IMG/VR virus record: IMGVR_UViG_3300017791_000355
Coordinates: 71,662 to 135,661 of that record
Source of the DNA: a virus
Taxonomy: Duplodnaviria > Caudoviricetes
Strand: one strand, 5' to 3'
Length of the DNA stretch: 64,000 bases
The position numbers and the translations under genes are program-made. Positions 1-64,000 of this stretch are shown piece after piece. Every line of letters starts with the position of its first letter. Position 1 is the first letter of the stretch. The notes beneath the pieces are model-generated. The model searched no databases. It was not told the DNA's origin and saw nothing but the letters and a program-made list of their open reading frames with translations.

Positions 1-2
1 TC

Positions 3-77
3 GAGGTCCGCCTGGAGGACGTGCAGCTCCTCGACTATGACCCGCACCCGGCGATCAAGTACGAGGTGGCGGTCTAG
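3..77 (+). CDS. thyA: Thymidylate synthase, C-terminal fragment (gene starts before the window)
   Basis: The frame from nt 3 reads EVRLEDVQLLDYDPHPAIKYEVAV*, the characteristic ThyA C-terminus (Y-x-P-H-P-x-I-K...VAV). Confidence 0.85.
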   Translation, partial: EVRLEDVQLLDYDPHPAIKYEVAV

Positions 78-85
78 CCGATTCT

Positions 86-134
86 TGAAAGCTCGGACCC
101 CTCCGCGGAGTTTGTCCAGGGAACGAACCTGGAC
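86..134 (+). promoter_or_regulatory. ECF-type promoter plus GTCCAGG-N7-CCTGGAC palindrome
   Basis: TGAAA-N19-GTT at 86-112, then GTCCAGGGAACGAACCTGGAC at 114-134. Confidence 0.6.
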
Positions 135-155
135 CAGGCCGAGGACCGAAGCCAA

Positions 156-1220
156 ATGACTCATTTCACCGTCACTGTCAAGATCAACAGCGAGCGTCTC
201 GCGAGACATCAAGGCAACGTGAATTCCGCGCTCGCGGAGCTGCTCGCACCGTTCTGCGAACACGAGAACGACGGCAACTCGAAGCAGTACTTCCAGTTCC
301 TCGACGACGAGGATGAGTACTTGCGAGAGTACGAGACGGAGACGAGTAGTTGCGTGCGCCTGGCGTCCGGCGAGGTTGTCTCGAAGTACGACCCAAAGTA
401 CGGATTTCGCATCCGGTCGAGCATTGGTTGGTCGAGCAACGACAGGTACGAGTACCCGCCCGGCGCGGTCGAGCTCGAGGTCCCGCACAAGGAGCGCTAT
501 TCGAGCTTCGAGGCGTTCGTAGGAGATTGGCACGGCACGAAGGCGCGCGACCCGGAGAAGAATCGCTACGGTCACTACGCGAATCCAAACGCGAAGTGGG
601 ACTGGTACTGCGTCGGCGGTCGCTGGACCGGGCACTTCCCGGTAGTACCCGACGCTCGTGTGAGGGTGACGCAACCGCGGGATAAGTGGGACGCTATTCC
701 GAAGGTCGGATACTCGGACGTCGTGACTGCAGTGAATATCGACTGGGAGAAGGTCGACTCGGACCACGCTCGAGAGATGGAGAAATACTTCGCGGAGTAC
801 GAGGAGTTGATCGCTGGTAAGGAGTTCGACGGTTTCGACGGTCCGCGAAGTCGAGCTCTAGACATCGGACTCCTTCGCATCGAACAAGGTCCGTATCCGT
901 CTCCGAAGGCGCACGAGGTCGTTCTGCCGTGGTCGCGATACGAGAATCTTCGCGGGACCGAACGTTTCGAGTGGAACGACGTCGCGACTCGCGTCTCGTA
1001 CGACGAGTTCCGCGCCAAGTACGGCGCGTGCCTCCACCCGCTCAAGACCTACGCGGCGCTCGACGACGACGGCTGGCACGCGCCTGGCGCCATGGGCTGG
1101 TTCGGGTGCTCCAGTGACACGCCGAATCAGTACCTGGAGTTCGCCGAGTGGCTCCATGGCGCATTCTTCGAGCGATACCAGAGCACGGATACTCTGGTGA
1201 TCGTGGACTGTCACATCTGA
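156..1220 (+). CDS. Conserved phage hypothetical protein
   Basis: 354 aa ORF with NPNAKWDWY..GGRW and a terminal VDCHI, a pattern recurrent in phage proteins. A promoter motif precedes it at 86-134. Confidence 0.7.
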   Translation: MTHFTVTVKINSERLARHQGNVNSALAELLAPFCEHENDGNSKQYFQFLDDEDEYLREYETETSSCVRLASGEVVSKYDPKYGFRIRSSIGWSSNDRYEYPPGAVELEVPHKERYSSFEAFVGDWHGTKARDPEKNRYGHYANPNAKWDWYCVGGRWTGHFPVVPDARVRVTQPRDKWDAIPKVGYSDVVTAVNIDWEKVDSDHAREMEKYFAEYEELIAGKEFDGFDGPRSRALDIGLLRIEQGPYPSPKAHEVVLPWSRYENLRGTERFEWNDVATRVSYDEFRAKYGACLHPLKTYAALDDDGWHAPGAMGWFGCSSDTPNQYLEFAEWLHGAFFERYQSTDTLVIVDCHI

Positions 1221-1573
1221 TGAGCACGCAACACTTCATGAACGGCATCGCAGGCCAGGAGATCAAGGGCTGTAGCTGCGGCTTCGAGTGCTCCACGGCC
1301 GAGGAGTGGCGCGAGCACTATCGACAGACGTTGAAGTCGTCGGCCTCGAGTCGCGCGAGTACCATGCGACGCTTCGTCCTCGTGCGCGCGGAGGACGTCA
1401 GTGGCACGTCCGGTACCGGCGTCGTCGCCGAGGGCGTGGAGTTCTCGAACGGCTCGGTCGCTATCCACTGGATCTCCCAGCTCGAGTCGATGGAGATCTG
1501 CGCGAACATGCACGTTGTCGATCAGATCCACGGTCACGGCGGACGGACGTCGGTTCAGTGGGTCGACGAGTAG
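1220..1573 (+). CDS. Phage hypothetical protein (DVSGTSGTGVVAEG motif)
   Basis: The ATG overlaps the upstream stop (TGATG). The motif RxEDVSGxSGTGxVAEGVEFSxG is common in phage proteins. Confidence 0.65.
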   Translation: MSTQHFMNGIAGQEIKGCSCGFECSTAEEWREHYRQTLKSSASSRASTMRRFVLVRAEDVSGTSGTGVVAEGVEFSNGSVAIHWISQLESMEICANMHVVDQIHGHGGRTSVQWVDE

Positions 1574-1574
1574 C

Positions 1575-1823
1575 ATGGGTTGCTACGACATCATCCGCGT
1601 CCCGTGTCCGACCTGTCAGGAAGTCGAGGACTTCCAGTCCAAGGGTGGACCTTGCAGCCTCTACACGTACGACCTCGACGACGCGCCGGCAGATGTCCTG
1701 ATGGATGTGAATCGCCACAGCCCGTACACGTGTAGGAGGTGCGGGACTCAGTTCCAAGTCGCGACCCGATTCATCGCCATCGCGAAGTCAGTCGTTTACG
1801 AACCAGAGCAAGAGGACGAGTGA
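1575..1823 (+). CDS. Small zinc-ribbon protein
   Basis: Contains CPTC...CRRC and FQSK motifs, and is tightly packed in the operon. Confidence 0.55.
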   Translation: MGCYDIIRVPCPTCQEVEDFQSKGGPCSLYTYDLDDAPADVLMDVNRHSPYTCRRCGTQFQVATRFIAIAKSVVYEPEQEDE

Positions 1824-2514
1824 TGCTGAAGTCGATCATCCAGTCGGGGTTCCAGGGTCGGTACGTGTCCGAGCGGTTGCAGCGAGGGTGCATGCATAGC
1901 TGCATTCGCGAACGTCCCCGACTCGGCCGGGGCAAGACTCTGACGCTCGGTCCCATCGACGAGAGCGGGCCCTGGAGCCTCGACTAGATGAGCGACTTCT
2001 GGAAGAACGTCCGCGAGTTCGCCGCGCTGCGCGAGCACATCCCGGCGTGCGCTCTCTGGTGTACGACGAGCACTTCGACTTGACGGAGAAGCAATGATCG
2101 ACGAGACCAAGAGCAACGACACGTGGAACCGACTACTGGACGACATCCTCGACGGGAAGCCGTTCCACGTCGTCGACTCTCGGGAGCTCCGACGCGCGCT
2201 CGAACAAAGGTCGTGGGACCGGCTCCGCGAGGCGTTTGCGAGGATTCGGGAGAACTGCAAGTGATCAACCCAAACCAGTTCCCCACTCGACTGGATGTCA
2301 CCAAGGTTGAGCAGAAGGCCATCGAGGACCACATCGATCGACACCTTCAGGCCAACCGACGGAACGAGTGGCCGCTCACCATTCCCTCCGCTCGCTGTAC
2401 GTGGCGACCGGAAAACCTCCAAGTCGTCCTCGACAAGTACAAGTTGATCGGGTGGCGAGTAATCATCCCCTTCACGGGCGACCTGGCGATCTTCGATCTG
2501 CCGAAGGACCATTG

Positions 2515-2811
2515 ATGCGCGCTGTACTTGTCTTCCTTCTCCTCGCGGCCTGCGGCAACGATGCCGTGGACTACGCGAAGTTCCTCGACCCGAAGGTCGA
2601 CTGCACCGACCTCCATAACAAGGACAAGAACTTCGGCGACGTAGCGATCTGTTTTCGCAACGTCGCGCCCAACGCGCCGTCCGAGTGGTGGCTCTGTACG
2701 AGCCGTCCTCTCGAGTGTCAGGTTCTCGGCGACAAGATCAAGCACGTCCTGGTCGTGCCCACCGTCCCGACGAAGGTCCCCGCGGAAGTCCCACCCACGG
2801 AGTCCAAGTGA
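2515..2811 (+). CDS. Putative lipoprotein
   Basis: Signal peptide and lipobox MRAVLVFLLLAAC; ATGA-type overlap with the upstream ORF. Confidence 0.6.
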   Translation: MRAVLVFLLLAACGNDAVDYAKFLDPKVDCTDLHNKDKNFGDVAICFRNVAPNAPSEWWLCTSRPLECQVLGDKIKHVLVVPTVPTKVPAEVPPTESK

Positions 2812-4435
2812 CGGACCGGCGCGCGGGCGGACCGCGACACTACGGTCACCACTGGTCGTGCCGCGACAAGAAGTGCGAGGGTTGCTGCCTGGTCGTACCG
2901 ATCGGCGACGACATGAAGTGCACGTGTGACCCGTCGGGACGATGTCCGATCGAGCCGGACTGCGATGCCGGATCGTGCACCGTGTCCGAGGTCCTCGAGT
3001 CCGGACACTCGATCCGATGGCCGTCCGGCGCTATCGCGACCACCGCCGGTCCACGCACGCTCGACCTCGAGGAAGAGCACGACGTGGTGAGGAAGTTACT
3101 GCTCGAGCGCGGGATCGACCCGTGTGCGGGGTGCGCGTCGCGCGGCGCGGAGCCGAAGACCGAGTACTGGACGGAGTGTGGTCACGCGGATGCGTCCGCG
3201 AGAGAGTGCTCGTACCAGTCGGAGATCAACGGCGTCGATCGAACCTGTCTCTGCTGCGACTCGTGCGCGCACGAGTGCGCGATGGACGTGTGATGACCGA
3301 CGAGGACAAGGACTTCTGCTTCATGATCATCATCCCGTTCGGCACGTTCGGGGTGTTCCTCTGGTGCACTCTGTACTTCAACGGAGGCTGCTGATGCCCA
3401 GGCACTCTGACTACGGACTCATCACCGACCTCGACTGCTGGATGCACGAGGCGTGGCCGTCGTTCATGGAGACGATGGAGGGACGTTTGTACGGCGAGTC
3501 GGCACTGAACGCCGCGTGGGCATTCTTCAAGGCGGGTTGGCGTGCCCGTGACAAGGACAAACGATGAACCTCGACCTCAACAACCTTCACTGGTACGGCT
3601 GGGCGCTGCTCGCGATCTCGGCTGCAGGCTTCCTCAACGAGGTCGCGGGCGCGATGCGCTACGTGCGTCGCGGCGACGTCGGCGTGAGCTTCCTCGTGCC
3701 CATCTGCGGCCTGACGATCGTGCTGTACATGCTGGTGTCAGCGTGAAGTTCTCGTACGAGGACTTGAAGGCCTGGTGTGTCCGGATCGTCGAGGGCCCCG
3801 GTGGACTCGAGGACTGGCACAAGTACGAGTGCTTCGGCACCGAGCCCACGACCGTCGAGGTCGTCGAGTGGGTCATCCGCTGCCTGGGGAACCCGAAGTG
3901 CGAGGGCAGCTCGCAGGTCCTCGAGGCGATCGCGGACCGTCGCGAGTTCAAGCAGCGAGGTGGGAAGTGATCTGCACCCACGCGCTCGAGACCGTGTGCC
4001 CTCGGACGTCAGACGGTAGGTACGAGTTCAACGTAATTCGTCAGATTTGGGACGGCATCTGGTACCGCGTGATCGAGTTCGGTCACCCGATCAAGCACTG
4101 CATCGCGTGTGGTCTGCTGCACGGTTACCCGTTCGACCCGCAGTCTCTCCCCCAAACCGACGACGGATTGGCCGACGAACTCGCGCTTTGCGAGGAGGCT
4201 CAGTCATGACCGAACCTTTTGCCTACAGCGTCGATGCGAGTTGGTCCAGCGGAACTTCACGTCGCTGGCACGCTGCCCATCCCAACTCGCCGATTTGGAA
4301 TGTACTCGTAGCTGCGTGCAACGAGTCGCTCGTGCTGAACGAGCACGAATACTACGAGGTCCGTGGCGCACCTCTCGGGTCGCTCTGCCGCACAAAGCAG
4401 TGCACGAAGGCGTTCGGGCTCGTGAAGGTGGCCAA

Positions 4436-5209
4436 ATGACCACCATCATCGGCACCTGCGGACCCGCCGGCTCTGGCAAGTCCACGGTCGCGTCTCATCT
4501 CGTCGAACGCTACGGCGCCGGCCGCTACGCGTTCGCGGACCCGCTCAAGCAGCTCTGCATCCGCACCTTGGACTTCGCCCACGAGCAGCTCAACGGTACC
4601 CAGGCCCAGAAAGAGGCGGTCGATCCGCGCTACGGGTTCTCGGCGCGCTGGTTCATCCAGCGCCTGGGCACCGAGGGTGTGCGGACCGTGCTCGGGCCCG
4701 ACTTCTGGTGGCGCTACGCGCTCGCCCGCATCTCCATCGACGCTCCTGATCTCGCCGTCATAGAGGACGTGCGATTCGTCAACGAGGCCGACGGCGTTCG
4801 CGGGACGTGCGGGGACCCGGTCGACGTGGTCGAGATCACCGATGAGCTCGTGACGGAGATTGGCTGGTACACACTGGGCGGACGACGCGCCGGCGACCTG
4901 ACCATGGACGATTTCCTCGACCGCCTGGGTGCAGCATTTCGCTGCACCTTCGGGGGGGAGATCGCCCTCGGTGGTTGGGACGTCGACCTGGGTTACGTCT
5001 GGCGCCTCGAGTCGCCACGCTTCGCGCTGACGTCGGACCCGACTCACGCCTCCGAGGCCGAGTGGTCCAAGTGCGCGTACGATCTCCGGATCGCTCCGCG
5101 CGAGCACGGCCTGGACGCACTGTTCGAGCTCGTAGACCGAGCCGCACACTTCTGTGGGATCCCACGCATCGCCGAGCGTGAGGCTGCACTAGTCGACGAC
5201 GCGGCGTAA
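4436..5209 (+). CDS. Deoxynucleoside monophosphate kinase
   Basis: P-loop GPAGSGKST plus FADPLK, R..Q.LGTE and IEDVRF.NE motifs of phage dNMP kinases. Confidence 0.85.
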   Translation: MTTIIGTCGPAGSGKSTVASHLVERYGAGRYAFADPLKQLCIRTLDFAHEQLNGTQAQKEAVDPRYGFSARWFIQRLGTEGVRTVLGPDFWWRYALARISIDAPDLAVIEDVRFVNEADGVRGTCGDPVDVVEITDELVTEIGWYTLGGRRAGDLTMDDFLDRLGAAFRCTFGGEIALGGWDVDLGYVWRLESPRFALTSDPTHASEAEWSKCAYDLRIAPREHGLDALFELVDRAAHFCGIPRIAEREAALVDDAA

Positions 5210-5369
5210 CGCAGCAGTCCAGTGCAGAACCCCTGGACTACCCCATCACAGTGCATTTTTAGTATTGCCGATGAACAGCGGTCGTGGGAAGTTGGTCGGG
5301 TCGTGTCGGGGAAGCGCAGTGTGATCGGGGAGCACGCGACGCCACATTTCCTGGTGAGAAGGAAGTTAG

Positions 5370-6104
5370 ATGACTGAGCCAGAGACCTCCGACCTCTCCC
5401 CCAATGACCTACAATTCGAAGAACACTGTCTGCCGCATCTCCAGGAGTTGACGAACTACGCGCGACGACTTGCGCGAGGAGACGTCCAGAGGGCCCACGA
5501 CGTCGTCCAGGACTCCATCATCCGCGCCATGCGGGGATGGTCACACTTTGTCCTGGACCCCAGCGCGAACGTCAAGCGCGCCGTGCTGGGCTGGCTCTAC
5601 CGCATCGTTCACAACACCTTCATGAGCGCTCACAAGGCGTCGAAGTGCAGGGCCGAGCACAACGCCAAGCTGATCGTCGAGAATCGCGTCGATGGTGTCA
5701 ACGACCTCGTAGACGAGGTCGAGCTCGCCGGCGAGGACCCGAGAGACGCGGACGAGGGCGCTGGGGAGGAGGTGCTCGACGCGGTCGCCAGCCTCACGCC
5801 GGCCTATCGCCAGGCAATCGAGATGTACTACTTCGAGGGTCGGGCGATCGACGAGATCGCGGTCGAGTTGGGCATCCCCCGAAACACGGTCTTCACGCGC
5901 CTGCACCGGGCGCGGAAGTCGCTCAAGAAGTCCCTCTCCAAGTACGCGATCCAGAACCGCCTCGCGCTCCCGCCGCCGATGCTAGAGGACGCGCTACAGG
6001 TCGAGGGCGAAGCGCTCGAGGCGCCCGAGGAACTTGAGGCCGATGCCCGTCGCGTCGACTGCGTCGTGACTGGGCACGATCGCGGCGAGCTCCTCGTCGC
6101 GTAG
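5370..6104 (+). CDS. ECF sigma factor (SigH/SigR-like)
   Basis: Region 2 (AHDVVQD..IRA..W, WLYRIVHNTF) and region 4 HTH (EIAVELGIPRNTVFTRLHRARKSL). Confidence 0.9.
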   Translation: MTEPETSDLSPNDLQFEEHCLPHLQELTNYARRLARGDVQRAHDVVQDSIIRAMRGWSHFVLDPSANVKRAVLGWLYRIVHNTFMSAHKASKCRAEHNAKLIVENRVDGVNDLVDEVELAGEDPRDADEGAGEEVLDAVASLTPAYRQAIEMYYFEGRAIDEIAVELGIPRNTVFTRLHRARKSLKKSLSKYAIQNRLALPPPMLEDALQVEGEALEAPEELEADARRVDCVVTGHDRGELLVA

Positions 6105-6560
6105 TCGGGACCGGACGATCACACCGCGCGGCGAGGCCCACGGGTCGCCCTTCTCGGCCTTGGGGATCCCGCCGCACCACTCTCTCGGCAGGTAGTCGAG
6201 GACCTCGGCGTCGAGCTCGCACGCGATAGCGACGTCCACGCCGGCGAGCGGTACTAGGTCGTTCGGGTCGCCCTTGCTCTTGCCCTGGCGATACACCTGG
6301 GGCCACTCCACTCCCACGACCGAGACGTGCGCGCTAGGCGCCGCGTGCTCTCGGATCCAGGCGGCTACCAGGACACCGACGCGTCGGCATCGCTCTGCGC
6401 GGCCGAGTTCGGAAAAGTCCTTGGGGACCTTGACCCGCGACGCGGCGACCAGGCGACCGCGATCCCAGACCGCCGCGGCGGGGTTGCGGAGTCCGGGGTC
6501 CGCGGAAGCGAACCATCCGAGGGCCAGGCGGCGAGCGAGATCGAGGTCAGCGTAGTGCAC
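5994..6560 (-). CDS. RuvC-like Holliday junction resolvase
   Basis: RNase H-fold acidic motifs ADPG...VEWPQ...P.EW...HDAVDA.GIG. Confidence 0.7.
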   Translation of the reverse strand: MHYADLDLARRLALGWFASADPGLRNPAAAVWDRGRLVAASRVKVPKDFSELGRAERCRRVGVLVAAWIREHAAPSAHVSVVGVEWPQVYRQGKSKGDPNDLVPLAGVDVAIACELDAEVLDYLPREWCGGIPKAEKGDPWASPRGVIVRSRLRDEELAAIVPSHDAVDATGIGLKFLGRLERFALDL

Positions 6561-9500
6561 GTCCAGGTGGAACCACTGGACGGCGGGCGGTGCTTTCGCT
6601 GAGAGATTCGACGATGTGTCAGCTGACGTTCCAATGAACGTGTACTTGACCGTTCACGAGTCTTACGTCTACCTGAGGATCGTCGAAACCATGAGTCTCG
6701 AGGACGTGGCGCACCTCGTCCCTGACCCGGTTCAGTGTCTGCCGCGAAATCTCCATCCCCAATAATGGTCCAACGCCGACGCGCATGGATTCTTCTAACG
6801 CCGCGACGATGCGCTCGCGCTCGAGGACCTCGACAATGGGCGGCAGGCGCGTCGCGTTAGTCCACGGCAAGTCCTTCGAGTTGACGAGTAGAGGAGTCAG
6901 GAGCTCCTCGACTTCGCTCATCAGGGCAGCGACGACGTGCCAGGGTTGCTGGGACTCTCTCGCGTCCTTGAGGACTTCGTGAACATCCCTGACGTCGCGG
7001 AGGACCTTCAGCGGGCCGGGCATTAGAGCTTCGTAGTCGGGTCACAGGGACCCCAGTAATGCGGGTCCTGGAGACAATACTTACCTCCAAAACGAGGACC
7101 CCCGCACACGAAGAGTACGTATCGTCTCGGTTCCTCGTCGCCGTCGTCGCGGTTCTCGTAGACCCGTCGGAATCCGCTGGGCGTCACGCAGAGCTGCTCG
7201 ACGAGCTCGAGCAGTGTCGGCTCGGGGAACTTGAGGTCGGTCAACGCGACGGTCACGAGTCGACCCCGTCGACCCACCACGTGTGCTGGCAGGAGAAGCA
7301 CCTGAACTCGTCATCGTCCCATCCACCGCACGACGACGTGTGTGTTCGATACTTCACGTCCGCGACGTTGCAACGTCGACACTTCAAGATGTTGGCCGAC
7401 TTCCACTCGTCCGGCTCGTCGAACTTCACTGGAGTCCCTGGCATGTGAGTCATCTCGCCTCCGCGTTCGCGCCGACGCACACGCGGTCGCACTCTGTAGT
7501 CGTGGTCGGGATGCAGCTCGTGATGACCATTCCGTTGCCGTAGTCGACGGTCGAGCAGATCTGGTCCTCGACCTGATGACAATTTCGACGCTCGAAGTGG
7601 CCGCCGTTGTCGACGCAACGGTGGTACTCGCGGACCGCCCCGACGATGCCGAAAACGATCAGCGTGAGCACCAAGGCGATGCCGAGCACGGCACCGATGA
7701 CGGGCAGGGCGCGGGTCACGGCTCGACCTCGCTCACGAGCACCCACGGCGACTGCTCGTTCTCCAGCAACTTCGCGTGCTCGATCTCTTCAGCGAGCGTT
7801 CTCGGGATCTCCTTCTCGTTGACGACGAAGCGCCAGCGAGTGAACGGGTCCCCCGCGGCCGTGCCGTAGTAGACAGTCGCACGACGCTTCCACCACAGCA
7901 TGCCGCGGTACACGTGCGCCTCCATGCGTTCGCAGTTGAGAAACTTGATCTTCATCGTTCATCCTCGTCCACGCGGAAACCTTCCCTGCGAAAGCCCTCG
8001 GCGCACTTCGCGCAGACACGAAGTCCGTACTCAGTGGTCGCGGAGGCCTCGTTCTCGCAAAGGACGTCGCGGTAGTCCTCCTCGTACTCCTTGTCTGGAC
8101 CAAGCACGAGGACCGGCTTGACCTCGATCGTTTCGCACTTCATCGGTTCAATCCACCGAACAAGATGATCTTACGTCTCACTTCATTCTCTTCGCGAGCA
8201 CGCCGACGAGCGGCACCTCGGCTCGCACACCGCAGTAGTCCGTCACGAAGCAGGCAAGTGACTCGTGAGCATCGTAGGAATGCCCGTGGTCGCTTACCTG
8301 AAACGAACCGGTCCGGACCTTGATGACGATGACCTCGTGCTGACCATTAGGCCACTTGACGAGGAGTTCCTCGCCGTCTCGGAGATCGACGCCATCGAGG
8401 CGATCGATCGAGCACCAGTTGCTGTAGCGCTCGATGGCGCGGAGGTCGCCGCTCATCGTTCGACCAAGAACTTCACGCCGACCGTCGGTCGGTCGCAGAC
8501 CTTGAACTGGTGTCCGCAGGCCTGGCACTCGTGGATCTTGTGCGGTCGAGTCGCCCACTCACCTTCGTCGATGTGGCGCTCGAAGCAATTCGGGCATTCC
8601 AGGAGCATGCGGATGGGGAGTTCGTCCGCGGCACGCTTCTCGTCGAGCTTCCGGATCAGGTCAATGACCTGAAGACGCATCGAGCCGACCTGAGAAGTCA
8701 TGGACCGGTCGCTGAAGTCGGCAGGTGCACCAGCGCCGAAGAGGTCGAGGGCCACGTATAAGTCGTGGCGGAGGGACTCGTAACTGTCCTGGAGCTCCTG
8801 GATCAACGCGGAGATCTTTGCATCGAACTGCTTACGATCAGCGAGCTCGATCAGCGCAGCGTCACGTTCCGCCGCGATCTTGTCGTAGAGTTGACTCGAG
8901 ACGCCGTGGTCAATGACGTCGCTCACAGCGAGAACCTCGCCCGGAGGTTGGCCTGCTCCTCGGTCCCGAGTCCGGAGAACGAGATCGCGAACTCGAGGAG
9001 CTTCTTGTCGTCGCCGTGCTCGCAGACGTCGTGTCCGAGACCTGGTCGCGCCGCGGCGTCGGTCCGATAGTCATCGGACGCGTAGTACGCGAGCGCGGCG
9101 TCGATCATCTGGTTCAGCGCGTCGAGGGGAGAGTCGGCCGCGAAGAGGTCGAGCGCGCCGTAGTGGTAGAACGACGCGACGAACCGCGTGTGCTCGACGT
9201 CCTCGTAGTCACCGCCCATGTACTCCGCGCGCAGGAACTCGTCCGCGTCGAGGCGGAACTGGATCTCCGAGTTCCCGCAGCTCGGCTCGTGGACCTTCAC
9301 CAGGCGCTCGAGGAACGCGGCCGCGTTCGCGGTGGTCAGGCCGAGGGTGTGGATCCGCATCACGTCGCTGTACGCGTAGCAGCGACCCGTGCAGGCCTCG
9401 TACTTCATTCGGAAAAGCTTTCTCATGGCCTACTCCTTCGTCTCTACTTCGAAGAACTCCATCGCCTCGCTCGCGCTTTCAGAAATCACCACGTGACCCA

Positions 9501-10042
9501 GAACAGACCCAATTCGTCGACCCTCACCTTCAGCCCGAGCTCGGCGGCGACCTCGGCCTGGTACTTGTCGACGGCTGTCGGCAGGCGGCGCTGACCGCTA
9601 GAGGCGGCCTCGAGAACCTTCTTGTACAACGTGGACGGCTGCCCATCGTCCTCGCCGTGGGCCCACTTCCGGGCTGCCTGTCGCGCTCTCTTCTCGCCCT
9701 CCGCGAAGCGTGCCTCGCCCTCCGCGATCGCGTTCGCGATGGTCGAGTCGAGGGGCGTTGTTGAAGCTCCGAATCGTTCGAGTGCGTCTTGTTGAGGGGT
9801 CATCTTAAGGTTCCGTGGGAAAGAGATCGCCCGACCCGTCCGAAATGACGAGCTCGATCTCCGAGTCGAGGTCCCAGTCGCGAAACACGTCGCGAGCCCC
9901 GCCGCAGTTGTTGACCACGTTCACGACGTCCAAGACGGTCGGATTGTCGGGCGCGTCGCCGTCGGGCCAAATGTCATCAACGCGCAGCTCAACGGAGCGC
10001 TCGAAGTGGAAGTACCAGGTTTTGTTCTTGGCTTCGATCATG

Positions 10043-10618
10043 TCACTCCGCTTCCTTCTTCTCGGCCTCGTCGCACGCGCGTAGGAGCGACGCCGCCAGA
10101 ACGCGCGCCTCGCGCACGTCGAGGAAGAACTGTTCCTCTACGTCGAGGAACGGCGAGATACGCACGCAGATGTCGCGGTCATCGTCACAGTCGTCGATGA
10201 AGAATGCCTCGGCGTCGTCGTCGATCCAGTGCATGCGATCGTAAGCCTTGATGCTGGACTCGCCCATGAGGATTCCGAGATTCTGATACAAGGTGGTACT
10301 CAGAATGCCCTCGTTTCGCACCACTCCGACCGCGCGGTCGTCGTAGAGGCGCTCCATCCGACCGCACTTGTGCGCCTGCACCGGGACGATCTCGCCGAGG
10401 TGCTCCTGACACCAGGCCTCGATCATCGCGCGCTGGACTTCGCGGTCGGAGTACTCCGGCGCGACGCGTGCCGTGATGATGCGGACCTCGACGTCGTCAT
10501 CGAGGTAACGCTTCGCGAGCGCGACCATCTCTGGGATGGGCGCGCCGACGTGATCCACGTCCGCACCCTCCTCGTGTATCGCGAGCGTGCCATCAAGGTC
10601 GAAACCAACATACTTCAT
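10043..10618 (-). CDS. HAD-superfamily phosphatase (polynucleotide kinase phosphatase-like)
   Basis: FDLDGTLA, IITAR and YDDRA motifs. Confidence 0.8.
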   Translation of the reverse strand: MKYVGFDLDGTLAIHEEGADVDHVGAPIPEMVALAKRYLDDDVEVRIITARVAPEYSDREVQRAMIEAWCQEHLGEIVPVQAHKCGRMERLYDDRAVGVVRNEGILSTTLYQNLGILMGESSIKAYDRMHWIDDDAEAFFIDDCDDDRDICVRISPFLDVEEQFFLDVREARVLAASLLRACDEAEKKEAE

Positions 10619-11188
10619 GAGTGTTCCTTGCTCATTGACTCATCGGTCAAGTACTGCGTCGTGATCTCAACGCCTAGACGATGAAGATCGTAGATGTGGA
10701 AGGACCAACCGGCGAGTCGGTCCCAGTCGCTGCCGATCTCGAACTCGTGAGAGTCGCCGAAGATGTCGAGGCAGACGTCCCGATCAGTACATCGAAGCGC
10801 TAGAGCAATCGCATTCGAGTCAGACAGTCTGACGGCGCGTCGAATCGAGTGCTCACCATTGGTTGCGGTGTAGCGAACCCAACCAGGTTCGTAGGTCACG
10901 CTGCCTCCGTCGAGGGCTCGAGCGACACCTTCAAGACGACACGCTCGGTCCACTCGTGGGTCTTCCACCTCGTGGCGTTCGCGTCGTCCAGACCCTCCTC
11001 GAGTTCGTGCTCGAACGTGATGTTGAAGGGCTCGTTCGCGACAGGGTAAGAGAGGTAGTCCGATTCCGAGTAGTCTCGCTCGTCAACGTACCCGCAGTAC
11101 GGGCAGGTCGATCTGATCTTCGCTGAAAGATGGAAGCGCTTGACCTCGAGTTCGAATGCTCGGTCGAGTTGCTCGATGACAAGTTGGC

Positions 11189-11905
11189 TCACGCGGCCTC
11201 CGACGTCGACTCGACCACCGCGAGCACCGAGAGGTAGTAGCGAAGCGAGGCCAGCGACACCTCGATGTCCTTCATCCCGCGGTGCGCGTCGTTCGCGGCG
11301 CGCGGGCGCCCCTCGTACGTGGAGGGCCAGAACCGACGCGCGACCTCGTTCAAGGTGCTGACGTCGAGATTGCGGTAGTGCAACGTGTCGAGCGTCTTCG
11401 GGAAGTGCGCGGCCAGGAACCCGCGATCGAAGGAGATGCTCGAACCCGCGAGCTGGGGCTTGTCGAGGCGGGACGTGATCTTCGGAATCGGTCCGCGCGT
11501 GTCCTTGACCTCCACGTGCTGATGCGCGTGCTCCTCGATGAAGCGCGCGAGGTCGGCGTCCACGGTCGCGAGTGCCTGGCCGCGGCGAACCTCCTGCCAC
11601 AGACCGTTGTCGGTGTGCATCTTCACCACGAACGGATCGACGTCCTGTTTTCCGGTGTCGTGGAAGCGGTAGCACTCGACGATCAGTCCGAGGTCGATGT
11701 TGTTGTAGCCCGCGGCGAGCGCCCGCAACTTCTCGTCGAACTCGGGCACGCGGCTCAGGACTCGGTCCGCGATCGGTGAGTAGATGACGCGCTGGAAGCA
11801 CGCGCGCTCGTTCAGCGCATCGTCCGTCACGATCACGGCGACCTCGAGGACGTCCTCCTCGAGTGGGTCGAGACCGGTGGTCTCCAGGTCAAGCCAGACG
11901 AGCAT
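11189..11905 (-). CDS. orn: Oligoribonuclease (DEDDh exonuclease)
   Basis: Motifs LVWLDLETTGLDP, MH..NGL, LAGSSI.FDR.FL, LHYRNLDVSTL and HR...DI..S. Start reassigned to the ATG at 11905. Confidence 0.9.
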   Translation of the reverse strand: MLVWLDLETTGLDPLEEDVLEVAVIVTDDALNERACFQRVIYSPIADRVLSRVPEFDEKLRALAAGYNNIDLGLIVECYRFHDTGKQDVDPFVVKMHTDNGLWQEVRRGQALATVDADLARFIEEHAHQHVEVKDTRGPIPKITSRLDKPQLAGSSISFDRGFLAAHFPKTLDTLHYRNLDVSTLNEVARRFWPSTYEGRPRAANDAHRGMKDIEVSLASLRYYLSVLAVVESTSEAA

Positions 11906-12225
11906 CAGTTCTTCTCCTCGATCGGGGCAAGGGCAGGGACTTCCAACACCGGCGCTGTGATCGGATCCGCGGTCGGCGCCAGGCGCTCCACGAAGCACGT
12001 GCCCCACCGACGCGACGCCCCGGTCTTGAAGCACTTGAAGATGAACTCGTAGTCGGTGCCGTCCGAGCTGACATCGAGAACGCGCGTCTCGAAGTAGTGG
12101 TGCACGGTCCAACCGGGCTTGTGGATCCCTGCCGAGACCAGCCACGCACGTGTGGTGCTTGGCTTCGGTGACTTGGAGGTGGGTGTGAGTGCTGCTTGCA
12201 TTATGTTCCCTGGAAAACTCCGCGA

Positions 12226-13098
12226 CTAACCGACCGCTTCCGTCCGGATCGCGATTTTCTTCGGGTCGTAGGACGTGATGACCACCTCGTCGACGGCCCC
12301 GCGCTTGCTGCCGTTGCTGTTGATCGAGCGACCGCACTTGACGTTGTCGACGTGGAAGTCCTCGTAGAGCGACCGTACGAAGGGCGTGTCGTTGTTCGAC
12401 AGCATCACGCGGACTCCGCGCTTGCTCAATTCCTGAGCGTGTTCGGCGAGCTCAGTCTGCTGCTGCTTGCCGAAGGCGTCCTTGGTGTAGGACGTGAAAT
12501 TGGACGTCTTCGAGACGGGGTCGTACGGCGGATCGAAGTACACGAAGTCGCCCTCGACCGCATCTGCAGTAGTCGCGGCGTACTCGCCGGTCACCAGTCG
12601 GGCTCTTGCCAGTACCTCGGCACTGGCGCGCAGTGACGCGGGGTCGAAGATCGTGGGATTCTTGTAGTCACCCTTCGGTACATTGAATCCGCCGTCGCGG
12701 CGGACGCGCCACAAGCCGTTGAAGCACGTCTTGTTGAGGTAGAGGAAGACCGACGCTCTGTCGATGACGTCGAGTTCACGACGACGCTTGTTCCACAAGT
12801 CACGGATCTCGTAGTAGTAGTGTCCGTCGATTCCGTGTTCGATTTTGTGAATCTCGAGCCGGTCGATCACGGCCTGCACGTTCTCCGCGACCGCCTGGTA
12901 TGTCTCGATGAGAGCGTCGTTCGTGTCGCCCAGCGCCGCCTTGGACGGGTTCAACGCGAAGAACAGGGCACCGCCTCCGACGAACGGCTCGTAGTACCGA
13001 CCGAAGGTTCTCGGCATTCTCGACAACAGCTGACGAAGAAGCCTCGTCTTGCCTCCCGCCCACTTCACGATAGGTCCCGCGCTCGACATCCTGGACAT
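12226..13098 (-). CDS. dam: DNA adenine methyltransferase (Dam/D12 class)
   Basis: KWAGGK, YYEPFVGGGA, YLNKTCFNGLWR and YFDPPY motifs. Confidence 0.93.
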   Translation of the reverse strand: MSRMSSAGPIVKWAGGKTRLLRQLLSRMPRTFGRYYEPFVGGGALFFALNPSKAALGDTNDALIETYQAVAENVQAVIDRLEIHKIEHGIDGHYYYEIRDLWNKRRRELDVIDRASVFLYLNKTCFNGLWRVRRDGGFNVPKGDYKNPTIFDPASLRASAEVLARARLVTGEYAATTADAVEGDFVYFDPPYDPVSKTSNFTSYTKDAFGKQQQTELAEHAQELSKRGVRVMLSNNDTPFVRSLYEDFHVDNVKCGRSINSNGSKRGAVDEVVITSYDPKKIAIRTEAVG

Positions 13099-15128
13099 AA
13101 CTCCGCTAGACGCGTGCCGCTTCCGTCACGCGTAGAACGATCCGCCGCAGGCCTCGCACATCCAGAAATCCTTCCCGTCCCTCGACCACTCGTCGGGCCA
13201 CTTGATGACGCGCCCGCCACCTTCGCACCCATCGAGTCGGCAGATGGGCGTCGTGCGTTCGGGTCGAACGTGCTCGGGCACGCCGTCGCTGAACTCGCAG
13301 CGGTAGTCGCACGTGACGAAATTGTTCGTGACATGGGTCCCGGGGTGACCGCAGGGCGCTGTTCCGCGCTTACCGTTTCCCCGCTGACCGGAAACCCCGT
13401 CAAAGATCCAGTTTGAGTCGATCGCGGCCTTGTCGTCAGAACTGCTCACGACATCCCACTCGAGGACGGGAAGAGCTGCATCACTCGACGAAGAGAGTGG
13501 AGGACCTCCTCGTCGGTGCTGCCAGGAAGTTGGGCTCGCACCTCGTCCACGACTTCCCGAATCTCGGGGTCGTCGAGTCCAACGGTCATCAGCGCCACGT
13601 AGAAGCGATCGCCGCTGGGCGTACGCTCGTAGCTGTCGGTCATCGCTCGATCTCCTCGCGCACGCGCTCCCAGTAGCGGCGCAGGTTCTTCAGAACCTGG
13701 AGCTCGCGTCCGCGCCGCCCGAGGTTCGGCGGGACAGAGAAGCCGCCCTCGCAGAGAAGTCGAACCGTGACGTCTTTCTCGGCGTGGTCGACTACGGTGT
13801 TGGCACGTTCCCCGTAACCAAACCGCCTCCGCGACGCCGCGTAGGCTTCCTGCTTGGCGTTCTCTGCGGTGTCACGCGCCTCGCGAACTAGGCACTCGCC
13901 GCAGACCTGGACGTTGGTACCGAAGACGCTGTGCACGCCGGTCACCGCGTGGACCTGGCCGCACTTCGGGCACGTCGCCTCGGTGAGGAGCGCCATCAGG
14001 CCGCCTCCTTGAGTTTTTGCGCCCGGAGCCGCAGTCGACGCTCACGGGAGCGCTCGGTCGAGGACTTACCGCCCTCGTCGGTGACGATGTAGACGGTCCG
14101 GTGTCCGGCCTTCGTCAACTGCGCGCCGAAGACTCGGACGTGGATCAAGTCGAGGTCGCGGTCGTAGACGAACCCAAACGACCCCACGATCGCGACCAGG
14201 ACGTCGCGATCGTGGGGTGCCGTGGCCGCGGCGCGGGCGCGAGCTCGAACGAGGGCGTCCTCGACCCTCACGACGACCTCTCTGGCCGCTGATCATCGAC
14301 CACGAGCAGCGCGAGCGCCGTCCGCGAGAAGTCCCAGTTGATCTTGAGGGGAGACTCCCCGCGCAGACGCGCGCCGATCACGACCTCGACCTGCAGCCCG
14401 AGCATCTGGTTCACGTCGGTGACGCCGTACTCGCTCCACAGGCCCGCGAGGACCTGGCGCAGGACGGTGTCGCGAATGATGGTCGAGGCGCGCTGTAGGT
14501 TCTGGGACGTCGCGGCCTGGCCGGAGAGATCCTCGAGCGCGATCAGCCGCGCGTGCCGGAGGAGGGCGGTGATGCCGGGGGTCGGGGTCACCACTTCACC
14601 TCGTAGGCCCAGTAGTCGCCGAACCGAGCGCCTTCGTCGTTCCAACCTTCGACGTAGTAGGACTCCACCTTGAGTCCGAGCGTCTCGCAGGCCCTGGCCC
14701 GGAATTGATCGATCCGAAGCGACCGCTCGCCGCGGGCAGTGGCCTCGCGAATGAGTTGCGGTAGCTCGACGGCAGCCCACACCTCGGCCTTCGCGTACTG
14801 GTCGTCATACAACCTGGCGAGCTCACGCGCCTGCTCGAGCGTGCGAACACGATCGGCTTCCTTCTTCGCGAGGAGTTCCTGCTCACCCTCCGCGATCGCG
14901 TCCTGGATTGCCTTGTTCACTTGTCCCCCAGCGCGGCGCGCGCGAGTCGGCGCATGTACTTCTCGCCGTCGGTAGTTGTAGTCGACGAGCTCTCGTAGTC
15001 GCGGATCTCCAGGAGCGCACACCGTTGCAGGCGCACCGCGCTCACCAGAGCTTCGAAATCCAACTTGAGTTGTTCTGGGTCGTGCCCGAGTGCCTCGGCG
15101 AGGCGACAGTACTGATCGACTGAGGCGG

Positions 15129-15902
15129 TCACGCTGCCCCCGATCCGTGGCAGTCACACGTGCATCCACCTGGTGTACAGCCGCAGTTCTCCTGACAGCA
15201 CGCGTAGCAGCGTGGTCGATTCACCGGGGCCGCGAATTGTTGATACTTCTCCTCCGCCCGCTTTGCGCGCTCCCTTTGATCGGGTGATAGAACGGCCAGA
15301 TCCAGTGCTGGCGCCGCCGGCACTGCCCCTGATACGAGCCGCTCACCCCACGGGTACTCGGGCACGATCTCGGCCAGGAGGCGCCGTGCCGCGACCGCGT
15401 TCCGCGGGTCATTCCAAAAGGGATTTCGTCCCGATGGATGAGGCAGGGACACGAACAGAAAGTCCGCGTCGTCGACCGTCGCTCGTGCGTGCGTGAACGG
15501 GGCGATCTTCCCTCTCCCGACCGACGACGAACCACCGGCCAACTCGTTCTCGAACGCCTTGTTGAAGATCTGGGTGACCTTCGACCCGAGCAGGATCACG
15601 GTCCGCCACGGCGCCGACGACACGACCAGGTTCATGGCGCGATTGCGCGCCGCCTTCCGCGACCACTTCTCCACGCAGAGGTTCGTGCGCCAGATCGCGA
15701 GGTACGTCTGCCTGGACACCGCGAGGATGCGGTCGCAGAGCCGGTTGCCCGCGCAGCCCTCGGGGAGCGGGTACAGCGCGTGCTCGGGCGCCATGCTGAT
15801 TGGGTTGTCCTCACCGAGCAGAAGTAGGCGACCAGCGCTCTCGGGTACCCCGCGGAACTTCGTTCGGCACGCGCCGGCGTACTCGAGGTGCAGGTCCGTC
15901 AC
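15129..15902 (-). CDS. Uracil-DNA glycosylase-superfamily protein
   Basis: LLGEDN, RTNL, ILLG and LPHPSGRN match UDG-fold motifs A and B. Has a Cys-rich tail. Confidence 0.6.
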   Translation of the reverse strand: MTDLHLEYAGACRTKFRGVPESAGRLLLLGEDNPISMAPEHALYPLPEGCAGNRLCDRILAVSRQTYLAIWRTNLCVEKWSRKAARNRAMNLVVSSAPWRTVILLGSKVTQIFNKAFENELAGGSSSVGRGKIAPFTHARATVDDADFLFVSLPHPSGRNPFWNDPRNAVAARRLLAEIVPEYPWGERLVSGAVPAAPALDLAVLSPDQRERAKRAEEKYQQFAAPVNRPRCYACCQENCGCTPGGCTCDCHGSGAA

Positions 15903-16080
15903 TTGACCCCCGTCTCGAGCTCGAGCGCGGCCTTCTCGAGTTGTCTGGCGAGCTCGCGCGCGGTCCCGGCAGTGAGCGGATAGTCGTCGCTCCAGGGTCG
16001 GGTAGGGTCGTCGGCGGACAAGACGATGACGCCCTCGCGCACTTCGACTTCGAGGAGCGTGGGGATGGTCTGGAGCGACA

Positions 16081-16422
16081 TCAGTGATCCCCTCCACCGA
16101 AGTCCCCGCCGCCGGAGTCGCTCAACCACGAGTCGCACGACCCGTGGTCGAGCCCGGTGTGGTTGACCTCCGCGCACGCGGCGTGAGCGCCGTGGTCATG
16201 CGATCCGGTGTCGGAGTCAGCGGGCAAGATCACGTTGGACCACACATGATCGTCCAAGAAGGGAGTCGCAGCCGTGGTCCCGGAGAACGACCAGTCGCCA
16301 TGCGGACGCCGGTACTTGCGCGGTCGCCCGGACCTGCGACGAGAGCGAATCGACAGAGCGACCGCGATCCAGACAATCGCGGCGGCGGAGGCAACGGTGA
16401 TCAGGAACCAGGTGGCATCCAT
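16081..16422 (-). CDS. Small membrane protein with acidic/Gly-rich tail
   Basis: N-terminal TM segment and a DSGGGDFGGGD tail; the ATG directly follows a promoter palindrome. Confidence 0.55.
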   Translation of the reverse strand: MDATWFLITVASAAAIVWIAVALSIRSRRRSGRPRKYRRPHGDWSFSGTTAATPFLDDHVWSNVILPADSDTGSHDHGAHAACAEVNHTGLDHGSCDSWLSDSGGGDFGGGDH

Positions 16423-16776
16423 GTCCAGTGTAAACACCTGGACGGTCCAGCTGCTTTCACGAAAGTGGAGGGAGGTACTCGATCCAGTCGCTCTCAAGTA
16501 CGCCGGACGCCCACTGGGTCCGCAGCGCGTAGTAGGCCCACGGTTGTCCGGCGTCCCCTGGAAATACGTCCGGCTTCTTGATTCCTGGACAGTTGCAGCG
16601 CCCCAGTTTCCACGACGGCCACCCAGCTACCGCGGCCGCCGCACGCTCGGCCGAGCGCCAGACCTTCCTCGAGTCCTCGTCCAGGTCGTCCCAAGGCTTG
16701 AACTTGATCCGAGGCTCGGGACGCTCGTTGGACCGTGGGCTCCCGATCTCGATCGGGTAGTCGCAGTCGGGGCAGG

Positions 16777-17082
16777 TCACAGAGAGTCGCCGGCCAACTG
16801 CTCGCGTACCTTACCAGCCGCGATCCAAACCACGAACCTACAGGCAGCGACCACACCGCGCTCGAACTGGCGCGGTTTGAAGGTCACGAACCCTAGTTGT
16901 TTGGCCTGCTTGATCGCGTCCTTATCGCCAGTAATCACAATTTCGGCATCCTCCGCGACAGCCCGATCGAGCCAGGTCTCGTCTCGTTCGGGCCCTTCAG
17001 CTGCCACTACCACCTCGTGACCAGCCACGCGCAACACATCAATACCGCGCCTGCCAACGCACACGTCGACAGCGATCTTCAC
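16777..17082 (-). CDS. DUF5615/PIN-like domain protein
   Basis: Pattern MKIAVD..V......L...GH.V......D..WL..A......VIT.DKD. Confidence 0.7.
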   Translation of the reverse strand: MKIAVDVCVGRRGIDVLRVAGHEVVVAAEGPERDETWLDRAVAEDAEIVITGDKDAIKQAKQLGFVTFKPRQFERGVVAACRFVVWIAAGKVREQLAGDSL

Positions 17083-17708
17083 GCCGCACCCGGCCCGTCG
17101 TCCTCGACCGGTCCGTCGCACTCCGCGCACGCGACCTTGGGATCGTCGTTGCACGCCGAGCACAGCGGGACGAGCTGGAGGTGACCGATCTTGCGCGGGC
17201 GGACACCCTTGACCTCGGCCTGTTTCCACGTCGCTTCTGCTTCGCTCCGTACGCTGAGGACGGCAGACCACGGAAGCGTGCATTGGAAAGGTGCGCCGCT
17301 GAACGTCAGCGCTCCAGAGATGCCGCGCTCGTCGACGACGAGGTCAAGAACAGGGGGGTGGAGATCGTAGCCGATTCGCAGGACGAGTGCCGGGTCACTC
17401 TTGTACTTCGGAGGTACCACCACGTTGTCACACGTGGCGTTGACGGCGACGAGAACCGAGCCTCGAGACAGCATGTCCTGGAGCGGTTCAACGTACAACT
17501 TCGACCACACGTCGTCGACGGTCATCGCGATGCACGATTCCTCGGTCGAGACCCTGTCCCCGACGAGAGTGTCGAGCTCCGCCTCGAGTTCCGCGAGTTG
17601 CTTCCTGGCGACGCGCGCCATCGACTCGCCGAACGTGACGTTGTTCCTCGCGACCACGATCGCGTGGCCGACCTCGATGATGCGTTCCTTGCTCACGATA
17701 GACTCCAA
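17079..17708 (-). CDS. sspB: SspB-like ClpXP adaptor (myxobacterial type) with N-terminal coiled coil
   Basis: Core VVVP......LVLRIGYDL.PP..DL.VD..GISG.LTFSG.PF.C.LPWSAV, plus a HLQLV segment resembling the ClpX-binding tail. Confidence 0.75.
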   Translation of the reverse strand: MESIVSKERIIEVGHAIVVARNNVTFGESMARVARKQLAELEAELDTLVGDRVSTEESCIAMTVDDVWSKLYVEPLQDMLSRGSVLVAVNATCDNVVVPPKYKSDPALVLRIGYDLHPPVLDLVVDERGISGALTFSGAPFQCTLPWSAVLSVRSEAEATWKQAEVKGVRPRKIGHLQLVPLCSACNDDPKVACAECDGPVEDDGPGAA

Positions 17709-18610
17709 GAAATATCAAGTTGCTGTTGTGCGAGAATGCTCTCGGCCATGTTCCAGAGTTCGACCAAGCGGTGAGCGTGAGCTTGGGCCATCACCTCGAA
17801 GAAGCTGCCAGGGCGAACGTCTTCGCCGAACGTCTCGCGGAATTGCCGGACTATCTGTTTCCTGATCTGACGCGTCGTCGGTATCCGACGCTTCCACGCA
17901 ATGTCCGCCGCGGTGGTCGTCGGATTGTGGAGCGCGTTTCCGCTGGCCCCGTACCGGATCGGCGGGACGTCCTCGTGTCCGGGGGCAGGTACGTCGTGCT
18001 CACCGAACATGGACCACCACGCCTGGAGCGCCTCGCGCACGAGGTACATTACCTGTCCGGTCGGGACCAGGTCATCGAGCATCGCGTCGTGGAGCACGAC
18101 GAGTGTCTCGCGGAGAGTCCGAAGTGCCGACAGCGTGGTCACTCTTCCCCTAGAAGCGTCGTGTCGGCGATAGTCGCAATCGTCGCGCGCAGACGATGGT
18201 CCACCTGCTGCCCGACGCTGCGATTGAGCGCCTCCGATCGAATCTCGCGGAGCGCCTTCCGATATCGCTCGAGTTCGTCGAGCAGGTTCACGAGAGTTAG
18301 TTTCGTGATCGGTACGCTCTGCCCGGAAGCGTCCGACCAGTTTGGTCCGTCTCCCCAACTCGCGAGCCACTCGCGAAGGGACTCGATGTGTTGATCGTCG
18401 ATCATACCACACTCCTCCAATACTCAACCCACCGTTCGTTAGGTGGTTGCCACGTCGTGAATGCGGTCTCCACGTCGTACAGCGTCCAGTGCAGCTGACG
18501 CCACGCATTCAGGTACTGGCCGGAGTCGCGACACCACTCGTTGCCGAACTGCTGGGTCTGCTGAACGGCCTGGTGGAGGACGCCGGCGACGAGTTGGAAA
18601 ACGAACTCGC

Positions 18611-19864
18611 TCACGCTGCGCTCCTCGCTTTCTCCGCCGCGCATTCGGAGCACTTCTTGCTGTCGTGACTTCGTGTCCACGGGACAAGGCGCCCGTCGTG
18701 GACGACCTTCTCCGCACCCTTCTGCCAACAATCCATCAGCGTCGGGTCAACCTCAACGGCGTCCGCGACGTCCGGGCACACGCGGCGGAGGCACGCCTCC
18801 ATGACCTCACTGATGCGCCACGCACCGTCACTCCCCATCGAACGTGGGTGTTCGCCGATCAACTCGTCGTGCTGGAAGACCGAGATGTGCGAGTCGAAGA
18901 GCGGCGAGTCGAGGCCCGCGTACCGAGACCGCTTGCTGTTCGGGAACAACATGTCCGGGACGCGAACTGTCCGGTCCCAGCACTCTCTCGTACAGATCCG
19001 GTGGGCCATCTTGGCCGCGTCGGCGAGCAGTCCCGAGAAGAGTGTGTTCGAGATGACGCAGAACGGGGTCTCCGCGCTCGCCCCGACCTTGCGGATGCGC
19101 CCTGAGTAGAACTGCGCGATCTGCATCGGGTCGAGTTGCTGCCACGGCTCGAAGATCTCCTGCCACCACGGCCAGAGGTCGAAGAACCTCGGCTCGATGA
19201 CCATGCCGTCGTCCACGCAGCCCGACGTGTACTTGAAGTACTGCTCCTGCTCGGGCCACTGGCGCTTCCAACCGTTCTCGAACTCGACGCCGAGTTCGAG
19301 GCACGAGGCGCACATCGGCGTGATGGGACGCTCGCGACCAGGCTTGCCCCAGGTCCTTCGCTTGTTGCGACCGTCCTTGCCACCGCAGTACTCGCCGCGC
19401 ATCAGGGCGCAGAAGCGGAGTCCCTTGAACCCCGGGACGAGATTGCCGTTGCCGTCGTCGACCATCGACGGTCCCTCCGGGTGCGGCGTGTCTTCTCCCT
19501 GCTTGCGAGCCTGGAACACGAGGGTCGGAACGCCGCCGCCGCCCTGCTTGCTGAAGTTCCACGGCTTCGAGCCCTGGCGACAGTTTGCGTGCATCAGGAT
19601 CTTCTTGGAGAAGTCCTTCAGGTCGATGCCCAGCATCGTGCACGCGAGCGCCGCGTGAGGGTCGATCTTCGCGAGCAGCTTCTTCGCGAGCTCAGAGTGG
19701 CCGACGATCCAGAGGCAGACCTGGGCCCAGGTCACCATCTCACCGGCCTTGTAGTCTTCCGAACTGAGGACGCAACCGTCGTCTAGCGGACGCGCGATGG
19801 TCATCATGCGCGCGGCGTTGGTTGCCGAGTCGGTGACGTCAAAGTTGGGGATGTCCTGGATCAC
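18611..19864 (-). CDS. DNA polymerase family A, C-terminal part (palm/fingers)
   Basis: Motif A (SSEDYKAGEM), DPH, motif B (RQGSKPWNF) and motif C (FQHDEL). Confidence 0.85.
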   Translation of the reverse strand: MIQDIPNFDVTDSATNAARMMTIARPLDDGCVLSSEDYKAGEMVTWAQVCLWIVGHSELAKKLLAKIDPHAALACTMLGIDLKDFSKKILMHANCRQGSKPWNFSKQGGGGVPTLVFQARKQGEDTPHPEGPSMVDDGNGNLVPGFKGLRFCALMRGEYCGGKDGRNKRRTWGKPGRERPITPMCASCLELGVEFENGWKRQWPEQEQYFKYTSGCVDDGMVIEPRFFDLWPWWQEIFEPWQQLDPMQIAQFYSGRIRKVGASAETPFCVISNTLFSGLLADAAKMAHRICTRECWDRTVRVPDMLFPNSKRSRYAGLDSPLFDSHISVFQHDELIGEHPRSMGSDGAWRISEVMEACLRRVCPDVADAVEVDPTLMDCWQKGAEKVVHDGRLVPWTRSHDSKKCSECAAEKARSAA

Positions 19865-20151
19865 CGGAACCCTCCGTCGCTTCGCTCGGTGCGACGGTCC
19901 TCGTCACCGGGGTCATGGAGCGTGCGCTGCGCGTTGCAGCGACAGCCTCCCATCCACCGAGCGCCGCCGAAAACGCGCTCGTCCGGCTCCCAATGTCCGT
20001 CCCAGCACTTGTATCTGCCCATTGCGTAGGGGCACGCGACGTGCTGGTCCCTGGGTTTCACGACGAACGTGGGGACCTCGTCGCAGACCGAGCAGGGCAC
20101 GTCGATGCCCGCACGACCCAGTTCCACGCAGACCTGACAGGGCTCCATCAC
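19861..20151 (-). CDS. Cys-rich hypothetical protein between the polymerase halves
   Basis: 96 aa, with 4-bp overlaps to both neighbours. Confidence 0.5.
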   Translation of the reverse strand: MMEPCQVCVELGRAGIDVPCSVCDEVPTFVVKPRDQHVACPYAMGRYKCWDGHWEPDERVFGGARWMGGCRCNAQRTLHDPGDEDRRTERSDGGFR

Positions 20152-20639
20152 CTCAACTCCTCGTCAACCTCAATGCCGATGTGCTCGCGCACGACTCGCG
20201 CCACGCGTCGCGCGAGGCGCTCGATCTCTCTTCGGGACTTGCCGTCGTCCGCGTACTCGCGAACGAGCCTCTGTCCTAGCCCCGAGCCCCTCGACATCCC
20301 CGCCGCCGCGTATCTAATCAGGTCGTTTCGCTGCTTGTCGGACAGGTCTACCCCGAGCAGTTCAAGAGCCCGCAGTTCGATTGCCATCGCGCGGGCCTCC
20401 TCGACGTCCCTCCACGCGACTGCCATGCGGTCGAGGGAGCTCGCGATCGACGTGTACATCACGCTTCGCGGCCGTGCGCGGTGCCCGAGCGAGTACCAGT
20501 GCGCGAGTTCGTGCACCGTCGACTCGACAGTGTCGAGCGCGCCGTCGAACGCGTTCCCGAACGCGGTACCCATGTCCCACAGCGCGAACAGCGCCGTGCA
20601 CGCGCCCTCGAGCTCGGTGAGTCGGACCTGGTCGATCAC
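20148..20639 (-). CDS. Helical hypothetical protein between the polymerase halves
   Basis: The GTG start overlaps the stop of the Pol N-terminal ORF. Confidence 0.55.
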   Translation of the reverse strand: MIDQVRLTELEGACTALFALWDMGTAFGNAFDGALDTVESTVHELAHWYSLGHRARPRSVMYTSIASSLDRMAVAWRDVEEARAMAIELRALELLGVDLSDKQRNDLIRYAAAGMSRGSGLGQRLVREYADDGKSRREIERLARRVARVVREHIGIEVDEELR

Positions 20640-22309
20640 GCCGCCGCCCCCTCGACGATCCACTCGCCAGGCTGGAGCACGTAGTCGATCGGCACCTGGA
20701 CGTGCTCGACGCGAGGACCGCGGGCGACGAAGCACTCGCGAAGCGACGGGATGTACTGGCCGGTCTCACGGTCGACGAAGCCTGGCGCCCTCGGAAAGAG
20801 CTGCACGTAGCCTCTGTACGAGACGCGTCCGTTCTCGAGGAGGACGTTCGACTTCAGGAAGATTCCGACGTCGCGCCACTTCTCGGGAACGCCGAGGCTC
20901 GTCACGCACGTCTCAGCGTGCGGGAACTTCTTCGTGCCGTGCTCGCCGCAGTGCACACACACGCGCCCGGTACGGAGGTACGGCACGTAGTCCTTGAGAA
21001 CCTTGCCGTCTTCCCCGAAGTCACCGTACGACATCAGGAACTCGTCGCCACTCTCGTGGCACGCGTCGGCGCCGAACGAGACGCCACCGCCCTCGGTCCG
21101 CGGCACGTCCTTCGTGAGGAGTAGCCCGGTCCCGTCGCACGTGACCTCGCCTTCCGGTCCCTCGCAACCCTTGAGCTTCACGTTGTGATGAAGGACTCGC
21201 CCCGCGTTCTCGCACGTCGCGCAGGTCGCCACGGTGGGCTCCTTGACCTTCCCACCCGCCTTCCACGGCTGACACCGGCCCTTGCAGTCCGGGCAGCGCA
21301 GCGTGGGCTGCTCATGGTGGGGGACCTTCCCCTCGCCGGCGCAGTGAGGGCAAGGCTCGGTCGACCCGTACTCGACCGCGATCATCTTCTTCAGGATCGC
21401 CTGGCTGACTGAGCCGTCGTCCCGGATGATGCCGGCGTCGATGAACTTGCCGATTGACCCGGCACGCTTCTTCTTGAAGTACGTCTCGATGACGTCGACC
21501 TTCGACTGGTCGACCCACAGGCCGTGCGCGTCGCCGAGCGCGAGGCAGATCGCGGAGTAGGTCTGCGTCGCGACCTCGTGGAGATTCAGGTGCGGACGGC
21601 GGACGAGGCACTGGGAGGAGAAGCGCGTCGAGCCGCAGTCGAGGCACGCGCCCGCGTCGGACCAGTTGTGGCTCGAGGAGACCTTGGGTAGGACCCCGAT
21701 CTGGGCGAGCGTGACCTCGTGGGTGTTCTTGCCGTCGTCGACGGGGTAGTCGCGCGCGGCCTGCGGGAGCTTCTCGAGCGGCCAGTCGTCGAACTCGCCG
21801 TAGCGCAGCTTATACTCATCGTTCGACTTCGCGTCCTGTCGGCCGAGCACGAGGTCCACGACCATGGACAACGAGTACGAGCCGGGCTTGCCGGTCTCGG
21901 GATTCTTCAGCGGTCCGCCGGTGCGCGGATCGCGGCCGAGGGTGCCCTCCGCGATCGCGCAGAGGACTTGGGTGACCAGGGGATCGAACACGCGGCCCTG
22001 CTCGAGCAGCGCGAAGACGTGCGGCCAGATGTCGATCCCGCGTCGCGCGAACTCGTCGGCGATCACCAAGACGTCGAACGCGAGGTTCGCGTTGTTGAGG
22101 ATCGCGCTCGGGTCCTCGAGGACCTGCGCGAAGAGCTCGAGCACGTCGTACTTCGAGAGCAGGGCCCCGACGATGTTCCCCTGGGGATCGAGCCACCCGG
22201 CCGAGCCGAGGACGAGCTTGGGGACGGGGACGCCCTTCTTGATGGCCCAGGTCTCGGTGTCGATCGAGACGGCGGTCTGGGCGAAGGTCTGGAGGCGAGC
22301 GAGCCGCAC
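20636..22309 (-). CDS. DNA polymerase family A, N-terminal part (3'-5' exonuclease and thumb) with Zn-finger insertions
   Basis: ExoI IDTET, ExoII N.AFD and ExoIII Y..DD, then GRVS...Q..PR and LRECFVAR, which normally directly precede motif A. Confidence 0.85.
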   Translation of the reverse strand: MRLARLQTFAQTAVSIDTETWAIKKGVPVPKLVLGSAGWLDPQGNIVGALLSKYDVLELFAQVLEDPSAILNNANLAFDVLVIADEFARRGIDIWPHVFALLEQGRVFDPLVTQVLCAIAEGTLGRDPRTGGPLKNPETGKPGSYSLSMVVDLVLGRQDAKSNDEYKLRYGEFDDWPLEKLPQAARDYPVDDGKNTHEVTLAQIGVLPKVSSSHNWSDAGACLDCGSTRFSSQCLVRRPHLNLHEVATQTYSAICLALGDAHGLWVDQSKVDVIETYFKKKRAGSIGKFIDAGIIRDDGSVSQAILKKMIAVEYGSTEPCPHCAGEGKVPHHEQPTLRCPDCKGRCQPWKAGGKVKEPTVATCATCENAGRVLHHNVKLKGCEGPEGEVTCDGTGLLLTKDVPRTEGGGVSFGADACHESGDEFLMSYGDFGEDGKVLKDYVPYLRTGRVCVHCGEHGTKKFPHAETCVTSLGVPEKWRDVGIFLKSNVLLENGRVSYRGYVQLFPRAPGFVDRETGQYIPSLRECFVARGPRVEHVQVPIDYVLQPGEWIVEGAAA

Positions 22310-22310
22310 T

Positions 22311-22349
22311 GTCCAGGAAGAACGCCTGGACCGGGGTCGGAGCTTCCGT
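22311..22349 (-). promoter_or_regulatory. ECF-type promoter/palindrome upstream of the Pol N-terminal gene
   Basis: GGAAG-N19-GTT with a 21-bp palindrome abutting the GTG start. Confidence 0.65.
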
Positions 22350-22747
22350 CAGATCTCCGGGGTCGGCGCGATTTCTCGGACGTGCTCGGGGATCATGCGA
22401 AGACCCTCCTCGAGCGAATCGACGAAGGACCACGACCCGTGTCCCTCGCACGAGCACCCACCATACTCGGCGTGGATGATTCGTCCATCTGGCAGAACCG
22501 CGACCATGTTCGCGTGGTGGTGACCCCAGCCCTCGGAGTCGTCGTAGTGCTCGTAGAGCAGCGCGTAGCCGCCGTCGAGGGCGGTCTGGAGCGCCTGTTG
22601 GGAGCCGCCCAAGTCATTCGTGATGCATCCGTCGGCGCAGGTCCGGTATTCCTGGGGCATCGCAGTCACCTCGAGCACGAGCTCGCGGACGTCGCGGCCT
22701 TCCTTGAGGGCGTCCAGGAGCACGGAGATGAGGTCGTCGCGCGTCAT
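22349..22747 (-). CDS. Hypothetical protein between duplicated promoters
   Basis: 132 aa ORF with YGGCSC, flanked by near-identical 38-39 bp repeats. Confidence 0.6.
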   Translation of the reverse strand: MTRDDLISVLLDALKEGRDVRELVLEVTAMPQEYRTCADGCITNDLGGSQQALQTALDGGYALLYEHYDDSEGWGHHHANMVAVLPDGRIIHAEYGGCSCEGHGSWSFVDSLEEGLRMIPEHVREIAPTPEI

Positions 22748-22785
22748 CCAGGATAGAACGCCTGGACCTGGGTCGGAGCTTCCGT
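22746..22785 (-). promoter_or_regulatory. Duplicate of the 22311-22349 promoter
   Basis: Differs from that copy by one substitution and one inserted base across 22747-22785. Confidence 0.65.
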
Positions 22786-22793
22786 TCAAATAT

Positions 22794-22899
22794 TGCTCAC
22801 AAGAGCCCTTGTCCTACCTTGCCATGCCTAACCCGGCCTTTGCCCAACTTGTCGTGCCACGCCGTGTCACGCCTAGCCTGACCCGGCCCTTGCCCAACC
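22794..22899 (-). ncRNA. Putative guide-like RNA unit B: about 18 GGY/GAC-NN units plus a 3' hairpin
   Basis: Minus strand reads GGTTG GGCAAG GGCCG GGTCA GGCTA GGCGT GACAC GGCGT GGCAC GACAA GTTG GGCAAA GGCCG GGTTA GGCAT GGCAA GGTAG GACAA GGGCTCTTGTGAGCA. Confidence 0.65.
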
Positions 22900-22915
22900 A
22901 ATTCAAATCAGAGAA

Positions 22916-22990
22916 TGCGCACAAGCGCCCTTGTCGTGCCACGCTCCGCCGCGCCGTGCCACGCCGTGCCACGCCTGGCCTGGCCGAGCC
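22916..22990 (-). ncRNA. Putative guide-like RNA unit A: 12 pentamers, mostly GGC-NN, plus a 3' hairpin
   Basis: Minus strand reads GGCTC GGCCA GGCCA GGCGT GGCAC GGCGT GGCAC GGCGC GGCGG AGCGT GGCAC GACAA GGGCGCTTGTGCGCA. Confidence 0.7.
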
Positions 22991-22996
22991 AAAACT

Positions 22997-23509
22997 CTAC
23001 TTACGTGACGCAGCCACGGGCGTCGAACGCTCACGTGGTCGAGGCTCTGGAATCTTGCGCCGTAGTTCACGATTCACGGCAGACACGACGCGTCCTTGGA
23101 CTTCGAGGTCGCGATCGTGCGCGACGACTTCATCGGACGCGAGTTCAGACCGTGGAACGTCCTGCTTGATGGCGAGCGCTCGACGGAGCTTCCGTCGACC
23201 GTTACGAGATGTCTTGGTGCTGTAGGCGCTGGCGCCGGACGCAGTCAAGAGCATCACCCCGACGTCCGAGTCGATCTTGACGGCGACGTGCATTGGAGGG
23301 TCGCGTCTTAACCACTCGGCTTCGACGAGTCCCTTGAGTTGAAGGCACCTGGTGCTGTACTCAGGCGTGTCACGCGTGACTCGGAACATGCGTTCGATCT
23401 CGTGAACCGCGATATGATCACCTCGCTCGAGTCGAGCGACCCGCTGAGCAGGAGTGATCTCCTCTTCGGTCTCAGGCGTGCTCTCGACGGTCTGCAACTC
23501 GAGATTCAT
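22997..23509 (-). CDS. Accessory protein of the RAMP/pentamer-repeat locus
   Basis: 170 aa. Its ATG overlaps the RAMP gene stop, and it ends 6 nt before repeat unit A. Confidence 0.65.
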   Translation of the reverse strand: MNLELQTVESTPETEEEITPAQRVARLERGDHIAVHEIERMFRVTRDTPEYSTRCLQLKGLVEAEWLRRDPPMHVAVKIDSDVGVMLLTASGASAYSTKTSRNGRRKLRRALAIKQDVPRSELASDEVVAHDRDLEVQGRVVSAVNRELRRKIPEPRPRERSTPVAASRK

Positions 23510-24069
23510 CCGATCACCTCGAACCGACCGAACTTCGGTCGCCAGTCGCCGACCCCGGTAATGCCGGAAGTCTCGACGATGTCGACGAGCTGATCGTCGG
23601 ACTTGATGATGGAAGGATCCCACTGCACGTCGAACGTGCACTCCCACGATGGAAAGATCGGTCGCGCGCGAATGACGCGGTTTTGCTTCACCTTGACCCC
23701 AGCAAGCTTGAGGTAGTTTCCGCTATCCCAGAGTCCTTCGACGGTCTTGGGACCCGGATACTGGAGGGCCCAATCACCCTCGATGATGATCCCACCCTTG
23801 ACTTGCTTGCCCAGCGTGAGCTTCCTGGCTCCCTCTTGAAGGGCTCCCTCGAGGACCTCACCGGGTAAGCAAGGCGCGCCCTTGTTGTTCACGTAGAGTC
23901 CGCCATTCCACTCGCACCGGCGAATCTCCAGCAGATCGGCGTCAGTCTTCTTCTTCTTATCGGTCAACTTCTTGAGCGCTCGCGCCATCTCATTCAGAGG
24001 GTCGGCGAGTTGCCCGTTGTGCATGATGAGAGGGGTGAGGCCGCGAATCGTGAACGTGGTGGTCTTCAT
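23506..24069 (-). CDS. Stand-alone Cas7/RAMP-like protein
   Basis: N-terminal strand TIRGLTPLIMHN, LPGEVLEGAL..GAR, VIRARPIFPSWECTF, and a C-terminal Gly-rich loop GITGVGDWRPKFGRFEV typical of RAMP RRM folds. Confidence 0.75.
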   Translation of the reverse strand: MKTTTFTIRGLTPLIMHNGQLADPLNEMARALKKLTDKKKKTDADLLEIRRCEWNGGLYVNNKGAPCLPGEVLEGALQEGARKLTLGKQVKGGIIIEGDWALQYPGPKTVEGLWDSGNYLKLAGVKVKQNRVIRARPIFPSWECTFDVQWDPSIIKSDDQLVDIVETSGITGVGDWRPKFGRFEVIG

Positions 24070-24128
24070 GTAAGCCTTGGAGCGTTGACGTCTTGGCGTG
24101 ATTGCCGTTGTCGTGCTCGCAAGAAGGG

Positions 24129-24155
24129 AACTCCCTGGACAATGCTCCGCTTTCA
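24129..24155 (-). promoter_or_regulatory. ECF-type promoter for the RAMP operon
   Basis: TGAAA-N19-GTT with GTCCAGGG in the spacer. Confidence 0.6.
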
Positions 24156-24168
24156 AAAATCGACCCAA

Positions 24169-24223
24169 TGCTCACAAGAGCCCATGTCTTGTCCGGACCC
24201 GCCACGCCTAGCGACGTCTCGCC
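24169..24223 (-). ncRNA. Putative guide-like RNA unit C (degenerate pentamers plus the same hairpin)
   Basis: Minus strand reads GGCGA GACGT CGCTA GGCGT GGCGG GTCCG GACAA GACAT GGGCTCTTGTGAGCA. Confidence 0.5.
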
Positions 24224-24522
24224 TAGGCCTGCCGTAAATTCGCGTAGTGCGTCAGGATCTCGGCGTGACAGCGCAACGGCGAGCACCAACACGCGAGGAC
24301 CTTCCCCCGGAGCTCGGGCAGCCGAGCCATCAAATCTGCCCGCGACAGGAGGTAGTCCTCGAACCTCGCAATCGCCTCCTCGCGAGTCGCGACCGAGAAG
24401 TGCGCGAGGGTGCCGTCCAGGGGACGATGTGTGTAGGGGTTGCCCCAGTCCGTCGAACGATCGACGAGTACGTCGTACCTCAGGCCGGACCGGACGTTGA
24501 CGACGAGACGGGTGCGGCTCAC
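24223..24522 (-). CDS. DUF4326-family protein
   Basis: Motifs R.T.WGNP...I..F..YL...L..L.GK.L.CWC.P..CHA.IL. Confidence 0.8.
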   Translation of the reverse strand: MSRTRLVVNVRSGLRYDVLVDRSTDWGNPYTHRPLDGTLAHFSVATREEAIARFEDYLLSRADLMARLPELRGKVLACWCSPLRCHAEILTHYANLRQA

Positions 24523-24857
24523 CGCCACCCCTCCGGCAACGTGCAGTTCTCCGGCGCATCCGCGAACAGCGGCGCTATCTCGTCGTCCTTGTAGCCCGCG
24601 TTTATGCACCCTACCCGACACACGTCGAACGTGATCTCGAGGTTGTTCCGCGCGAACGCCTTGAAGCGCTCCACGGACCGCGCGATGTCCTCGAGCGGCC
24701 GAACCCGGAGCGAGTGGTCCTTCGTCGGGATCGCGTACGACCGACCCTGCGGACCCTCGCCGACGCCGTAGATGGCGCCGTGTTCACGCTTCGCGACAAG
24801 CGCGGACCCCTTGCCATGGCGACCCGCGAGGTTCGAGCCGAAGACAAAGAACCTCAC
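24519..24857 (-). CDS. Phage protein with FVFGSN..G.HG.G.A motif (macrodomain-like family)
   Basis: FVFGSNLAGRHGKGSA, YAIPTK and VGC..AGY motifs. Confidence 0.7.
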   Translation of the reverse strand: MRFFVFGSNLAGRHGKGSALVAKREHGAIYGVGEGPQGRSYAIPTKDHSLRVRPLEDIARSVERFKAFARNNLEITFDVCRVGCINAGYKDDEIAPLFADAPENCTLPEGWR

Positions 24858-25202
24858 ATTTCGCCTAACCCTAGCGCCACCGCGAGGCACTCCGCGATGT
24901 CCTCGCGAGCCTGCTCGTCAACGTTCTTGGAAAGCCAATCCATCAGCGTCTTGGCGACGATGACTGCGTCCCCGGAATCATGATGATCGAGATGTCCGAT
25001 CTCGTATCGTTGAAGGTGATTGATTGCGACCATGTGCAGTTCTGAGAACTTTTTCATGTTGGTAACCGACGATTGATTAGTACATCGATGCGCTTGTTGC
25101 ATTCGGACAAGTCGGCGCACTCGAATCGAACGAAGTCGTCGCCGAAGCAACGGCGCACTGGTCGAAGGGCGAGCGCGTCCTCGTGGCCGCACCACATGCA
25201 CT

Positions 25203-25643
25203 TCACAGTGGCCACGGTCCGCCGTCGTAGACCAGACCGCCGTTCGGCATCACGATGCAGATCGGCTTCCGAGCTGCGAGCGCGTAGCGGACCGTCGTCC
25301 ACGTCCCGGACCGAAGGACCATCGAGGTCTCCTTCGGGGTCGCGATCATCACGTCCGACTGGGCGACGATGTCGCGATCGCGCTCGAGCGGTGGCTTCGC
25401 CGCGTAGACCACGTCGTGCGGGTAGCGAGGCACGCAGTGGGCGCGCGTCAGCGCGTTGGACGGATGATAGAAGATGCCGCGAAGTCCGGCGCATCCCTTA
25501 ACGATCGCGTCGAACTCCGCGTCGGCGCCGACGCAGTCCCCGTGGTGCGCGTAGTAGGTCTTGTACCAGAGCAGCTCGTAGACGCGCACGCGCTGCGCCT
25601 CGGTCATGCCGCGGCGGGTGCCGGTGAAGCCGATGTGAATCAT
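25203..25643 (-). CDS. SLOG-superfamily (DprA/YspA-like) nucleotide-binding protein
   Basis: GFTGTR, HGDCVGAD, RDRDIV and SGTW.TVRYA motifs. Confidence 0.7.
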   Translation of the reverse strand: MIHIGFTGTRRGMTEAQRVRVYELLWYKTYYAHHGDCVGADAEFDAIVKGCAGLRGIFYHPSNALTRAHCVPRYPHDVVYAAKPPLERDRDIVAQSDVMIATPKETSMVLRSGTWTTVRYALAARKPICIVMPNGGLVYDGGPWPL

Positions 25644-25782
25644 GCACGTTCGGCTCGGTGGATCCAACGCTTCCACTTGATGTTCTCGGACCTCGTGATT
25701 GACTTCTCTCTACATTGTCCGTCGCTCAAGTAGATCAGCAGAAAGCCGCGCGATGGATGTTTGATTGTCGCGACCGGTACGA

Positions 25783-26535
25783 TCACAGCACGCTCCACTC
25801 AGGCCGCGACCACAGCATCACGGCGTCATTGAAGCGGTTGACGTTCGACGCGAGTCCAACCGTCGTAGTTAGCGGGCCACTCGCGTACTGGTGGCGGTGG
25901 TGCCAGTGCCCGTGGATGTGCAGGCCCGGCGCCTTGAACTTGATGAGTTCCGCGATCATCTCCATCGACCGGCGACTGCGCTCGCGAAACGCCGGGTCTC
26001 CCTTGGGCTGGAACCCGGGCGGGTAGTCCGGCGCGTCGTGGGTAACGAGTACGTGGACCTGTCCCTCGACCGCGAGCGCGCGCTCGTGCTCCTCCTCCGT
26101 GATGGTCTCCTCAGGCCACCACGACTTGCCCGGGGTGCGAAGCGCGTGGTCGATCGACGGCGCGCCACCCACGAAGAGGAAGTGCGTGCCGTCCGCGTCT
26201 GTGTGGGTCGAGGCCCGGGGTTGGTAGATGACGTTGGGTGTGACGCGCACACCTCCACCGGGGAGCTGCTTCTCGAGCGCAACGCCTTGGCGAAGGGTTG
26301 GGTGCCAGTCGTGATTGCCGTCGGCGAAGCGCATCGTCACCGGAGGCTTCGCGTGGAGCTCTCCGGCACGCACGAGGACCGTGTCGAGCGCGACGTGTTG
26401 GTCGGACCCGGGCCAGAGGAATCCCCAGTCACCGACCTGGATGATCTCCGCGTCGTGCTCCGCGGCGAGCTCGGCCGCCTGCTGGACGAAATCGAGATCG
26501 CCGTGGGTGTCGCCCAGGAAAAGATAGGACCTCAC
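25783..26535 (-). CDS. Calcineurin-like metallophosphoesterase
   Basis: GDTHG, VGDWG, DGNHD, THDAP and HGHWH motifs. Confidence 0.9.
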   Translation of the reverse strand: MRSYLFLGDTHGDLDFVQQAAELAAEHDAEIIQVGDWGFLWPGSDQHVALDTVLVRAGELHAKPPVTMRFADGNHDWHPTLRQGVALEKQLPGGGVRVTPNVIYQPRASTHTDADGTHFLFVGGAPSIDHALRTPGKSWWPEETITEEEHERALAVEGQVHVLVTHDAPDYPPGFQPKGDPAFRERSRRSMEMIAELIKFKAPGLHIHGHWHHRHQYASGPLTTTVGLASNVNRFNDAVMLWSRPEWSVL

Positions 26536-26952
26536 GGCGTGCGCTCGTCTTCGTCGACGTCGTCCCCGGTGTCATCGTCTTCCAACTCTTCATCGTCCCC
26601 GCCGCCGTCCTCGTGGTCGGGCTGGATCCGACGGCCCACGACGGTCCCGATCGCGTCACCGACGTGCTTGCCGAAGTTCTCGAGCGCGGGCTGCGTGACT
26701 TCCTTGAGCACGTAGAGGATGGCCTTGCCGAGGACGCTCATCGCTTCAAACCTTGGAGATACCCGGATTGGTATTCGACGTTCGTCTCCGACGACGGTCG
26801 TCCGCCGACCGCGTCCATCCAACCCCGCATCCTTCGACCTTCACAAATGCGTGACGCCAGTTCGTCGGTCAACTGTGTGGGGAAATCAGAGCACGTACAC
26901 CACCGGGCCGACCTGTCCGACTCACATCGGCGGCCACCACATCGTTGACACA

Positions 26953-27246
26953 TCACGTTCCCTCGCAATCGTGCGGGACCCACCCGCACTCGCTGCACCA
27001 CGCCTTGGTGTTCTTAGGCGCCCGTGCGGTCTCGACCGTGCCCAAGACCGTTCGCAGCTTCTCGAGCGCCTTCTGCTTGTTCTTGAACTGCGACCGCTCG
27101 TCGTTGACGAGCACACCGATGCCTGTTGGGCGATGAAGGATGCGGACTCCGCTGCACTCCTTAGCGACGTGTTGTCCGCCACGCTGGTCGGGATGTGCGG
27201 CGACGCACCCGGTCGTGATCTCGAGGTCGCGTTCGTTGAAGGTCAC
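26953..27246 (-). CDS. Stand-alone peptide-chain release factor catalytic (GGQ) domain
   Basis: GGQHV...SGVRILHRPTGIGV....ERSQFKNKQKALEKL matches RF-1/RF-2 domain 3. Has a short CxxC tail. Confidence 0.8.
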   Translation of the reverse strand: MTFNERDLEITTGCVAAHPDQRGGQHVAKECSGVRILHRPTGIGVLVNDERSQFKNKQKALEKLRTVLGTVETARAPKNTKAWCSECGWVPHDCEGT

Positions 27247-27938
27247 GCTGCCTCCTTGATCCAATCGGGGAAAAGTTCGTTGAAGCGCTGCGAGAATACG
27301 TGGGCGGATTGCTGCCACGTCAGCGACGGGATCTCAGCGCCGAGTTGTTCGACGCCGGAGAAGCGAACGCTGAATTCCATGTGTGGGTCGAGCATCAGCG
27401 CGTCGATCTCGTCGATCATGATCCGGGTATCGACTTCCTTCACCAGCATGGTTGACTCGGGTGTCGGGTGAATCTCGAAGCGTTCGCACACTGCTCGCCA
27501 CCATCGATCTTCGACTCGACGATATCCGCGCATCACGTGCTGACGCTTCAGCGGACGGGTGACGTCACCGATGTACGCCTCTGACGCGTCGTGCATCAAT
27601 CCCTCGCGCGCCGCCATCAACGCGTCATCTTCGGACCAACCGCGCTCTCTGGCGAATTGCTCGACGAACTGCGAGACGATGACGCTGTGCGTTCCAACCG
27701 AATAGACCTCGCGGCTCTGGTTACCGTAGCGTCCCTCGCGCGCTAGACCGATGCAGACGTCGTCGTAGTGGATCTCGTCTGCTCGCGGGTCGAGAGGCCA
27801 CACCTTCTGTCCTGAATAGGTAGCGATCCAATCGCCACGTCGCAGACGTCCGTGATCGTCCCGGCCCCACTGACCGTGGCCGATCGCGGCCGCGAGGCGT
27901 CGGGTCCAGGGGTCGCGTTCGACGACGGTAACGCTCAC
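27243..27938 (-). CDS. HD-domain 5'-deoxynucleotidase (YfbR/YfdR-like)
   Basis: RY.......YSV..HS and LMHDASEAYIGDV.RPLK motifs. Confidence 0.8.
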   Translation of the reverse strand: MSVTVVERDPWTRRLAAAIGHGQWGRDDHGRLRRGDWIATYSGQKVWPLDPRADEIHYDDVCIGLAREGRYGNQSREVYSVGTHSVIVSQFVEQFARERGWSEDDALMAAREGLMHDASEAYIGDVTRPLKRQHVMRGYRRVEDRWWRAVCERFEIHPTPESTMLVKEVDTRIMIDEIDALMLDPHMEFSVRFSGVEQLGAEIPSLTWQQSAHVFSQRFNELFPDWIKEAA

Positions 27939-28748
27939 TGGTCCTCTTCGAGTTCCTCGAGCGTCAGGATCACGACCCCGTCAGCCGACTGATCCTCGTC
28001 GTACACGAGAGTCAGGTCGTGCTCTGCAAGAGCCTCGTTGATCGACTCGATGACAGTCTCCATGTCATCATCGTGCTCGATGCGGATCTCGCTGCTCACG
28101 ACCACCACACGTATGGTTCAGCCCAGTGCTCGAATTCATCGTCCGTCCAACCGTACCTCGACGCGGCGAGAGCGTGGAACGCGGCACGATGCGGATTGTG
28201 GTTCGTCGAACGGGCGAGAGTCGCGTATGCAAGGCCGAGGACCTGCTCCTGGCGCTGGCGAGGTGTTGGCTCAAACTGCCTTGCAATCTCGATCAACCGA
28301 TCGAGATCGACGACCTCAAAGTCGAGGTCGAACTGGTCTGGAGACGTGTAGTAGTCACCGTAGAGTCCCTGGTAACGAATGCGAATCTCGTCAACCCGGA
28401 TCTCGTCAACCCGGACGAGAATGACCTGGTACTCGACGATTCCCGCTCCTGGATTGCCGCGGCGAACGCACTTTCCTTGCTCGTCTACTACGAATCGACG
28501 ACCTGACTTGACGGTGCATGACTCCACGTCAGTCCCTCCGCGTGGCGAGCGCGTGCCGAGCGCGCGGCGACAAGGCCGTGGCCTTGGAGTCCTTGCGGAT
28601 CCCCGTGGTCACCTTGCCCTCACCGTCCATACTCGACTCGTTGATCTCGAGCTGTCGAAACAGATCCGGACGACGAGCTCGGACCTCGTGCGCGACGCGC
28701 TTGAGGTCCGCGGTCATCTGCATCCTCTTCGCGTAGTAGCGGTACATC

Positions 28749-29603
28749 TCAGCCGCCCTTGCGGAGACGATCCAGGACACTGCCGAGCGGTCCAGAGGTG
28801 ACCGGGGCAGTTGCCGGCGGCGTCTGAACAGGTGCCGACTGGACCTGCGTCTGGACCATCTGCTGCTGGACCTGACCGCCGACCTGCTGGGTCTGCTGGT
28901 GATTCGGCTGCTGAGGCGGAACCTCGGCCGGCGGGTCGATCGTGTCGAGATACGCCCGAAGCTCGGCGATGCTGGCGAGCGTCTGACCTGGTACCGGACG
29001 CCACTCGGCGTTCGAGACCGGCTTACCCTTGCTGTCGGTGATGCGCTGGCCGGTCTTCTTGTTGATCGCCGCAGAGACGATCGCGGCGACGATCACACCA
29101 CGGAACACGCCCATCGCGGCGAGCTCGCCGATGGTCATCGTGTCGTGCTCCTTCTTCTCGGCGATCGTGCGGGTCCCCGGGATGAATACGGGCATCCCGA
29201 ACTCGTCGGTGACCATGAAGCGGGCGCCCGTGACCGGGTTCAGGATGTAGCCCTCCGCATCCTTGGGGAGCTCAGTGACATCGATCGAGCGCATGATCGA
29301 CTCGAGGTACTGCTTGGCGTTGTCCTGCGCGTAGGTCGCGGCCCAGCCCTTGCCCTCGATGAACCACGGCCACCCGCGCGAGTCGCCCTCCTTGAGGGCC
29401 GCGTCAGTCGACTTGGCGATCAGGAACTCGGACTCCAGGATGGTCCCCATCCCGGCCGCGCCCTTGGCGGGGTCGCTCTGCTTGGTCTTGTAGGTCTTGA
29501 GGATGACCTGGTGGGTGCCGTCGCTGAGGCGATCGGCGTAGCTGCTGATGCGCTTGGCGCGCATGATGGTTCCGAAGATGTTGCCGAAGGGCTGCTGAGA
29601 CAT
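28749..29603 (-). CDS. Hypothetical replication protein (possible ssDNA-binding protein)
   Basis: Lies next to the helicase, has its own promoter and RBS, and has a Q/P-rich disordered C-terminus. The SSB role is inference only. Confidence 0.35.
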   Translation of the reverse strand: MSQQPFGNIFGTIMRAKRISSYADRLSDGTHQVILKTYKTKQSDPAKGAAGMGTILESEFLIAKSTDAALKEGDSRGWPWFIEGKGWAATYAQDNAKQYLESIMRSIDVTELPKDAEGYILNPVTGARFMVTDEFGMPVFIPGTRTIAEKKEHDTMTIGELAAMGVFRGVIVAAIVSAAINKKTGQRITDSKGKPVSNAEWRPVPGQTLASIAELRAYLDTIDPPAEVPPQQPNHQQTQQVGGQVQQQMVQTQVQSAPVQTPPATAPVTSGPLGSVLDRLRKGG

Positions 29604-29684
29604 GAGGACTCCAGGGATTGCAAACAGGGACGTTGTGTTGTTCCTGGAGAACTCCCTGGACGACGCGGCAGCTTCCCTCTCGAC

Positions 29685-31700
29685 CTAGTAGTCGCGGAGC
29701 GAGCACGTGTACCCGCGCCACCCGTCGATCAGCATCTGCGCCTCGGTGGTCATGTCTTGGACGTACTCGCTGCAGGTCAGGGCCTGCTGGAACGTGGACC
29801 GGAGCTCCGAGGTGTGGAGGCAGATCTCCGTCGACACGACGGAAGATTGCTGACCATCGCGCCTCAAGCGACCGAAGGTCTGCTGGTACTTTCTCGCACT
29901 AGCCATCGTGTTGATGATCAGCTGCGTGTCGTAGGTGTACTGGAGCCCGTTCGTGCCTCGACCGTGCGCGTTGATGGAGGCGATGATGGAACGCTCGTCG
30001 CTCAACTTCCCCTCTTCCATCATCTCCGCGAGTCGAGCGCCGGTCCCCTCGCCGAACACCTCGAGGCCGGTCAGCTCACCGAGCTTGCTCCCAAACTCGC
30101 GCATCCCGTACCAGACGATGCCGCCGTTACTGACCGCCCACTGTGCCGCGTCCTCGGCGAGCCACTCGTCGATCCACCGCGCCTCCGGCTTGGGCTTGCA
30201 CTGGTCGCGGATGTCGCGCCACGCCCGCCAGTTCTCCGCCGGCCAGTTCGGTAGATCGGGACTACTCGGCAACTCCTCGTAGGCGCGGCGAGCGGCCTCC
30301 TCGCAGAGCTTCGCCGAGTCGAGGTGCAGCTCGCCCTGCAGCATCTTGTAGCGGAGCTCGCTGTGCCACGCCTTACGGGCGGCGAGCCACCGGAGGCGGA
30401 GCTCGGTGGGGATGCCCTTCCAGTTCCAGCGGTAGACCAGGCCGGTCGCGACCTGCCGGACGACGCGCGCCTGCTCGAGCGGGTCGACGAGGATCTCGTC
30501 CGGGTCGTCGCTGACCATCGAGTCGGGCCGGAGCTTGTTGCGCGCGAGGCGGAGGGCGTCGAGCACTCGCTGGGGGATCGGCGGAACGACCTTCTCCCGG
30601 ATATCGTTGACGACCTCGTCGCCGGCGTCGTTCGTTACGATTTGCCGGCCGCCGATGATGATGGTGCCGGGGGTCTCCGCCAGGCGGCGCTGGTACGCCT
30701 TCCGGATCTCGTGAACGCCCTCGTGAGGCTCGAGCAGCGCGATCAGCGCGCCGGGAGGGGACGGGTTCGGCACCGCGTCGAGACAGCGAGAGAACTCGTC
30801 GATGACGAGTTTGTCAGTCGGCAGCGGTGAGCGGTGCCGCAAGGCCATGGCCAGGAGGTGGGCGAACTCAGAGACCGAGTTGTTCGTCAGCGAGCCCGTC
30901 CACCCGAAGAACTTCGTCGTCTGCCAGTACTGCTCAAAGTAGCGCAGGAGGCGGATCGTCCGGCTCGACTCGATCGACGAGAGCCCGTCGACCTCGTCGC
31001 AGATGATCGCGTCGGGCCGGAGGTTCTCGATCCACTGAGAGTTCTGCTTCCCGGAGATGAACGTGTACGGGACGACGTGCACCGTAGGCGCGAGCGAGCC
31101 GTCAGGTAGGTGCTGGACCGCGCTGCGCCACGTCTGTCGACCAGGCAGGTGGACGACGAAGTTCGGGACGCGGAAGTGCTCGGCGATGAGTCGGTACTCG
31201 GTGATGATCTGCTTCCGCAGCCCAGGTGGGATCATCAGCAGCGCGATCTTGCAGTTCTTGATCGCCAGCGCCCCGACGACGTCCAAAAACGTTTTTCCCA
31301 AACCTACCGGGCACGACGCGATGAGACCGCCGTAGGTGCTCATCTCGTAGAGCGCCCACGCCTGCTCCCACTTGAGCTGCTTGATGCACTTGCGCTTGCC
31401 ACTCTTCACGCGCTTATCGATCTCGGCGCAGCGGCACTGTCGCGGCCCGAGCGAGTAGCGACCCATCATCATCTGGACGAGCGCTTCGGCGGTCGTCGAG
31501 CCCGTGGTCACCGATGGTCGACGCGGAAGATTGACGATCCGCCTCAGCTCGTCACTGTTCGAAACGGGCATCCCCCGGATCGAACCGGAAAGGAGTTGCT
31601 GCATCGTCCGCGTCTGGCCATTCCAGTCCGCAGGGTAGAACGACGGCGCAGTCTCCTCATCGAGGTCGTCGTCGTCCTCGTCGTCGCGATCGTCGGACAC
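29685..31700 (-). CDS. Superfamily 2 (SNF2-like) helicase
   Basis: VGLGKT (motif I), DEVD (II), TGS (III), GTNGLQ (V) and Q..GR..R.GQ (VI). Confidence 0.85.
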   Translation of the reverse strand: MSDDRDDEDDDDLDEETAPSFYPADWNGQTRTMQQLLSGSIRGMPVSNSDELRRIVNLPRRPSVTTGSTTAEALVQMMMGRYSLGPRQCRCAEIDKRVKSGKRKCIKQLKWEQAWALYEMSTYGGLIASCPVGLGKTFLDVVGALAIKNCKIALLMIPPGLRKQIITEYRLIAEHFRVPNFVVHLPGRQTWRSAVQHLPDGSLAPTVHVVPYTFISGKQNSQWIENLRPDAIICDEVDGLSSIESSRTIRLLRYFEQYWQTTKFFGWTGSLTNNSVSEFAHLLAMALRHRSPLPTDKLVIDEFSRCLDAVPNPSPPGALIALLEPHEGVHEIRKAYQRRLAETPGTIIIGGRQIVTNDAGDEVVNDIREKVVPPIPQRVLDALRLARNKLRPDSMVSDDPDEILVDPLEQARVVRQVATGLVYRWNWKGIPTELRLRWLAARKAWHSELRYKMLQGELHLDSAKLCEEAARRAYEELPSSPDLPNWPAENWRAWRDIRDQCKPKPEARWIDEWLAEDAAQWAVSNGGIVWYGMREFGSKLGELTGLEVFGEGTGARLAEMMEEGKLSDERSIIASINAHGRGTNGLQYTYDTQLIINTMASARKYQQTFGRLRRDGQQSSVVSTEICLHTSELRSTFQQALTCSEYVQDMTTEAQMLIDGWRGYTCSLRDY

Positions 31701-32628
31701 AGGCTACCTGATGGGCTTGCCAGAGCCGGTGCAGCGACCGCTGACCAAGCGAGCGTGTTGGCCCACGTAACCCAAGCAGACCTCGCACCAGTAGCGCGGA
31801 GTGCCGCCGGAAGGACTCTCGGATTCGGTTACTGTCCCTCCGCATCCGATGTGCGTGTCTGGACTGCAGTGCTCGATCGGCGCCCACTCGCACTCCCTCG
31901 AACCCCACTTCTGACCGAGCGAGACGATCGTGCGAAGGGTCTCGCACTCGGTGCAGTACCCGAGGGCCAAGTTAGGACTCCGCTTCTTCGACCGCGCGGA
32001 TTAGCGCCGCCGCGATGGCGCGCGCGTCGTCGTGACTGATCGCCTGCGGGTCGCGCCGCTCCTCGCGGGTCGCCACGTTGGTCGTGACGCCGAGCTGCTG
32101 GCCGACACACCACACGCTGGCGCGCTCGAGCTCGCGGTGCGTGATGCCCCCGACGCGGGTCACGATCGACCACGCGTCGTGGTGACCGAAGTTGAGGATG
32201 ATCCAGCGCGCCATGCGCTCGATCCTCGAGCAGCCCGACTCGTCAGCGTAGTCAACCAGTACACTGGTCGCGACCGTGACGATGGTGTCGACAGTGTCGA
32301 TTGGCGCCTCGCCGTAGGAGAGGTCGGCGTCCGAGAGATCGAAGTGTCCTGAGCCGGATCCGTGGCGCATGTCAGGTCTTCTTGGCGTCGCGGTAGTCGA
32401 CACCGGACAGACGGCACGCCTCGCGAAACAGTCGACGGTGTGCCTGCCGCGTCATGTCGGACGGGCGAGGGAGAATCTGTGGCGCGATGCGAGGTGGCTC
32501 GATCGTGACCATCCGCCTCTCGCGCTTGGAGTAGGTCCCGTCGGGCTGGCGACGCTCGACGAGGTCCGCGAAGCGAGACTCCCACCACGGGCCGACCAGA
32601 CCTCGCTTGACGATTCGGTCGAAGCGAC

Positions 32629-33051
32629 TCATGGCTGCACGTACCCTTCGCGGATAGCGAGCCGCGCGAGGTCGACGTTGTTGCGGCACTTCAGCTTCTT
32701 CAGGATGTGCCCTCGATGCGTGTCGACGGTCTTGATCGAGATGCCGAGAGCGGCCGCGATCTCGGCGTTCTTCTCTCCGAGTGCGAGGAGAAGCGCGACA
32801 GCGCGCTCGCGATCGGTGAGCGCGGGGAAGGGGACCTTGCGCACTCGGAGCTGCGGAGGTCCGCCGAGGTAGTTGGACGTCACCACGACCACGCGGCCCT
32901 GCGCGAGCCACTGCACGGCGGCCGGGGAGTCGTGCGCCACGCCAGTGCCCCGAAGCTGTTGCTCGTCGAAGCCGGGGTCCTCTGGGTTCAGAGGCTGGTC
33001 ACTAACGTCGTGGACGGGGCTCGTGTTTTCGATGAATGGTTCGTATTCCAT
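32629..33051 (-). CDS. LuxR-type HTH transcription regulator
   Basis: LTDRERAVALLLALGEKNAEIAAALGISIKTVDTHRGHILKKL. Confidence 0.9.
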   Translation of the reverse strand: MEYEPFIENTSPVHDVSDQPLNPEDPGFDEQQLRGTGVAHDSPAAVQWLAQGRVVVVTSNYLGGPPQLRVRKVPFPALTDRERAVALLLALGEKNAEIAAALGISIKTVDTHRGHILKKLKCRNNVDLARLAIREGYVQP

Positions 33052-35093
33052 CACCGCGCTCCCTTGATGAACACGCCACCGGTAGCGCGAGCGATCTGGC
33101 CAAACGTCTCGGCCGCGACCGAGCCGATGTCGCCCATCGAGCCGTTGAGGTGATAGTTGCCCGGCGGGAGGAGTCCCGCGGCCGGGAGCTCGCGGATGCA
33201 CGCCGCGAGCACACCCTTGTGCCGACCGAAGCCGTACTTCGAGTCCGGCGCGGCACAGCGGAAGTCCGTGACGACGGTGTTACCGTCGGGTCCAGGCTGC
33301 GCGGCGTCCTGATTCATGTTGGCGCAGATCAAGTCGATCAGTGGCCAGAGGCTCTTGGTCTCGAGTCCCTCGATCGCGACGTCGACGTAAACGTTGATTG
33401 TGCCGGGCGGCTGAGGCGTCGGGCCGGGTGCGGGCTGGTCAGTCACCGCTTCGGTGGGGACGCTCGAGGCGGCCACGGCAGGGGTGCTCACGTTGACGAT
33501 GCTGGCGACGGGCGTCTCGGCAACGACGGGCGAAGCGGCGACCTCGGTCACGTGGTCAGCCTGTGAGGGCGCGTCTGCCTTCTTACGCGACGCGCGGGGC
33601 TTCTTCGGCGGCTTCTCGCTCGAGGCGGTCTCGACTGACGATGACTGGTCCGATGCCGGCGCCTCGGAGGCGATCTCCGCCGCTCGCTTCGCGGCCAGGG
33701 CACGGACCTCGTCGCGGACCGCGGGCAGGTGCGTCGGGTCCTCGATCATGAACTTCGCGAGCTCGCCGGTACCAGCGAACGGACCATTCGAGTCAAATGC
33801 CTCGCCGGCCGCACGGCGTGCATTCGCGTACGCGAGGGCGACAGCGCCGGAGAGAGCCGGGCGCCCCATACCGCACGCGTCGATATCGGCGATCAGTGAG
33901 AGCGTCGGGTCAGGTGCCGGGGCGTTCTCGGCCGCCTCGAGTGCGGCGAGGCGCACGATCTCGGCCTCGACGTCCGCCGACGGCGGCGCGGACGCGGGGA
34001 CCGGCGTGGGAGCCGGGGTCTGGACGGTCGAGGGCGCGGGTGCACCAGCCCGCTGGGCCTGCAGGCGGGCGATGATCGAGATCGGCGTCACGGGTGTCGT
34101 CATGTCTGTGAGTTCCTCAGTTGTCCCCGACAGAACCCCTGGACTAGTCGGACGCTTCCCGATCTGCACGAGGTTGCTGGGCGGCGTCAGCAGTCGCGCC
34201 GCGGCGGTTCCACCGACCAGCATCGATAGGCTGCTGTGACTGGCAGCCCGGCACACGCCGGCTACCTTCGCTGGACAGTCTCGGTTGTACGCCCTGCAGG
34301 CGCGGGTGTTGGCGTCGACGAGATCGGGGTTCGACTCACGCGCGGCGTGCTTCATGCTGTTCGCGACCGCGGTCGCGCGACGCCACGTGCGCTCGAGAGT
34401 CTCGCGATCGACGAGAATATTCGGCGCGCGAGGCGTGCCCTTAGTTGGGAAGTAGTTGTGCGTCAGTCGGACGCGCTCGAGGTCTGGAAAAGTTTCAAAC
34501 GCGAAGATTCCGTAACCGGCCATTTGAAACGTTTCTGGCAAGTCAGTCGGAGACTTTGCGTTATTGATGGTGTTCGGAAACTTATGGTCCAGGAGTTTAA
34601 TGACGCCAGGCTCGTCGTACGCAGCGCTTGGATCCTGGACGCCGTAGTTCTCAGGTCGCGCGTGACAGAGGTCGATCGCGCCGAGGAGCGGGATGCCGGC
34701 GACGCGAACCTTCGCCTGCGAGATGCCGGAACTTCCATCGGGCAAGTCCGGGACCATGTCCCACTCGACGAGCAAGTCGTCGCCGGGCGTGGGAAGCTGG
34801 TGCAGTCCAGAGAGAACGACCGACGAGAGATGACCTCGCTCGCCGGTCGTGAGGTACTTCGCGACCTCGGCGTGACACGCGTTGCCTCGCTCGGTGTCCT
34901 TGTTCGGCGGCTCCTTGATGTTCCGCTTGTAGCGGAACCACCACTTGCGGAGGCAGCCGCTCGTGCTCGACGAGTCGGCGGTCTCGAGCGAGCTCACTGA
35001 CGCGAAGCGAACCTCGCCGTTGACGATTGTCTTGCCGTGCTTCCAACCCTTGTTGGAACCGTCGGCATTCTGCGTCGCACCACTCATGCCCAA
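33051..35093 (-). CDS. Cas4/RecB-like PD-(D/E)xK exonuclease with a long C-terminal extension
   Basis: C.RKWW, RG..CH, GAIDL, LDHK, Q...Y, and a C-terminal Cys cluster C..Y..DCP....C. Confidence 0.75.
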   Translation of the reverse strand: MGMSGATQNADGSNKGWKHGKTIVNGEVRFASVSSLETADSSSTSGCLRKWWFRYKRNIKEPPNKDTERGNACHAEVAKYLTTGERGHLSSVVLSGLHQLPTPGDDLLVEWDMVPDLPDGSSGISQAKVRVAGIPLLGAIDLCHARPENYGVQDPSAAYDEPGVIKLLDHKFPNTINNAKSPTDLPETFQMAGYGIFAFETFPDLERVRLTHNYFPTKGTPRAPNILVDRETLERTWRRATAVANSMKHAARESNPDLVDANTRACRAYNRDCPAKVAGVCRAASHSSLSMLVGGTAAARLLTPPSNLVQIGKRPTSPGVLSGTTEELTDMTTPVTPISIIARLQAQRAGAPAPSTVQTPAPTPVPASAPPSADVEAEIVRLAALEAAENAPAPDPTLSLIADIDACGMGRPALSGAVALAYANARRAAGEAFDSNGPFAGTGELAKFMIEDPTHLPAVRDEVRALAAKRAAEIASEAPASDQSSSVETASSEKPPKKPRASRKKADAPSQADHVTEVAASPVVAETPVASIVNVSTPAVAASSVPTEAVTDQPAPGPTPQPPGTINVYVDVAIEGLETKSLWPLIDLICANMNQDAAQPGPDGNTVVTDFRCAAPDSKYGFGRHKGVLAACIRELPAAGLLPPGNYHLNGSMGDIGSVAAETFGQIARATGGVFIKGAR

Positions 35094-35521
35094 CCCCTCC
35101 GCTTCTTACGAAGCGCGCGAGCGCGTCGGCGACGCTTGCGCTCTTGGTGACGACACCGGGTGAAGTACGCCTCTACGTCAATATTCCAATGACGTACTTG
35201 GACGTCGTCGTAGACTTTCTCGACGAGATCGCTCTGACCTTCCTGAAGGAGCGTGAAGGTGCACGTTCCATCACGAACTTTTGCGCGAGTGAAAGCAGTC
35301 CGATCGGAATCTGGTGCGGCGGGGTCAACACTGATGAATGTGCCGTCCGCGAAGCCGGTCAACTCGACTCCGTTGAACGTGACCTTCACGTCCTTCGGGT
35401 CGTACGTCTTGATCTCGGTTGGACCGTCGAGGTACGTGCCGCAAGAGACGCACTTCCGATTGAGCGTCGGGTACCACTCCTTGCAGCCGCAACTCGGGCA
35501 CTCGCTGACCTGCTCGCTCAC
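35084..35521 (-). CDS. Zn-ribbon protein containing a DUF3277 (tail-tube-like) segment
   Basis: CPSC..CVSC followed by TYDPKDVKVTFNGVELTGFADGTFISV. Confidence 0.5.
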   Translation of the reverse strand: MSEQVSECPSCGCKEWYPTLNRKCVSCGTYLDGPTEIKTYDPKDVKVTFNGVELTGFADGTFISVDPAAPDSDRTAFTRAKVRDGTCTFTLLQEGQSDLVEKVYDDVQVRHWNIDVEAYFTRCRHQERKRRRRARALRKKRRGWA

Positions 35522-36356
35522 GCCCAGCCCCTGAGCTTCTTGCGTCGCATGCGACGGCAGTGACGCGCTCGACGTGACAACCGGCGAAGTGTCTTGCACG
35601 GAAGCGTCAAGACCACACTGTGAACTGCACCTTGCAGTCGAGCGGTGAAATTGATGTCTGGGAGTACTCGACTCGTCACGCCGCCACCCGTCCCGCGATG
35701 TTGACCGGGACGATGGTCGTCTCGTCGCCGACGCGAAGGAGCTCTCGATCAGTCGCAGGCACCCCCGCCGCGACCTCGTGATGCGCCTGCTCGAGCGACC
35801 ATCGTCCGTAGTGCGCGGTGTGTCGCGCCTCGCCGAGAACCACCCACTGCACGTCACCGTCCGCGAAGCGGAGGCGCTCTGGAACAGCAAGCCAGATGTC
35901 GACCTTGTTGGACAACTCTCCAGCCAGTCGATTGCGCGACAACCAGTACGTCCGATACTTCGGTCGATCTTGACCGTCCTTGAGATGCCCCTTGTCGTTC
36001 ACGAACGAGCCTCGCGGCGCGCGATCTCCGGCTCGACAGCGCGCATCAGCAGTCCGTGAGAGTCCGCGCGCCCGTCGGTCTCGAAGTACTCCACAGCCGC
36101 GTCAACGACCTCCTGGTACTGCTCGAGCCTCTCGAGCGCGACGTCCAAGTTCTTCGAGACGTCGGACGCCGCCTCTACTAGCGAGGCTCGAATGCTGTCC
36201 GAGTAAGCGAGCGCCAGTTCGAGTTCCTCGACACGATCTTGTGCTGATCGCAGCGCGGCACGCGAGGCGCGCAGATCACTCTCGAGCTTTGAGAAGTACT
36301 CGGCTGGGTTGTCGACCATGTCCAGGAGGAACCCCCCGGACACAATTCAGGCTTCC

Positions 36357-36974
36357 CTACTCGCGGGGCTGCACGCGCGCTCGCCGAAGAGCGTCCCGCA
36401 CCCACTCGATCGGGGACAGGATCATCAAATTGTCCATCTCCTGGTAGCGCCTGCTCAGGACACCGACCGCGCGACCCTCGACGTCCATGATCGGCGAGCC
36501 GGATCCGCCGAACCCACCGACCGCGGAGCAGATACCTGTGTCGTACGTGTCGTCGTCGATGCGCGAGCGTCCGGACCACAGACCCTCGGACCGGAGGTAG
36601 ATCCCGCGCGGGTAGCCGGCCGTCCAGACGACCTCGCCGACAGGCGGGTCGTGGGGCGCGAGCTGGATAGGCGCCCCGCGCATCTCGCCGCGCAGGACGC
36701 AGACGTCATGCGCGTCGTCGTCGATCAAGACGGAGAGCTCGGCGCCTGGGACGGCGAACTCGCCCTCGAGGTTGTACGTCTCCTCGTCCTCGCAGCAGTG
36801 ACCGGCGGTCATCTCGAGTCCCTCGGCGACCTTCCAGACAGTGCAGTGGAACTGCCCCCGGTGAATCATCCTAGCGACCGCGGGGGTCGTCAGGGTCGGC
36901 GCGCGTCCCGAGACGTACTCGTGACGACAACCAATCGCGAGGAGCACGAGGAACAGGTAGCAGAGAGGTCTCAC
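36357..36974 (-). CDS. Trypsin-like serine protease, putative lipoprotein
   Basis: Signal MRPLCYLFLVLLAIGC; catalytic triad motifs TAGHC, DVC and GGSGSP. Confidence 0.85.
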   Translation of the reverse strand: MRPLCYLFLVLLAIGCRHEYVSGRAPTLTTPAVARMIHRGQFHCTVWKVAEGLEMTAGHCCEDEETYNLEGEFAVPGAELSVLIDDDAHDVCVLRGEMRGAPIQLAPHDPPVGEVVWTAGYPRGIYLRSEGLWSGRSRIDDDTYDTGICSAVGGFGGSGSPIMDVEGRAVGVLSRRYQEMDNLMILSPIEWVRDALRRARVQPRE

Positions 36975-37010
36975 TTCCAAGGGTACTCTCTGGACACGCG
37001 CGGGACCAGC

Positions 37011-39911
37011 CTACGAATATTTGTTAGAGATCCTGCTCGGCGTCCTGACCTGGAGCTTCCCCTGAGCGTCGACGCAGATCTCGGCGAGGCACTCGTTCTC
37101 GTCGCCCTTGATCCACGCGCGCGCCTCGCCGTTCGTGAACCGGACGGCGCGCTCGGGCTTGTGCCAGCCGAGGCGCGTCATCGCGGTGTCGATCTCCTTC
37201 GACTCGGTGGTCGACGGACGCTTGCGATTGGTCATCTCGAGATCCGCGAGGATCCACGTGTCGCTGACGCGGATCCGACCGTTACGGTCGCTGAGTCGCT
37301 CCTCGAGGAGGATCTCGATCGGGCTCTTGGTCCGGCGCTCCTCCTGCTCGATCGCGGCCGCGCCGTAGAGCGACGGGTCGAGGCGGATGTACTCGTCGTC
37401 GTCTGCGTGCTCCTGCTCGAGTTGGGCGGCCTCGGCCCAGAGCTGCGACACGATCGCCCGGAACGTCTTGATGTCGATCGGCCTGGTGACCTGTACGGGC
37501 CAGTAGCGACGGTTGCCGGTCGAGTCGACCAGGTACTCGCGCTCGTTCGTGGTTCCGATGATCACGAACTGTCGCGGGCGAGTCGTGGGCAGGCGACCGT
37601 ACGCCTTGCGAGTCCGATCGACCTCGGTCGAGAGTTGCGCCTTGAGCTCATTCGACTGCGTCTTGGACATCTTCGAGAGCTCGCCGGCCTCGCAGATCCA
37701 GCGCCCCGCCGTCTGTTCCATCCAACGACGGTCGTCGCCGTCGAGGTAGAGCTTGGCGCTGTACCAGTCCTCGTTCACCGCGAGTGCCTTGACCATAGAC
37801 GACTTGAAGAAGCCCTGCGTGTCCGACTCGAGGATCAGCATCTCGTCGAACTTGCAGCCCGGACGGCGGACGCGCCGGACGGCTGCCACGAGGATCAGAC
37901 GCGACACCGCGCGGACGTACGGCGTGTCCTTGACGCCGGCGTGGTCGATCAACCAAGTCTCGACGCGTGGTACGCCGTCCCACGTGGGCAGCGAGTCGAG
38001 GTAGTCGAGCACGGGGTGGTAGGCGTTCTCGCGAGCGATCACCTCCGCGGTGTCGAAGAGCTTCTCCTTCGGGGGGACGAAGTCGTGGGTGCGCTCGAGT
38101 CGGTTGTGGAGCGTCTTGAGGTGGTGGTCCTCGAGGAACTCTCTCCCGTCGCCGCAGTCGATCTCCTGCTGGTCGGCGAGTCGGTTGTGGTGGAGCGACA
38201 CGCCGAGCTTCTTCAGCCCGACGCGAATGTTGTGCTCCGCGGTCGAGACAGGTCGACCCTTGTCCATCCGAAACTCGTTCTCGTCTAGCGGCTGGGCGTC
38301 GGCCTCGCGCTGGCGGCGCTCCTGCCACGCGGCCTCGCGCGCCTCGCGCACGAACTCCTGGAGATCGGACACGAGGCCGTTCTGGATGTGCCCGCTCAGG
38401 ATCACGGCGAGGGTCTGGTCGGCTGCGTCGCGCGGCGCGCGCCGGACGACGGCGACCGCGGCGCGACCGACGTCCTCGTTGGTGGTGAAGATCTCGGCGT
38501 GACGGCGTCGGGTACGTTTCCCGCCGACGAGTTCCTCCCCGAGTGCGTACATGCGGCTGAGGTACTCGGCGTCCATCGTCTCGTCGTCGAAACGGTGACC
38601 GCGACGACGCGCGAAGTTGCGGAGCGCGAGCTCGACCTCGGTCACCGTCGGTCCAGGGACCACGGGGAGATCCAGGACCGCGGTCGCGGTTACCGGGGCC
38701 GGTGCGCCCCCGAACACGCCACTCGTCGCGACGGGCTTCGCTCGCGGCGCGAGGTCCGCGAACAACTTCACGAACGCCGGGTCCGAGGCGTCCGCGATCT
38801 GCTGCGCGCGCTCGGCGACCTGCTCGGGCGAGTAGTAGTCGCCCCAGGTCTTCTCGCCCTCGGCAAACGCGCGGCGAACGACGTCCGCCACGCGGTCCTC
38901 GCCGTAGGGCGGGACGCACTTCGGGTTGTAGACCTCGAGCACCGCGTCGAGGACGTCGTCCGGGTCGCGGACGCCGTACACCCGCGAGACCGTGCACATG
39001 ACGGTCCACATGAGGCCGTTGCGAACCCGTCGGTCGTCGGTGTCTGGACCAGCGTGCGCCGGGTGAACCTCGCCGAGCTCGCGCCGGAGGTGGGCGCGCA
39101 TGTCCGCGACGCGCTGCTCCTGCGGGATCGCGGCGAGCCACTCTGGCTCCGCCCCCTCGTCGGGCAGGTGGACGCTGCCGACCCTGGCCCGGCCGACAAC
39201 GGGTGCTGCCGTCGCGAGGATCGCGTCGACGTCGAGCGGTGCGCCGTCCAGTGCGACCGCGCCGACCGGCGCACCGTCAGGCGCCGACGGAAAGAACCAC
39301 ACGTGGCGAGCGTCCGCGTGACAGCCTGCCGGGATCCCGACGTGTGTCAGCGCTGCCTGGAGAAAGCGATCCCAATCCTGTCCCGGGACCTCGCGGCTCA
39401 GCGCCACGCACAGGCGGTAGCTCGGCCGCTCGTCGGTGTGAGAGTGGGTGGTGTAGATGACGGCGCGCAGCCCGCGCGCGACGAACGCCTCGAGAACGCG
39501 CTCGGCGGAGCCGGGGGTCAGGGATCGATTGGCCTCGTCCTTGTCGAAGTCGATGCCGAGCGCGGTGACCGCGACGACGTTACGCGCGATGCGGTGGCCG
39601 CGGTGCCGGCGACCGGCGACGTGCTCGTAATCGGGACATCCGACGGTCCACGTGCCGTCGGGCCGACGGGTCGGCGCCTGTCGGCAGGTGCACGGTGCGT
39701 CGCGGAAACGAGCGAGGGTGAAGCACAGGGCCTCGTCACCCAGGCCCACATCCTTGCTCGGACGTCGCGCGTGGGTCGTGAGTCGCTCAGCCCAGGCCGT
39801 CCAGGGGCCGATCACCTCGCGCCCGACGGTCTCCTGGTCGAAGAGATCGTCAGCGGTCGTGATAGCGATGGAGTCGCCTGGCGAGGCGGCGATTTTTGGA
39901 TCCGGCGTCAC
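37011..39911 (-). CDS. DNA primase-helicase (AEP-like N-terminus plus VirE/VapE P-loop domain)
   Basis: N-terminal DFD/YTTHSH/YR motifs; C-terminal YHPV..YL, PGCKFD, QG..KS, R.AYGR, IGTTN and TGNRRYWPV. Confidence 0.9.
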   Translation of the reverse strand: MTPDPKIAASPGDSIAITTADDLFDQETVGREVIGPWTAWAERLTTHARRPSKDVGLGDEALCFTLARFRDAPCTCRQAPTRRPDGTWTVGCPDYEHVAGRRHRGHRIARNVVAVTALGIDFDKDEANRSLTPGSAERVLEAFVARGLRAVIYTTHSHTDERPSYRLCVALSREVPGQDWDRFLQAALTHVGIPAGCHADARHVWFFPSAPDGAPVGAVALDGAPLDVDAILATAAPVVGRARVGSVHLPDEGAEPEWLAAIPQEQRVADMRAHLRRELGEVHPAHAGPDTDDRRVRNGLMWTVMCTVSRVYGVRDPDDVLDAVLEVYNPKCVPPYGEDRVADVVRRAFAEGEKTWGDYYSPEQVAERAQQIADASDPAFVKLFADLAPRAKPVATSGVFGGAPAPVTATAVLDLPVVPGPTVTEVELALRNFARRRGHRFDDETMDAEYLSRMYALGEELVGGKRTRRRHAEIFTTNEDVGRAAVAVVRRAPRDAADQTLAVILSGHIQNGLVSDLQEFVREAREAAWQERRQREADAQPLDENEFRMDKGRPVSTAEHNIRVGLKKLGVSLHHNRLADQQEIDCGDGREFLEDHHLKTLHNRLERTHDFVPPKEKLFDTAEVIARENAYHPVLDYLDSLPTWDGVPRVETWLIDHAGVKDTPYVRAVSRLILVAAVRRVRRPGCKFDEMLILESDTQGFFKSSMVKALAVNEDWYSAKLYLDGDDRRWMEQTAGRWICEAGELSKMSKTQSNELKAQLSTEVDRTRKAYGRLPTTRPRQFVIIGTTNEREYLVDSTGNRRYWPVQVTRPIDIKTFRAIVSQLWAEAAQLEQEHADDDEYIRLDPSLYGAAAIEQEERRTKSPIEILLEERLSDRNGRIRVSDTWILADLEMTNRKRPSTTESKEIDTAMTRLGWHKPERAVRFTNGEARAWIKGDENECLAEICVDAQGKLQVRTPSRISNKYS

Positions 39912-40627
39912 TCGGGACTGGCGTGGGAGTTGTCGAGCATACCTCCCTTGAGAACCCTCGGCACCTGGAGGTGCTTCCTCTGTGTCTTCCCTGGTGTACG
40001 CCGCTCGGACAGTACGCTAGCGAGTCTGGAGCGAGCGAAGTCGCTCCATGACTTGAGCGTGGTCGGGCTCGACGCCGAGTTCCTGCGCGATCTCACAGTA
40101 CCGGTTGTGTCGATCGACGATGGCCTGCAGTACGCTCGCAAGGTTGGTCTCCGCACCGAGCGTGACCGCGACGGTGCAAAGCTCGCGCACGCAAGTCTCC
40201 ACCTGCCGAGCGAGTTTGTCGCGTTCATCGAGCAGTTCGTCGAGCGCGGGGTCGGGTTCGTAGTCGTCGTAGTACATCGTCACTCCATCACCTGAGGTGA
40301 AATTCACCGGAGACGCACGACCAGGTGCGCATCACGCCGTCCGGGCGGACCTCTCCTCCACCACTCATGGTCTGCGGACCAAGGGGGCTGCGGAACGTGG
40401 CCGAGAAGTGCCTCGGGTCGTTCTCATAAGGGGTCACGTCGTACCACGACGGATTGCGCGGAACATCGCGGAGTAATTCGACTAGAGGGCAAGACTCGAG
40501 TCGATGCGACCGTTTCAGTTCCGCCAGGCGGTCGAGTTCATCGCTCGTGATGCGCTCACACAGACGCACGAACACTTCGTAGTCGAGATCCACAACTATT
40601 CAACTGCCTGGACGGGAGGTGGCTTCC

Positions 40628-42499
40628 CTACGCAGCGAGTTGCGCTCTGGCGATGACCTCGGCCATCACCGGCGGTACGGAGTTGCCCACCATGCGAATC
40701 TGCGAGGTCTTGGTCAGGGGCTTCCCGTTCGGGCCGGGGCACTCAATTACGTAGTCCGGGTCGAAGCCCTGGGCCAGGTACAACTCGCGCGGCGCCAGCA
40801 TCCGCATGCCGATGTCGACCAGTACCCACTGCTCGCCGTTCAATTCCATCACGAACGGGTGGTCGTATCCGAGGAACCTCGCGACCTGCATCGCGCGCTC
40901 GGTGACCTCCGTGGACAGGGTCACCTCGACGAGGCCGAAGCGGGGCTTCGTGGTCTGCGTGGGCATCGGACGATCCGCGCTCTCCGCGTCCCCGGTGCCG
41001 TTGTAGCGAACGAGATACGCCGCGACCTGCGCAAGGTGAGTTCCGCTGGCGCTGACGGTCGGAACCGGATCCTCGAGGGAGTGCGCGGACGCGTTGATAT
41101 GCGCCTCGCTGGTACCGCGCATCTTCACGAGGTGTGCGAGCGCAAGCGACTTCGTGTTGTGTGTTGCGATCGTGTGCAGCGGCTCCTCGAGCTTCTGACC
41201 GGACGAGCCGTGTGCGTCATTGTTCCCGCCGTTGTTCTTGACGAGGTACGCGCAGGTCACCGCGTGCTTCTGGCCCTGCGCCACGATGGTGCCGATCGGC
41301 TTCTGAATGTCGTAGATGCGTGGCGCTTGGCCGAGGACGACGGTCCCATCGGACTTTACGACCTCGCGACGCTCGCCGTTACTCCGGTGGACGAGGTAGG
41401 GAACGGCGATCGCATGCCCACCACGATTCCCGCAGATGGTGCGGAGCGGTTCCTCGATGTCATTCACTCGAGCATCTCCACCGTACGCAACTGGTACAAT
41501 GCAAGGCTTAGGAGCCACGTACGGCTTGTCGGTGCTCAGAACGAACTTGTCGATGCCGCGCGCGATGCGCGCGAGGGTCTTATCCGCGAGCGGCTTGGAG
41601 CGCGTGAAGATCGACGGGCACTCGGTACTCCAGTCGATGCACTCGGCGGCGGTGCGGTAAGGCTTCTCGCGACCCGGACCGTGGGTCGCCTCGGGCCAGG
41701 TGATGGCCTGGCCGTCGCAGCGCGCGACGAGGAAGAGCCGTCGACGCGTGGTCGGGGCACCGTAGTCGCACGCTCGCAGCAGGCGCCATTCGACGACGTA
41801 ACCGAGCTTCTCGAGACGCGAGACGAACGCGCGAAAGAGCGTGCCCTCGCGCTCCTTGATTGGTTTGTGGAGGCGACACGTCTTGCGACACCCTTCGGAC
41901 TCGCGCGACCGACCATCGATACGACGCTCGCGGGTCTCCCCGGTACAACCGTCGGTGTGCTGACGGTGCAGCGGTCCCCACTTCATGAACTCCTCGACGT
42001 TCTCGAGACAGATGACGCGAGGGCGAACCGCGGCCGCCCAGCGCACGGCGACCCACGCGAGGCCGCGGATCTTGATGCTCGACTCGTCGAGTGCGGTGCC
42101 CTTCGCCTTGCTGAAGTGCGTGCAGGTCGGCGAGAACCAGGCGAGCCCAACCGGGCGACCGTCGCAGGCCTCGTGCGGGTCGACCTGCCAGACGTCCTCG
42201 ATGTAGTGCTTCGTGTCCGGGTGATTCGCCCGGTGCATCGCGATCGCCTCTGCGTCGTGGTTGATAGCGATGTCGGGTGACTTCGCGATGCCTAGAGAGT
42301 GCATTGCGCGCGTGACGCCACTCGAGGCGCCGCCACCTCCAGCGAAGTTATCCACGATGATCGCGTCGTCATCCAGGAAGGCGCGGAGTACCGGTGTCCG
42401 AGGTGCGGGACCTTTCGCCTTGCTGAAGTAGCCGGCGGCGCGGGCGATGCGACTTGCGACCGTGTTCTTGAGAGTCTTCCTGGACGTCTTGGACTTCAT
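40628..42499 (-). CDS. DNA (cytosine-5) methyltransferase
   Basis: FAGGGGAS, SPTC, ENV.EF, R.RLF, RML..REL..AQGF and GNSV motifs. Confidence 0.92.
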   Translation of the reverse strand: MKSKTSRKTLKNTVASRIARAAGYFSKAKGPAPRTPVLRAFLDDDAIIVDNFAGGGGASSGVTRAMHSLGIAKSPDIAINHDAEAIAMHRANHPDTKHYIEDVWQVDPHEACDGRPVGLAWFSPTCTHFSKAKGTALDESSIKIRGLAWVAVRWAAAVRPRVICLENVEEFMKWGPLHRQHTDGCTGETRERRIDGRSRESEGCRKTCRLHKPIKEREGTLFRAFVSRLEKLGYVVEWRLLRACDYGAPTTRRRLFLVARCDGQAITWPEATHGPGREKPYRTAAECIDWSTECPSIFTRSKPLADKTLARIARGIDKFVLSTDKPYVAPKPCIVPVAYGGDARVNDIEEPLRTICGNRGGHAIAVPYLVHRSNGERREVVKSDGTVVLGQAPRIYDIQKPIGTIVAQGQKHAVTCAYLVKNNGGNNDAHGSSGQKLEEPLHTIATHNTKSLALAHLVKMRGTSEAHINASAHSLEDPVPTVSASGTHLAQVAAYLVRYNGTGDAESADRPMPTQTTKPRFGLVEVTLSTEVTERAMQVARFLGYDHPFVMELNGEQWVLVDIGMRMLAPRELYLAQGFDPDYVIECPGPNGKPLTKTSQIRMVGNSVPPVMAEVIARAQLAA

Positions 42500-43750
42500 G
42501 TGGGTCGTTCACTACAAACCACGAACCAACCAGGAGTCTTCCCTGGACAGTGGCAAGCGCTTGAATTGAGCTCGCGTTATCCGAGCGCTAACCGTCGCAT
42601 TCCGGACACGGGTGTTCCGGACTTGCGTCAGTCGCCGTCCCAGACGTCCCACATCTCTTCGCGAGCGGCCATCTCCGCCGCAATCAAGTCATCGGGATGA
42701 AGTTTCGGTCGCGCCTTCTGCCTGCGCTCGATCTCGTCAGCGACCCTGACAAGCCACTGTGCGTACGACTGATGCTTGATCCAGCCCATGAACTCGCTCT
42801 CGCGCCATCGCTCGCATCTTTTGTCGAGCCACGCGAACAAATTGACCAGGTGCGACGCGGACATCTGGTCGAGTCGGACCTTCTCACCTTCACGTGTCGT
42901 CCAGACGTAGCTCACTTCGAATGCTCCTCGTGCGGCGCGAACACGGCGCTCTCGTCAAACCGGAACCACTCGTCGGCCTCGTGACGATAGAACGCGTGGA
43001 CCTCGCGACGGAGCCACTGCAGTCTGTCGGGCTCTTGGCGCATTCCGTGGGGTGGGCGAGCGCGCCGAATGATCACAATCTGCTTCCCAGTGTGAACGCA
43101 CGGGACCTGCATTCGAAATTCAACGTACAGCGAGGAATACAAGTTATATGGCGGGGTGAGCTCGAACTGAATCGGCAGCGCTCCACCTACTCGAGTTTTG
43201 AGTAGCAGAGCTCCCCAACTCCGAACGTCGTCGAACATCTCGTCGTGGGAGACGTACACGCTACTCTCCGTCGACCTCGGCGGCGTCTCGAGCCTCACGA
43301 AGAAACTCGAGGTGCTGGCGAATCCACCGCAAGAACATGACGGCGCGCTCCGAGTTGCCGAACGTGCCGCCGGTGTCGTTTTTCGTGACGTCGATCGGGA
43401 AGTCGAACAGTCCGGTGTGAACGGGGATTCCGCGGTCGTCGTGCTCGGTCCAGATGACCTGGTACCAGAGCTTCCCGTCCTCGTACTTGACGAACCTGGC
43501 CTGTTCGCGCGCGAGATCAGCGATCTTGGGAAGCTTCACCGGGACCGTCCGCAGATCGAGCAGACCCACGACCACGCGCGTCGGGCGATGAACGGCACGA
43601 ACGCGAAGCACGAGCTCGCGACGACCACTTCTTCAGGGCAGATGTGCATGTCCAGGGAACTCCGCGCGAGCGCCGCGACTTTCACGAAAGTGACGACCTC
43701 GGTCGATTCCTGAAAGCTCGGGACTCGTCCAGGGAGTTGTGTGGTCAAAC

Positions 43751-45295
43751 ATGACCCGACACTTCTTGTCCCTCCTCCTGCTCGCACCTCTCGCGGCGTG
43801 CGCGGCAGACCCCAATTTGTCGACCGACCCCTCGGGAATCGATCCGTACTGCTACCATCCGGCCAACTACGTCAACACGTCTCTGGGACAAAACGGCCTG
43901 GTGCCGTGGATCGAGGGTGTCCTGGGACCTACGGTGGACTCCGGTCCGTCGATCATGGCCGCGATCAACGACGCGAGTGCGAACGGCGGGAAGCTCTGCC
44001 GTCTGCCTAGCGGCACGTTCCTCGTCCAGCGAGCCGGGATCCACACCTACAACAGCAAGGCGGGCATCTCCGCGCACAGGTACGGGATCGTGATCGAGGG
44101 GCAGGGGATGGACGAGACGACGCTCGTCTACGCGCAGGACGCCGAGGCGCGGGCCCTCAAGGGCATCTCCTTCGATCCCGGCTGCGACCACTGCGGGGTC
44201 AAGAACCTGACGATCGACGGTACGCGGCTGCACAACACCGACGCCGGCGAGCAGACGATCGCGATCGACGTCGGTACGAACGTGTGCGCGAACCAGCCGT
44301 GCACCCAGCCGATCCTCGACACCGTCATCGAGAACGTTCGGTTCTTCTGGGCGGGCTCCGCCGGCGAACGCTGGGGCGACTGCATCCGAGTCGCTGGGAA
44401 CTCGGTCGCCTCGCAGTCGCGCAACACGAAGATCCGGAACGTGGAGGGCGTCTCGTGCGGTCGGTCATTCGTCGCGTGGCAGCGCAACGCGAACGCGCTC
44501 GACATCTCAAATTTTTATGTGGATGGCGACGGCGTCAAGGGCACGGTATTCGACGGGGAGGCCACGGGCGCCGAGGACGACACCGGCACGAACGTCGGTC
44601 CAGGCTTCATCTGGTTCAATCGACCGCGAACTACTGCGGACGACAACTTCGTCATCAGCGGCACGAGTCAGAACAACTTCAACGTTCACGACGTGCAAAT
44701 CATCGGCGGCCGCGCCGCGATCACGTGCGTGCGTTGTCGTCGCGCGAGCATCACGAACAACATCCTCGACGCCGAGAACTCTCGCGACACCGTCGCGAAC
44801 ATCGAGCTCGCGAACCTCGCCGAGCAGGCAGACGTCTCGCACAACCAGATTCGCCGGCGGGGTGGGGCGGGGTCGTGCATCCGGTCGCAGCCTCACTCGG
44901 GAATCAGCGCGAACTTGCTGAACGTCGTCGACAACACCTGCATCAACGACACGGACGGTGCGGCGATCCTCCTGGCAGCTCCGCGCTTGTCCAAGGTCGA
45001 GGGCAACCTCCTGCAGGGTAACGCTGGACCGAACTCGATGGGCATCTACGTGACGCCGACCGGCGACCACGTCCGAGGTCTCGGAGTGAACGACAACATC
45101 ATCTCCGGCATGACCTACAGCGCCGTCCGACTATCCGGCACCGGCGGGTTTGGCTTCGTCGCGACGATCGTGGACGGGAACGCTTCCACGAGCAGTGGAG
45201 CGATGCGATGCGAGAATCCTCAGTACAGCCCGGTCGGGGGCATCAAGGTCGGGGACAACAACTGGTCAACACCGTCGGCATGCGTGGCGCCGTGA
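43751..45295 (+). CDS. Lipoprotein with a right-handed beta-helix (pectate lyase/depolymerase-like)
   Basis: Lipobox LAAC; D...I.AAI..A....GG....LPSG.F and I.IEG.G...T start of a beta-helix; many N-x-I repeats. Confidence 0.75.
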   Translation: MTRHFLSLLLLAPLAACAADPNLSTDPSGIDPYCYHPANYVNTSLGQNGLVPWIEGVLGPTVDSGPSIMAAINDASANGGKLCRLPSGTFLVQRAGIHTYNSKAGISAHRYGIVIEGQGMDETTLVYAQDAEARALKGISFDPGCDHCGVKNLTIDGTRLHNTDAGEQTIAIDVGTNVCANQPCTQPILDTVIENVRFFWAGSAGERWGDCIRVAGNSVASQSRNTKIRNVEGVSCGRSFVAWQRNANALDISNFYVDGDGVKGTVFDGEATGAEDDTGTNVGPGFIWFNRPRTTADDNFVISGTSQNNFNVHDVQIIGGRAAITCVRCRRASITNNILDAENSRDTVANIELANLAEQADVSHNQIRRRGGAGSCIRSQPHSGISANLLNVVDNTCINDTDGAAILLAAPRLSKVEGNLLQGNAGPNSMGIYVTPTGDHVRGLGVNDNIISGMTYSAVRLSGTGGFGFVATIVDGNASTSSGAMRCENPQYSPVGGIKVGDNNWSTPSACVAP

Positions 45296-45533
45296 GCATC
45301 GTGAGCCTCAAGGACCTCCTCAGCAAGGTCGCCGACGAGGGTGCGATCTGCGAGCGTCTCGGTGCAACACACGTGACCCAAGGTGTGGTGATAGGTGATC
45401 GCGAACGCGCATTCCCGCTTCTCGTCTCGAAGGTGCGCGCGCTGCTAACGGCAATGGTCGACGACGGTGTCACGGAGCAAGCCTGTGCCGATATGCTGGC
45501 CGAGCTCGACTGGATCGTGAACGGAGTAGAGCG

Positions 45534-46019
45534 ATGAGAGCACTCACGTTCATCCAACCCATGGGCTGGGCGATCGTTTCAAGGACGAAACGCATCGAGA
45601 ACCGCTCGCGGCCGCTTCCGAAGTGGATGCAGGGCCGACGCACGCTCGTGGCGGTCCACGGGGGCAAGGGCTGGAGCAACGAGTACGCCGCGACCGTGAC
45701 ACAGATCCTCGGTCGCGACATCTTCGCATCTAGCGCGTCGGTTAGTGCCAGGCAGACCGGAATCATCGGCGCGATGATCCTGACCGGCCGACAGTTCACC
45801 GAGACCACCCGTCCGTTCCGCGGCGTGAACCTCGACCCGTGGTGGGGCGGACCGTACGGCTACGAGATCGAGTGGGCGGCCGCGCTGCCCGATTCGATCC
45901 CGTACGCGGGGTCACTCGGGTGGTGGTCAGTTCCCCCAGAACACGAAAACGCGCTGCGCGAACTGTACAGTGGCGATTCTCTCGACTGGATCGAGGAGCC
46001 GATGAAGTTCGCGGCCTGA
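45534..46019 (+). CDS. ASCH-domain protein
   Basis: MRALT..QP....I....K.IENR and G.IG...L motifs. Confidence 0.75.
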   Translation: MRALTFIQPMGWAIVSRTKRIENRSRPLPKWMQGRRTLVAVHGGKGWSNEYAATVTQILGRDIFASSASVSARQTGIIGAMILTGRQFTETTRPFRGVNLDPWWGGPYGYEIEWAAALPDSIPYAGSLGWWSVPPEHENALRELYSGDSLDWIEEPMKFAA

Positions 46020-46020
46020 G

Positions 46021-46908
46021 CTACGCCCAAGCGACGCGCGCGAACGTCCTAGGTCCGACGACACCGTCGGCGACGAGTCCGGCGCGTGACTGGACTTCGC
46101 GGACGGCGTCCTCGAGCGCCTCGTCGAAGATGCCGGGCGTTCCCTCGGCGAGTTTCACGCGACGCTGAAGCCAGCGAACCCGCTCGCCGGCCTCGCCACG
46201 CGCGAGTGACCGGAACCGGTTGAGGTCCACGGTCGACGTGAAGCCAGGCATCTTGAGCGCGTCGCCCTGGTACTGGTGGATCCAGACGTTGTGAGCGTCG
46301 CCCCACGCGCGCGGGACCGGAGGCCAGGGCAGTGCGTCGACGACCTTCCTCTCCTCCCTCGTGTCCCCGATCGCGGGCAGGCGCGTCTTGTACGGGTAGC
46401 GCGCGAGCCAGAGCGGGCACTCCGACATCGTCGGGTGGAGCGCGCCGAAGCCGTTCTTGTCGGCGTCGAGTGAGTCCGAGTCGTCGCCGTCCCACACGCG
46501 GGCGGACGTGTAGACGAACGGTGAGCAGCCGAACTCCCTCTTCATCTCCGCGACGGCCTCGAGAACCCACCCGAGTAGCTCAGCGCGCGTGCGGCCGGTC
46601 TTCTTGATCCCACCGGGGAACTCGACGTCGAGCGTCGGCGGAAGGTCGAACTTCTGCACAGCACCGGAGCGCGCGAATGCTCGGACCTGCTCGGCGGGGC
46701 TGGGCGCCCCCCGGTCGAGAACCGGGAACATGTAGGCGCCGAAGGTCACACCCGCCGCGCGCCACGCCTCGGCGTCCCTCCTCGCGGTGGGGTCGGTCCA
46801 GGTCTTGTAGGATCCTCGGACGATCGCGAAGGTCACGCCGGCGGTCTTGGCCGCGGACGCGTTGGGGGGAGCGTTCTTGTCAACAGACGCGTAGTCACAA
46901 CCGATCAT
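46021..46908 (-). CDS. Endolysin: GH25 muramidase plus peptidoglycan-binding domain
   Basis: G.D.A, GAYMF, PTLDVE, LWLARY, HQY and VDLN motifs; C-terminal Q...GL.ADGVVGPRT. Confidence 0.9.
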   Translation of the reverse strand: MIGCDYASVDKNAPPNASAAKTAGVTFAIVRGSYKTWTDPTARRDAEAWRAAGVTFGAYMFPVLDRGAPSPAEQVRAFARSGAVQKFDLPPTLDVEFPGGIKKTGRTRAELLGWVLEAVAEMKREFGCSPFVYTSARVWDGDDSDSLDADKNGFGALHPTMSECPLWLARYPYKTRLPAIGDTREERKVVDALPWPPVPRAWGDAHNVWIHQYQGDALKMPGFTSTVDLNRFRSLARGEAGERVRWLQRRVKLAEGTPGIFDEALEDAVREVQSRAGLVADGVVGPRTFARVAWA

Positions 46909-46910
46909 CC

Positions 46911-46953
46911 GTCCAGGGTAGCGCCCTGGACACTCGTCGGCACGAGTCCTGCA
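46911..46953. promoter_or_regulatory. Palindrome GTCCAGGG-TAGCG-CCCTGGAC plus a sigma54-like promoter
   Basis: Lies in the divergent intergenic region upstream of the endolysin; followed by CGGCACGAGTCCTGCA (GG-N10-GC). Confidence 0.55.
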
Positions 46954-47117
46954 TAATCAGCGAGGTAGAGTCGATTTCTGAACGTACGCAGCCTGTCCAG
47001 GAGTTGCTAGATGCGGACGGTCGCGCGGCATGGTGTCCGGGGAGATCCTGGAACGGCTTAGCTTCGTGGGCTCATGAAACACCGGCGATTGTCTCTATAT
47101 CCCAAAGGACATCAAGG

Positions 47118-47375
47118 ATGAAGGTTTGGATCACCAAGTACGCGCTGACGAGGGGCATCCTAGAAGCGAACGACGCGAAGATATGCGACTCCGTCATCGA
47201 GGACGGTAGTATGATCAACGTGCCGTCGCTCGGGGCGCACGTCTACTTTCACGGTGAGGGTAGGCAGTGGCACCGATCGCGTACAGAAGCGGTCGAGAGG
47301 ATGCTCGACATGCGCGACACGAAGATCAAGTCGCTGCTCAAGCAGATCGAGCGACTGAGGAAACTCGCGCCGTGA
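47118..47375 (+). CDS. Conserved phage hypothetical protein
   Basis: Starts MKVWITKYALT.GI and has an AAGG RBS-like element. Confidence 0.6.
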   Translation: MKVWITKYALTRGILEANDAKICDSVIEDGSMINVPSLGAHVYFHGEGRQWHRSRTEAVERMLDMRDTKIKSLLKQIERLRKLAP

Positions 47376-48641
47376 GTGTGGACCTCGAAGAGCTCGAGCG
47401 GTTGGCGAGAAAGGCGATTACGTACGCCGATTGGGACCTCGACATGCTCGACCTCATCACCGCCATCCGCGCGCGCGACGGGGAGATGGCGAGGCTGCGC
47501 TTGCTCGTGCAGTCCGAGCGCGCCCAGGCCGACGTCGACGCGCTGGCGAGGAACGAGGAGCGCGACTCCCTCCGTCGCCAACACGAGGATGCACTCAACG
47601 AGTTGGCGAGGCTGCGCCAAATCGAGACGAAGGGCCGCGGTCGATTTAGCCCCGGGTGGAAGGAGGCTTGTTTGACTGCAGAGACCGAGCGCGACGAGGC
47701 GCTCGACATGCTGGCGATGACGACTCGAGAGCGGGATGAGGCGAAGGCACTCCTGAAGGATCGTGTTGCGTATCTGCGCTCCACGTACGAGGCATACCAA
47801 GACACGAAAGTCGAGCTCGACCGCATCCTGCCGGTGTTCAACGCGGCGTGTGCGTGGCGGGATGGCGAGTATCCGCGGAATGTCGACATGAAATTCTGCC
47901 GCAAGTCTTGGCCGCGCGATGCCGAGTTGATAGCCGCCGTCGACGACGCTCGCAAGGCCGGTGTGAAGTGAAGTGCCCGCATCACGTCGCGTGTTGGAAG
48001 CGCGTGTTCCGTGCGGATGGCTGGATGCAGAGCGCTTATTGCGGCGCGTGCCGCGATCAGGTCGCATTCGACGAGCCCTCCAACGACACCTACCCGAACG
48101 TCGCGATCGAGATCAGGGCGGCGGAGATCGCGGCGGACATGGAGCACGACGGTAGCTGCATGACATCGACGATGGAGAGATATGGATACGGTGTCGAGTC
48201 GCTGCACCTACGCAACGGGCAGCCGATTCTGATCGACACCCCGTCAGTGCGCGCCGGATGCCTCGCCCGCTGCATCGTCGAACACGACGAGGAGAACTGA
48301 ATGCCGAAGCCCTTCCTACGCGAGCCGTTCGCTCGACTCGCGAGCGACATCGTCGCGACGTTGCTGGCCGGTCACAAGGAGTGGCGACCCGACCTGTCGT
48401 ATCCGGAGAGTCACTCGGACATGCATGGCGCGGTTCGCGCACTACTCCGCAAGTACGAGGTCACGCTGAGAGCAGTGCCGCTCGACCGCGAAGAAATCCT
48501 CGAGCCAGAACCAGTGTGCCCCGTGTGCAAGAAGAAGGTCGAGGGCACGGTCAAGACGCTCGGACGTATCGGTGACGGTCGATTCGAGGTCTACGCGCAT
48601 GCCGAGTGCGTGACGTTCCCGCGCGAGCGCGAGCAGAAGAC

Positions 48642-50672
48642 CTAGAGATCAGGCCACTCGTCGTCGACCGCACGCTTGTGGTTCAGGCACTGCGACAAGG
48701 CATCGACGCGATCGTCGCGCAAACCGTTCGGGAAGAGGCTGAGCTCCTTCACGAACTCCTCGAGCCAGGGCGCACCGTCGAGTAGGTAGACCATCCCGTT
48801 CTTGATGTACGGGATCGCGGCTTCGAGGCGCATCTCCTTGTCCTGGTTTCCGGGCTCTGCTTCCCAGATCGCGACCATCGGAACGTCGCCGCGTCCCATC
48901 TGCTCGATGAGCGTGTCCATCACGTCGGGTCCCGCAGCCTTCGGCTCGATCAGGATCGAGTCCGGTCGCCACTTCTGCACGAGACCACTCGAGCGAGGAT
49001 GCTCGGGGTCGTCGTCGGTCCCGACGAGCACCGCGATGATCTCGTGCAGCGCGCCTCGCTGCGTGGCGTCGTCGAGGACGTACCGGCGACCGCCCTTGCC
49101 ACCGATGACGAGGATGCCGTAGTTCGATCCCTTCTCGGTCTTCTTCGAGGCGCAGTCGATCGAGATAGTGATCCAGTCGAAGTCCCACTCCTCGGGCGAG
49201 TAGTGCTTGCCGTGGATGACCTTCGACTCGCCCGCGTGGCACATCGCGGGACGCGGGCGACCGCCCTCGAGCTCGTCGATGTCCGGACGCACACCTGACG
49301 CCAGGCGGAAGAAGTTCCACCACCGACGGTCGACCTTGTTGCCTTCGGTGGCCACGGGCGACTGCTGCATCTGACCGGCGTAATTGCCGGTTCCAGCCCA
49401 ACGCTTCCGCTCCGACGCGAGGTACTCGCTCGGCATCCGCACCGGGTCGATCGAGTCGCCCTCCTCGGTGCGTGGATCCGCGAACACCAAGTCAGACTCC
49501 GGAAGTCCGGCGTCGCGGAGTAGTCTCACCAGAACGTCGGGAAGAACGAAGCGACGAGCTTCCTCGAACTCGGCCGGGATGACGACGTGGAGCCAGCCGT
49601 CGCGATTATCGGGCGACCACGTGCCCTGGAGACTGATGACATTGCCAGTCCAGTCCGCGGCATGAGTGCGCTGCTGAACTCCAATGCGCAGCGATCGCAT
49701 ACCATCATTCACTCGGTTGTACTGATTCGTGGACCAGAGTTCGTTGATCTCGTCGCGCTCGTTCTTACTCTCTGATTTCTTTGGGTTATTCGCATCATCG
49801 ATCAAAATCGCATCGGCTCGGAGTCCGACAATCTCTGACTTAGAGGCCATTGAGATGCGCTCTCCGCCAGCGGTATTACCGTAGTTCGAAATAGCATCTT
49901 GGTCAGACTTGATTGACCACTCAATGCCGAACGATTCGACGTACCATGGTGAGCGAATCAGATCGCGGGCGGCGCGCGCGTCACGCATCGTGGCGTCGTC
50001 GTTCACCGAGAGGCAGATGAACTTCATCCCAGGGCAGTGGAGCCACGCCCAGGCCTGGAAGCAGACCGCGAGAATGCGGCTCTTGGACGAGCCCGGAGGG
50101 ACGTTGAAGACGATGTTGCGAATCTTGTTGAGGTAGCTCCGGTCCTTCTTGGCCTTGAGCCAGTCGAAGAACACCGCCTGGACCACCGCGCAGATCAGGG
50201 CGAGGTGCCAGTTCCACACGAGCTCGGTGTTCGGTTCGACGACCTTCCAGGCCTGGCGGAAGAACTCTGCGAACGTCGCGCGCGCGAGCTCGGAGTCGAG
50301 CTGCTTCTGCAGCGCCTTGAGCGCCTCGACGTCACCAGTAGCGGCCGCGTACTCGACGACGTCGAGCACCTCTTCCTGCGGCGTGCGCGTGTTCTGGTGC
50401 CACGGCGCGCTGAGGTCCACCGACGGACGCGTCTCTTCCTCCGGCGCCGCGAAGTGACGCACCATCTTCGGCGTGACGTCGGTGACGATCGGCTCGCGCT
50501 CGCGAGTCATCCATGGCGCGGGCTTGGGACCCGGCTTCTTCGGCTGGTCGGGGACCACCTTCCGGGGGCGGCCGCGCTTCTTGGGCGACGTGTCGAGCGC
50601 AGGTGGAACAGCCGACGACGGTTCGTCAGGCGGGCACGAACAGAGACCTTTCAGTACGTGAGGGCAGGGCAA
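48642..50672 (-). CDS. terL: Terminase large subunit
   Basis: Walker A VPPGSSKS, Walker B ILIDD, QQR.H..D, YAGQ.QQ.P, and nuclease-domain IDC...IE.KA.G...FP.G..DD.VDA. Confidence 0.9.
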   Translation of the reverse strand: MPCPHVLKGLCSCPPDEPSSAVPPALDTSPKKRGRPRKVVPDQPKKPGPKPAPWMTREREPIVTDVTPKMVRHFAAPEEETRPSVDLSAPWHQNTRTPQEEVLDVVEYAAATGDVEALKALQKQLDSELARATFAEFFRQAWKVVEPNTELVWNWHLALICAVVQAVFFDWLKAKKDRSYLNKIRNIVFNVPPGSSKSRILAVCFQAWAWLHCPGMKFICLSVNDDATMRDARAARDLIRSPWYVESFGIEWSIKSDQDAISNYGNTAGGERISMASKSEIVGLRADAILIDDANNPKKSESKNERDEINELWSTNQYNRVNDGMRSLRIGVQQRTHAADWTGNVISLQGTWSPDNRDGWLHVVIPAEFEEARRFVLPDVLVRLLRDAGLPESDLVFADPRTEEGDSIDPVRMPSEYLASERKRWAGTGNYAGQMQQSPVATEGNKVDRRWWNFFRLASGVRPDIDELEGGRPRPAMCHAGESKVIHGKHYSPEEWDFDWITISIDCASKKTEKGSNYGILVIGGKGGRRYVLDDATQRGALHEIIAVLVGTDDDPEHPRSSGLVQKWRPDSILIEPKAAGPDVMDTLIEQMGRGDVPMVAIWEAEPGNQDKEMRLEAAIPYIKNGMVYLLDGAPWLEEFVKELSLFPNGLRDDRVDALSQCLNHKRAVDDEWPDL

Positions 50673-50703
50673 TCCTCCAACCTTGACGGGTCAGCCGGAC
50701 ACC

Positions 50704-50740
50704 GTCCAGGGAGGAACCTTGGACAGGCACGAATCGTGCT
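50704..50740 (+). promoter_or_regulatory. Palindrome plus a sigma54-like promoter
   Basis: GTCCAGG-N7-CTTGGAC followed by AGGCACGAATCGTGCT, 14 nt before the ATG at 50755. Confidence 0.55.
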
Positions 50741-50754
50741 AGGGTGGCCTCCAC

Positions 50755-51438
50755 ATGCGCAGAATCGCCCTGTTCCTGGCCTTCCTCATCACCCTACCCG
50801 CGGGCCTCGCCCAAGCCGACCAGGCACCCAAGGTCGATTGCCCACGCCCGCCGGCCAAGAAGCGTCCGCCGCGTCGTCCGCCCGCGAAGCCGGTCGCCCC
50901 GGTGACGCCGAAGTGCGACTGTCCGAGCATCCCAGGACCGCCAGGTGAGCGAGGACCCGAGGGTCCGCAGGGTCCCGCTGGCGACACGTACACGATCGTC
51001 CGCGAGGCGCCCGCGGCGCTCGCGCTCTCCGTCGGCCTGATGTCGGCCGCGTACCTCCCCCACGGTGACTGGGCGTGGGGACCGGCACTCCAACTACGCG
51101 ACCGCGTCGGCCACTACGAGCTCGCACTCGACGCCGGTCTCGCCGACGTTCTCCCCGGACGCGAGAGCGGCTACCTGCTCCACGCTGGCGTCGCGCGGTA
51201 CTTCGACGACGGTCCGGTCGGCCTGACGGCCGGCGTCCACTGGACCAGCATCGACGGCTCGTCGAGGAACGGTCAGATCGACGGCGAGTACCTCGCGATC
51301 GTCGGCGGTCTCGTGCTCCGATACAAGTTCGCCCGCGTCGAGCTCGCGCCCGCGCTCGCATACCTGCGCGACGACGCGGAGGGCGAGCAGCTCGCGTTCG
51401 GGTTCACGTCGTCGCTTTTCCTCGGAGGTCGCTGGTGA
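50755..51438 (+). CDS. Secreted/outer-membrane protein with a short collagen-like repeat
   Basis: Signal peptide, GPPGERGPEGPQGPAG, amphipathic beta strands and a terminal W. Confidence 0.6.
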   Translation: MRRIALFLAFLITLPAGLAQADQAPKVDCPRPPAKKRPPRRPPAKPVAPVTPKCDCPSIPGPPGERGPEGPQGPAGDTYTIVREAPAALALSVGLMSAAYLPHGDWAWGPALQLRDRVGHYELALDAGLADVLPGRESGYLLHAGVARYFDDGPVGLTAGVHWTSIDGSSRNGQIDGEYLAIVGGLVLRYKFARVELAPALAYLRDDAEGEQLAFGFTSSLFLGGRW

Positions 51439-51776
51439 TGCGCACTATCAAGTTCATCGTCGCTGCGTTCGCGTTCGTGCTCTGTCTCCTCGGTTGCCTG
51501 TCCGGTTGCGCGAGCCTGCTGCGCGAAGATGACGTCAGCCGTCCCGATGCGTCCCCCGAGTCAACCCCGGATGCTGGGCTACCAGATGCGTCGGCGCCGG
51601 ACGCGTGCGAGCCAGACGCCCCGCCTCCGCCACCTCCCCCGACGTGCGAGTGCAAGTGTGACGACGACTGCGATCGCGGCGAGGCGTGCCGACTCGGCAA
51701 GTGCTACCAGAAGTGCGACTGCGACGATGACTGCGCCCGCAGCCAGTCATGCCGCTGGGGTGTTTGTCGCGACTAG
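51438..51776 (+). CDS. Cys-rich lipoprotein (myxobacterial-type)
   Basis: Lipobox LSGC, a PDA-rich linker and two C.CDDDC.....C..G.C repeats. Confidence 0.65.
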   Translation: MRTIKFIVAAFAFVLCLLGCLSGCASLLREDDVSRPDASPESTPDAGLPDASAPDACEPDAPPPPPPPTCECKCDDDCDRGEACRLGKCYQKCDCDDDCARSQSCRWGVCRD

Positions 51777-52979
51777 GTCGTTGATATCGTCGAGGATCTC
51801 AGCACGTCCTCCGCGACGTACTGCGCCCACGCCTTGCACTCGCGTTGCGTCTGTCCGCTTCCGACGACGATGCCGTTGTAGAGGACCTTGTACGACTCTG
51901 GCCGAGTGAGCCCGCCGTAGACCGGCTCGATGCGCCAGCATCGGTCCCAGGACTCCACGAATCCATCGTCAGCGCGTTGCCAGCGAATGCGCAGCTACTC
52001 GTCCTGGTTGTCGGGGTGATCGATATGGGTACCGTCGAGCCACATGTCGACATCGAGTGCCGGGACGTGAAGCTTGACCGTGACCCACACGTGTCCGGCT
52101 GCGTCCTCCTCGACCGTCTCCGTGATGAGCGCTTCGAGGTCGAAGTTCTTCTCGTTGAGGAACACGTGTTCGAGTACGTCGCGTGCGGCCTGGGCGCGAT
52201 GCGGGTCGATCTTCTTAGGCTTACGCTTCGCCATCAGCCTTGTTCTTTCGCGTCAACCCCAACGACCCGGCGAGCTCGTCGATCATCCTCGTGGCGTGTT
52301 CGTCGTCCTCGGCGTGCAGCGCGAGACGAATCAGGCGAATCTGCTCGCGGATGCCCTTGAACTCCCTACGCGCCTCGACCAACACTTCGAGTACGACGGT
52401 CCAGCGCTCGGCCTTGGCGATCGCGATCGCCTCCTCCAACTTCTTCACTGGCTCTTCTCCTTCTTACCTTTGTCGTCGAAGTCGAGGAACGGCATCAAAT
52501 CCAGCGCCGTGTTCCAGCGCGCGATCGCCTCCGTCAGCATGCTGAAGTTTGCGATCAGGTGCGGGTTGATGCTTTTGCCGAAGTCGACATCGCGTATCGC
52601 CTGCCTCAGGCGAACGATCAACAACTCAGCACCGTCGAGGATCTCCCGCTTCCCATATCGGCGCTCAGCGTCGATTCGATGTCGTAGTGCCCGCTCGGTA
52701 ACGTCGTCCATCACTCGACTCCCATCGCTCGATCCAAGTCTTCCGACGCACGCTCTAGTGCGTCGAAGATTTGATCACGTGCGTCCACGAGCAATGACAG
52801 CGCTCGCTGGATCTGGTCTGCTAACTCGTTGTAATCGACGCCGGTGCGTGACGCTATCCTACAGTTGTCTCGCGCCCACTGCGCCAGCGTGCACACGTGA
52901 ACGAGTTCCTCTTTCGCCGAAGTCAGCACGTAGAAGCGCTCACGAATGGCGACCCGCTTCTCGTTGTTCTCATCAGACA

Positions 52980-54413
52980 TCACTTTTTCCTCCTGAACCA
53001 TCCGCGAACAAGTTGGACTACGCGCGTCGTGAAACTCACTACTTGAGGTGCTTCAGACGAGGTGGGGGAAGCCGACGGAGTCGTAGGTGGAGCGGCGCTC
53101 CACGGCGCGAGCTCGAGGTCGCCCACAGTGATTCGGTCGACCTTCTTTGAATCACCGGCCGGCATCTCTCTCTTCTCCCCGTACTGCTCCAACCCGACCA
53201 GCGCCGTGCCGAGCACGTCCTCCGGCCCGACGAGGTCGAACTTGCCTCCTACACCGACGAAGTCCAGGAGCAGCGCCTCGACCTTGCCCTCGAAGAGTCG
53301 CAGCGCTCGACCCACGCACTGACAGTAGAGCACCCGACTCTGCGTAGGGCGCGCCATCGCGACGCACTCGATCGAGGGATCATCGTAGCCCTCGGTCAGT
53401 AGGAGCACGTTGACCAGGAACTGGAACTTGCCAGCCTTGTGGTCGAGCTGGACCTGCTTCCGGTCGGGGGTCTTGTGCCACAGCCAGCGCGCGACGCCCT
53501 TGCCGTCAGGACCAGGACGCCTCGCGTTGATCGCGTCCGCGATCGCGGCGGCGTGAGCGCGGTCGACAGCGAAGACGATCGTCTTGCGCGCGCCGGCGAG
53601 CTCGAGCAGCGGACCGACCACACCGTCCACGACCACCGGATCGAGCACGACCCGGGCGAGGTCCTTCGGGTGGAGGTCGACCGAGACGCGCTCGGGTCGC
53701 CCGCCAGCGCCGGTCTCGATTCGGGCCTGGCCGGAGGGAGCCAGCAAGTCGATCGTGGAGTTGGGGTCCCCGACGACGTCCTCGCCACCGGCACGACACT
53801 GCTTTCGCGAGCGGACCTTGCTGAGGTCCATCCCCGGCACAGTGACCTGGATCCCGCGCACGGGTGTCAGGTAGCCAGCCTCGATCGCCTGGTCGATCTC
53901 GATGCGGTGGACAACCTGGGAGAAGACGGCGCCCAGGGGGCGCCCGTCGGCGCGATCACCAGTCGCGGTCACACCCACCACACGCGCGTCCTTGAAGTGG
54001 GCGAAGATCGCGCAGTAACTCGGGGACGCTGCGTGGTGACACTCGTCCACCACGACGACATCGAACGCGTCGCGCGGAAACTTCTCGAGCCGCTCGCCGC
54101 GCATTGTCTGCACCGACGCGCAGACGACGGGTTCCGCGCCCGCGCGACGCGACCCGCGCTCGACGCCGACCACCAGGCCAGCGCGAGTCAGGTGCCCGAC
54201 CATCTGGTCGATGAGCTCACGACGATGTGCGAGGAACAGCCCGGTCTCGCCACGCGTCGCGACTGCCCGGCGGATGACCTCGGTCGCGGACACCGACTTG
54301 CCGGTGCCGGTCGCGGCGAGGTACATGACGCGCTGCTGCTTGTGGAGCAGTTGATGACGCTCGACGGCTGCGACCTGCTCGAGTTGGTACGGGCGGAGCG
54401 CGACTGCAGTCAC
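52980..54413 (-). CDS. DEAD/DEAH-box SF2 helicase
   Basis: LRPYQ, ATGTGKS, DECHH, TAT, LTEGYD.P and Q.VGR.LR motifs. Confidence 0.92.
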   Translation of the reverse strand: MTAVALRPYQLEQVAAVERHQLLHKQQRVMYLAATGTGKSVSATEVIRRAVATRGETGLFLAHRRELIDQMVGHLTRAGLVVGVERGSRRAGAEPVVCASVQTMRGERLEKFPRDAFDVVVVDECHHAASPSYCAIFAHFKDARVVGVTATGDRADGRPLGAVFSQVVHRIEIDQAIEAGYLTPVRGIQVTVPGMDLSKVRSRKQCRAGGEDVVGDPNSTIDLLAPSGQARIETGAGGRPERVSVDLHPKDLARVVLDPVVVDGVVGPLLELAGARKTIVFAVDRAHAAAIADAINARRPGPDGKGVARWLWHKTPDRKQVQLDHKAGKFQFLVNVLLLTEGYDDPSIECVAMARPTQSRVLYCQCVGRALRLFEGKVEALLLDFVGVGGKFDLVGPEDVLGTALVGLEQYGEKREMPAGDSKKVDRITVGDLELAPWSAAPPTTPSASPTSSEAPQVVSFTTRVVQLVRGWFRRKK

Positions 54414-55693
54414 CGACGACCCCCGAGAGATCGTCCGCGAACGTGATCGGGAACGAAGAACCCGACCGCGGTAGCCAGCACGCGTCGCGACTTGAGTGCG
54501 AGGGGGCTGGGGGTCGATGGACGAGCCAGCGAGTATCGCAGCGTGAGTGCGAGCACGAGACTGGTCAGCGGAAGGTCTGACAGCGTCGCGGTCGCGGGCG
54601 GCGAGACCAGGCGAAAGGTCTCGACGTGCTCTCGGTAGATCGGCACGAGACGATGCGTCGGCACGAGTTGTCCGCGACCGTTCCTCGCGGTCACGCGCCC
54701 GCCAGCACCGATTCGAGTCAGCCCGACCTGGACAGCGAAGATGGTAATCTCGTCCGACACACCTATCCGATCGGTCTCGACGACGAACTTCACTTCTCAC
54801 CTACCGATCGACGAGACCTGCGCCAGCGCCGATCGCGCTTCCAACGACGAGGGAACGGCAACCCGTGCTCACTCGCGTAACCGTTTTCGAGCGACCGGGC
54901 GTTGACGCAATTCTCCACGCACTCGACGAGTTGCGCGCGCGTGATAGAGCCTCGCTGGTGCGCGTCGAACGCGTACTTCACGATCAGTGCTAGCGGGTCG
55001 TCGGTCATCGAGATTTCATCCCAGCCGCGCGCCTGGATCGGTTGTCGTGACCCGCTTGTCCATAAGCGCGCAGTTGCGCTGTGGTGTACGCGTGCGTGAG
55101 CGGCGCGGGATTCGGGGCGTCGTCTAGGTGTGGCGGCCGGACCCGACCTTCCCAGGCAACGAACGCTCGACCGTAGGCAGCGAACGTCGCGGGATGGAAC
55201 TCGCCGTATTTCCGACGAGCGAAGCGGAGCGCGTTGCTGGCTCGGATGCGTGCGATGGTCGTGGTCATCGTTGTCCAGGGATGAATGCTCGCGCCATGCC
55301 GAGCACGACAACCTCGTAACTCCTCCGGTTCTCTCGCGCTTCCACGAATCGCGCGTGGTTCCCTGGACCACAGTGTGTTCCCTGGACCACACACGGATCA
55401 CGCTTCCTCGTCGGGCACGTTCACCCACGCCAGCGTGTCGCACACTTCGCGACTCGTCATCGCGAGCGGTACGCGCCGACCGATCTTGTACAGCCACTTC
55501 CGATCGAGGTCGGTCTGCTCGGTACCGACGACGAAGAGCTCCTGACCGTCGTACAGGCGAACGAGGAACCGGACGACGGAGTCGCCATATCGGCGGAGCT
55601 TGCCCACGAGAGCTACCTCGAGGCGCGTGAACTCTCGCCGCTCGCGGGACGGGTAAGGGCCAGCCGTAGGGTTGTACAGAACTCGGTAGCCGA

Positions 55694-56488
55694 TCACGGG
55701 GCCACCCGAAGCGCGGCCGCTCGACGCGCCTTCGCCGACGACATGGGGCCGTGCTCGGCGATCCACACGGAGGTCGGCTGGACCGATCGCCCAACGCGAG
55801 CGCCGTCGCAGATGCCGCACTCCTCGCAGGTCAGCCCCCGCGCGTCCGAGAGGCACTGCACGGCGCGACCGGGCAGGGCGCCGTCAAGCGGCGCCGTGGG
55901 GAGTGCCACGAAGTAGCGCCAACCGGCCGCGAGCGCGTCGCGCGTGTCCTGGACCGAGTCACACGACGCCATGACCAGCGTGCGGAGGTCCGACGCGTGC
56001 GCCTCGCGCCACTGGTGCGTGTAGCCAGTCACCACACGGGGCTGGATCGCCTCGATGAGGTCGCGCCACACGTGCGCCGGGACCGCGGCCGGGTCACCGT
56101 ACGCCCCGAGGCGCAATCCGTGGTCGCGCGCCTCGCTCGTCAGTGCGAGGAGCTCGGACTCGTCCGCCCAGTTCTCGCCGGGCTCGCCGGCCGCGACCCA
56201 GCGCTTCCAGGCAGAGTGCGGCGCTGCGTCCAGGCGGACGTAGCAGTCACCGCCCATCGAGCGTCGGCGAGGGCAGTCACCACACACCGAGTCGTCCGCC
56301 GCTTCTTTCGAAGCAGTGAGCGGTCCCTGGACAGGCATGATCCAGGTCTGAATCATGGGGCCGGTCTTGACGTTACTCGAATCGAGCGTCGCGAGCGCGA
56401 CGATGGGAGCGTTGTTGATCTGCGAAGCCCCGAGGTACAGAACGATGGGTCCGGGCATGACCCGGAGACAATGCGCGCCACGTGCCAC
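55694..56488 (-). CDS. Conserved phage Cys-cluster protein (gp88/radical-SAM-like)
   Basis: N.KTG, CGDCP.....CYV, RLG.YGDP, GYTHQW and C..C..C motifs. Confidence 0.55.
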   Translation of the reverse strand: MARGAHCLRVMPGPIVLYLGASQINNAPIVALATLDSSNVKTGPMIQTWIMPVQGPLTASKEAADDSVCGDCPRRRSMGGDCYVRLDAAPHSAWKRWVAAGEPGENWADESELLALTSEARDHGLRLGAYGDPAAVPAHVWRDLIEAIQPRVVTGYTHQWREAHASDLRTLVMASCDSVQDTRDALAAGWRYFVALPTAPLDGALPGRAVQCLSDARGLTCEECGICDGARVGRSVQPTSVWIAEHGPMSSAKARRAAALRVAP

Positions 56489-57687
56489 GTCCAGGGATGC
56501 ATCCTGGACAGAGAAACCGCGGACCTACACGTCGGACCGTGGTCGAGTCCGTGGTGATCCGACGTCAGTCGCTAGACTGACCGTATCCGGACTGCGTCAG
56601 TCGATCCAAGTGAGCGCGCGAGTCGCCTGATTGGAGGGGTCTGCGACCAGAATTAGCCGCGCAACCACGACTCGCGCGCTCGCTAAGAGCGACTTAACAT
56701 GTTGGCGATCACGAGTTCAGGAGTATCAGCCGCTGGTCGAAATTGGCTAGCGCGGCCTCGCGGAACCGGTGCCTCCACGCCTGATCGGGCTCGGTTCCTC
56801 GATACACGACCCACCAAGCGCCGCTCGACTCGACGATCGCGAGCGTTCCCCAACTGTCCTCCCAGTCCCACTCACCATGCTTGTCGAGCAGGTCCGCGAG
56901 CCGAGTTGCGATTCCGGCGTCGTCCGCGTCAATCGCGGCGTCCACGTCGGCGATGGTCACAACCACTCCAGCACTCGAGCGCCGTCAGACGTGCTCTTGA
57001 TCGTCGTCGGTGGCAATCGTCCGCCGTATCCGACGTGCTCCTCCAGCCACTGGGTCAATGCCTCGTCGATGTTCGCGCCACCGACCGCGCCCGACTCCAG
57101 GTGACCGTTGCCGTAGATCGCCCGGTACGCGTACCCCGAATTGCCCGGGACGTTGTCGTAGTAGATCGTGACCTTGGTGTATCCGTTCACGTCGCGCATG
57201 GTTCCCTCCGTCTGTATATTACGCGAAGTTCCACGAGTCATCTCGCTTCAACTCGCACGCGTCGGTCTCGCAAGGGATCGCCAGCCTCATTTCAAACGGT
57301 TCGTGGTCGTGCCGACGACCTGTTATGTAGATTACCGAGATACAACCACACTCATACTGTTGAGGTGACGGTTGTGGACGATCATGCTTGCTGATCAGTG
57401 GTAGTTCTTCGAACGTCGCATCATCGAGTCGATACGCGTGAACTACCTGTCTTAGAGTTAATTTCACAACTCACCGTTCTTGCACGAGCAGACTTGCAGT
57501 TGAGACACACGCGGCCAGTACAGCCGCCGACCCACGCGCACGACGTAGGACACGTGATCGCGCGACGCGCCCTGATTCTTCCAGCCCGGTCGCTCGCCGG
57601 GTTGCAGCACACGCACGACCTCACCGGTCTTGGTCTTGACGGTACCGGCGGACTGCGAGGTCCACGTCACTCGATCGCCGACGATGA

Positions 57688-58050
57688 TCACGACTCGCCT
57701 CCGTGGCGGGCGTTCCAGGCGTCGGCGCAGCGTTCCAACGCGCTGTTGCGCGTGAGTCGTTCGACTCGCGTCCAGTGTCGATCGGGGCACTGCAGGGCGC
57801 GAGCGATGTCCTGCTCTCGTGCACCGCTCAGCGCGATCTGATTTTCGGTGATCGTCCCGGCGGTGACGTAGCCGCGGATCCTGTTGAGCGCATCGGCGCA
57901 GGACTGACGGCACGCTTGGTTTCCGTCGAGGGCAGCGTCGCAGTCCTGGCGAATCGCTCGCGTGTACGCGTTCTGTCGTCGCTTGCCGACCATCTCCTGC
58001 CGGACGGCGCGGATCTGCTCGTCCGTGATCGTGTCGGCGGTGACCTTCAC
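57688..58050 (-). CDS. VTADTITDEQI-family protein, two domain copies
   Basis: Paralogous to 58047-58265, 58411-58695 and 59072-59491. Confidence 0.7.
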   Translation of the reverse strand: MKVTADTITDEQIRAVRQEMVGKRRQNAYTRAIRQDCDAALDGNQACRQSCADALNRIRGYVTAGTITENQIALSGAREQDIARALQCPDRHWTRVERLTRNSALERCADAWNARHGGES

Positions 58051-58265
58051 GACTCGCCTCCGTGGCGGGCGTTCCAGATCTCGGCGCAACGGGTGCGCGC
58101 GACATCGATCTCCTCACGTGTCGGTTTGCGGTAGGCCGGTCCGGCCGGCTTGCTGCGCGCTGTCATGACGAGGATCGCGTGACCGTGTGTCCGTTCGTCA
58201 GGCGGTACGGCGTTCCAGATGGCATTGATCTGCTCGTCCGTGATCGTGTCGGCGGTGACCTTCAT
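58047..58265 (-). CDS. VTADTITDEQI-family protein
   Basis: MKVTADTITDEQI...ARTRCAEIWNARHGGES. Confidence 0.7.
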   Translation of the reverse strand: MKVTADTITDEQINAIWNAVPPDERTHGHAILVMTARSKPAGPAYRKPTREEIDVARTRCAEIWNARHGGES

Positions 58266-58410
58266 TTCGAACCCTCGTGGACCGCGAGCCACGCGCAGGC
58301 ACCTTGCCACGTCGTGATGCAGTCTCGACGACATCCGGGGTACTCCCAAGGACCGCCGCGATCGAGACGCGCGAGAGCAGCACGACCGACTATCGCGACA
58401 AGCATCTTAG

Positions 58411-58695
58411 TCACGACCCACCTTCGTGGCGGGCGTTCCAGATCTCGGCGCAGCGGGCGCGCGCTGAGTATTTCTTAGCGAGCCGTTCACTGTGCGGTGA
58501 TTTGATCGCGCGGTATCCGGATCGGGTCATGTCCGTACAGTGCACCGAGATTTCTACGGAGCACTTCGGGCAGTGCGACGCTAGGCTACTCAGCGCTAGC
58601 GCGATCAGTCCGGTGAAGTTGTCACCGAGATCCGCACCCAACTGACGGATCTGTTCATCCGTGATCGTGTCGGCGGTGACCTTCTGCTGCTTCAC
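58411..58695 (-). CDS. VTADTITDEQI-family protein
   Basis: KVTADTITDEQI...ARARCAEIWNARHEGGS. Confidence 0.7.
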   Translation of the reverse strand: MKQQKVTADTITDEQIRQLGADLGDNFTGLIALALSSLASHCPKCSVEISVHCTDMTRSGYRAIKSPHSERLAKKYSARARCAEIWNARHEGGS

Positions 58696-59075
58696 TTGCT
58701 ACCTCCCAACCCACACCGATTGGCGTGGGGCATTCCCGTCTGCACGTTGTCGGACAAAGTCTTGAGCTCGCCAAGAAACACGCCACCGTAGAACGCGCCG
58801 CGCAACCACTCGGGCAGATAGTGACCAGCAGTCACGACCAGCGTCATGGATCCGATCATGTATAGATCGACCGCGGTCACCGATGGTGCGGACCCGAGGA
58901 TAGGGTTCTTCTCGTAGTGGTTGTCCCAACCACCCAGCGCCGTCGCGCGGGTCTGACCCCAATCGCAGGTAATCGCGGTCAGCGCGGCGCCCAGCGTCGC
59001 GTAGTTCACTCCTCGGCGAGTCGCCGGCGAGCACGACGTCGCGAGGAAGGCCACGACAGCCAGCGAGCGGATCAC
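58692..59075 (-). CDS. Membrane/lipoprotein (DUF5658-like)
   Basis: Signal peptide, D..QT....E.NP.LG motif and TM helices. Confidence 0.5.
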   Translation of the reverse strand: MIRSLAVVAFLATSCSPATRRGVNYATLGAALTAITCDWGQTRATALGGWDNHYEKNPILGSAPSVTAVDLYMIGSMTLVVTAGHYLPEWLRGAFYGGVFLGELKTLSDNVQTGMPHANRCGLGGSK

Positions 59076-59491
59076 GCGTCACCTTCACCTTCGTCGATGC
59101 GGCGGGTGTTCCAGGCGGCGGCGCAACGGGCGCGGGCTGCGCGATGGATCCCGAGCAAGCCCTCCGTCGGCCCGAGCGCGATGCTGGCCTCGGCAACCAG
59201 GGAGTCGTCTCCGGTTCTCCAGCCCTCGGCGCGCAACGCCCGAATCTCATCATCTGTGATCCGAGACCCGACGCCATATGTGTCCAGTCCGCATGACAGG
59301 TTGTTTTCGACGATGGCGGCGATGCGCGTGCGACACGTTGCCATGTTCAGCAGCCCGAGCGCGCCATCGCCGGTCGGGATGCCCAGCGCGGCCTGACAAC
59401 AACGTGCGCGATCGCCGTCATGGGTCTCGCGCGCCTCGTCGCGGACGCGGCGAATCACCTCGTCCGTGATCGTGTCGGCGGTGACCTTCAC
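59072..59491 (-). CDS. VTADTITDEQI-family protein, two domain copies
   Basis: MKVTADTITDEVI...ITDDEI...ARARCAAAWNTR. Confidence 0.7.
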   Translation of the reverse strand: MKVTADTITDEVIRRVRDEARETHDGDRARCCQAALGIPTGDGALGLLNMATCRTRIAAIVENNLSCGLDTYGVGSRITDDEIRALRAEGWRTGDDSLVAEASIALGPTEGLLGIHRAARARCAAAWNTRRIDEGEGDA

Positions 59492-60723
59492 GCGTCACCT
59501 TCGTTCCCCGCGTACGCCAGCACGCGCTCGCGAAGCATCGCCGACGAGAAGCCGGACGGGCTGGTCCGAATTTCCTCGAGCGACGTCGGCTCGACGCGCG
59601 CGGTGTTGTCGAGGCGGAGTAGGTCCACGATCTTCGCCAGCCGATCTCGGTGTCGAACCGTGGACGAGGGAAGGCACAGGCACTCGCGAACCTCCGAGTC
59701 CAACCAGCCGCACGGGCACGGCGACGCTGCCGCGACGATCATCGGGCGCTCGCGCGGAAGCATCCCGGCCAGCGCGTCTCGGAGTGCGTGGAGCGCCGGG
59801 GTACGGAACTCCGCGACCTCATCCAGAAACAACACGCCGTGTCGCGCGAGGTGGACCTCGCCGGGCCGCGGACGCTCTCCCCCGCCAGCGAGCGCCGTGG
59901 CCGAGATCGTGTGGTGTGGCGCGCGGAACGGACGCGAGGTCACCAGGCCCAACCCGATCGCCGAGTACACGCGTCCGACATCCAGCGCCTCGCTCCTGGT
60001 CATCGCGGGAAAAATCCCCGGCAGTCGGCGAGCCAGCATCGTCTTGCCAGCGCCCGGCGGACCGACGAGTAGCAGGTTCCCGGCGGACTCGTCCGCGTGC
60101 TGGGCAACCGCGGCCGCGCAAACGTGGATCGCGATCACCTGGCCCGCGATCTCCGAAAAGTCCGGATAACTCGGAACCTGGGGCGGGTACAGGTCAGGGC
60201 GCAGCGGCGCGCCAACCATGACCGCGGAGAGATCGCCGACGTCCGTGACAGCGCGGACCTCGAGGTCGTCCGCCGCGCCGGCGAGGGCCTCGCGCGCGTT
60301 GCCAGCCGCGACCAGCACGCCCCGCATCTTCAGCCCGCGCGCGAGCTCGGTAGCAGCCAGCACACCTGGCACGCACCGCACCCGACCGTCCAGGCCGAGC
60401 TCGCCAGCCACTAGATAGCCCTCCGCGTCCACACCGAGCAGTGCGCAAGCGACCGCGAGATCAAGCGCTCCGTTCGTGCGGGCGACCTGGACCACTTGGC
60501 CAGCGCGCGTCAACCGGACCTTCATAGAGCCCGGAATCGCGCCGGGGTACCTACCGGCCAGCGCCGATCGGATACGTACGAAGAGCTCCTTGCTGGATTG
60601 CCCCGACAAGCCGTCGACGTGCCAGCCGAAGTGATCCGGCCAAGACGTGACCTCGACGTCGACGGGGGAAGCGATCACCCCGATCGGACCAGCCAACACA
60701 AACGATCGAACCGTGCTCTTCAC
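59488..60723 (-). CDS. comM: ComM/YifB Mg-chelatase-family AAA+ ATPase (shortened)
   Basis: DLA.A..L, GELGLDGRVR, GPPGAGKTMLARRLP, RPFRAPHHT, RPGEV.LA.HGVLFLDE and PCPCG motifs. Confidence 0.85.
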   Translation of the reverse strand: MKSTVRSFVLAGPIGVIASPVDVEVTSWPDHFGWHVDGLSGQSSKELFVRIRSALAGRYPGAIPGSMKVRLTRAGQVVQVARTNGALDLAVACALLGVDAEGYLVAGELGLDGRVRCVPGVLAATELARGLKMRGVLVAAGNAREALAGAADDLEVRAVTDVGDLSAVMVGAPLRPDLYPPQVPSYPDFSEIAGQVIAIHVCAAAVAQHADESAGNLLLVGPPGAGKTMLARRLPGIFPAMTRSEALDVGRVYSAIGLGLVTSRPFRAPHHTISATALAGGGERPRPGEVHLARHGVLFLDEVAEFRTPALHALRDALAGMLPRERPMIVAAASPCPCGWLDSEVRECLCLPSSTVRHRDRLAKIVDLLRLDNTARVEPTSLEEIRTSPSGFSSAMLRERVLAYAGNEGDA

Positions 60724-60971
60724 AACTTACCTTCCCCAGCCAGCGACCACGATCGCCAGCTTGCCAAAAATCGTCGTGTCTCGGGCGACCGCAACGCCGG
60801 TCTCACTTGCATGACTATTCGTGTTCACTGGGTAGTCCAGTGGCATCGTAGTCAGGTTCCGCGACCCAACCGTCCCAAGACTCACGGGCGAAACCGTTCC
60901 ACGGGCGCCGGGTCTCGATCGCATCGTGCAACCGCGCCAGCGTGAATGGCTGGTCCAAGAGCGCGTAGTGA

Positions 60972-61391
60972 TCAAGCGCCCGCATCGACCTCGTCCTCGT
61001 CCGGCCACACGTCCGCCTCGCCCGACCATTCGTCTGAGCGCGCCTCCAACAAGGCCCACACGTCCGCGCGCATAGCGAAGCACGCGCGAACCTCGACAGA
61101 GGCACCGGTCTCGCCGGTTGCGTCCTCGTACGCCGAGTCGCAGTCCGACGCGGCGAGGACCATGCCAGCCTTCGCGGTGTAGATGACGAACGAGTGCGCG
61201 TCCGTGGTCTCGTCGACCCACCCGGTCAGGAACTCGCGTCGATCATTCTCATCGTAGCTCGACGACGGCTTATCCGCGTGGACTGCGCGGATCGCCTCGT
61301 CGGCGAGCGATCGAATCTCGGTGTAGTACCAGCGACGCGCGAGCGACATGACATCGTCGAAGCTCGACGCGTCGTAATTGTTTCCAGTCAT
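60972..61391 (-). CDS. Acidic Ocr-like (DNA-mimic) protein
   Basis: 139 aa, very D/E-rich, with a DET.D.H..VIY..KA motif and an acidic tail; first gene of the leftward early operon. Confidence 0.5.
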   Translation of the reverse strand: MTGNNYDASSFDDVMSLARRWYYTEIRSLADEAIRAVHADKPSSSYDENDRREFLTGWVDETTDAHSFVIYTAKAGMVLAASDCDSAYEDATGETGASVEVRACFAMRADVWALLEARSDEWSGEADVWPDEDEVDAGA

Positions 61392-61644
61392 GCTCCTCGT
61401 CTATGCGTCCCGCGTGCCGAAGATCCCTGGACCAATCGAGGCGAGCCAAGTGCGCGAGGACACTCGTCGCACGTTCCCTGGACGATGGTCAAGTCGATTC
61501 AAACCGTGGCGATTCGGATACGGTCGTCCAGGGAATTGTGACGAGCGAGCCACGCTCGAGTCTCGCGCGACGCGTCGAACCATCGCGATTGCGCGGACCT
61601 GGGGTGAGTCCAGGGATGGCACGCGGGGTGCTTAGTCCAGGGAC
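61392..61644. promoter_or_regulatory. Divergent early control region with two sigma54-like promoters and five GTCCAGGG boxes
   Basis: CGGCACGCGGGACGCA (minus, 61404-61419) and TGGCACGCGGGGTGCT (plus, 61617-61632); boxes at 61425, 61476, 61526, 61608 and 61635. Confidence 0.65.
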
Positions 61645-62196
61645 ATGACCGCGAACAACCTGAACTGCACGAAGTGCCTCGGAGTAGGCGAGCGACACGA
61701 CGCATACGCCGAGTTCAACCCGACCACGAAGGAATTCTCCGGCGGCATGCGCCGCTGCACGTGGTGCGAGGGGCGCGGCACGTTCCCCGCACTCGATGTC
61801 GCGGCGACCATCGCCGCGATCATGACCACCCGGGGTGCCAAGCGAATCCGCAAGAGCATGGTCTCTCCGACGGCGCGCGACCCGCTTGCCCGCCGCGCCT
61901 ACTACGTGTGGCGCCTCGCGCGCTTCCACGGCGGCGCGGACGTGACGATGCCAATGATGGCGATGCTGCTGATCGAGGGGGACCCGACGATCGCCCAGCT
62001 CGATGTCGTCGCGGACCGCGTCGCGCTCGCTGCGTTCGGCACATCACGCGCCGCGGTCAGTCGGTGGGGCCGCGCGCTCGGGCACGACGTCCCGGACGTG
62101 CCCGGACTTCCGGCGAGTGCCTACGAGGGCGGACCAGTGCACGACGGGAACGATCCGATCACCACGATGATCCTCGCGAGCGAGGGGAGGGAATAG
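61645..62196 (+). CDS. Zn-finger early protein
   Basis: CTKC.G.G and CTWC.G.G motifs; first gene of the rightward operon. Confidence 0.6.
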   Translation: MTANNLNCTKCLGVGERHDAYAEFNPTTKEFSGGMRRCTWCEGRGTFPALDVAATIAAIMTTRGAKRIRKSMVSPTARDPLARRAYYVWRLARFHGGADVTMPMMAMLLIEGDPTIAQLDVVADRVALAAFGTSRAAVSRWGRALGHDVPDVPGLPASAYEGGPVHDGNDPITTMILASEGRE

Positions 62197-62200
62197 ACTA

Positions 62201-62635
62201 GTGCAGACTCTCATTCAGGCGATCATGTCCACGTACGAGGCGCGGGAAAACAACGTCAAGTCCGGTAATCAGGAGTGGCTCGCGATCCACTCCCAGCAAC
62301 TCGGCTCGCTGTTCTCGTTGCTACCGAGCGGGTCGGGGATCGATTCAGGAACCACTGTCAAGGCAGTCAGCGCCGATCGGTTGCTCCTCGCGTGCTCCTA
62401 CCACCACATGAACGATGTGGGCTACTACGACGGCTGGACCGAGCACATCATTCGCGTAACGCCGGATTGGCGCGGCATCAAGATCACGATCTCGGGCCCG
62501 AACCGAAACGAGATCAAGGATTACTTGTACGACGTCTACCACGCGGCGCTGACTGCGCCGGTGGAGTACGTCGAGGGGGACCGCTACCGTTTCGTCCAGG
62601 ACGACAACACCGCAAACACTACGGAGTCCAAGTGA
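62201..62635 (+). CDS. Conserved phage hypothetical protein
   Basis: LPSGSGID and YHHMN..GYYDGWT motifs. Confidence 0.65.
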   Translation: MQTLIQAIMSTYEARENNVKSGNQEWLAIHSQQLGSLFSLLPSGSGIDSGTTVKAVSADRLLLACSYHHMNDVGYYDGWTEHIIRVTPDWRGIKITISGPNRNEIKDYLYDVYHAALTAPVEYVEGDRYRFVQDDNTANTTESK

Positions 62636-62928
62636 AGATCGAGATCGAGATCCCAGACGAAATCGTCGAGTCGTACGTGCAGCGCGCTCGCGCCGCGATC
62701 GCGTATTGGTGCAAGTCGTGGGACCACACCGAAGATGGCGTGGTCTTGCGCTGTCACGACCACTGGGAGGAGTACCGGATCGGTCGCGCGGCACTCAAAC
62801 GCGCTGTCATCCTCATGGCCGAGCGCTATCCTCATCACTTCAAGGATATCCTCGCCGACACCGGTGACGCGTACACGGGCGATATCCTCGTCCAGCTAGC
62901 CGCGTTCGGGGAAGAGCGGTACTGCTAA

Positions 62929-63375
62929 ATGCGAAGCGAAATCACGAAGCTCGTGCGCGAACACGTCGCGCTGGACGAAGGCACGAAGCGACTCATCACC
63001 ATGGCCACGTGCGACCTGTACGACGGTCCGCTCGCGGTCGATGACCCGGACTATCCAGGCTTCGAGACCGCGTGTGCGCGGATCCGCGACGCACTCGACT
63101 CGCACCGCTCGTTGTGGGTCAACGTGGAGTGCGGCCACGTCCAGGAAACCGAACCACAGTGGACCGTGACGTGCGGTGAGTGCGACGGCACGGGATGGGT
63201 CGAGTGCGATTCCTGCGACGGAGTCGTCGAGCCACCGTGCGAGCTACTGGTCAAATGCGATTACTGCAACGGAGTCGGCGAGCTCTCGTGCGAGCTACCG
63301 GAAGATTGGATGCAACTCGACTCGCGCCACATCCGCGCAGCCCTCGTCGGCAAGGAGCTAGCATTCTATGTCTAG
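62929..63375 (+). CDS. DnaJ-type CxxCxGxG zinc-finger protein
   Basis: CGECDGTG, CDSCDG and CDYCNGVG repeats. Confidence 0.6.
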   Translation: MRSEITKLVREHVALDEGTKRLITMATCDLYDGPLAVDDPDYPGFETACARIRDALDSHRSLWVNVECGHVQETEPQWTVTCGECDGTGWVECDSCDGVVEPPCELLVKCDYCNGVGELSCELPEDWMQLDSRHIRAALVGKELAFYV

Positions 63376-63873
63376 GCTCCGAACCGACCTGGACGTGGAG
63401 CAGCGCGCCGCCGAGATCGTCGCGAGCATCCAGCACGAGTACGAGCGGGGCGGGTGGTTCGCGGTCATGTCGCCCGACGAGCAGGTCGGGTGGGATCTAC
63501 ACGACGACGAGGTATTCCTACCCGACTGTGAAGAACCTAGCAGGATCCCGACACCCGAGAACCGTCGCCAGATGGCCGGGTGGCTCGCGGCCGCGATCTA
63601 TGAGGAGTTGCGCGCGGACTACCTCGCGCGATGGGAAGCAAGTCGCAACAAGCTACTATCGTCGGAGTGGTGCGAGACGTGCGGTAGCTCGATCTCAGTG
63701 TGCCTCGCCTCGCGCGACGAGCTGGGCACGACGCAGTATCGGTGTCACCATCCCGAGGAGTGACTCGAGCACGCCACACTCGTCCAGGGAAGTGTTGCGC
63801 CCGCACCACGCTCGGCCTGGACGGGTGGACCGCGGACGGCCGTCGAGTCGGGGACTTGGCGCGCCGACGAACC

Positions 63874-63901
63874 AGGCACGCGAGATGCTAATCCCCTGGA
63901 C
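63874..63901 (+). promoter_or_regulatory. Sigma54-like promoter plus a CCCTGGAC box
   Basis: AGGCACGCGAGATGCT...CCCTGGAC, then ATG at 63902. Confidence 0.55.
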
Positions 63902-64000
63902 ATGACCCGAATCGACATCCACCGGCCGTCGACGATCATTCCAGCGCACTACGAGCAGTGGAATGATTACTCGCTGCAGCGCGGCATGATCCCGGCGTTC

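Follow-up and report, generated by a model that had tools for sequence, protein, structure and literature searches.

VIPR systems were described in two 2026 preprints (bioRxiv 10.64898/2026.04.26.720920; 10.64898/2026.04.26.720927) as the combination of a lone Cas7-like protein with guide RNAs built of five-base GGY-NN repeats. Their parts are the RAMP protein Vipr, an accessory vap gene, and vrRNAs in which 9-16 GGY/NN repeats are followed by a constant 3' tail (bioRxiv 10.64898/2026.04.26.720920). The NN dinucleotides pair with double-stranded DNA and one base per unit is skipped; the effect is that competing phages and satellites are silenced at transcription, and the SUSP1 system was found to bind dsDNA on either strand (bioRxiv 10.64898/2026.04.26.720920; 10.64898/2026.04.26.720927). 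Seven types have been distinguished, and the systems of SUSP1 and of a Pseudomonas fulva prophage represent type II, which carries vap1 (bioRxiv 10.64898/2026.04.26.720920).

The locus described here is almost certainly a VIPR system, carried by a 136-kb environmental phage that is represented by an IMG/VR virus record (IMGVR_UViG_3300017791_000355; 135,661 bp, high-GC, estimated to be about 90% complete). The window, i.e. the whole stretch of DNA that was analysed, comprises 64,000 nucleotides (positions 71,662 to 135,661 of the record) and contains genes for a terminase, a VapE-type primase-helicase, a C5 methylase and a helicase; the terminase, polymerase and primase have only distant relatives among sequenced phages. 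A first-pass annotation, made from the letters alone, had proposed a candidate non-CRISPR RNA-guided system at this place and had pointed to a resemblance to VIPR. The resemblance is correct: the protein is homologous to SUSP1 Vipr (PDB 36pp) and the preprints do exist. The RNA-guided nature is supported by this homology, by the tracts that neighbour the homologues and by the match of one of the guides, guide C, so the candidate system is real but not new to science, VIPR having been published in 2026. What is new is one further member of a published kind, with a distinct tail, a diverged vap1, a long composite unit and a target prediction. All genes and RNAs of the locus are on the minus strand and are listed below from upstream to downstream:

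24223..24621, minus strand: the phage's own DUF4326 gene (Pfam PF14216, E 1e-20), of the LVDR allele class, adjoining vrRNA-C on its upstream side
24169..24233, minus strand: vrRNA-C, the upstream guide, with 8 guide pentamers, 2 tail pentamers (GACAA, GACAT), a G and the hairpin GGCTCTTGTGAGCA
23506..24069, minus strand: vipr, encoding a 187-aa RAMP/Cas7-like protein, a Vipr homologue
22997..23509, minus strand: vap, a 170-aa accessory gene of divergent vap1 type, whose start overlaps the vipr stop (ATGA)
22916..22990, minus strand: vrRNA-A, with 11 guide pentamers, the tail unit GACAA, a G and the hairpin GGCGCTTGTGCGCA
22794..22898, minus strand: vrRNA-B, with 18 in-register pentamers in two similar halves and a single terminal hairpin GGCTCTTGTGAGCA
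22349..22789, minus strand: a 146-aa ORF between the vrRNA array and the polymerase gene, in a stretch that is absent from the related contig L204

The vipr product matches the SUSP1 Vipr protein (PDB chain 36pp_D) over its full length in a phmmer search of PDB sequences (E 3.9e-24, residues 1-185 against 1-187). It also matches phrog_4652 (E 8e-49), and no Pfam or NCBIfam family was matched. As in the type II systems of SUSP1 and P. fulva, it is a lone Vipr RAMP of about 190 residues with a C-terminal G-loop (GVGDWRPxFGRF) and a thumb arginine, although the identity with the SUSP1 protein is only about 31%. In an alignment with seven phage homologues, residues H17, K33, E71, R136, D175, W176 and R177 align with H17, K33, E71, R138, D177, W178 and R179 of SUSP1, for which cryo-EM and mutagenesis had demonstrated a role in holding the bases G1, G2 and Y3 as well as the target base that is skipped (bioRxiv 10.64898/2026.04.26.720927). 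By homology, the 187-aa protein is thus a minimal-RAMP Vipr with a putative RRM core, G-loop and thumb. By analogy with SUSP1, the protomers would form a filament on each vrRNA in which every pentamer is occupied by one protomer, its GGY being clamped and its NN presented. The first reading of the locus had arrived at one protomer per GGY presenting NN, and the homology to SUSP1 Vipr together with the conserved GGY-binding residues argues for this arrangement.

The protein has many relatives. A search of GenBank phage proteins returned 130 records, the best of which are from Gordonia and Mycobacterium phages (43-45% identity), and a large protein collection contains 738 relatives at E <=1e-10, up to 69% identical and all metagenomic. 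So far, VIPR had been studied in enterobacterial and Pseudomonas phages; the present case adds an environmental lineage of large, high-GC phages that has hundreds of relatives in metagenomes and in which the tail is simpler and vap1 has diverged strongly. The carrier, a high-GC phage, and the target family, DUF4326, both differ from those of the SUSP1 and P. fulva systems; as a term, DUF4326 is absent from the full text of all three VIPR preprints.

The gene that follows vipr is far more divergent. Its translational coupling to the 187-aa ORF, which the first-pass annotation had noted, is confirmed by the ATGA overlap, and in having a translationally linked vap1-type gene on a phage the locus resembles those of SUSP1 and P. 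fulva. The 170-aa product has no Pfam or NCBIfam match and seemed to be an orphan in a word-indexed search; an exhaustive HMMER search found 177 homologues. In eight close relatives, the gene that follows vipr is a homologue of vap (E down to 1e-31). A profile of this clade (40 sequences), compared by hhalign with six proteins from the vap1 position of a SUSP1-type phage, actinophages and Pseudomonas phages, gave a probability of 96.2% and an E-value of 2e-9 over 117 columns. Because of this profile alignment we take the 170-aa protein to be a diverged vap1, a type of accessory protein predicted to bind DNA, and regard the locus as type II-like, with the difference from SUSP1 that the vap is recognisable by profile comparison alone. 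Judged from the vap1 homology, the locus layout and the pairwise similarity to type II members, the system is probably of type II. An alignment-based AF2 model of vap (pLDDT 91.9) consists of a small alpha/beta domain at the N-terminus and a long hairpin of helices; the single-sequence fold was poor. Searches with the model by Foldseek and VIA gave nothing significant, i.e. generic helical hairpins, with weak winged-helix regulators at the top of the Foldseek list at E >=0.2. If the analogy with SUSP1 holds, a vap1-like protein of winged-helix type would assist the filament.

The guide RNAs follow the published layout of SUSP1 and P. fulva, with one vrRNA upstream and an array downstream, each consisting of GGY-NN pentamers and then a constant 3' tail. 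The three 5-nt-periodic units on one strand that had been noticed at first (C upstream, A and B downstream) are confirmed by the unit maps, with some corrections of detail. Unit A has a tract of 12 in-register pentamers (22990-22931) followed by a G and a 14-nt hairpin (22929-22916). The triplet, which was said to be near-constant, is GGY in 10 of the first 11 pentamers of unit A; in unit C, by contrast, it is canonical in only 4 of the 10 pentamers (tract 24233-24184, hairpin 24182-24169), and four of the eight guide units proper are non-GGY. The DUF4326 gene upstream extends into vrRNA-C, its final codons and stop codon being overlapped by units 1-2. All three units do end in a hairpin, but unit B (tract 22898-22809, hairpin 22807-22794) is not the simple unit it was taken for, as it is internally duplicated: each half opens with GTTGG GCAAR GGCCG and closes with GACAA, and the first half is without a hairpin of its own. 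With 18 pentamers it also exceeds the reported range of 9-16. Finally, the string proposed for unit A ended in AA, and this last dinucleotide has to be removed. Relatives share the conserved final unit of the tracts, GACAA or GACAT, which therefore has to be counted with the tail and not with the guide.

Such tracts are rare in the genome as a whole. Runs of GGY-NN with at least 5 good units occur only three times in the 135,661 bp, both strands considered, and all three are at this locus (10/11, 6/7 and 5/5 good units); 100 simulations based on dinucleotide frequencies gave a mean of 0.24 such runs and a maximum of 5, and never reached 6 good units. The tail motif GGCKCTTGTGMGCA has exactly three copies genome-wide, again all at this locus. 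The first-pass annotation had suggested looking for period-5 GGY tracts beside homologues, and they are present at all of the 16 homologous loci examined (7/7 GenBank phages and 9/9 close metagenomic loci with tails or tracts), in each case beside vipr and on the vipr strand.

The tail was studied in an alignment of 28 units from 10 loci, namely the three units of the window and 25 units from eight related contigs (9 loci). The window units and the close clade share the form GACAW-G-GGCKCTTGTGMGCA, in which the helix GCKC-UUGU-GMGC is paired in 98% of the cases over the 28 sequences. One pair of this helix covaries (U:A 17, G:C 9, C:G 1, U:G 1), a result equalled by 0 of 500 shuffles. In an alternative helix, ACAAG/CUUGU, the changes are one-sided and without compensation; the two helices, GCKC/GMGC and ACAAG/CUUGU, could in principle form a compact pseudoknot. 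Where SUSP1 has a pseudoknot, the tails of this phage have a hairpin of 4 bp with a UUGU loop and GACAW-G in front of it. MFE folding of the tail hairpins was not distinctive, the vrRNAs belong to no Rfam family, and neither a sigma-70-type promoter nor a canonical or intrinsic terminator was found at the locus.

The irregularities of the units raise the question whether the tracts are decaying products of slippage, or the remnant of an inactive cassette, with the protein serving some other role. The degenerate unit C, the apparent fusion or duplication of unit B with loss of one hairpin, and the fact that two of the three guides have no identified target would all fit such a history. Against this, GGY is retained while NN varies, the tracts run for 12 and 18 units without a break in register, compensatory change accompanies the conservation of the tail (28 units in 10 loci), and the NN of the non-GGY units of guide C fit the target motif discussed below. 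As the reading frames of vipr and vap are also intact and the RNA-binding residues that are equivalent to a catalytic site are conserved, we consider decay extremely unlikely.

It is instructive to compare these features with those of class 1 CRISPR-Cas systems. Firstly, Vipr resembles the Cas7 backbone of Cascade and Csm/Cmr in as much as RAMP protomers line up along a guide RNA at a fixed period and a thumb flips bases out. Secondly, the details of the filament are different: the period in VIPR is 5 as opposed to 6, three of the five guide bases are sequestered, and the target is read as two paired bases plus one skipped base. Thirdly, the genetic context is not that of CRISPR-Cas, as there is no repeat-spacer array, no Cas5/6/8/10/11 and there are no adaptation genes (TRF, Cas1 search). 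The absence of a CRISPR array and of cas1 that was stated at the outset holds, given that TRF found no CRISPR-like array in the window and that no Cas1 was found in the whole phage genome. The combination that characterizes class 1, a repeat-spacer array together with a multi-subunit cas operon, is missing (TRF, Cas1 search, ORF map).

The most informative of the three guides is guide C. We decoded the guides as codons (NNx), following the published 1-nt-skip rule. The NN string of guide C, AG TA GA GT TA GT GG CG, spells [S/R]-Y-[D/E]-V-Y-V-G-R, i.e. R-Y-D-V-Y-V-G-R, which is a conserved motif of DUF4326. The close homologues of this protein fall into two allele classes, YVGR and LVDR, which the guide matches to different degrees. 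The DUF4326 genes of the related contigs L203, L204 and L205 each score 15/16, and the second-best site in these contigs scores at most 12. In these, the three closest YVGR genes, the match is 14/14 over units 2-8, and the sole mismatch is due to a CGC arginine codon in place of AGR. The nearest sister gene of the LVDR class scores 12. Among 17 DUF4326 loci of IMG/VR, nine score at least 13/16 and four score 14/16, at the homologous YDVY[VI]GR motif, while 300 shuffled guides gave on average 0.25 loci (maximum 3) at 13/16 or better and 0.03 at 14/16. The signal is seen only with a skip of 1 and is absent with skips of 0, 2 and 3, and the other guides give nothing. The idea that the NN string is a discontinuous target code, put forward before any search was made, thus finds computational support in the fact that guide C matches DUF4326 only under a 1-nt gap. 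The single exact match of guide C in IMG/VR (in L048) lies outside the DUF4326 reading frame and is taken as chance.

The contigs that carry the best matches are close relatives of the phage. L203, L204 and L206 are collinear with the window, and their polymerases are 64-84% identical to that of the phage (64-69% for L203 and L204). In the phage itself, DUF4326 is separated from the DNA polymerase gene by the VIPR cassette; this interval of 1.9 kb holds vrRNA-C, vipr, vap, vrRNA-A, vrRNA-B and the 146-aa ORF; the latter has no Pfam or NCBIfam match and is unlike the ORF at the same place in L203. In L203 and L204, the DUF4326 gene is directly upstream of the polymerase gene on the same strand with no VIPR between them, and in L204 the two are separated by 62 nt. 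L205 is a short contig that ends in DUF4326, so that only this gene and those upstream can be read, and no VIPR is found in them. In L206 the slot is occupied by an RCC1-repeat gene. Computation thus identifies the RYDVYVGR-coding stretch of DUF4326, in close contigs that have no VIPR cassette at this locus, as the site to which guide C is directed. The first-pass annotation had suggested that host genes or those of competing phages are silenced; of the two, competitors fit better, as sister phages, and not the host, are the likely targets. According to one proposal, DUF4326 is an enzyme of rhodanese-phosphatase type that acts on ADP-ribose phosphates in virus-host conflicts (PMC9503650). Given this predicted activity, it is probably a counter-defence gene.

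Based on these data, our tentative reading, which we regard as possible though somewhat short of probable, is that the VIPR cassette is an allele-specific module for the exclusion of sister phages, placed in the variable slot between DUF4326 and polymerase. Guide C would read the YVGR class, spare the LVDR allele of the carrier and block the rival's transcription into the polymerase genes. By analogy with SUSP1, the NN dinucleotides would pair with dsDNA in the pattern NN-x-NN-x, one base being skipped each time, and the bound filament would block transcription. A roadblock in the rival's DUF4326 gene would plausibly shut off DUF4326 and perhaps the polymerase operon too, and the linked LVDR allele would protect the carrier. 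If true, guide and resistant allele would be linked with a logic similar to that of a killer-immunity pair, and binding of guide C would act in a co-infecting or resident rival.

The recognition of RNA transcripts, rather than dsDNA, in this clade could be considered on the general precedent of RAMP proteins (type III CRISPR). We hold it to be very unlikely, as SUSP1 binds dsDNA on either strand (bioRxiv 10.64898/2026.04.26.720927) and guide C, which reads like the coding strand of DUF4326, cannot pair with the mRNA; its partner would be the template strand of the DNA.

The main rival to the sister-phage exclusion reading is autoregulation, i.e. that guide C, in spite of three mismatches, acts on the phage's own DUF4326 gene and tunes the operon that runs into vipr, while rivals are not attacked. 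The own gene does contain a site homologous to the code of guide C (24458-24480, RYDVLVDR). This site lies about 240 nt upstream on the same strand, is in codon register and is the single best site of guide C in the phage genome (13/16). Its match of 81% over 8 units (70% over 10) sits right at the cut-off of at least 80% NN match that is used for natural targets in the VIPR work (bioRxiv 10.64898/2026.04.26.720920). On the other hand, chance alone is expected to produce a best site of 13/16 in a genome as large as this one (null mean 12.5), and a search for self-targets with all guides found none above chance with a 1-nt skip. For guides A and B, skips of 0-3 gave nothing above shuffled guides, and a skip of 3 trivially recovers the vrRNA genes themselves. 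The three mismatches among the 16 bases read include both bases of unit 5, and the other allele class fits clearly better (15/16 in L203, L204 and L205; 14/14 over units 2-8). In addition, self-targets at or above 80% were not found in the published VIPR systems (bioRxiv 10.64898/2026.04.26.720920). Taken together, autoregulation appears improbable, yet less so than RNA recognition or decay. We also considered that the phage's own allele had been recoded to escape its own guide. This idea was dropped because the LVDR class is old and widespread and is also found in a sister phage without VIPR at the locus.

The sister-phage exclusion reading can be compared with known cases. The SUSP1 and P. 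fulva systems likewise have a 1-nt-skip match in the codon register of a gene of a rival element. A further parallel is found in the solo vrRNAs of SUSP1-family phages and F5 satellites (bioRxiv 10.64898/2026.10.15.759431), where a gene of close relatives is targeted and NN falls on codon positions 1-2, and therefore synonymous changes offer no escape. There are three differences from these solo vrRNAs (bioRxiv 10.64898/2026.10.15.759431). The guide described here is part of a complete VIPR locus; its target is a putative ADP-ribose-processing gene, whereas solo vrRNAs target vipr or a recombinase; and the carrier appears, from its sequence, to hold a naturally resistant allele class of the target gene right beside the guide. 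What guide C offers is thus a concrete prediction, namely that its natural target is the DUF4326 gene of syntenic sister phages in one of the two allele classes; and the own allele, since it differs in three of the bases read by the guide, is a natural matched control for how far the gapped code tolerates mismatches.

For guides A and B, no convincing target was found in the phage itself, IMG/VR, JGI, MAG and phylum searches. Their best self-score is at most 67%. The exact 11-unit pattern of guide A has no match in IMG/VR or in JGI metagenomes; no match was obtained with up to 3 mismatches in a Kofleriaceae MAG or in an 88-kb viral record, or with up to 2 mismatches in 401 genomes of the phylum of that MAG. 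The first half of guide B (8 units) gave a single, chance-like match. When guide A was cut into sub-windows of eight units, 17 and 34 matches were obtained in IMG/VR. The best of them, 22/24, is in the CBM_4_9 domain of a tail protein (L115, 43% GC), about 0.2 such matches being expected by chance, and three of the sub-window matches are in one tail-protein family, phrog_5939. This lead is unsupported, because 80 members of the family have no family-wide match. There was also no cross-targeting between the guides of the window and 47 fetched loci, and eight guides of relatives (from L008-L010) do not target the phage genome.

As to the host, one of the contigs with a YVGR-class DUF4326 gene was binned in a Kofleriaceae MAG, which is a weak hint towards Myxococcota.

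Between the DUF4326 gene and the DNA polymerase gene lies a cargo slot whose contents differ among the sister phages, i.e. between the window phage and the collinear contigs L203, L204 and L206, as listed below.

Contents of the slot between DUF4326 and DNA polymerase
Window phage, 22310-24222: VIPR cassette and a 146-aa ORF
L203, 2912-3382: a 108-aa ORF
L204, 4325-4385: empty, 62 nt
L206, 691-2758: an RCC1-repeat gene and two small ORFs

Within the cassette, unit B (window 22794-22898) looks like two vrRNAs joined in register. Each half starts with GTTGG GCAAR GGCCG GGTYA and ends with GACAA, and the hairpin is missing from the first half. The full stretch of 118 nt has a better fold than any of 200 shuffles (z -3.6), owing to pairing between its 5' GCAAGGGCC and the tail. 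In the window's clade (the window and its relatives) every tail hairpin is followed on the 3' side by a T-rich stretch in which a GATTT / TTTGAA-like element recurs. These stretches, which were not picked up by a simple terminator scan, may be termination or processing signals.

T-rich stretches after the tail hairpins in the window (minus strand)
22899-22915: T-rich stretch following unit A
22765-22793: T-rich stretch following unit B
24140-24168: T-rich stretch following unit C

The vrRNA tails of Mycobacterium phages LittleE and prophiBWHA-1 and of Gordonia phage Trine contain a GGTTCGAnTCC element that resembles a tRNA T-arm, and one Trine tail was called by ARAGORN as an odd 'tRNA-???'. 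tRNA is not mentioned anywhere in the text of the main VIPR paper. A tail of this tRNA-like kind could serve to bring in RNase P/Z or the CCA-adding enzyme for 3' processing.

T-arm-like tail elements in the actinophage VIPR loci
L002, 2245-2290 and 2370-2415: T-arm-like elements
L003, 2359-2400: T-arm-like element
L004 (Trine), 3182-3230 and 3291-3345: T-arm-like elements

In Trine, two vrRNA tracts (L004:3122-3290) are overlapped by an annotated 267-aa CDS, gene 40 (L004:3079-3882). The real start of this gene probably lies much further downstream than annotated, at the point where it begins to align with other vap1 proteins.

As for targets, guide A matches a tail protein gene of the viral contig L115 (10538-12961, minus strand; 43% GC) at 22 out of 24 NN positions (SQYVTVTAGVTY). 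The motif, at residue 594, lies in a CBM_4_9-like domain, and its QYVTVT part is also fitted by the first half of guide B. About 0.2 matches of this kind are expected by chance, and the match found no support across the protein family (phrog_5939, 80 members checked).

The DUF4326 proteins (window 24458-24480; homologues P0271-P0290) fall into two classes by their N-terminal motif, YDVY[VI]GR(G/P) and YDVL[VI]DR(S/T)T, both of which are widespread. The tyrosine and glycine that separate the classes are otherwise invariant (13 IMG/VR members).

With respect to the host, L203 (JBQCJR010000765.1, a 10-kb contig collinear with the window phage) is binned in an 8.3 Mb Kofleriaceae (Myxococcota) MAG, G001, and the phage terminase is ~31% alike to that of Myxococcus phage Mx4; together these give a weak hint of Myxococcota as the host group.

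Follow-up and report, generated by a model that had tools for sequence, protein, structure and literature searches.

We found that three short hairpins in the genome of an uncultivated phage are very probably the 3' tails of pentamer-repeat vrRNAs belonging to a phage VIPR system. The hairpins lie in a 64-kb stretch of DNA, hereafter the window, which is the final 64 kb of a 135,661-bp IMG/VR record (64% GC, CheckV completeness ~90%). The locus is homologous to VIPR, a system that has already been described, and is thus a new member and not a new kind of system. Its tail is simpler, a hairpin rather than a pseudoknot.

VIPR was first described in two 2026 preprints as an RNA-guided DNA-silencing system (bioRxiv 10.64898/2026.04.26.720920, 10.64898/2026.04.26.720927). 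The main preprint describes Vipr as a small (~20 kDa) ancestral RAMP protein with a single RRM, accompanied by the accessory gene vap; a minimal locus is phage-borne vipr and vap with flanking vrRNA regions (bioRxiv 10.64898/2026.04.26.720920). The published order is vrRNA, vipr, vap, vrRNA array (bioRxiv 10.64898/2026.04.26.720920, 10.64898/2026.04.26.720927), and in Escherichia phage SUSP1 one vrRNA lies upstream of the genes and three lie downstream (bioRxiv 10.64898/2026.04.26.720920). As reported there, vrRNAs are ~100 nt, co-purify with Vipr, and consist of 9-16 YNNGG repeats, in which GGY is conserved and NN is hypervariable, followed by a constant structured 3' tail; dsDNA is recognised via the NN pairs with one base skipped per repeat, and competing phages are repressed (bioRxiv 10.64898/2026.04.26.720920). 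The structural account in the second preprint places one Vipr protomer on each repeat, with a 3' pseudoknot capping the RNA and the R-loop forming from the 3' end; the mature SUSP1 RNA retains the tail, which is resolved in the complex, and a marker like this pseudoknot is described as lacking from the P. fulva complexes (bioRxiv 10.64898/2026.04.26.720927).

The window holds three exact copies of the motif GGGCKCTTGTGMGCA; with up to two mismatches allowed, 0 of 100 shuffles attained the observed count. In the whole 135,661-bp virus record there are likewise three copies, all on the minus strand (22794-22808, 22916-22930 and 24169-24183). Read along that strand, GGGCTCTTGTGAGCA is found at 24183-24169 (unit C) and at 22808-22794 (unit B), and GGGCGCTTGTGCGCA at 22930-22916 (unit A). 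The sole difference between the two forms is the third stem pair, which is G-C in unit A and T-A in the other two, and the 4-bp stem is kept. The original prediction had described three hairpins with a compensatory swap at this pair, each preceded by a GACAA or GACAT pentamer, and we confirmed the coordinates and sequences; the preceding pentamers are GACAA in A and B and GACAA-GACAT in C. Folding energy of a single hairpin is -5.8 or -7.1 kcal/mol (z -2.4 to -3.1). An alternative pairing of the last pentamer (ACAAG) with CUUGU of the loop region is possible, but it is not kept in the homolog alignment. A permissive Rfam scan of the window locus and six related loci returned no known RNA family except a true tRNA in one related locus (L012).

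All genes in this part of the window are on the minus strand. The order is a DUF4326 gene, unit C, a 187-aa gene, a 170-aa gene, unit A, unit B and more genes, with two genes only between the RNA units. We propose the following reading order for the locus, on the minus strand: vrRNA C, vipr, vap, vrRNA A and vrRNA B. The vipr gene (23506..24069, minus) encodes the 187-aa single-domain RAMP protein, assigned to phrog_4652, and overlaps by 4 nt with the vap-like accessory gene (22997..23509, minus; 170 aa).

The three RNA units, all on the minus strand, differ in length and regularity. vrRNA A (22916..22990) has 12 in-register pentamers at 22931-22990 (10 GGC, 1 AGC and 1 GAC) followed by the tail GGGCGCTTGTGCGCA at 22916-22930, and matched model R1 with an E value of 4.4e-6. 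Phase-5 GCC periodicity (GGCNN on the minus strand) was found in the whole genome only at 22851-22968. vrRNA B (22794..22898; model R1 match, E 1e-5) has 18 in-register pentamers at 22809-22898 and the tail GGGCTCTTGTGAGCA at 22794-22808. Within its repeats a 22-nt leader, GTTGGGCAARGGCCGGGTYAGGC, is duplicated internally, and the first half ends in GGCAC-GACAA as in unit A, without a hairpin. Unit B may be two fused guides (10 plus 8 repeats, the first without a tail), a duplication, or a staggered array as in other VIPR types; staggered arrays, and arrays interspersed with hammerheads, are described in the main preprint (bioRxiv 10.64898/2026.04.26.720920).

vrRNA C (24169..24233; model R1 match, E 6.7e-6) lies upstream of vipr and consists of ~10 degenerate pentamers at 24184-24233 (GGC, GCC, GAC, CGC and GTC triplets) and the tail GGGCTCTTGTGAGCA at 24169-24183. 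It is the most degenerate unit, with GG in ~4 of 10 repeats. Its first two pentamers overlap the upstream DUF4326 gene, whose TAG stop (24223-24225) falls inside the second pentamer, and vrRNA region C therefore overlaps coding sequence. The units thus hold 12 (A), ~10 (C) and 18 (B) repeats, compared with the published range of 9-16. Taken together, the window pentamers have G at position 1 in 95%, G at position 2 in 68% and C or T at position 3 in 94%, and the entropy at positions 4 and 5 is 1.84 and 1.95 bits.

Immediately downstream of the VIPR locus we observed a 29-nt direct repeat, GGAAGCTCCGACCC(A/C)GGTCCAGGCGTTCT, on the minus strand at 22755-22783 and 22319-22347; these are the only two copies in the phage. 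Each copy is just upstream of a gene start, and the TCCAGG...CCTGGA hairpin within it abuts or overlaps that gene's start codon. This repeat may be a translational or transcriptional control element.

The protein encoded between units C and A links the locus to VIPR. An AF2 model of the 187-aa protein had a pLDDT of 93.6, and a Foldseek search of the PDB gave 41 matches with E <= 0.001; all those listed are chains of CRISPR type III or type VII effector complexes. We read the top chains as Csm3, Cmr4 and type VII Cas7 subunits (E 6e-6 to 1e-3), and the modelled protein accordingly has a Cas7/Csm3-like RAMP fold. The guess that the neighbouring protein is a RAMP was thus right, as judged by these structural matches to the model. 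The protein is 30% identical to SUSP1 Vipr over 185 of 187 residues (E 1e-32), and both belong to phrog_4652. SUSP1 vipr has one GGTNN array upstream and a small gene and three arrays downstream. The residues that hold GGY in SUSP1 are reported as H17, E71, R138, D177, W178 and R179 (bioRxiv 10.64898/2026.04.26.720927); these align with H17, E71, R136, D175, W176 and R177 of the window protein. The aligned contact residues are invariant or nearly so among 48 homologs. The 187-aa protein has more than 700 homologs.

The 170-aa protein is less clearly placed. Homologs of its gene adjoin vipr homologs in ~40 loci. Its AF2 model had a pLDDT of 91, and the top fold matches were weak ones to winged-helix regulators, none of them significant. 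PHROG and Pfam searches gave no match, a PDB profile search gave no significant match, tblastn against GenBank phages found nothing, and a word-based search with the protein matched only itself. The accessory families named in the main preprint are vap1-6 (bioRxiv 10.64898/2026.04.26.720920). Comparison with SUSP1 vap1 (phrog_5926) gave a BLASTP E value of 5.3 and an hhalign E value of 0.003 at a probability of 10%.

By itself, a lone compensatory swap among three window copies is weak evidence for selection on RNA structure, and its strength comes from homologous loci. A covariance model built from such loci had been proposed as a check, and we built one from a seed of 24 gap-free tails chosen for pairing. 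Searching 429 kb with this model yielded 60 matches, 59 of them on the vipr strand. In the 60-match alignment, which was fitted to the model, 227 of 227 stem cells pair, 49 cells are changed on both sides, and three of the four stem pairs covary by such two-sided changes. Covariation of the hairpin was seen in the seed alignment too. The third pair, at which the window copies differ, is GC in 21 matches, UA in 20, CG in 14 and UG in 1. When the 3' partner was slid, pairing fell to 22-59% compared with 100% in place. The stem and its covariation are therefore present in related loci, as expected if selection acts on the RNA structure. The published covariation figure for the tail is drawn from five tail sequences. 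One extra model match in the window, at 44141-44172 on the plus strand (E 0.014), lies in coding-like sequence without pentamers and was judged to be chance.

Because the model had shaped this alignment and pairing had guided the choice of seed, we ran a separate test in which array ends were set by pentamer phase alone and a GG followed by a perfect 4-bp hairpin was sought within -5 to +20 nt. Such a hairpin was present at 37 of the 44 array ends in 13 close loci, compared with 7.4% of random positions and 0 of 44 ends on the opposite strand. The pentamers themselves show the same strand bias. Across 105 related viral and metagenome loci, spanning 31-68% GC, 322 GG-in-phase pentamer runs were on the vipr strand and 3 on the opposite strand, and 84 of the 105 loci had at least one run. 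In 3,509 pentamers, entropy at positions 4 and 5 is close to the maximum, and G hardly ever occupies position 3. The pentamer preceding the tail differs from this pattern, N4 being A in 50 of 60 and N5 being A or T in 51 of 60; owing to this low variability we count it as part of the constant region. This pentamer, the GG before the stem and the A after it are conserved as one block. That the units are discrete RNAs with a 3' handle and not a microsatellite, as had been predicted, is supported at the sequence level by the stem covariation, the restriction of hairpin-bearing array ends to the gene strand and the VIPR homology.

In the closest loci, whose Vipr proteins are 57-69% identical to that of the window phage, arrays end in the same type of hairpin. 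Among homologs loops range from 3 to 6 nt and stems include CCTC/GAGG and CCCC/GGGG; it is the pairing that is conserved, not the sequence. Both window stem forms, GCTC/GAGC and GCGC/GCGC, are found in one array in L109-L112. We observed the two kinds of tail interleaved at 3589-4123 of L109, 1038-1410 of L110 and 3168-3420 of L112, where the Vipr proteins show 66-69% identity. The arrangement points either to a polymorphism that is maintained or to phages exchanging vrRNA units.

What follows the tail varies in related loci, being a ribosome-binding site in some and tRNA-like minihelices in others. In the latter, each vrRNA tail is followed by an acceptor-like stem and a T-arm with GGTTCGATTCC or GGTTCAATTCC. 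We observed such minihelices at ~3640-3700 of L007, ~4100-4260 of L012 (which also has a full tRNA-His at 4393-4488), ~2300-2340 and ~3140-3180 of L047, and ~3165-3210 of L093. ARAGORN did not call them as tRNAs, and RNase P or Z might use them as processing signals. The word 'tRNA' is absent from the main VIPR preprint (bioRxiv 10.64898/2026.04.26.720920).

These neighbours bear on the likeliest alternative, in which the hairpin would do no more than stop transcription or mark a site for RNase processing between units and would play no part in the mature complex. It would fit the short, A+T-richer spacers after the hairpins, the tail in L111 that runs directly into a ribosome-binding site and start codon, and the minihelices that could recruit RNase P or Z after some tails. 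However, the stem is only 4 bp and is not followed by a T run, and a scan of 22300-24700 found no terminator-like site. The SUSP1 tail is moreover retained in the mature RNA, and the conservation of the GG, the trailing A and the preceding pentamer as one block also argues against a mere stop or cleavage site. We consider this explanation quite unlikely.

Less likely still is a role at the level of DNA, with the element serving as an operator (a short palindrome) or as a sigma-54-like promoter of the form GG-N10-GC for the next unit or gene. TGGGCTCTTGTGAGCA matches GG-N10-GC, and a gene or the next unit lies downstream of the hairpins. However, loops of 3 to 6 nt in homologs alter the GG-GC spacing, the CCTC/GAGG and CCCC/GGGG variants have GG in place of the GC, it is pairing and not sequence that is conserved, and the model matches and array ends show the element to be strictly strand-specific. 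A scan of the locus found no sigma-70-like promoter. The loop-length and stem variants and the scans together led us to discard the sigma-54, sigma-70 and terminator readings. A last reading is chance, or a microsatellite that arose by slippage and whose palindrome is accidental; in its favour, the window itself shows only one compensatory pair among three copies. It has next to no probability, being refuted by the pentamer strand bias, the stem covariation and the array-end enrichment. Against it also stand the failure of shuffles to reach the observed count, the register kept while NN positions vary, and the same architecture beside homologous genes in dozens of unrelated contigs of 31% to 68% GC.

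In many ~40-kb contigs (L008-L022) the vipr homolog is directly downstream of an HNH endonuclease gene, and in L111 it adjoins the large terminase gene. The system is therefore often near the packaging module. Because many homologs adjoin HNH genes, TerS, a pac or cos site and replication iterons were considered, and these were dropped once the strand specificity had become clear, along with the RAMP fold and the match to VIPR.

Reading the hairpins as vrRNA tails, we infer the whole function of the locus. It is only in SUSP1 and P. fulva that transcripts, a complex of RNA with protein, binding to DNA and capping by the tail have been demonstrated. By homology with SUSP1, each pentamer would be bound by one Vipr protomer with GGY buried and NN exposed. 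The NN pairs would then read dsDNA with one base skipped per repeat, and genes of competing phages would be silenced. The tail consists of the last, non-variable pentamer (GRCAA), then GG, the 4-bp stem, the tetraloop and an A. By analogy this tail might cap the RNA, at 15 nt much smaller than the SUSP1 pseudoknot, and the hairpin may also define or protect the RNA 3' end. A broader reading would join these ideas: the minimal 15-nt hairpin would be a distinct tail class that both caps the Vipr filament and sets the 3' end via host RNases, its two stem forms (U-A or G-C at the third pair), found side by side in several phages, would mark guide sets that differ in function, and related clades would have swapped the signal for minihelices processed by RNase P or Z, a route of maturation on which the main VIPR preprint is silent. 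We offer this combination tentatively and think it rather improbable as a whole.

We also searched for targets of the guides. Under the 1-nt skip rule we found no self-target in the phage's own genome, in agreement with the published report for VIPR (bioRxiv 10.64898/2026.04.26.720920). Exact IMG/VR scans with full-length guides A and C, with A[3-11] and with B1 gave no match, and exact-match scans found no natural target at an NN match of at least 80%. A[2-11] in genome_contigs and A[1-9] in IMG/VR each had 1 match, the number expected by chance. Both partial-pattern matches fall in ordinary genes, one for a Bryobacteraceae protease (21 of 24) and one for a phage GH25 endolysin (18 of 24).

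Our analysis re-identified a VIPR locus independently from raw sequence, in an uncultivated 135-kb phage of 64% GC, and extends the comparative evidence for a structured 3' tail to a clade distant from SUSP1. In this clade a bare 4-bp hairpin seems to suffice as a tail, which helps to define a minimal vrRNA for engineering. A pentamer run followed by a GG-hairpin is also a simple signature for annotating vrRNA ends.

Several known systems resemble this locus in part. The binding sites of TRAP (trp RNA-binding attenuation protein) also carry a short conserved triplet every ~5 nt, each bound by one protein subunit. However, TRAP has an unrelated protein fold and neither a guide function nor a 3' hairpin cap, and this analogy, an early idea, was dropped. 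Class 1 CRISPR crRNAs resemble it in that there too a RAMP-fold Cas7 backbone (Csm3/Cmr4) oligomerises on a guide RNA with a variable guide and a constant structured 3' handle, a hairpin derived from the repeat. In contrast to class 1 CRISPR, the window locus has no repeat-spacer array and the 15-nt tail is its only constant element; the periodicity is 5 nt and not 6, the guide is non-contiguous (NN only), and the single small RAMP is phage-encoded. The missing repeat-spacer array, the 5-nt units and the presence of just two genes between the RNA units place the locus outside class 1 CRISPR-Cas.

The closest relative is the SUSP1 VIPR (type II). The window phage differs from it in having C and not T as the Y of GGY, a 15-nt hairpin with a 4-bp stem and tetraloop in place of a ~40-nt pseudoknot, an accessory protein without clear similarity to vap1 (phrog_5926), and 18 repeats in one unit (B). 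Both loci share a homologous Vipr with conserved GGY-contact residues and GGY-NN pentamer RNAs on the gene strand. In both, one unit lies upstream of vipr and an array lies downstream of a small accessory gene, and the repeats end in a constant structured 3' tail that starts with GGG after an A(A/T) dinucleotide.
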